NCBI GenBank assembly: GCA_964548105.1
Contig: CAZJPU010000025.1
Span: 1 to 13,367, forward strand
DNA length: 13,367 bases
Source of the DNA: Candidatus Woesearchaeota archaeon
GTDB lineage: Archaea > Nanobdellota > Nanobdellia > Pacearchaeales > GW2011-AR1
Reading direction: 5' to 3'
Shown here: piece after piece, positions 1 through 13,367 of the stretch
Layout of the letters: each line of letters begins with the position of its first letter
Position numbering within the stretch: position 1 is the first letter of the stretch
Program-made: the position numbers and the translations under genes
Notes under the pieces: generated by a model
Told to the model about the DNA's origin: nothing
Databases searched by the model: none
The model's input: only the letters and a program-made list of their open reading frames with translations

Positions 1-108
1 ATTATTATCTTTAATTACAAATTGTGTTATTGATATCTCTGCTATAGTTAAGACTATAATTGCTAAAATTAGTATTATTCCAATGATTTTTATTTTTTGT
101 TTTTCCAT
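1..108 (-). CDS. N-terminal 36 codons of a membrane-anchored protein; the rest of the gene runs off the left edge of the window
   Basis: The reverse complement of 1..108 reads ATG GAA AAA CAA... = MEKQKIKIIGIILILAIIVLTIAEISITQFVIKDNN. That is a short basic n-region followed by a hydrophobic helix, open to the window edge. It is too short to appear in the ORF track. Confidence 0.4.
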   Translation of the reverse strand, partial: MEKQKIKIIGIILILAIIVLTIAEISITQFVIKDNN

Positions 109-159
109 TTTATTGTTACTACTAAACAGAAATAAACCTATATATAATTATGTCGTAAG

Positions 160-179
160 TTTTACTACGAAAAGTAAAA
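160..179. promoter_or_regulatory. Inverted repeat TTTTACT-N6-AGTAAAA, candidate TrmB-type operator
   Basis: Perfect 7-bp arms lie at 160..166 and 173..179. The core TACT-N6-AGTA resembles described TrmB-family operators (TACT...AGTA type). It sits directly upstream of, or overlapping, the candidate promoter of a trmB-like gene. Confidence 0.4.
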
Positions 180-182
180 AGA

Positions 183-190
183 CTTAAAAA
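183..190 (+). promoter_or_regulatory. Candidate TATA-like element for TrmB paralog 1
   Basis: cttaaaaa is centred ~26 nt upstream of the ATG at 212, which would give a leaderless mRNA. An alternative, tatataat at 141..148, would give a ~40-nt leader. Confidence 0.3.
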
Positions 191-211
191 CTATTAAATA
201 CTCTTTATAGA

Positions 212-940
212 ATGAAAAACGAACTAAGAGATTTTGGATTAACAGATAATGAAATAAAGATTTATCTAGTTTTACTCAAGTTAGGGGATGCTAATCCTTC
301 AGAAATAGCTGAAAAAACAGGATTTTCTAGACCTTATGTTTATGATGTATTAGAGAGATTACTAGAAAAACAAATAGTATCAGTAGTTCATGAGAAAAAT
401 AAAAAGAAATATTCAGCAATTGAACCATCATATCTTGTTGAACTTGCAAAACAAAAAGTAGATAATATTGAGAAAATCCTCCCAGAATTAATAAGTCTTA
501 AAGGGACAAGCAAAGAAGAAATAAAAGTTGAAACACATAAAGGAAAATATGTTTTTAAGACACTTTTAAATGATATTATTAATAGAGGTAAAAAAAATGA
601 AGAAGTACTTTTGTATGGGATTGAAGAAGAGACATTAGAAGACCTTGGAGAGTTTATGCCAATATATTTTGATACATATTTTGCTAGACTAAAAAGCTTA
701 GGAATTAAAGAAAGAGTTATTACTAAAGTTGGAGGTAAAATCATTGCACCTACTCAAACTACAAAGTATAAGTTTTTGCCTGAAAAGACTATTGGTAATA
801 CTGCATTTGGAGTATATGAGAACAAAGTTTTTATTTTTCTATGGGGAGATCCAAATTACTTGATATCTATAGAAAGTAAAAGAGTTGCAGATTCTTATCG
901 GGGTCAATTTGAGATATTATGGAAGGCTGCTAAAGATTAA
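212..940 (+). CDS. TrmB-family transcriptional regulator (N-terminal winged helix plus ~150-aa C-terminal effector-like domain), paralog 1
   Basis: 242-aa ORF. The N-terminus GLTDNEIKIYLVLLKLGDANPSEIAEKTGFSRPYVYDVLERLLEKQIV matches the TrmB wHTH pattern. It is collinear by eye with the neighbouring 239-aa ORF, including the C-terminal YxNKVxIxxW...FxILWxxAK. Confidence 0.85.
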   Translation: MKNELRDFGLTDNEIKIYLVLLKLGDANPSEIAEKTGFSRPYVYDVLERLLEKQIVSVVHEKNKKKYSAIEPSYLVELAKQKVDNIEKILPELISLKGTSKEEIKVETHKGKYVFKTLLNDIINRGKKNEEVLLYGIEEETLEDLGEFMPIYFDTYFARLKSLGIKERVITKVGGKIIAPTQTTKYKFLPEKTIGNTAFGVYENKVFIFLWGDPNYLISIESKRVADSYRGQFEILWKAAKD

Positions 941-1656
941 TACTTTGCAACATTCCATAAGATTTTAAAGAAATTCATATTACTTTTTGCAGTATCTTCA
1001 CTTTTTATCATAAATCCAAAAGGCAATTCTGTCCAAACAATGGTAACTACCTTATTTCCATAGATTACTATTGTTGATGGAAAATCATAACTTTCAGGAA
1101 GAAACTTCATTTTTAATAATTTTAAAGATTCGTTTCTCTTTTTTTTCCTTACTTTCTCATTATAGATCATTTTAACATTTATTTTTAATTTTGATCTTTC
1201 TTTATTCCAATATTTCTGGTAAGCTGGAAACATATCTGCAAATTTACTTTGAGCTCCATAAGCAAATAAATCTTTTTTTTCTTTTAAAACATCTTCAAAA
1301 ATTGATTTTATGCCTTTCTTACCTTTAAAGATGATTGCTTCTTCTTTTAATTTATTAGAATTATATCTTTCTTTTAGTTCCCCCATAATTGAATTTAATT
1401 TCTCTTGTTTTTCAGTTATAATTTCTTGTAATCTTTCTGGATTAATTGGCTCAAAGACTTTTCTATTAGCTGAAACAACATAAGTTACTAGTCCTTTTTC
1501 AATAAGTCTTTCTAAGGCATCATATACATTTGTTCTATTGACCTCAGATTTATTTGTTATTTCTCCAGCTAATGCTGATCCTAGTTCAAGTAATGAAAGA
1601 TATACTTTTACTTCAGTGTTACTTAAGCCTATTTCTTGTAATATTTCTTTGTCCAT
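937..1656 (-). CDS. TrmB-family transcriptional regulator, paralog 2
   Basis: 239-aa ORF. The N-terminus GLSNTEVKVYLSLLELGSALAGEITNKSEVNRTNVYDALERLIEKGLV is a TrmB wHTH. The C-terminus (IVIYGNKVVTIVW...FFKILWNVAKY) parallels paralog 1. Confidence 0.85.
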   Translation of the reverse strand: MDKEILQEIGLSNTEVKVYLSLLELGSALAGEITNKSEVNRTNVYDALERLIEKGLVTYVVSANRKVFEPINPERLQEIITEKQEKLNSIMGELKERYNSNKLKEEAIIFKGKKGIKSIFEDVLKEKKDLFAYGAQSKFADMFPAYQKYWNKERSKLKINVKMIYNEKVRKKKRNESLKLLKMKFLPESYDFPSTIVIYGNKVVTIVWTELPFGFMIKSEDTAKSNMNFFKILWNVAKY

Positions 1657-1677
1657 AGCAACATTAGGGGATTGTAT

Positions 1678-1685
1678 TTTATAAA
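1678..1685 (-). promoter_or_regulatory. TTTATAAA TATA-box candidate for TrmB paralog 2
   Basis: This palindromic octamer lies 21 nt upstream of the start at 1656. The same octamer occurs at similar spacing upstream of two other minus-strand transcription-unit starts. Confidence 0.5.
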
Positions 1686-1712
1686 TGTTGTTATTAGAGT
1701 TACAACAAAAAC

Positions 1713-1720
1713 TTATATAT
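1713..1720 (+). promoter_or_regulatory. TTATATAT TATA-box candidate for SBP-A
   Basis: It is centred ~25 nt upstream of the ATG at 1741. This supports the 1741 start and a leaderless transcript. Confidence 0.45.
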
Positions 1721-1740
1721 GCTTTTTTGGAAAAAAATTT

Positions 1741-2799
1741 ATGGTAATCAAGAAAAAGACAATTATAATATTAGTATTATTGGTATTTTTAGTCTTAACT
1801 ATAAATCTTATACTGATTATTAATTCAAATATTACAGGTAAAAGTATAACTCATGAGAGTTATAAAATCGGAGTTATTCTTCCTATGAGTGGACATTTTG
1901 CTTTTTATGGAGAAAAATCATTACAAGGGGCAAAATTAGCAATTGAAAATTATGATAATATTGAACTTATAATAGAAGATGATGAAGGAGATCCAAGTAG
2001 AGCGGCAAGTGCTGCTCATAAACTAATTAATGTTGATGATGTTGATGCAATTATAACAATTAGGTCAAGTATAAGTTCTGCTATTGCTCCAATTGCAGAA
2101 AAAAATAAGGTTGTAATGCTATATCCTTCAACTATTAATGCTCCTGCTGAAGGAAATTCGTATGTTTATAAAAATTTTATTAATATAGAGAAAGATTGCA
2201 GTGAACTAGCTAAAGTTTTAAAAAATAAAAAAGGAGCTTTAATTGGACATAATCTTGATGCAACACATACTTGTATTAAAGGTTTTAAAGATCAAGGAGT
2301 TAATCTCCAATCAGAATTTTTTAATAAAGGGGATAATGATTTTAGGACATCTTTATTAAAAATAAAGGAAAATAATCCTGACTTCATTGTTATAAGGGGT
2401 GATAAAAAGATTTTGCCAACAATACTAAGACAAATGAAAGAACTTGATATAAATCAAGTACAACTAGTCTGCCCTCAATCTGGATTATGCAATGATAAAA
2501 AGACTATTCTAGAATTTGAAGAATACTTTGAAAATGCTTTAGGATCTTCAATTTATGAAGGGATTGAAGAAAATGGTTTTGAAGATCCAATAGATATGAC
2601 TTTTGCAATGTATGAAAATATTGACATACTTTCAAAGCTTCTAAATGATTGTAAGGGAAATAATGAATGTATGATTAAAGAGCTTCAAACTAAAAAGTTT
2701 CAAGGATTAGATGGAGAAATTGTATTTAATGATAAAGGGGTCTCTCAAAGATCTACAACATTAATGAAATTTGAAAATGGGGAATGGGAGATATATTAA
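1741..2799 (+). CDS. Type I periplasmic-binding-fold (LivJ/LivK-like) ABC substrate-binding protein with N-terminal TM anchor (SBP-A)
   Basis: The track ORF starts at 1672, but the internal ATG at 1741 gives MVIKKK plus a hydrophobic helix (TIIILVLLVFLVLTINLILII). This matches the other three SBPs and sits ~21 nt downstream of a TTATATAT box. The mature part starts YKIGVILPMSGHFAFYGEKSLQGAKLAIE, a typical Liv-type SBP N-lobe. Confidence 0.8.
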   Translation: MVIKKKTIIILVLLVFLVLTINLILIINSNITGKSITHESYKIGVILPMSGHFAFYGEKSLQGAKLAIENYDNIELIIEDDEGDPSRAASAAHKLINVDDVDAIITIRSSISSAIAPIAEKNKVVMLYPSTINAPAEGNSYVYKNFINIEKDCSELAKVLKNKKGALIGHNLDATHTCIKGFKDQGVNLQSEFFNKGDNDFRTSLLKIKENNPDFIVIRGDKKILPTILRQMKELDINQVQLVCPQSGLCNDKKTILEFEEYFENALGSSIYEGIEENGFEDPIDMTFAMYENIDILSKLLNDCKGNNECMIKELQTKKFQGLDGEIVFNDKGVSQRSTTLMKFENGEWEIY

Positions 2800-3899
2800 T
2801 TATCTAATGCTACAATATTACCATTATCTATTTTAATAAAACTAATCTCTTTGGTAACTCCGCCATCTTCAGTGAATGTAAGATAACCTGATGCTCCATC
2901 ATAATATTCAACAGTTTTCAGATATTCTTTTAATATTTCTGGATTAGTTGAATCAGTCTCTTCTATTGCTTTTGCAATTAACTTCACTATATCATAACCA
3001 TTATCTGCTCCAAAATCAGGAACTTGATTATATTCTTTTTTAAACTTTTCAATAAAATCTGTGGTTGGACTTACTTGAGAGGTTGCTATTGTTCCTTCTA
3101 AAGCTCCATTAGCATTTTCAATTCTGGTTGTATCAACTAATTCTGCATAAATAGGAATATTTACATCAGCCTGTTTTAATTGTTTTGAAATAATATCTTG
3201 GTAAATATACTGGATAAATATTGCATCAGGTTTAGCTTCTTTAACTTTTAATATTTCTGTTTTAAAATCCTTTTGTTCAGCAGAAGGAAGTTCGTAAACT
3301 ACTACTTCCCCTCCAGATTCAATAAAACTCTCCTTAACAGATCTTGCTTGAACAATCTCCCATGCTTGTTGTGATCCAATTATTGCAAGTTTTCTATGCC
3401 CATTATTATAAATCTTCTTTCCTAATAATCTACTTACATCTTCATCAGCCATCCAAATATTAAATATATAATCACATTCTTGTTCAAACTCTTTTATACC
3501 AATAGCTGGAGCAATCATTAACACATTGTTATTACAAGCAATTGGTGCAACTGCAAGAGCTGAACCTGACCAAGTTGTTCCAATAATAATCTCTACGCCA
3601 TTATTATTTAATTGATAGAAAGATGAAACTGCAGTTTTTTTATCATCATTTGGCGTATCTTGGTAATTTATCTTTATTTTTTTACCATTTATCCCCTCTG
3701 CATTATTAATTTCTTTTACTGCTAAATCAACACCTTGCTTTGTGGTAATTCCTTCGTTTGCTCCTACTCCAGATAATATTCCTATAAAACCAATTTCAAT
3801 TATTTCTTCTCCTTGTTTAGGAATAAATACAAAAATATTAACAATAATTATGGCAACAATTAAGACTGTTAACCCAACCAACATATTTTTATTCTTCAT
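2796..3899 (-). CDS. LivJ/LivK-like ABC substrate-binding protein, TM-anchored (SBP-B)
   Basis: 367-aa ORF. It has MKNKNMLVGLTVLIVAIIIVNIFVFI as anchor, then IEIGFIGILSGVGANEGITTKQGVDLAVKEINNAEGINGKKIKINYQD, the classic Liv-type SBP motif series. Confidence 0.85.
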   Translation of the reverse strand: MKNKNMLVGLTVLIVAIIIVNIFVFIPKQGEEIIEIGFIGILSGVGANEGITTKQGVDLAVKEINNAEGINGKKIKINYQDTPNDDKKTAVSSFYQLNNNGVEIIIGTTWSGSALAVAPIACNNNVLMIAPAIGIKEFEQECDYIFNIWMADEDVSRLLGKKIYNNGHRKLAIIGSQQAWEIVQARSVKESFIESGGEVVVYELPSAEQKDFKTEILKVKEAKPDAIFIQYIYQDIISKQLKQADVNIPIYAELVDTTRIENANGALEGTIATSQVSPTTDFIEKFKKEYNQVPDFGADNGYDIVKLIAKAIEETDSTNPEILKEYLKTVEYYDGASGYLTFTEDGGVTKEISFIKIDNGNIVALDN

Positions 3900-3920
3900 A
3901 TATCCAAAATAGAACCAAAC

Positions 3921-3928
3921 TTTTTAAA
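3921..3928 (-). promoter_or_regulatory. Possible internal TATA-like element (TTTAAAAA on the minus strand) for SBP-B
   Basis: It lies in the 30-nt livG/SBP-B gap, 21 nt upstream of the start at 3899, and abuts the livG stop. Confidence 0.3.
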
Positions 3929-3929
3929 T

Positions 3930-4664
3930 CTACTCACCTAAATAAGCCTCTAGAACTTGTTTATTGTTTTTTATTTGTTTAGGAGTTCCTTGTGCAATTA
4001 CTTTACCTTCATCCATTACAATAACATGGTCTGCTATTCCCAAGGTAAAATTCATATCATGTTCAATTAACAATATTGTTTCTCCTTGTTTTTTTAATTC
4101 CTTTAGAAGATTCATAATATCTTTTCTTAATCTAGGATTAACTCCTGCAACAGGTTCATCTAACATTAATAATTCATGAGATTTAAGAATAGCTCTTGCA
4201 ATTTCAACTAATCTTTTCTGACCAAAACTTAAATCTCCTGCTTGTTTTTCCATAAACTTTTCTATTCCAACTAATTTAGCAATATTATCTACTTGTTTAT
4301 AATCTTCTTTATCAAAATTATAACCTATTAAATTTTTCCAAAATTTAGTGTCTTTATTACTTATTGCCAATAATAAGTTTTCCTTAACTGTTAAATTATC
4401 AAATAATCTTGATTGTTGGAATAATCTTGAAATTCCTAAATTTGATATTTGATTTACTTGTTTATTTGTTATATTTGTCTTATTAAAAACAATTTTTCCA
4501 GAATCAGCCTTTAAGATTCCTGAAATTAAATTAAATATTGTTGTTTTCCCACTGCCATTAGGACCAATTAAGGCTGTAATCTTATTTTTTTTAATGTCAA
4601 AACTAGTTTTATCTACTGCTTTTATTCCTCCAAAATGTTTTTTTAAATTAGTTATTTTTAGCAT
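3930..4664 (-). CDS. livG: Branched-chain-amino-acid-type ABC transporter ATP-binding protein (LivG-like)
   Basis: It has Walker A GPNGSGKT, Q-loop context GISRLFQQSRLFDNLTVKENL (LivG-like rather than LivF-like), signature LSFGQKR, Walker B LLMLDEP, H-loop IEHDM and a C-terminal EAYLGE. Confidence 0.9.
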   Translation of the reverse strand: MLKITNLKKHFGGIKAVDKTSFDIKKNKITALIGPNGSGKTTIFNLISGILKADSGKIVFNKTNITNKQVNQISNLGISRLFQQSRLFDNLTVKENLLLAISNKDTKFWKNLIGYNFDKEDYKQVDNIAKLVGIEKFMEKQAGDLSFGQKRLVEIARAILKSHELLMLDEPVAGVNPRLRKDIMNLLKELKKQGETILLIEHDMNFTLGIADHVIVMDEGKVIAQGTPKQIKNNKQVLEAYLGE

Positions 4665-4665
4665 T

Positions 4666-5082
4666 TTATTTTATATTTGAGTATTTTTCTAATTCTTTTA
4701 TTATTAATGGGATTTCATTAATAGATTCTTTAACAGTTTTAATCTCAATATCATCACCATAATAATTTATCCCGTTTCTTAATTTTCTATATCTATCAAA
4801 CTTATTTGAAATAGATTCTTCCTTTAAAATCTCTCTTAAAAAATAAGTCATTGATTCATGGTTTAAGAATTTATATCCTTTAATAAAACCTAATGCTTCG
4901 ACATACTCTCTTAATCCTTCGTATAACTCTCGAAAAATTGTTTTTAGAGTATTTTCTTTAATGGTTATTTCAATTGCAGTTTCTATTGCTTGTTTAGAAG
5001 ATTTAACTAAACTTTTTGCTCTTATAGTATTCACTGGGACTTTTTTTACACTTCCTTGTTTTAAACAATATTTAAAATCCAT
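4666..5082 (-). CDS. HEPN-domain protein, partner of the upstream MNT; the canonical R-x4-6-H is replaced by R-x4-Y-Y
   Basis: 138 aa, predicted all-helical. The C-terminal third has FDRYRKLRNGINYYGDD, which matches the HEPN Rx4-6H region except for the His. Its start overlaps the stop of a minimal nucleotidyltransferase gene (TAATG), the classic MNT-HEPN pair arrangement. Confidence 0.65.
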   Translation of the reverse strand: MDFKYCLKQGSVKKVPVNTIRAKSLVKSSKQAIETAIEITIKENTLKTIFRELYEGLREYVEALGFIKGYKFLNHESMTYFLREILKEESISNKFDRYRKLRNGINYYGDDIEIKTVKESINEIPLIIKELEKYSNIK

Positions 5083-5612
5083 TATAAAACTTCTAACTCT
5101 CCTGATAAAACAATTCCATTACAGATACTGTTAACTAATCCAGAATTTTTATCCTTTAAATTTTCCCATGCTTTCTTAGTGAATTTATGAATATTAAGTT
5201 TTCTATTAAGGATTTTTTCATAGTTTTCTATTTTTAATTCTTTATTGATATCAGAGATTAGACAAATATCAATATCACTATCTAAATCATCCATTGCTTG
5301 AGAATAACTACCAAATAAAACAATTATCGGAAAGTCATATTCTTTTTCAAGTTCTTTAATAAGGCCTGATTTTCTTAATTTTTCTAGATTATAATATGCC
5401 TTTAGATTTAGTGTTTCTCTAGAAAGAACTAATTTATATGAGGGGTAGAGATCATCTTTTTCTAAGACTAATAAATCTCTTTTTACAAATATATTAAGAT
5501 ATTTTCTTATTGTTGTGTGGTTTATTTTTAATATTCTGGCTAATTCCCTAATATGAAATCCCTTTTTTGGATCTTCAAAAAAAGAACTAAGGATGTTTAT
5601 TTTTGTTTCCAT
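5082..5612 (-). CDS. Winged-helix plus minimal nucleotidyltransferase (MNT, Pol-beta superfamily) protein
   Basis: 176 aa. The N-terminal FHIRELARILKINHTTIRKYLNIFVKRDLL is HTH-like. The central VLFGSYSQAMDDLDSDIDICLIS is the G-S...D-x-D nucleotidyltransferase signature (G101-S102, D113, D115). Confidence 0.75.
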   Translation of the reverse strand: METKINILSSFFEDPKKGFHIRELARILKINHTTIRKYLNIFVKRDLLVLEKDDLYPSYKLVLSRETLNLKAYYNLEKLRKSGLIKELEKEYDFPIIVLFGSYSQAMDDLDSDIDICLISDINKELKIENYEKILNRKLNIHKFTKKAWENLKDKNSGLVNSICNGIVLSGELEVL

Positions 5613-5652
5613 ATGTAAGTATATATTTCCAGATGTTTATAAATGTTTCCAT
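5591..5652 (-). repeat. Direct duplication of the MNT gene 5' end (two 22-nt copies 40 nt apart)
   Basis: On the + strand, 5591..5612 ggatgtttatttttgtttccat aligns with 5631..5652 agatgtttataaatgtttccat at 18 of 22 positions. On the coding strand this is ATGGAAACAaaaATAAACATC (the real start) against ATGGAAACAtttATAAACATC, which overlaps the livM stop as TGATG. Confidence 0.8.
5636..5643 (-). promoter_or_regulatory. TTTATAAA TATA-box candidate upstream of the MNT-HEPN-livG-SBP-B segment
   Basis: The octamer lies 23 nt upstream of the MNT start at 5612. It sits inside the upstream copy of the duplicated 5' end, where the aaa-to-ttt difference creates it. Confidence 0.5.
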
Positions 5653-6524
5653 CACTCTAACTTTACTTTTCCATAAAATCCTTTTGGTTTAAAGATTAAT
5701 ATTAATAATAATATTAAAGCATACAAGATTTGTCTTGCAGGACCTATTACTGAACTTGGAAATCCAACAAATCTTAGCATCTCGGGAATTAATAATAGGA
5801 TAATTGTTGCAATCACGGTTCCTTTTAAGCTAGCGAGTCCTCCAACTATTACAATTAACAAGACAGGAATTAATTGCATTATTGTAAATGAAGAAGGATC
5901 AATAAAAGTTATATAATGAGCATATAAACTTCCTGAAATACCTGCAAAAAAGGCTGAGGCTCCTAATGCTATTGCTTTTATTTTAAAAGTATTTTTTCCA
6001 AGAGTTTTTGATGCAAGTTCATCATCCCTTACTGATTCAAGAACTTTTCCAAAAGGAGAGGTTGTTATTCTTTTGATAATTAAATATGAAACTAGTCCAA
6101 TAACTATTGTTAATATTAAGAAACTTAGGTTGCTTGAAAATATAAATCCAAATAAACTAGGTTTTGGAATTCCTGGAAGTCCAAGAGGGCCCCTAGTAAG
6201 TGAAGTCCAATTTAGTAAAACTGCATAAACCACAAAAGAAAAACCCATTGTTGCTAAAGCTAAATAATCTCCTTTTAATTTGTGGGTTGGGACGGCTAAT
6301 AAAAATCCAAAAATCATTGATACAATTCCTGCAAATAAAAGACAAATCCAAAAAGGCCAACCTGCAAGTGCGAGCAATGCACTTGTATATGCTCCAATTC
6401 CAAAAAAAGCAATATGTCCTAAATTAAGAAGTCCTGTAAATCCTATTGCAAGTTGAAGGCTTATAGCTAGAATAATATAAATTCCGATTAGTATTGCTAA
6501 GTGGATTAGGTATGCTTCTATCAT
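5652..6524 (-). CDS. livM: Branched-chain-amino-acid-type ABC transporter permease (LivM-like)
   Basis: 290 aa, polytopic and hydrophobic. GLLNLGHIAFFGIGAYTSALLA matches the LivM core motif, and KIKAIALGASAFFAGISGSLYA matches the C-terminal conserved region. Confidence 0.85.
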   Translation of the reverse strand: MIEAYLIHLAILIGIYIILAISLQLAIGFTGLLNLGHIAFFGIGAYTSALLALAGWPFWICLLFAGIVSMIFGFLLAVPTHKLKGDYLALATMGFSFVVYAVLLNWTSLTRGPLGLPGIPKPSLFGFIFSSNLSFLILTIVIGLVSYLIIKRITTSPFGKVLESVRDDELASKTLGKNTFKIKAIALGASAFFAGISGSLYAHYITFIDPSSFTIMQLIPVLLIVIVGGLASLKGTVIATIILLLIPEMLRFVGFPSSVIGPARQILYALILLLILIFKPKGFYGKVKLE

Positions 6525-7645
6525 TTTGAATATTCAACAAATTTTCCTCCTTTAATTGTTTTTATAACAAACTCCCTATCCAAACTTCCATCTTTATTAA
6601 ACTTCATTTTTCCAGAAAGACCCTCATAGATTCCTAAATTAATAAAAAAATCTTTTATACAATCAGTGTCCTTTTCATTACATTCTTCTAAGGCTTTATC
6701 AATTAATAAAATTCCATCATAAGTAAATAAGGATGTAGCAGTAGGAATCTCATTGTATTTCTCTTCATATCTTTTTTCGAAATCTTTTTCCCCCTCAGAA
6801 TCTTTTGCATTATTATAAGGGAAAGTGTAAATAAGTCCTTCTAGTGCTTTTCCTCCAGACTCAAGTACAGAAGGCGATTCTATCCCATAATATCCATAAA
6901 GTGGAATTGAATAATCAAGTTCTTTAAGTTGCTTTGCAAATAAACCAATCTGAATTTCTCCTTGATCTATAAAAATAGCATCAGGGTTATCTTTTTTAAT
7001 TTTTAATATCACTGTCCTAAAATCCATTAGGTCCAAATCTGTGGGGTTTATTGAACTAATTTCTATTCCTTTCTCTTCCAATGATTCTGGCAGTCTCTTT
7101 GCATATTCCTGACCAAAATAATTAGTGCTATGGACTATTGCAACTTTTTTTAGATTTATTGATTTCATAAACTCAGCCATATAATCTGCTTCTGTTGAAA
7201 TTTGTGTTGCAAAATTTAAAACACTAGAATATTCTTCAAAGACAGCATCATCTAATAATCCTGTTGAAAAAAGCAGGGCATTTTTTTTATCAGCCATTGG
7301 AGCAATTGCTCTTAAACCAGAAACACAACCAGGCCCAATTATAATTTTTATATTATCTAGGTTAAAGAATTTCTGAGCAATAGTTACTGTTTCTTTTGGA
7401 TCACAAGCACTATCTTGATAATCTACAGAGAATTTATGATTTGTATCTTCTAATCCTAGTTCTAAACCATATTTTATTGATTCTCCCCAATCAGCAAAAG
7501 GCCCTGTTAAAGGAGTTATAAACCCGATTTTAATTGTTTCTTCATCACCCTCTTGTTTTGGTGAAATTGAAATCAAAACAACTGCTATAATTAATACTGC
7601 TATTACAATTCCTGCAATTAAATTATTTTTATTTTTATTTTTCAT
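6521..7645 (-). CDS. LivJ/LivK-like ABC substrate-binding protein, TM-anchored (SBP-C)
   Basis: 374 aa. The anchor is LIAGIVIAVLIIAVVLISI, followed by IKIGFITPLTGPFADWGESIKYGLELGLED. Its stop overlaps the livM start (ATGA at 6521..6524). Confidence 0.85.
   Translation of the reverse strand: MKNKNKNNLIAGIVIAVLIIAVVLISISPKQEGDEETIKIGFITPLTGPFADWGESIKYGLELGLEDTNHKFSVDYQDSACDPKETVTIAQKFFNLDNIKIIIGPGCVSGLRAIAPMADKKNALLFSTGLLDDAVFEEYSSVLNFATQISTEADYMAEFMKSINLKKVAIVHSTNYFGQEYAKRLPESLEEKGIEISSINPTDLDLMDFRTVILKIKKDNPDAIFIDQGEIQIGLFAKQLKELDYSIPLYGYYGIESPSVLESGGKALEGLIYTFPYNNAKDSEGEKDFEKRYEEKYNEIPTATSLFTYDGILLIDKALEECNEKDTDCIKDFFINLGIYEGLSGKMKFNKDGSLDREFVIKTIKGGKFVEYSK
7518..7645 (-). repeat. Near-identical 5' cassette, copy 1 (SBP-C start, anchor and linker)
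   Basis: On the given (+) strand, ataaacccgattttaattgtttcttcatcaccctcttgttttggtgaaattgaaatcaaaacaactgctataattaatactgctattacaattcctgcaattaaattattttt...cat matches 8641..8762. The differences are 2 substitutions and one 6-nt indel. Confidence 0.9.
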
Positions 7646-8762
7646 ATTTTACGGCCTCCTTGTTTTTGATAATATTAACAGAAGGTTGGATACCTTCTAA
7701 ATCTCCATTTTCATCAAAACTATAATTTCCTAAAACACCTTCAAAATTTTCTAAATCATAAAGATAATCACGAATACAATCAGGATCATCACTATTGCAA
7801 GAGTCAATTGCTTGAACTAAGATATAAACTGCATCATATCTTGCAACAGCAGGAAACTCTAAATCTGGAAGCTCTTGATAGGTTGTTTTATATTTTGTAA
7901 AATATTGTTTTTTCTTTTCATTATTTGTGCTTGTTGGATCTGAAAAATATATCATATCTTGTGCTTTTTCAATTTGTTGAATTTTATTGCTTCCTCCAAA
8001 ATAATTTCCATATAAATCTCCATTATAATTTAATTCTTCAAGTTGTTTTAAGATTAGTTCTCCTTGTGCAAGCCCACTTGGATTAATGAATATTGCATCT
8101 AAATTAATAAGTTTCAATAATTCGGTTTTAAAATCAGTTGAACCTGATTCAAAATATTCTTCGATAATAACTCCCTCTGATTCTTCAAATTTAACTTTAA
8201 ATGCGTCTCGTAGTCCTATTGTGTAATCTGTTTGTTCTGAGATTAATCCTATTTTTTTATGTTTTTTAATAATAGTATCAGTTGCAATTTCTGCAATATC
8301 AGTATCTGAATATGAATTTCTGAATATAAAATCTCCTAAATTTGAGATATCTGGGTGAGTTGCATAAGTTGCAAATAAAATTACCTGATTTTCTTCAGCT
8401 ATTGGTGCAACAGTTAAAACTTCTTGGCCACAAGAAACAAGTAATATATTAATATTATCAAAATTAATTAGTTTATTTGCAGCAGATAATCCTCCTTCTC
8501 CGGTACATTTACCATCTTGAAATACTACTTCAAGTTGTTTTCCATTAACTCCTCCTTTATTGTTTATTTCTTCTACTGCAAGATTAGTTGCTTTTTCATC
8601 AATTGATCCTAAAAATGCAACATTTCCAGACAGCGGACCAATAAACCCGATTTTAATTGTTTCTTCATCACCCTCTTGTTTTGGTGAAATCGAAATCAAA
8701 ACAACTGCTATAATTAATACTGCAATTACAATTCCTGCAATTAAATTATTTTTATTTTTCAT
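7635..8762 (-). CDS. LivJ/LivK-like ABC substrate-binding protein, TM-anchored (SBP-D)
   Basis: 375 aa. It has the same anchor as SBP-C, then IKIGFIGPLSGNVAFLGSIDEKATNLAVEEINNKGGVNGKQLEVVFQD. Its start overlaps the livH stop (ATGA at 8759..8762). Confidence 0.85.
   Translation of the reverse strand: MKNKNNLIAGIVIAVLIIAVVLISISPKQEGDEETIKIGFIGPLSGNVAFLGSIDEKATNLAVEEINNKGGVNGKQLEVVFQDGKCTGEGGLSAANKLINFDNINILLVSCGQEVLTVAPIAEENQVILFATYATHPDISNLGDFIFRNSYSDTDIAEIATDTIIKKHKKIGLISEQTDYTIGLRDAFKVKFEESEGVIIEEYFESGSTDFKTELLKLINLDAIFINPSGLAQGELILKQLEELNYNGDLYGNYFGGSNKIQQIEKAQDMIYFSDPTSTNNEKKKQYFTKYKTTYQELPDLEFPAVARYDAVYILVQAIDSCNSDDPDCIRDYLYDLENFEGVLGNYSFDENGDLEGIQPSVNIIKNKEAVKYEK
8641..8762 (-). repeat. 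Near-identical 5' cassette, copy 2 (SBP-D start, anchor and linker)
   Basis: This is the partner of 7518..7645. It encodes MKNKNNLIAGIVIAVLIIAVVLISISPKQEGDEETIKIGFI, against MKNKNKNNLIAG... in copy 1. Similarity collapses immediately downstream. Confidence 0.9.
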
Positions 8763-9640
8763 TTTGAACTATTTCTTTTTATTCCAAGTATTCCATTAGG
8801 CCTGAACAGCAAAAATAAGAATAAAAGAAGGAATGCTATAGCATCTTTATATCCTGAAGGCAAAAACCAAATTCCAAAGTTTTCTGTAAGTCCTAAAAGA
8901 AAAGCTCCAAGAATAGCTCCTGGAACATTTCCTATTCCTCCAATAATTGCTGCTGTAAATCCTTTAATAATTAATCCAGTTCCCATAGTAGGCTCAAGAT
9001 TTTGTTCAAGAGAAACAAGAACTCCGGCAATTCCTGCAATTGCACTTCCTATTATAAATGACCATTTATAGATTTTTTCTGAAGAAATACCTACGATTGC
9101 TGCAACATCCTTATTATCAGCAACAGCACGCATAGCTTTTCCTATTTTTGTTTTCTTCATAAATAAAAATAATAATGTTAAAAGAATAAAGGAAGTGATT
9201 ATGATAAAAATCTGTAATGGAGTTATTATTGCGCCCATTAATTCAAGACCTTTATTTACTTCTATATACCCTATGGTTTTAACATCTGCTCCAAAGAAAA
9301 TTAAGAGGAGAGATTCTATAAGGATTAATAATCCAAAACTTGCGATTAAAAGAATAATATTACTTGCTTTTCTTTTTCTTAATTGTTTGTAAACTGTTGC
9401 ATTTATTAATAACCCTAAAAGGGCAGTAGAGATAATTGCAAGAATTACTGAAAATCCAAAATTTAACCCTAATACTGAATATGTAAGATATAGGGAATAA
9501 GCTCCAAAAGCAATAACTGCTCCATGAGCAAAATGAACAAATTTACAAGTAGAATAAATTAGTGAAAAACCACTAGCCACTAAAGCATAGATAGCTCCTG
9601 CAATTAATCCATTAACTAAAAGTTGAGTTATTATTGACAT
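8759..9640 (-). CDS. livH: Branched-chain-amino-acid-type ABC transporter permease (LivH-like)
   Basis: 293 aa, polytopic. QLLVNGLIAGAIYALVASGFSLIYSTCKFVHFAHGAVIAFGAY matches the LivH N-terminal signature. Confidence 0.85.
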   Translation of the reverse strand: MSIITQLLVNGLIAGAIYALVASGFSLIYSTCKFVHFAHGAVIAFGAYSLYLTYSVLGLNFGFSVILAIISTALLGLLINATVYKQLRKRKASNIILLIASFGLLILIESLLLIFFGADVKTIGYIEVNKGLELMGAIITPLQIFIIITSFILLTLLFLFMKKTKIGKAMRAVADNKDVAAIVGISSEKIYKWSFIIGSAIAGIAGVLVSLEQNLEPTMGTGLIIKGFTAAIIGGIGNVPGAILGAFLLGLTENFGIWFLPSGYKDAIAFLLLFLFLLFRPNGILGIKRNSSK

Positions 9641-9666
9641 CTTTATATTATATGAAGATTTATTTA

Positions 9667-9674
9667 TTTATAAA
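9667..9674 (-). promoter_or_regulatory. TTTATAAA TATA-box candidate for the livH operon
   Basis: The octamer lies 26 nt upstream of the livH start at 9640. No Shine-Dalgarno-like sequence lies in between. Confidence 0.5.
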
Positions 9675-9710
9675 CTATTTTATCCAAATATAAATTATTC
9701 TAAGCCTAGT

Positions 9711-9772
9711 TCTGTTAAAAAAATTATGTTGGTTTTAGATTAAAAGTTCTATTTATTAATTTTTTCAACAGA
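9711..9772. promoter_or_regulatory. 15-bp imperfect inverted repeat (14/15) with 32-nt spacer in the livH/ppsA divergent intergenic region
   Basis: tctgttaaaaaaatt (9711..9725) pairs with aattttttcaacaga (9758..9772), with one mismatch. It lies between the two divergent promoter candidates. Confidence 0.35.
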
Positions 9773-9786
9773 GCCTGTAATCCCAT

Positions 9787-9806
9787 AAACTTTAAATATA
9801 AAGTTT
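9787..9806 (+). promoter_or_regulatory. ppsA TATA-box candidate (TTTAAATA, 9791..9798) embedded in the palindrome AAACTTTA-AATA-TAAAGTTT
   Basis: TTTAAATA matches the archaeal TATA consensus, and its centre is ~39 nt upstream of the ATG at 9834. Perfect 8-bp arms at 9787..9794 and 9799..9806 flank it. Confidence 0.45.
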
Positions 9807-9833
9807 CTTGGTTTATAATATAAAAGCGGTAAT

Positions 9834-12800
9834 ATGGAAGAAAAGAGTGAATCTAATCCAGTGAATGATATTGCAAATTCAATAGTTCAGAATGCTATAA
9901 ATAGTATGGCAGAAGATGGACAAAAAGCAGTAAATAAAGTTTTAGAAAATGGGGGGGAGAGTATTTCCCATAATAGTTCTATTAAACATGAAGTTTTAGA
10001 TGAATATGTAAAATGGTTCTCAGAATTAAGTAATAAAGATGTATCTATTGCAGGTGGAAAAGGAGCATCACTAAGTGAAATGTTTAATGCAAAATTTCCG
10101 GTTCCTCCTGGATTTGTTATAACAGCACAAGCATTTGATTTTTTTATTGTAAAAAATAAGTTAAAAGAAAAAATAAAATCAATAATAGAAGATGTTGATA
10201 TGGAAGAAACTTCGGATTTGCAAAAAGCATCAAAAGAAATCAGAGAATTAATTGAACAGGGTAAAATTTCAGAAAATCTACAAGAAGAAATTTTAGAATC
10301 CTATCGTATTTTAAGTACAGAGAAAATTGATGAAAAAGGAGTTTCTAAAGATGCATTAAATATTTTAAAAAATTCTCAAGAACCTATATTTGTATCAGTA
10401 AGAAGTAGTGCAACAACAGAGGACCTTGTTGAAGCAAGTTTTGCAGGCCAACAAGAAACTTTTTTAAATGTTAAGGGAGATTCTAGCTTGATTACGAACA
10501 TAAAAAAATGTTTTTCTTCATTATATACTCCTAGGGCAATTTATTATAGAAATAAAAAAGGTTTTAAAGAAGGAGAGGCACTATTATCTGTTGTTGTCCA
10601 AAAAATGGTTGATTCTGAAAAATCAGGGGTTGTTTTTTCAAAAGATCCTGTAAATTTAGATGATAATGTAATTATTGAAGCAGTTTATGGATTAGGAGAA
10701 GGAATTGTATCAGGTAAGATAAAACCAGACCATTATCTTGTCTCAAGAGATTTAAAGATTCGAGAAATAAAGGTTGTAAGTAAAAAGGTTGCACTTATAA
10801 GAACAAGTAGTGGAAAAAATGAGATAGTTAAATTAAGTGATGAAAGAAGTAAAATGCAAGTTCTTACTAATTCTCAAATACTTGATGTTGCAAATTATGC
10901 AATAAAACTTGAAGAACATTATAAAAAACCACAAGATATTGAATTTGCAATTGAAGATAATAAAATATATATTGTCCAGTCAAGACCAATTACAACACTT
11001 CATAAAAAAACTGAAATAGGGAAAATTTCTGGAACTGTAATTTTAGAAGGTTCGAGTGCTAGTCCTGGTGTTGGTGCTGGAACTGTAAAAATACTTCATG
11101 ATATGGAAGATCTTCCAAAAATCAAAAAAGGAGATGTTTTAGTTACTGAAATGACAAATCCTGATATGGTTGTTGCAATGCAAAGGTCTGTTGCAATTGT
11201 AACAGATGAAGGGGGTATGACAAGTCATGCAGCAATTGTTAGTCGTGAAATGGGAATTCCTTGTGTTGTTGGTACTGATGAAGCAACAAAATTACTAAAA
11301 GATGGTATGAAAATAACTGTTGATGGTAGTAGTGGTAAAATATATGAGGGAGAGGTAGCAGAAACAAAAGCAGTTGAAGTTAAACCTATTGTTGAAACTG
11401 AACGTATTAAATTAAAGGTTATTGTAGACTTACCAGATTTTGCAGAAAGAGCTGCTGCATCAGGAATTAGGGCAGTAGGACTTACAAGATTAGAAGGCAT
11501 GATTGCAAAAATGGGAAAACATCCTCTTGAACATGAAAAAGAAGGCACATTAGAGGACTATACAGAAAAACTTCGTGATGGTTTAGAAAGAATTTCTCAT
11601 TATTTTGATTCTTTATGGGTGAGAGCAAGTGATATTAGAACAGATGAATATGGAAGTTTAAAAGGAGCTCCAGAACGTGAGATTAATCCTATGCTTGGAT
11701 TTCACGGAGTAAGATTTAGTTTAAAACATCCAAAAATATTACAAGCAGAATTAATTGCTATAAAAAAGATTGCAGAAAAAAATCCAAATAAAAGATTTGG
11801 AATTATGTTTCCACAGATAATATCTATAGAAGAAGTTAGAGAAGCAAAAAAATATTTTAATCAAATAAAATTGCCAAACATGGAATTTGGAGTAATGATA
11901 GAAACACCTGGTGCTGTTCAAATTATTGATGATATTTGTCAAGAAGGGATTGATTTTATAAGTTTTGGGACAAATGATTTAACTCAATTTACATTAGGAG
12001 TTGATAGGAATAATGAAGATGTGCAATACTTATATGATGAAATGCATCCTGCAATTTTTTCTCAAATAAAACGAGTTATTGGGGCTTGTAGAAGAAATAA
12101 AGTAGAAACAAGTATTTGTGGACAAGCAGGAAGTAAAAAGGAAATGGTAGAATTTTTATTTAAAAAAGGAATAAATAGTATTTCTGTAAATGCAGATGCT
12201 GGTTATGAAATATCAAAGTTAATAAAACAATTAGAAGAAGAAGGAACTAGAGAAACAGAAGAGAATAAAGAAGATATTTCAGTTCAAGAAGATGTTCGAC
12301 CTGTTGTTCAAGAGAAGGCAATAGAACCAGAACAATCAGCAGAAGTAGAACAATCAGCAGAAGTAGAACAATCAGCAGAAGTAGAACAACCTGTTGTGCA
12401 AGAGAAAGAACAAAAAATAGAACAAGTGCAAACTAAACTACCTCAACCAGATTTACAAAATCAACAAGTTTCACAACCTCAACAAGTTTCACAAAATCAA
12501 CCAGATTCACAATCTCCATATCCTATTTTGAATAAAAAAAGATATATCAGACTTAAGAAAAAATTGAAAAAAATGCAAAAAAGCCCTAATAATAATCCTG
12601 AAGTAATTGAAAGAATATCTAAAGAACTTGAAGAATATAGGAAAAATAGAGATTCGTCTAATGCTCCAATATCTGAAAACAAAGATTATGAAGAAAATAT
12701 TGGCCCTATTGAACCTTTTAATAGTCTAAAAGAAATAGAAGAAAAAGCAAAAGAAATACATGAAGAAGTAAAACAAGAGAACTTAGAAAAAGCTAAAGAA

Positions 12801-13367
12801 AATCAGGAAATAGAAGATAGGATAAAAACAAGTATTGAAAGGGTAGATGGTGAGGAGATCGAAAGGGATAATGAGGAGATAGAAAGGGATAATGAGGAGA
12901 TAGAAGGGAATGAGGTAAATGGTGATGATATAAAAAATAATGATGAAGAGATGGAAATGGATGAAATAAAGAGTGAGGATGAGGGGATGGAAAGGGATGA
13001 AATAAAGAGTGAAAATGAAGAGATAGAAAGGGATATGCAAGGAGATACAGATAATAAAGATCAATCAATAGGAATTGATAATGAAGAAGATAAATTTGAT
13101 GAAGTAAATGCGCAAAAAATTATGGATGAGGTTGATGGGTTAAGTAATTTTAATAATGAAGATGAAAATGATAAAGAGAGAAAAAGGGATAATGAATATG
13201 AAAATAATAATAAAGAGGATAATGATGATGAAGAAAATGATGAAGATAATAAAGGGGATGAAATAAAGAGTGAAAATGATGAAGATGGTAAAGAGGAAGG
13301 ATTAGGAGTTTACAAACCTAAAGAAGAAAAAAAGCAAGAATATAGTTATGGTTTTGACGAGGAATAG
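9834..13367 (+). CDS. ppsA: Phosphoenolpyruvate synthase (pyruvate, water dikinase) with ~57-aa N-terminal extension and ~375-aa acidic low-complexity C-terminal tail
   Basis: The core spans residues ~58-800. It has YVKWFSELSNKDVSIAGGKGASLSEM (PpsA N-terminus, ATP-grasp) and IYIVQSRPIT. The swivel domain is GGMTSHAAIVSREMGIPCVVG, with the phospho-His codon at 11226..11228. The PEP-utilising barrel has FGVMIETPGA, ISFGTNDLTQF and SICGQAG (Cys codon 12117..12119). The frame stays open a further 375 codons to TAG at 13365..13367. Confidence 0.9.
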   Translation: MEEKSESNPVNDIANSIVQNAINSMAEDGQKAVNKVLENGGESISHNSSIKHEVLDEYVKWFSELSNKDVSIAGGKGASLSEMFNAKFPVPPGFVITAQAFDFFIVKNKLKEKIKSIIEDVDMEETSDLQKASKEIRELIEQGKISENLQEEILESYRILSTEKIDEKGVSKDALNILKNSQEPIFVSVRSSATTEDLVEASFAGQQETFLNVKGDSSLITNIKKCFSSLYTPRAIYYRNKKGFKEGEALLSVVVQKMVDSEKSGVVFSKDPVNLDDNVIIEAVYGLGEGIVSGKIKPDHYLVSRDLKIREIKVVSKKVALIRTSSGKNEIVKLSDERSKMQVLTNSQILDVANYAIKLEEHYKKPQDIEFAIEDNKIYIVQSRPITTLHKKTEIGKISGTVILEGSSASPGVGAGTVKILHDMEDLPKIKKGDVLVTEMTNPDMVVAMQRSVAIVTDEGGMTSHAAIVSREMGIPCVVGTDEATKLLKDGMKITVDGSSGKIYEGEVAETKAVEVKPIVETERIKLKVIVDLPDFAERAAASGIRAVGLTRLEGMIAKMGKHPLEHEKEGTLEDYTEKLRDGLERISHYFDSLWVRASDIRTDEYGSLKGAPEREINPMLGFHGVRFSLKHPKILQAELIAIKKIAEKNPNKRFGIMFPQIISIEEVREAKKYFNQIKLPNMEFGVMIETPGAVQIIDDICQEGIDFISFGTNDLTQFTLGVDRNNEDVQYLYDEMHPAIFSQIKRVIGACRRNKVETSICGQAGSKKEMVEFLFKKGINSISVNADAGYEISKLIKQLEEEGTRETEENKEDISVQEDVRPVVQEKAIEPEQSAEVEQSAEVEQSAEVEQPVVQEKEQKIEQVQTKLPQPDLQNQQVSQPQQVSQNQPDSQSPYPILNKKRYIRLKKKLKKMQKSPNNNPEVIERISKELEEYRKNRDSSNAPISENKDYEENIGPIEPFNSLKEIEEKAKEIHEEVKQENLEKAKENQEIEDRIKTSIERVDGEEIERDNEEIERDNEEIEGNEVNGDDIKNNDEEMEMDEIKSEDEGMERDEIKSENEEIERDMQGDTDNKDQSIGIDNEEDKFDEVNAQKIMDEVDGLSNFNNEDENDKERKRDNEYENNNKEDNDDEENDEDNKGDEIKSENDEDGKEEGLGVYKPKEEKKQEYSYGFDEE
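12330..12389 (+). repeat. Perfect 18-nt tandem repeat, 3.3 copies (EQSAEV)n, in the ppsA tail
   Basis: gaacaatcagcagaagta occurs at 12330, 12348 and 12366 with no mismatch, then gaacaa. The array is flanked by the direct repeat cctgttgt[t/g]caagagaa at 12300 and 12390 (PVVQEK). Confidence 0.95.
12462..12497 (+). repeat. 18-nt tandem repeat, 2 copies (QQVSQP/QQVSQN)
   Basis: caacaagtttcacaa occurs at 12462 and 12480, in frame. Confidence 0.9.
12852..12914 (+). repeat. 21-nt tandem repeat, 3 copies (EEIERDN, EEIERDN, EEIEGNE)
   Basis: The copies are gaggagatcgaaagggataat, gaggagatagaaagggataat and gaggagatagaagggaatgag. Copies 1 and 2 differ at one base. Confidence 0.9.
12994..13018 (+). repeat. 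25-nt perfect dispersed repeat, copy 1 (RDEIKSEN)
   Basis: gggatgaaataaagagtgaaaatga is identical at 13255..13279, 261 nt away and in frame. A third, degenerate copy lies at ~12959 (MDEIKSED). Confidence 0.9.
13255..13279 (+). repeat. 25-nt perfect dispersed repeat, copy 2 (GDEIKSEN)
   Basis: Identical to 12994..13018. Confidence 0.9.

Follow-up and report, generated by a model that had tools for sequence, protein, structure and literature searches.

Results

A two-gene cassette lies between livM and livG

The window analysed in this study, a stretch of 13,367 nt, carries a Liv-type ABC transporter operon on the minus strand. Its first gene encodes a livH-type permease (8759..9640; Pfam BPD_transp_2, 3.3e-41), and inspection of the upstream sequence showed a TATA-like TTTATAAA about 26 nt 5' of the livH ATG. 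This gene is followed by two genes for Liv-type substrate-binding proteins (SBPs), SBP1 (7635..8762; Pfam Peripla_BP_6, 6.7e-42) and SBP2 (6521..7645; Peripla_BP_6, 2.3e-49), and by a livM-type permease gene (5652..6524; BPD_transp_2, 4.3e-49; NCBIfam LivM, 3.4e-60). Further downstream are a livG-type ABC ATPase gene (3930..4664; Pfam ABC_tran, 1.4e-33, and BCA_ABC_TP_C; NCBIfam LivG, 2.1e-70) and the final gene of the minus-strand cluster, SBP3 (2796..3899; Peripla_BP_6, 4.9e-50). According to Pfam and NCBIfam, the Liv complement of the window consists of livH, livM, livG and four Liv-type SBP genes. No livF-like second ATPase was found on the 13.4-kb contig. The original prediction had described LivG as the only ATPase of the transporter. 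This holds on the contig, but most related loci have livF (30-35% identical to LivG), and the missing livF may be encoded elsewhere in the genome.

The ORF coordinates and junctions confirmed that livM and livG are separated by the two genes predicted to interrupt the operon, which are likewise on the minus strand: a wHTH-MNT gene (5082..5612, 176 aa) and a HEPN-fold partner gene (4666..5082, 138 aa). The MNT stop overlaps the HEPN start by 1 nt (TAATG). The HEPN stop codon TAA (4668..4666) is separated by one base from the livG ATG at 4664, and this TAA-a-ATG junction bears out that livG is tightly chained to the HEPN gene. On the other side of the cassette, the livM-MNT spacer is 39 nt long, and the final base of the livM stop codon TGA (5652) is also the first base of the conserved upstream element of the cassette. 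It had been proposed that there is no room for a promoter. This is correct for the HEPN-livG junction, but the livM-MNT spacer consists of a conserved TATA-plus-putative-operator element. No transposase, integrase, target-site duplication or terminal repeats were found flanking the cassette in the window. Since such marks of mobile elements are absent, the insertion need not be recent.

The cassette encodes a wHTH-MNT protein and a HEPN-fold partner

The wHTH-MNT protein begins with a winged helix (residues ~1-62), which a helical linker joins to a minimal nucleotidyltransferase domain bearing a GS...DxD motif. It scored 23 bits against NTP_transf_2 (Pfam cut-off 21) and 26.7 bits against Polbeta (cut-off 26.9), and its matches to ArsR-type HTH families were weak. 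A profile match to MntA (5yep) was obtained, and the PADLOC profile PDC-M05A matched at 5.5e-15, with residues 2-165 aligned to profile positions 13-182 of 201. In the AF2 model (pLDDT 90.6), the N-terminus resembled wHTH regulators and the C-terminus resembled the MNT antitoxin 8xeo/8xeh. The catalytic residues G101, S102, D113 and D115 are invariant among homologues. In the recognition helix of the wHTH, N31, H32, T34 and R36 are invariant and T33 is nearly so. The NTP_transf_2 score above the cut-off, the 5yep profile and the 8xeo/8xeh fold agree with the domain assignment made originally.

The partner protein had no direct sequence match in Pfam (reported at E <= 0.01), NCBIfam or PDB. Its AF2 model (pLDDT 95.2) matched the HEPN structures 2hsb, 3o10 and 7ae6/7bxo/5yep in Foldseek with a probability of ~1; the TM-scores, normalised by target length, were 0.52-0.67, and the E-values were weak (4e-3 to 0.13). 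The best structural match was 2hsb (TM-score 0.67, normalised by target length). PADLOC PDC-M05B matched the protein at 1.1e-6. Partners of divergent wHTH-MNT paralogues match Pfam HEPN PF05168 (3e-16 to 1e-3) and can be aligned to the window protein, with H75 and R-[NH]-x3-Y among the aligned positions. As it is the paralogue partners that match and not the window protein, the relationship of the latter to PF05168 is transitive and fold-based only. Together, these results support the predicted HEPN fold.

The further claim that this protein is a HEPN RNase toxin did not fare as well. In place of the canonical Rx4-6H, the protein carries R99-x2-R102-N-G-I-N-Y107-Y108-G. The stretch R102-N-G-I-N-Y107-Y108 is invariant in 49-120 homologues, R99 is invariant too, and so is H75, which lies outside the motif. 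Across the whole family (49-120 homologues), no histidine was found 4-6 residues past the arginine. Because the canonical catalytic histidine is missing, the role of the protein as an RNase toxin is only putative. Y107 and Y108 are located on what we take to be the same helix that bears the acceptor tyrosine in HepT.

A conserved 40-nt element precedes the cassette

A conserved 40-nt element, a candidate promoter/operator, ends at the MNT ATG (5613..5652, minus strand; window ATGGAAACATTTATAAACATCTGGAAATATATACTTACAT; family consensus ATGGAAAGATTTATAAACAAGTGGAAATATATATTTCCAA) and occupies the entire livM-MNT spacer of the window. Among 72-74 distinct loci of the family, all of which retain the element, the commonest base was present in 80-99% of loci at most positions with zero indels, and upstream conservation dropped sharply at -40 from the MNT ATG. 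The element is far better conserved than the coding sequence of the cassette. It contains a TATA box TTTATAAA (5636..5643, minus strand) that is invariant across the family and is preceded by a purine-rich, BRE-like GGAAAC. The centre of the TATA box is about 27 nt ahead of the MNT ATG. Judged against what is generally known of archaeal promoters, this spacing predicts a leaderless cassette mRNA.

Between the TATA box and the ATG is an 18-bp palindrome (5614..5631, minus strand). The window copy, TGGAAATATATACTTACA, is an imperfect version of the consensus TGGAAA-N6-TTTCCA, and the palindrome is likely an operator for the wHTH domain. When the window was scanned at <=2 mismatches, the copy upstream of MNT was the sole intergenic match; there was no second operator copy in the window, and none at the livH promoter. 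The presence of a TATA box and a palindrome in the 40-nt element suggests that the cassette brings its own promoter, and it is from the bases of this element that we infer promoter function, a leaderless start and operator binding.

The cassette belongs to a large DPANN family

Homologues of both proteins number in the hundreds at 60-70% identity, with near-fixed lengths of 176 and 137 aa, which indicates that both ORFs are real genes. The pair is always adjacent, MNT then HEPN, and the nearest sampled cassette is 67-70% identical to that of the window at the protein level. The window pair is a copy from a DPANN family that is large and strongly conserved and resembles the PADLOC candidate PDC-M05. 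We found no MNT-HEPN fusions among the best 150 wHTH-MNT profile representatives (lengths 73-215 aa).

No conserved synteny was found around the family cassettes, and no liv permease or SBP genes were found near the cassette in 80 metagenome and 3 genome loci of the family. Recurrent neighbours were other MNT/HEPN pairs, RelE/AbrB-type pairs, AbiE modules and a recombinase-like gene. The latter, a tyrosine-recombinase-like gene, was located 64-77 nt 5' of the cassette in three contigs, two of which are near-duplicates of each other. Some copies of the family adjoin housekeeping genes such as those for Hjc or an aminoacyl-tRNA synthetase. The conservation of the family was also observed to be unusually high for a toxin-antitoxin (TA) module.

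Related liv clusters are frequently interrupted

In the closest relative (L011), LivM is 87% identical by tblastn and LivG 80%, and the junction is uninterrupted (livM-TAA-taaa-ATG-livG). At livM-livG, the sequence in uninterrupted relatives is gaaTAAaATG, which compares with aaaTAAaATG at HEPN-livG in the window. It had been assumed that canonical liv operons run without interruption, but in these archaea livG directly follows livM in 48 of 80 related loci, and SBP, TrmB and TA genes are commonly interspersed in the clusters. The ORFs embedded in other liv clusters include PIN, AbiEii, Fic, MazE and HepT; at places comparable to that of the window cassette, one cluster (L014) contains two different MNT-HEPN modules and another (L056) contains AbiE.

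Among the 80 related liv loci, the cassette was present after livM only in L017. In both L017 and the window it is located 0-3 nt from the livM stop, and the two cassettes are 57-64% identical. In L058, a cassette of the family lies directly upstream of livH. More divergent wHTH-MNT/HEPN pairs were found inside liv clusters or at their margins in L018, L030, L033, L034, L071, L073 and L079. The placement of the cassette relative to the liv genes varies among loci. The original prediction had named an uninterrupted junction in close relatives, with the pair located elsewhere next to mobile-element hallmarks, as grounds for refuting it. These grounds are largely present: the junction of the closest relative is uninterrupted, the cassette occurs in 80 non-liv loci, often beside TA modules, and three contigs carry the recombinase-like gene.

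Discussion

In this study, we found that the genes separating livM from livG are best explained as an autonomous, DPANN-wide TA-like cassette with its own promoter/operator, present as a tolerated selfish or accessory insertion in a plastic liv cluster and not as an evolved regulator. We give this reading a probability of about 0.68. The insertion is tidy and fairly ordinary, and it is not a new regulatory system. PDC-M05, a TA-like pair of NTase and HEPN genes, is enriched in archaea, and DPANN genomes show an enrichment of compact modules of this kind (PMC12988326).

The cassette of about 1 kb lies exactly at the 3' end of livM, where relatives have a spacer of just a few bases. With the insertion, the livM stop codon would have come to overlap the first cassette base, and the end of the HEPN gene would have taken the native place of livM before livG, which would retain a tight, probably translationally coupled start context. 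The wHTH domain may repress the leaderless cassette promoter by binding TGGAAA-N6-TTTCCA, which separates the TATA box from the start codon. The MNT, with its intact GS...DxD, would bind and probably nucleotidylylate its HEPN partner. Transcription of livG and the last SBP gene would be achieved by both read-through from the livH promoter and the cassette promoter. Of the two possibilities offered in the original prediction, a selfish module inserted in the operon is favoured over co-option as the operon regulator, as the palindrome occurs only before the MNT gene.

One alternative, which we consider unlikely though not negligible, is that the pair is not a TA system at all. Instead, it would form a DNA-tethered nucleotidyltransferase of two subunits that serves the DPANN cell in a housekeeping or regulatory capacity, and its liv position would be incidental. 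By analogy with kanamycin nucleotidyltransferase, the MNT would be catalytic and the histidine-less HEPN would be a substrate- or nucleotide-binding subunit. The family-wide loss of the Rx4-6H histidine together with the invariance of R99, R102, N103, Y107, Y108 and H75 is consistent with this, as are the unusually high conservation, the fixed 176/137 aa lengths across hundreds of clusters and the copies adjoining Hjc or aminoacyl-tRNA synthetase genes. An unusually conserved MNT-HEPN gene has also been described in DPANN housekeeping contexts (Makarova et al. 2019, PMC6393860). However, no fusion like that of the 2019 paper's cluster was present among the best 150 representatives, synteny is not conserved, and many copies are found where TA modules cluster (AbiE, other MNT pairs, RelE/AbrB). 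The pair also matches the PADLOC defence candidate PDC-M05, and bona fide HEPN toxins from MNT-HEPN systems are among its best structural matches.

About equally improbable is an ancient vertical arrangement, in which a single entry into the livM-livG junction took place in an ancestor shared by the window and L017, followed by loss of the cassette from L011, L007, L038 and L039. The placement would then be a conserved trait of a clade and not a lineage-specific insertion. The two cassettes share their position 0-3 nt from the livM stop, both loci fall within one larger LivM clade, and a cassette identity of 57-64% fits long divergence. In the LivM tree (neighbour joining, without bootstrap support), however, uninterrupted loci lie between the window and L017, so that one gain requires at least 2-3 losses compared with two gains. 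The shared position is expected by survivorship, since an insertion between livM and livG that disrupts neither gene must fall in a spacer of a few bases. The cassette identity is flat at about 60% at any LivM identity and is thus uninformative on orthology.

Co-option of the wHTH-MNT/HEPN pair as a Liv regulator, for example one that ties the expression of livG or the activity of LivG to nucleotide or energy state, appears improbable. The position of livG 1 nt past the HEPN stop and behind a presumably autoregulated cassette promoter would suit such a role, and the family cassettes of L017 (behind livM) and L058 (directly ahead of livH), along with the divergent pairs at other liv clusters (L018 to L079 above), point in the same direction. 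MNT-type genes made up 10 of the 102 ORFs embedded in liv clusters and 3 of the 148 flanking ORFs (p=0.009), but the density of MNT genes per kb did not differ inside and outside the clusters (p=0.47). The over-representation leaves some room for a real liv association despite the equal density. On the other hand, liv genes are missing from all 80 metagenome loci of the family, the pair is absent from the closest relative, the position of the cassette differs between loci, and unrelated TA types (AbiE, PIN, Fic, HepT) occur embedded in a like manner. As the livH promoter carries no copy of the operator, nothing supports co-option. An equally doubtful extension is that DPANN liv clusters are preferred and exploited landing sites for TA modules, with livG placed under the state of the module through the cassette promoter and the TAA-a-ATG coupling. 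An assembly artefact, in which a TA locus was fused to a liv operon in a chimeric contig, is highly improbable even for a short metagenomic contig of ~13.4 kb, as the ORFs are all intact, both junctions are base-precise and biologically sensible, and L017, an independent assembly, has the same livM-cassette junction.

If the simple insertion is correct, the window provides a clean natural case of a compact TA-like cassette that entered an operon spacer of a few bases without breakage: it supplies the livM stop codon, assumes the coupling context of livG and adds an internal promoter. This is helpful for the annotation of DPANN genomes, but it is not surprising. The conserved element of the DPANN wHTH-MNT/HEPN family offers a testable pair of operator (TGGAAA half-sites) and recognition helix. 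Two by-products are a HEPN clade without the canonical catalytic histidine and the repeated presence of embedded TA modules in the liv clusters of these archaea. Only if the liv association is non-random would there be a bearing on the regulation of uptake in genome-reduced symbionts, and if liv clusters are exploited TA landing sites, nutrient uptake could be switched in concert with the response to stress or infection.

The pair was compared with known systems. Type VII HepT-MntA/HEPN-MNT systems (Shewanella SO_3166/SO_3165, 5yep, 7bxo; Aphanizomenon, 7ae2-7ae9) have the same GS...DxD MNT, whose gene precedes and overlaps that of a HEPN-fold protein as in the window, and the window proteins show profile and structure matches to MntA and HEPN toxins. 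The window HEPN shares with them conserved tyrosines in the motif helix. In contrast to these systems, a wHTH is fused N-terminally to the window MNT, the HEPN is PF05168-type and not HepT/DUF86, and RNGINYY replaces the canonical Rx4-6H. The invariance of Y107/Y108 is the only observation that would support neutralisation of the putative HEPN toxin by tyrosine nucleotidylylation in the window pair. The classical archaeal MNT-HEPN pairs (COG1708/COG2250, AF_0299/AF_0298) include 2hsb, the best structural match of the window HEPN; the window HEPN differs in having no Pfam match, and the window MNT in its extra DNA-binding domain. In the DPANN-specific cluster cls.004259 (NEQ050), MNT is fused to HEPN, typically in a housekeeping context (Makarova, Wolf & Koonin 2019, PMC6393860). 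By its description, this cluster is like the window family in combining MNT and HEPN, in being DPANN-specific and in being unusually conserved for a TA-like module, but it consists of one fusion polypeptide; in the window, MNT and HEPN are encoded by separate ORFs.

Neither the histidine-less HEPN motif nor the conserved promoter/operator of the family was found described in the literature consulted. PDC-M05 is a candidate only, found by 'guilt by embedding', with its antiviral role unconfirmed (PMC12988326). The window genes match M05A (5.5e-15, full length) and M05B (1.1e-6) and form an adjacent pair as in PDC-M05, but the window copy resides in a transporter operon and not in a defence island. 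With the Liv/HAAT operon (livHMGF and livJ/K), the window shares livH, livM and livG homologues and SBPs. It differs in that livF is absent from the contig, SBP genes are placed between the permease genes, TrmB-type regulators adjoin the cluster, and a TA-like cassette separates livM from livG.

Results

The cassette lies in a single liv gene cluster

The gene arrangement is best explained as the precise insertion of an autonomous, PDC-M05-like wHTH-MNT/HEPN cassette at the junction of livM and livG. The window has an AT-rich composition (GC about 21-36% in 500-nt windows), and its top matches were MAGs under the labels Pacearchaeota, Woesearchaeota or Nanoarchaeota. A single tight gene cluster was found on the minus strand. 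In this cluster, livH (9640..8759), which has its own TATA-like box upstream, was followed by two genes for Liv-type substrate-binding proteins (SBP; 8762..7635 and 7645..6521), livM (6524..5652), a 176-aa wHTH-MNT ORF (5612..5082), a 138-aa ORF with a HEPN fold (5082..4666), livG (4664..3930), and a further SBP gene (3899..2796). No livF-type second ABC ATPase was found on the 13,367-nt contig. In most related loci livF, 30-35% identical to LivG, was located directly 3' of livG or of an SBP gene, and it was likewise absent from L008, L015, L019, L024, and L032 within the fetched locus. Neither an Rfam family nor a tRNA was detected in the window.

Outside this cluster, an SBP gene (1672..2799) adjoins two TrmB genes (212..940, plus strand; 937..1656, minus strand). 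Liv-type SBP genes were expanded: the window has four, and relatives have up to five or more, arranged there as repeated units with a TrmB-family regulator gene divergent from the SBP gene. Such SBP/TrmB regions were found in the window (212-2799), L037 (4014-10062), L040 (8615-14533), L073 (9427-14445), and L079 (2-4843). The tandem SBP genes (6521-8762, minus strand) encode nearly identical N-terminal stretches of about 40 aa (MKNKN..NLIAGIVIAVLIIAVVLISISPKQEGDEETIKIGF) and are divergent in the remainder, which points to recent partial duplication, or gene conversion, affecting the signal/anchor region. On the plus strand, a PEP synthase/pyruvate phosphate dikinase-like gene (9834-13367) runs off the contig end; its PPDK_N, PEP-utilizers, and PEP-utilizers_C domains reach about residue 800. 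Beyond them, the C-terminus extends for 370 aa or more as a repetitive, highly acidic sequence of low complexity with SAEVEQ and EIERDNEE repeats.

The two small ORFs encode a wHTH-MNT protein and a HEPN protein without the canonical histidine

The 176-aa protein is a winged helix fused to a minimal nucleotidyltransferase. NTP_transf_2 scored 23 bits (cut-off 21), Polbeta 26.7 bits, just under its cut-off of 26.9, and the ArsR-type HTH matches were weak. The NCBIfam MntA model matched at 7.5e-6, below the model cut-off, and PDC-M05A, the nucleotidyltransferase of the PADLOC candidate system PDC-M05, matched over the full length at 5.5e-15. The family profile also matched 5yep, MntA of the Shewanella HepT-MntA system, and G101, S102, D113, and D115 were invariant in the family. 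In the AF2 model (pLDDT 90.6), the N-terminus resembled MarR-, IclR-, and AspA-type winged helices, with a helix at 32-44 and invariant N31, H32, T34, and R36, and the C-terminus resembled the MNT antitoxins 8xeo/8xeh.

Pfam, NCBIfam, and PDB sequence searches with the 138-aa protein returned nothing meaningful, so a fold search and transitive Pfam matches were required. PDC-M05B, the HEPN protein of PDC-M05, matched at 1.1e-6. The protein was modeled as a helical bundle (pLDDT 95.2), and its best structural matches were AF_0298 (2hsb) and the sacsin HEPN domain (3o10), followed by the HEPN toxins of MNT-HEPN systems (7ae6, 7bxo, 5yep); Foldseek gave a probability of about 1 with weak E-values (4e-3 to 0.13). 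The partners of more divergent wHTH-MNT genes could be aligned with the 138-aa protein and matched Pfam HEPN PF05168 at up to 3e-16. The assignment of both ORFs to an MNT-HEPN pair in the original prediction was thus borne out by profile, fold, and transitive Pfam evidence, with the caveat that R102-N-G-I-N-Y107-Y108-G, invariant family-wide, stands in place of the canonical Rx4-6H. H75 was also invariant in this family. RNase competence should not be assumed given this replacement, and since the catalytic histidine is missing, the HEPN protein is at most a putative toxin.

A rival reading is that the pair forms a non-toxic two-subunit nucleotidyltransferase with some cellular role. The unusually high conservation of the family is compatible with this reading, as is the mention by Makarova et al. 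2019 of a conserved MNT-HEPN gene in DPANN (PMC6393860). Both proteins of this widespread cassette had hundreds of homologues at 60-70% identity, with lengths nearly fixed at 176 and 137 aa. A wHTH-MNT profile search of 1.84 billion cluster representatives gave 742 clusters at E<=1e-10, and the best 150 of these 742 matches were mostly about 170-180 aa long. No protein of MNT-HEPN fusion length occurred among the best 150 representatives, and identity with the fused NEQ050 cluster was rejected on this ground.

The junctions fit a precise insertion between livM and livG

The original prediction described the junctions correctly: the two small ORFs meet at TAATG, and TAA-a-ATG joins the second of them to livG. 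In cassette-free relatives the livM-livG junction reads ...gaaTAAaATG... (L013, L020, L024, L053) or TAAtaaaATG (L011). In the window, livM ends in ...ttagagTGA, the final A of which is also the first base of the cassette. The HEPN gene extends one codon beyond the family consensus, and its end, ...aaaTAAaATG, recreates the native junction before livG. LivM and LivG remain intact, and livG is still tightly joined to its upstream ORF. These features are consistent with the cassette having inserted precisely, either at the former livM stop codon or immediately ahead of it. A search for target-site duplication and terminal inverted repeats around the cassette gave nothing above the AT-rich background, and the window held no integrase or tRNA at the insertion.

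Conservation of the livM-livG junction was examined in 80 species-representative loci with a LivM homologue. The livG gene was immediately 3' of livM in 48 of them, and SBP, TrmB, or other genes intervened elsewhere. In L011, the closest relative (87% identity in LivM by tblastn and 80% in LivG), the junction was uninterrupted and had no cassette. Besides the window, the cassette family was found 3' of livM only in L017, where the order is cassette, SBP-livG-SBP-livF; a further family copy was located directly 5' of livH in L058. In a NJ tree of LivM, uninterrupted loci fell between the window and L017, and both two independent insertions and one gain with several losses are possible. Many loci with LivM 72-81% identical to that of the window carry bacterial labels (L008, L009, L010, L012, L014, L019, L020, L022, and L025, among others). 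The labels are Saccharibacteria, Patescibacteria, Nealsonbacteria, and Gammaproteobacteria, and at least one such locus (L014) has an archaeal-type TrmB regulator, which suggests mis-binning, mislabelling, or cross-domain transfer.

The cassette carries a conserved, putative promoter/operator element

The 70 nt located 5' of the MNT start codon were aligned across 74 distinct loci. The last 40 nt before the ATG were conserved without indels, with the commonest base present in 80-99% of loci at most positions, and the sequence beyond -40 was unrelated between loci. The consensus of the element is ATGGAAAGATTTATAAACAAGTGGAAATATATATTTCCAA-ATG. It contains a TATA box (TTTATAAA) centred about 27 nt 5' of the ATG and preceded by a purine-rich stretch, together with an 18-bp palindrome (TGGAAA-N6-TTTCCA) separated from the ATG by a single base. 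Judged from general knowledge of archaeal promoters, the TATA-ATG geometry predicts a leaderless mRNA. The palindrome may be a dimeric repressor site over the predicted transcription start, and the winged helix (N31, H32, T34, R36) would be the obvious candidate to bind it.

In the window the element spans 5652..5613, which is the entire livM-MNT spacer plus the final base of the livM stop codon. The claim in the original prediction that a promoter could not fit is thus wrong upstream of the pair and right solely at the junction of HEPN and livG. The window copy has CTTACA as its right half-site where the consensus is TTTCCA, the most divergent of the combinations observed. Matched T/T variants of the two half-sites were only weakly in excess (5 seen, against a rough, not tool-computed estimate of about 2.4 under independence), and this was not counted as evidence of compensatory changes. 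A 21-nt direct repeat, 86% identical and 40 nt apart, was found at 5592-5612 and 5632-5652; its two copies are the left part of the promoter element (ATGGAAACATTTATAAACATC) and the opening 21 nt of the MNT gene (ATGGAAACAAAAATAAACATC). Family members have ATGGAAA at the left border of the element and again at the start codon. When the window was searched for a second operator, for example at the livH promoter, the pre-MNT site was the only intergenic one, and total matches did not exceed chance. Nothing supports co-option of the pair as a transporter regulator, because the operator occurs nowhere else in the window.

The cassette occurs in variable surroundings, and liv clusters recurrently contain TA modules

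The surroundings of the inserted cassette were compared in the close family (80 metagenome and 3 genome loci). The HEPN gene was 3' of the MNT gene wherever the contig permitted, none of these loci had liv permease or SBP genes beside the cassette, and clustering of neighbouring genes revealed no conserved synteny. Recurrent neighbours were other wHTH-MNT/HEPN paralogues, RelE/AbrB-type pairs, and a tyrosine-recombinase-like gene, the last 64-77 nt upstream of the cassette in three contigs that include one near-duplicate pair. The cassette of L167, a DPANN MAG locus, was among the closest to the window copy (66% and 70% identity) and lies in a TA-rich island (4447-16531). Around it are DUF2283 genes, an AAA_14/DUF4143 ATPase, two AbiE systems, and another four pairs of an MNT gene with a partner. 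A search of IMG/VR contigs for carriage by viruses yielded no member of the cassette family. A Hjc (Holliday-junction resolvase) gene is located 3' of the cassette in L001/L002 (8987-9377), no more than about 20 nt from the HEPN stop, and overlaps that stop in L087 (from about 7962). At several further loci an unrelated gene begins 0-5 nt past the HEPN stop. With such genes directly 3', the cassette often heads a short operon with variable downstream genes.

More divergent wHTH-MNT genes were found inside or at the edge of liv clusters in L018, L030, L033, L034, L071, L073, and L079, most with a HEPN-type partner. L014 holds two unrelated MNT-HEPN modules within one cluster (1097-1788 and 3819-4662), of which the one 3' of livM pairs a PF05168-type HEPN with an MNT and the one 3' of livG pairs an MNT with a DUF86-like gene (RNRIVHRY motif). 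Directly 3' of livM, L056 has an AbiEii/AbiEi pair (6606-7816) and L016 a 457-aa archaeal-type ATPase (5030-6403). The regular 850-1000-nt gaps in other liv loci, despite their fitting size, were rejected as divergent MNT-HEPN pairs; they contain TrmB-family regulators divergent from SBP genes. Among 102 embedded non-liv ORFs were 10 NTP_transf_2/Polbeta, 7 PIN, 4 AbiEii, 4 HEPN, 3 HepT, 3 Fic, and 3 MazE, and NTP_transf_2 was found in 3 of 148 randomly sampled flanking ORFs. MNT enrichment per embedded versus flanking ORF was significant (odds ratio 5.3, p=0.009); MNT gene density per kb inside versus outside liv clusters was not (p=0.47). We read the liv clusters as plastic and tolerant of small selfish modules, which is no proof of a functional link.

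Discussion

Under the insertion reading, the cassette promoter would be autoregulated and probably leaderless. Expression of livG and the last SBP gene would most likely come from both livH-promoter read-through and the cassette promoter, and livG is probably translated in a coupled manner with the HEPN gene. Worth retaining are the conserved, putative promoter/operator, the HEPN motif without histidine, and the recurrent embedding of TA modules in liv clusters of DPANN archaea. PDC-M05 has been described as an archaea-enriched, TA-like, unvalidated candidate of a nucleotidyltransferase plus HEPN, and compact modules such as this are enriched in DPANN archaea (PMC12988326). The cassette is of a kind already known, and its position within the operon is unusual, not unique.

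What the first reader, a model, noticed from the sequence alone, without database searches (positions are those of the whole stretch)
12240..13367. PEP synthase carries a ~375-aa acidic, repeat-rich, probably disordered C-terminal tail
The catalytic core is complete and ends near residue 800 (...YEISKLIKQLEEEG), but the frame continues for 375 codons. The tail consists almost entirely of E, D, K, N and Q. It contains at least four repeat families and no evident hydrophobic core, so it adds nearly half the length of the enzyme again. PpsA proteins are typically ~750-820 aa. From memory, some archaeal PEP synthase homologues form very large homomultimers through a short C-terminal helical extension. 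An extension at this end therefore has functional precedent, but nothing of this size or composition is familiar to me. Possible roles are scaffolding or condensate formation, cation binding, surface or partner tethering in a host-dependent archaeon, or tolerated junk sequence.
Basis: partly seen in the sequence, partly recalled or inferred. Interest (0 to 1): 0.65.

Follow-up and report, generated by a model that had tools for sequence, protein, structure and literature searches.

The report
Modular disordered tail on archaeal PEP synthase
A small symbiotic-type archaeon's PEP synthase carries a real 375-residue acidic tail that is shared across its lineage and is not featureless: fast-changing spacers link conserved helices and a conserved end peptide, which suggests the tail tethers or assembles the enzyme.

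Summary
ORF 9834-13367 encodes a complete PEP synthase (core residues 57-802) followed in frame by 375 residues (net charge -67, five tandem-repeat arrays). Independent contigs span the core/tail junction and the stop codon without differences.

The tail is neither junk nor unique. Nearly all of the 120 closest homologues (Woesearchaeota, Pacearchaeota, Nanoarchaeota) have tails of 50-550 aa. The tail is modular:
- Variable acidic spacers that change by repeat slippage.
- A basic amphipathic helix (898-916). A sister subtype has a CxxC-x17-CxxC zinc finger here.
- A helix–NIGPIEP–acidic-helix module (922-1005), found in 97 of 116 homologue tails.
- A strictly C-terminal peptide, GVY(N/K)P…YxYxF(D/E)(D/E), found in about 70 of 117.

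An exhaustive profile search of 1.84 billion proteins and an unbiased metagenome motif scan found these modules only on PEP synthase. Neighbouring genes carry no such tails, so this is not a genome-wide compositional effect.

The most likely reading is a flexible polyanionic tether presenting docking elements. I favour PpsA self-association, weakly, over a dedicated partner or cis-regulation. The function is inferred, not shown. I rate it a new variant of a known kind, of moderate to high interest.

The parts
9834..13367 (+). ppsA ORF, 1177 aa plus TAG stop (the last 3 bases of the window)
   Evidence: NCBIfam NF005057 scores 774 bits against a cutoff of 598
9834..10001 (+). N-terminal extension (res 1-56). 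It carries the lineage-conserved motif NSIVQNAINSMAEDGQKAVN (res 15-34, nt 9876-9935), followed by a short spacer.
   Evidence: The motif GLIxDAIxSMD..QK(A/P)VN occurs in 48 of 121 sequences (the query plus 120 homologues). AF2 predicts a helix at 10-25 with pLDDT about 57.
10002..12239 (+). Catalytic core (res 57-802): ATP-grasp PPDK_N domain, swivelling His domain (GGMTSHAAI, H465) and PEP/pyruvate TIM-barrel domain (C762)
   Evidence: matches PDB 8a8e at E 3e-199
12192..12293 (+). Last core helix, which runs on past the Pfam domain end (res 787-820). It sits where the oligomerisation helix of hyperthermophile PpsA lies, but has no Met.
   Evidence: AF2 helix H787-820 with block pLDDT falling from about 93 to 69 along the helix; alignment to 8a8e ends at res 803; sequence
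12294..12524 (+). Spacer 1 (res 821-897), disordered. It contains EQSAEV x3 (12329-12389, 100 % DNA identity) and Q/P-rich repeats (12440-12516).
   Evidence: pLDDT 30-42; no homologue aligns here
12525..12581 (+). Basic amphipathic helix alpha1 (res 898-916, ILNKKRYIRLKKKLKKMQK; local net charge +10 over 20 aa)
   Evidence: pLDDT 84-86 in the full-length model and 80-88 in the tail-only model. A 20-aa window of net charge +6 or more lies upstream of island 1 in 83 of 98 tails and never downstream.
12597..12653 (+). Helix alpha2 (res 922-940, PEVIERISKELEEYRKNRD). It corresponds to IEKAQDIAESY in the zinc-finger-type homologues.
12687..12848 (+). Island 1 (res 952-1005): YEENIGPIEPFNSL followed by the acidic amphipathic helix KEIEEKAKEIHEEVKQENLEKAKENQEIED, then RIKTSIERVD
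   Evidence: Found in 97 of 116 homologue tails by an iterated HMM, E 1e-24 to 1e-4. It has a conserved hydrophobic stripe and pLDDT 86-95. It occurs only on PpsA among 1.84e9 representative proteins.
12849..13298 (+). Spacer 2 (res 1006-1155), polyacidic. Net charge is -49 over residues 1008-1155 (net charge per residue -0.33 over the spacer). It contains EEIERDN x3, DEIKSE.E..ER x3 and N/D/E-rich repeats.
   Evidence: pLDDT about 30-35. The equivalent spacer is 1-160 aa long and acidic in 61 of 64 tails that carry both modules.
13299..13364 (+). C-terminal peptide GLGVYKPKEEKKQEYSYGFDEE (res 1156-1177), immediately before the stop codon
   Evidence: The family motif ExIGVY(N/K)PxEE..K.KYxYxFDD occurs in about 70 of 117 tails. 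In 15 of 15 metagenome loci it lies 0-4 aa from the stop, and all 12 assessable loci are PpsA. X6 contig 13285-13367 is identical.

Best explanation
The tail is a genuine, translated part of the enzyme. It is a lineage-specific, PpsA-specific modular extension found in Woesearchaeota, Pacearchaeota and Nanoarchaeota.

Its order is: core helix, then neutral or acidic disordered spacer, then a basic element, then helix–NIGPIEP–acidic amphipathic helix, then a polyacidic disordered spacer, then an aromatic-acidic peptide at the very C-terminus. In this protein the basic element is a K/R-rich amphipathic helix. In a sister subtype it is a CxxC-x17-CxxC zinc finger with basic flanks.

The spacers evolve quickly by repeat slippage and keep only their composition. 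The embedded elements are conserved.

I read it as a flexible polyanionic tether that presents short docking elements. The elements occur on no other protein family. PpsA is at least dimeric, so its tails are multivalent. The tail also holds amphipathic helices of opposite charge that do not pack on each other in a monomer model. On these grounds the target I favour is PpsA itself in trans: tails link enzyme dimers into larger assemblies. That would be a mesophile counterpart of the C-terminal-helix-driven 24-mer of hyperthermophile PpsA.

Shown: reality of the ORF, modular conservation, PpsA specificity, and the disorder/helix pattern. Inferred: that the modules are binding sites, and that the partner is PpsA.
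For: - The ORF is real and in frame.
- Tails are the norm in 120 homologues at 55-76 % identity.
- Conserved islands sit within otherwise unalignable tails.
- Island 1 is in 97 of 116 homologue tails. The C-terminal peptide is in about 70 of 117 tails.
- The charge order is conserved. A basic window lies upstream of island 1 in 83 of 98 tails and never downstream. Spacer 2 is acidic in 61 of 64.
- Among the near-identical variants P0094-P0100, all length change falls in spacer repeats while the modules stay essentially invariant.
- Island 1 is PpsA-specific. The exhaustive HMMER search gave 19 hits, of which 18 are PpsA C-terminal pieces or tail fragments.
- The C-terminal motif is PpsA-specific. 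In the metagenome pattern scan all 12 assessable loci are PpsA, and the motif is always within 0-4 aa of the stop.
- AF2 gives helices at pLDDT 80-95 with or without the core, but pTM of only 0.32 for the tail alone, so there is no confident intramolecular bundle.
- The island helix has a conserved hydrophobic stripe that needs something to pack against.
- Precedent: the C-terminal helix of P. furiosus and S. marinus PpsA drives tetramer and 24-mer assembly.
Against: - There is no direct evidence of any interaction.
- AF2 gives the C-terminal peptide pLDDT of about 35 and shows no docking on the core. Only a monomer could be modelled.
- The basic element is replaced by a zinc finger in 27 of 121 sequences. 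That zinc finger elsewhere occurs as a small stand-alone protein, often with RGG-like tracts. This fits a nucleic-acid or other external partner at least as well as self-association.
- The Met motif that nucleates the hyperthermophile 24-mer is absent.
- Some homologues end right after island 1 and a few lack the tail altogether, so the terminal peptide is dispensable in some lineages.
- A tail charge of -67 would oppose self-association unless counter-ions or the basic blocks compensate.
Confidence: 0.4

Rival explanations
1. The tail is a scaffold or address label for an external partner. Its basic helix or zinc finger, amphipathic helices and end peptide would dock PpsA onto RNA or ribosomes, the membrane, or one or more dedicated proteins. 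This is the way the disordered C-terminal half of RNase E carries membrane-, RNA- and protein-binding microdomains.
For: - The architecture is several short conserved elements inside long variable disorder.
- The zinc finger of the sister subtype is TIGR04272/PF23477. Elsewhere it is a 42-73-aa stand-alone protein, often with Gly/Arg-rich tracts, which has an RNA-binding flavour.
- The K/R/W-rich helix could bind anionic lipid or nucleic acid.
- Uncharacterised ~245-aa gene families recur next to tailed ppsA in 7 and in 4-5 related loci.
- AF2 shows no docking on the PpsA core.
Against: - The modules are found on no other client protein, which is unusual for a hub-binding motif.
- The recurrent neighbour genes are absent next to the closest homologue P0001 and from the window.
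- No partner has been identified.
Confidence: 0.3
2. The tail is a cis-acting regulator. The tethered acidic/aromatic end peptide, or the helices, fold back on the enzyme. They could act as a pseudo-substrate or as a brake on the swivelling His domain, tuning the direction or rate of the PEP/pyruvate interconversion.
For: - The modules are PpsA-specific.
- The conserved peptide sits at the extreme C-terminus on a long leash. This is the layout of known fold-back tails such as the SSB acidic tip (established knowledge, not tested here).
- These archaea are not known to have the bacterial PpsA regulatory protein (from memory).
Against: - AF2 with 91 sequences gives no confident docking of the peptide (pLDDT about 35).
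- Helix confidence is the same with and without the core.
- Leash length varies from 1 to 160 aa.
- Some homologues lack the peptide.
Confidence: 0.15
3. The tail plays a passive physical role only. It would act as an entropic bristle, solubility enhancer or cation (Mg2+) buffer, with function residing in bulk charge rather than in specific binding.
For: - Composition, not sequence, is conserved in the spacers. Spacer 2 is acidic in 61 of 64 tails, with a median net charge per residue of -0.27.
- Lengths drift by slippage.
Against: It does not explain the conserved helices, the NIGPIEP segment, the basic block, or a peptide fixed within 0-4 residues of the stop codon in divergent lineages.
Confidence: 0.1
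4. The tail is an artefact or junk. It could be a misassembly, a missed stop or frameshift that fuses a downstream gene, or a non-functional slippage product tolerated at the 3' end.
For: - The repeat-rich stretch 12927-13284 has no independent contig cover.
- No RNA data are available.
Against: - The junction and the stop region are confirmed in independent runs.
- None of 20000 shuffles keeps the frame open.
- The conserved island 1 and the terminal peptide are in frame with the core.
- The same fusion occurs in more than 100 independent assemblies and in all 12 assessable metagenome loci.
Confidence: 0.03

Closest known systems
Multimeric archaeal PEP synthase (P. furiosus PPSA 24-mer, PDB 8a8e; S. 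marinus MAPS)
   Same: It is the same enzyme (E 3e-199 to 8a8e). In both, the C-terminal end beyond the PEP-binding domain carries an added function. In the hyperthermophiles that function is oligomerisation through a C-terminal helix. In the query the last core helix is also predicted to run on to about residue 820.
   Different: The known element is about 20 residues with a Met that coordinates Fe(II). The query has no Met there. It instead adds 375 residues of spacers and modules with no sequence relation to that element. The known case is tied to hyperthermophily. These tails come from salt-lake, marine and groundwater metagenomes (source names for hits such as P0040 and P0084).
Disordered linker plus conserved C-terminal peptide systems: bacterial SSB (linker + acidic tip DDDIPF) and FtsZ (C-terminal linker + C-terminal peptide)
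   Same: Both have a variable-length, poorly conserved, composition-constrained linker ending in a short conserved peptide at the extreme C-terminus. The aromatic-acidic character of the tip resembles the SSB tip. This is an analogy recalled from established knowledge.
   Different: There is no homology. The partner here is unknown. The PpsA tail has additional internal modules (basic helix or zinc finger, island 1). The host protein is a metabolic enzyme rather than a DNA-binding or cytoskeletal protein.
RNase E C-terminal scaffold (RNA degradosome) with microdomains
   Same: Both are a several-hundred-residue natively disordered region on an enzyme. Both are punctuated by short conserved segments of structural propensity, including an amphipathic helix, basic segments and a binding site at the extreme C-terminus (an analogy from established knowledge; the features here come).
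   Different: There is no homology and the host lineage and enzyme differ. No client proteins have been identified. The PpsA tail is far more acidic.
CxxC-x17-CxxC zinc-finger proteins (TIGR04272 / PF23477)
   Same: 27 of 121 sequences in the set carry this finger at the position where the query has its basic helix.
   Different: The query tail has no cysteine at all, so it does not contain this domain. Elsewhere the finger is a stand-alone 42-73-aa protein.

Membership tests
PEP synthase / pyruvate, water dikinase (NCBIfam NF005057, TIGR01418) | Three-domain architecture: PPDK_N, PEP-utilizers mobile domain, PEP-utilizers_C | tested here: met
   Pfam E-values are 8e-101, 3.5e-29 and 1.7e-65, with the domains in the right order.
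PEP synthase / pyruvate, water dikinase (NCBIfam NF005057, TIGR01418) | Score above the curated equivalog cut-offs | tested here: met
   NF005057 scores 774.3 against 598, and TIGR01418 scores 745.5 against 739.75.
PEP synthase / pyruvate, water dikinase (NCBIfam NF005057, TIGR01418) | Catalytic His in the mobile domain and conserved Cys in the PEP-binding domain | tested here: met
   GGMTSHAAI with H465, and ICGQAG with C762, are invariant in the 91-sequence alignment.
MAPS-type 24-meric archaeal PEP synthase | Conserved Met (Met799 in P. furiosus) flanked by charged residues in the C-terminal helix | tested here: not met
   The query sequence 787-830 contains no Met. The alignment to 8a8e ends at residue 803.
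MAPS-type 24-meric archaeal PEP synthase | An alpha-helical segment of about 20 residues directly after the PEP-binding domain | tested here: inconclusive
   AF2 extends the last helix to residue 820 at pLDDT 69-84. The sequence is not conserved among homologues.
MAPS-type 24-meric archaeal PEP synthase | Assembly into tetramers and a 24-mer | not testable with these tools
   Only monomer prediction was available. This needs SEC-MALS, mass photometry or cryo-EM.
Linker-plus-terminal-peptide tether (functional class, e.g. SSB, FtsZ) | Linker of variable length and sequence but constrained composition | tested here: met
   Spacer 2 is 1-160 aa and acidic in 61 of 64 tails. Repeat-number polymorphism is confined to spacers.
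Linker-plus-terminal-peptide tether (functional class, e.g. SSB, FtsZ) | Short conserved peptide fixed at the extreme C-terminus | tested here: met
   The motif is in about 70 of 117 tails. It lies 0-4 aa from the stop in 15 of 15 metagenome loci.
Linker-plus-terminal-peptide tether (functional class, e.g. SSB, FtsZ) | The peptide binds a defined partner | not testable with these tools
   AF2 shows no docking in the monomer model. Binding assays are needed.
CxxC-x17-CxxC zinc finger (TIGR04272 / PF23477) | Two CxxC pairs about 17 residues apart | tested here: not met
   The query tail has 0 % Cys and no Pfam or NCBIfam hit. The finger is present only in the sister subtype.
Halophile 'salt-in' acidic proteome | General acidity of cytoplasmic proteins of the genome | tested here: not met
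   The 11 other ORFs in the window have pI 4.5-9.7. The cytoplasmic regulators and the ATPase are basic. Homologues with tails also come from non-saline sources (source names).

The most novel reading that the evidence does not exclude
In Woesearchaeota- and Pacearchaeota-type archaea, PEP synthase has been turned into an organising hub. Its long disordered N- and C-terminal arms would carry PpsA-specific docking elements (basic helix or zinc finger, acidic helix, aromatic end peptide). These would assemble the enzyme, possibly with RNA, cations or other glycolytic proteins, into a membraneless metabolic body, or anchor it at a defined cellular site in these ultra-small cells. That would be an archaeal counterpart of the RNase E degradosome scaffold, built on a central-carbon enzyme.
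Probability: 0.15. Interest if true: 0.85.

Novelty: new variant of a known kind. Interest (0 to 1): 0.6.

Why it matters
Long disordered regions with embedded short linear motifs are common in eukaryotes but rare, and rarely analysed, in archaea. Here a central-carbon enzyme carries such a region across a whole uncultivated lineage. In sugar-fermenting archaea that enzyme can also run in the ATP-yielding direction, as established for Thermococcus (recalled from memory).

The region has a clear grammar: the charge order, three helices and a fixed end peptide are conserved, while the spacers change by repeat slippage. This gives a concrete, testable handle on how genome-reduced, ultra-small archaea organise metabolism. 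It also extends the known link between the PpsA C-terminus and quaternary structure from hyperthermophiles to mesophiles.

For annotation, the practical point is that gene lengths of 900-1400 aa for ppsA in these lineages are real and should not be trimmed or flagged as fusions.

I found no paper describing these tails.

Tried and rejected
- **Tail against Pfam and NCBIfam:** no hit.
- **C-terminal-motif profile against the 5.8-billion word-indexed library:** only 419 candidates and 3 hits, all short PpsA tail fragments. This search was underpowered and is not used as evidence of absence. Two earlier attempts failed on parameter limits.
- **Broad alignments for locus scans:** Narrower ones worked. 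One genome hit (L006, Desulfurivibrio) is spurious, with no PpsA and 35 % identity.
- **Foldseek of the tail-only model against PDB:** nothing below E = 1.
- **RNA-seq runs:** none listed.
- **The exact protein in the contig index:** not on record, so the gene downstream of the window could not be seen.
- **Halophilic adaptation:** rejected. Neighbouring proteins are not acidic, and tailed homologues occur in marine, groundwater and river samples (source names).
- **Genome-wide compositional effect:** rejected. None of the 11 other window ORFs shows such a tail, and none of 48 ORFs in related loci has an acidic terminus.
- **MAPS-type Met–Fe oligomerisation motif:** absent.
- **A universally conserved partner gene next to ppsA:** rejected. 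The recurrent neighbours are missing beside the closest homologue.
- **Single-alpha-helix (E/K-rich) reading of island 1:** disfavoured, because a conserved hydrophobic stripe runs along the helix.
- **A self-contained three-helix bundle:** not supported. The tail-only pTM is 0.32 despite high helix pLDDT.

Full report
**1. The observation**

The window's last ORF (9834-13367, + strand) is 1177 codons and ends with TAG on the final three bases. Pfam finds the three PEP synthase domains in order: PPDK_N 71-394, mobile His domain 430-501 and PEP-utilizers_C 516-800. Two NCBIfam equivalog models for PEP synthase exceed their cut-offs and cover residues 57-806. The closest solved structure is the P. 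furiosus enzyme, 8a8e, at E 3e-199.

The frame then continues for 375 codons (803-1177 = nt 12240-13364). The tail has net charge -67 and pI 4.26. It is 59.5 % E+D+K+N+Q, so it is acidic and polar but not 'almost entirely' these five residues. Tandem Repeats Finder reports at least five arrays. One is an 18-nt unit repeated 3.4 times at 100 % identity.

None of 20000 shuffles of the region stays open in frame, and the other five frames hold 11-80 stops. Contigs from independent salt-lake metagenome runs span the core/tail junction with no differences. They continue to 12926 and cover 13285-13367 including the stop. Only the repeat-rich stretch 12927-13284 lacks independent support. Because a conserved module and a conserved end peptide lie in frame on either side of that stretch, a frameshift inside it is unlikely.

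**2. The tail is the norm in its lineage**

The 120 best database matches are 55-76 % identical in the core. Their sources name them as Pacearchaeota, Nanoarchaeota or simply 'archaeon'. Most are 850-1416 aa long.

Using the query core as a ruler, their C-terminal tails run from 13 to 552 aa. The median over the query plus these homologues is 234 aa. N-terminal extensions run from 5 to 212 aa. Only a few proteins (775-783 aa) lack a tail. A DNA-pattern scan of species-representative genomes found island 1 in Woesearchaeota and Nanoarchaeota MAGs.

**3. The tail is modular, not featureless**

Comparing the query tail with the other tails shows two conserved islands in otherwise unalignable sequence.

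- **Island 1 (residues 952-1005).** Its sequence is YEENIGPIEPFNSL followed by an acidic amphipathic helix. An iterated profile finds it in 97 of 116 homologue tails. Its helix has a conserved hydrophobic stripe at profile positions 16, 23, 27, 35, 41 and 45, with a conserved Asn at 31.
- **The last 22 residues, GLGVYKPKEEKKQEYSYGFDEE.** These belong to a family motif, ExIGVY(N/K)PxEE…K.KYxYxF(D/E)(D/E)(W/Y/F). The motif is present in about 70 of 117 tails (query included). Sub-variants end in …YSDVF or …PGFGEDY.
- **A basic block upstream of island 1.** The query has ILNKKRYIRLKKKLKKMQK here. A 20-residue window of net charge +6 or more occurs upstream of island 1 in 83 of 98 tails and never downstream.

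In 27 of the 121 sequences (query plus 120 homologues) the basic position is occupied by a CxxC-x17-CxxC zinc finger (PF23477 / TIGR04272) with basic flanks. The query tail has no cysteine and lacks it. Homologues show further micro-motifs: WGKKAE(L/V)GF, LPELP…IEDI, LLNKEKIQISAEREGVD and IEKAQDIAESY. The query retains only the last of these, as helix alpha2.

**4. Structure prediction**

AlphaFold2 on the full protein with a 91-sequence alignment gives a confident core.

| Residues | Element | pLDDT |
|---|---|---|
| 787-820 | last core helix, extended | falls from about 93 to 69 along the helix (10-residue block means) |
| 822-897 | spacer 1 | 30-42 |
| 898-916, 922-940 | helices alpha1, alpha2 | 84-86 |
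| 966-995 | island-1 helix | 86-88 |
| 997-1177 | spacer 2 and end peptide | about 30-35 |

A second prediction of residues 888-1012 alone keeps the three helices at pLDDT 80-95, but pTM is only 0.32. The helices therefore do not depend on the core, and they are not confidently packed into one bundle. Foldseek finds no structural relative.

**5. Spacers evolve by slippage; modules do not**

The spacer between island 1 and the end peptide is 1-160 aa long. It is acidic in 61 of 64 tails that carry both modules, with a median net charge per residue of -0.27. In six near-identical variants (P0094-P0100) every length difference falls in a P/A/V-rich repeat spacer. From the basic helix to the C-terminus the sequences are essentially invariant. 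The query's own perfect 18-nt repeats point the same way.

**6. The modules are specific to PEP synthase**

An exhaustive HMMER search of 1.84 billion representative proteins with the island-1 profile gave only 19 hits at E ≤ 1e-3. Eighteen of these are PpsA C-terminal pieces or recognisable tail fragments. The other is a spurious repeat protein.

An unbiased metagenome scan for the end-peptide patterns gave 15 confirmed loci. All 12 that reach far enough upstream carry the PpsA core in the same frame. The motif is always 0-4 residues from the stop.

No comparable tail is seen on the 11 other ORFs of the window. None of 48 ORFs in related loci has an acidic terminus. The window's other proteins have pI 4.5-9.7, so this is not a halophile-style acidic proteome.

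**7. What it most likely does**

Several features together are the signature of a disordered tether carrying docking elements:
- conserved short elements of structural propensity within long, fast-evolving, composition-constrained disorder
- a fixed charge order
- a peptide pinned to the C-terminus

They argue against junk and against a purely passive polyanion.

The identity of the partner is inferred. I weakly favour PpsA itself in trans (confidence about 0.4 for the whole statement), for four reasons:
- The elements exist on no other protein.
- The enzyme is at least a dimer by homology with PPDK, so the tails are multivalent.
- The tail contains a strongly basic and a strongly acidic amphipathic helix that the monomer model does not pair.
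- The C-terminal end of archaeal PpsA is already known to drive tetramer and 24-mer formation in hyperthermophiles.

Against this reading:
- No docking is predicted.
- The Met–Fe motif of the known 24-mer is absent.
- The zinc finger that replaces the basic helix in the sister subtype is elsewhere a small stand-alone protein, often with Gly/Arg-rich tracts. That hints at RNA or another external ligand.

The main rival (0.3) is therefore an external partner or scaffold role, analogous to the microdomain-bearing C-terminal half of RNase E. Cis-regulation (0.15) and a passive role (0.1) follow. Artefact is about 0.03.

**8. Comparison with known systems, and novelty**

As an enzyme this is a bona fide PEP synthase, and all its defining features were tested and met. 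It is not a member of the MAPS-type family by the Met criterion. Whether it works like one, through C-terminal-driven assembly, remains open. Its layout resembles SSB and FtsZ (linker plus terminal peptide) and RNase E (scaffold with microdomains), by analogy only.

Literature searches found no description of these tails. I classify it as a new variant of a known kind, with interest 0.6.

Noticed in passing
window 9834-10001 (res 1-56; motif at 9876-9935): The same ORF has an N-terminal extension with a lineage-conserved motif, GLIxDAIxSMD..QK(A/P)VN. The query version is NSIVQNAINSMAEDGQKAVN. The motif sits at the extreme N-terminus of 48 of 121 sequences (query plus 120 homologues). It is followed by a variable spacer of up to 212 aa. 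Both ends of the enzyme therefore carry disordered arms tipped with conserved elements.
   Followed up: partly
homologues P0001-P0120 (tails): There are two mutually exclusive architectures. Subtype N has the N-terminal motif plus a K/R/W-rich basic helix, with or without WGKKAE motifs (48 proteins, including the query). Subtype Z has a short N-terminus plus a CxxC-x17-CxxC zinc finger in the tail (27 proteins). No protein has both.
   Followed up: partly
L012:1608-2336, L001:147-890, L002:2036-2812, L003:5241-5966, L005:3383-4138, L013:5654-6424; L007:2681-3409, L008:3670-4431, L011:4536-5411: Two unrelated, uncharacterised protein families of about 245 aa recur within 0.1-3 kb of tailed ppsA on the same strand. 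Family A is in 7 loci and family C in 4-5 loci. Neither has a meaningful Pfam, NCBIfam or PDB match (only weak sub-threshold hits). They are absent beside the closest homologue (L022) and from the window. They are possible clade-specific partners, but untested.
   Followed up: partly
window 4666-5612 (- strand): A small gene pair sits inside the ABC-transporter cluster. One gene is a 176-aa nucleotidyltransferase with an HTH (Polbeta/NTP_transf_2). The other is an adjacent 138-aa ORF with no family hit, and the two overlap by one base. The pair looks like an MNT/HEPN-type toxin-antitoxin pair. An NTP_transf_2 gene also recurs near ppsA in 6 related loci and in L022.
   Followed up: no
window 212-9640: The context is two convergent TrmB-family regulators (212-940 +, 937-1656 -, overlapping by 4 nt) and a branched-chain-amino-acid-type ABC transporter. 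The transporter has five paralogous Peripla_BP_6 binding proteins, two permeases and one ATPase.
   Followed up: no
P0094-P0100 tails (homologues): These variants show repeat-number polymorphism. They are near-identical and differ only in the number of P/A/V-rich repeats in the first spacer. The WG(K/T/E)KGxV motif occurs three times in these proteins.
   Followed up: partly
window 11533-11750, run X1: A 17-kb contig at about 4-5 times higher depth matches only two short core stretches, at roughly 90 % identity. This suggests a second, more abundant PpsA-bearing relative in the same salt-lake sample.
   Followed up: no
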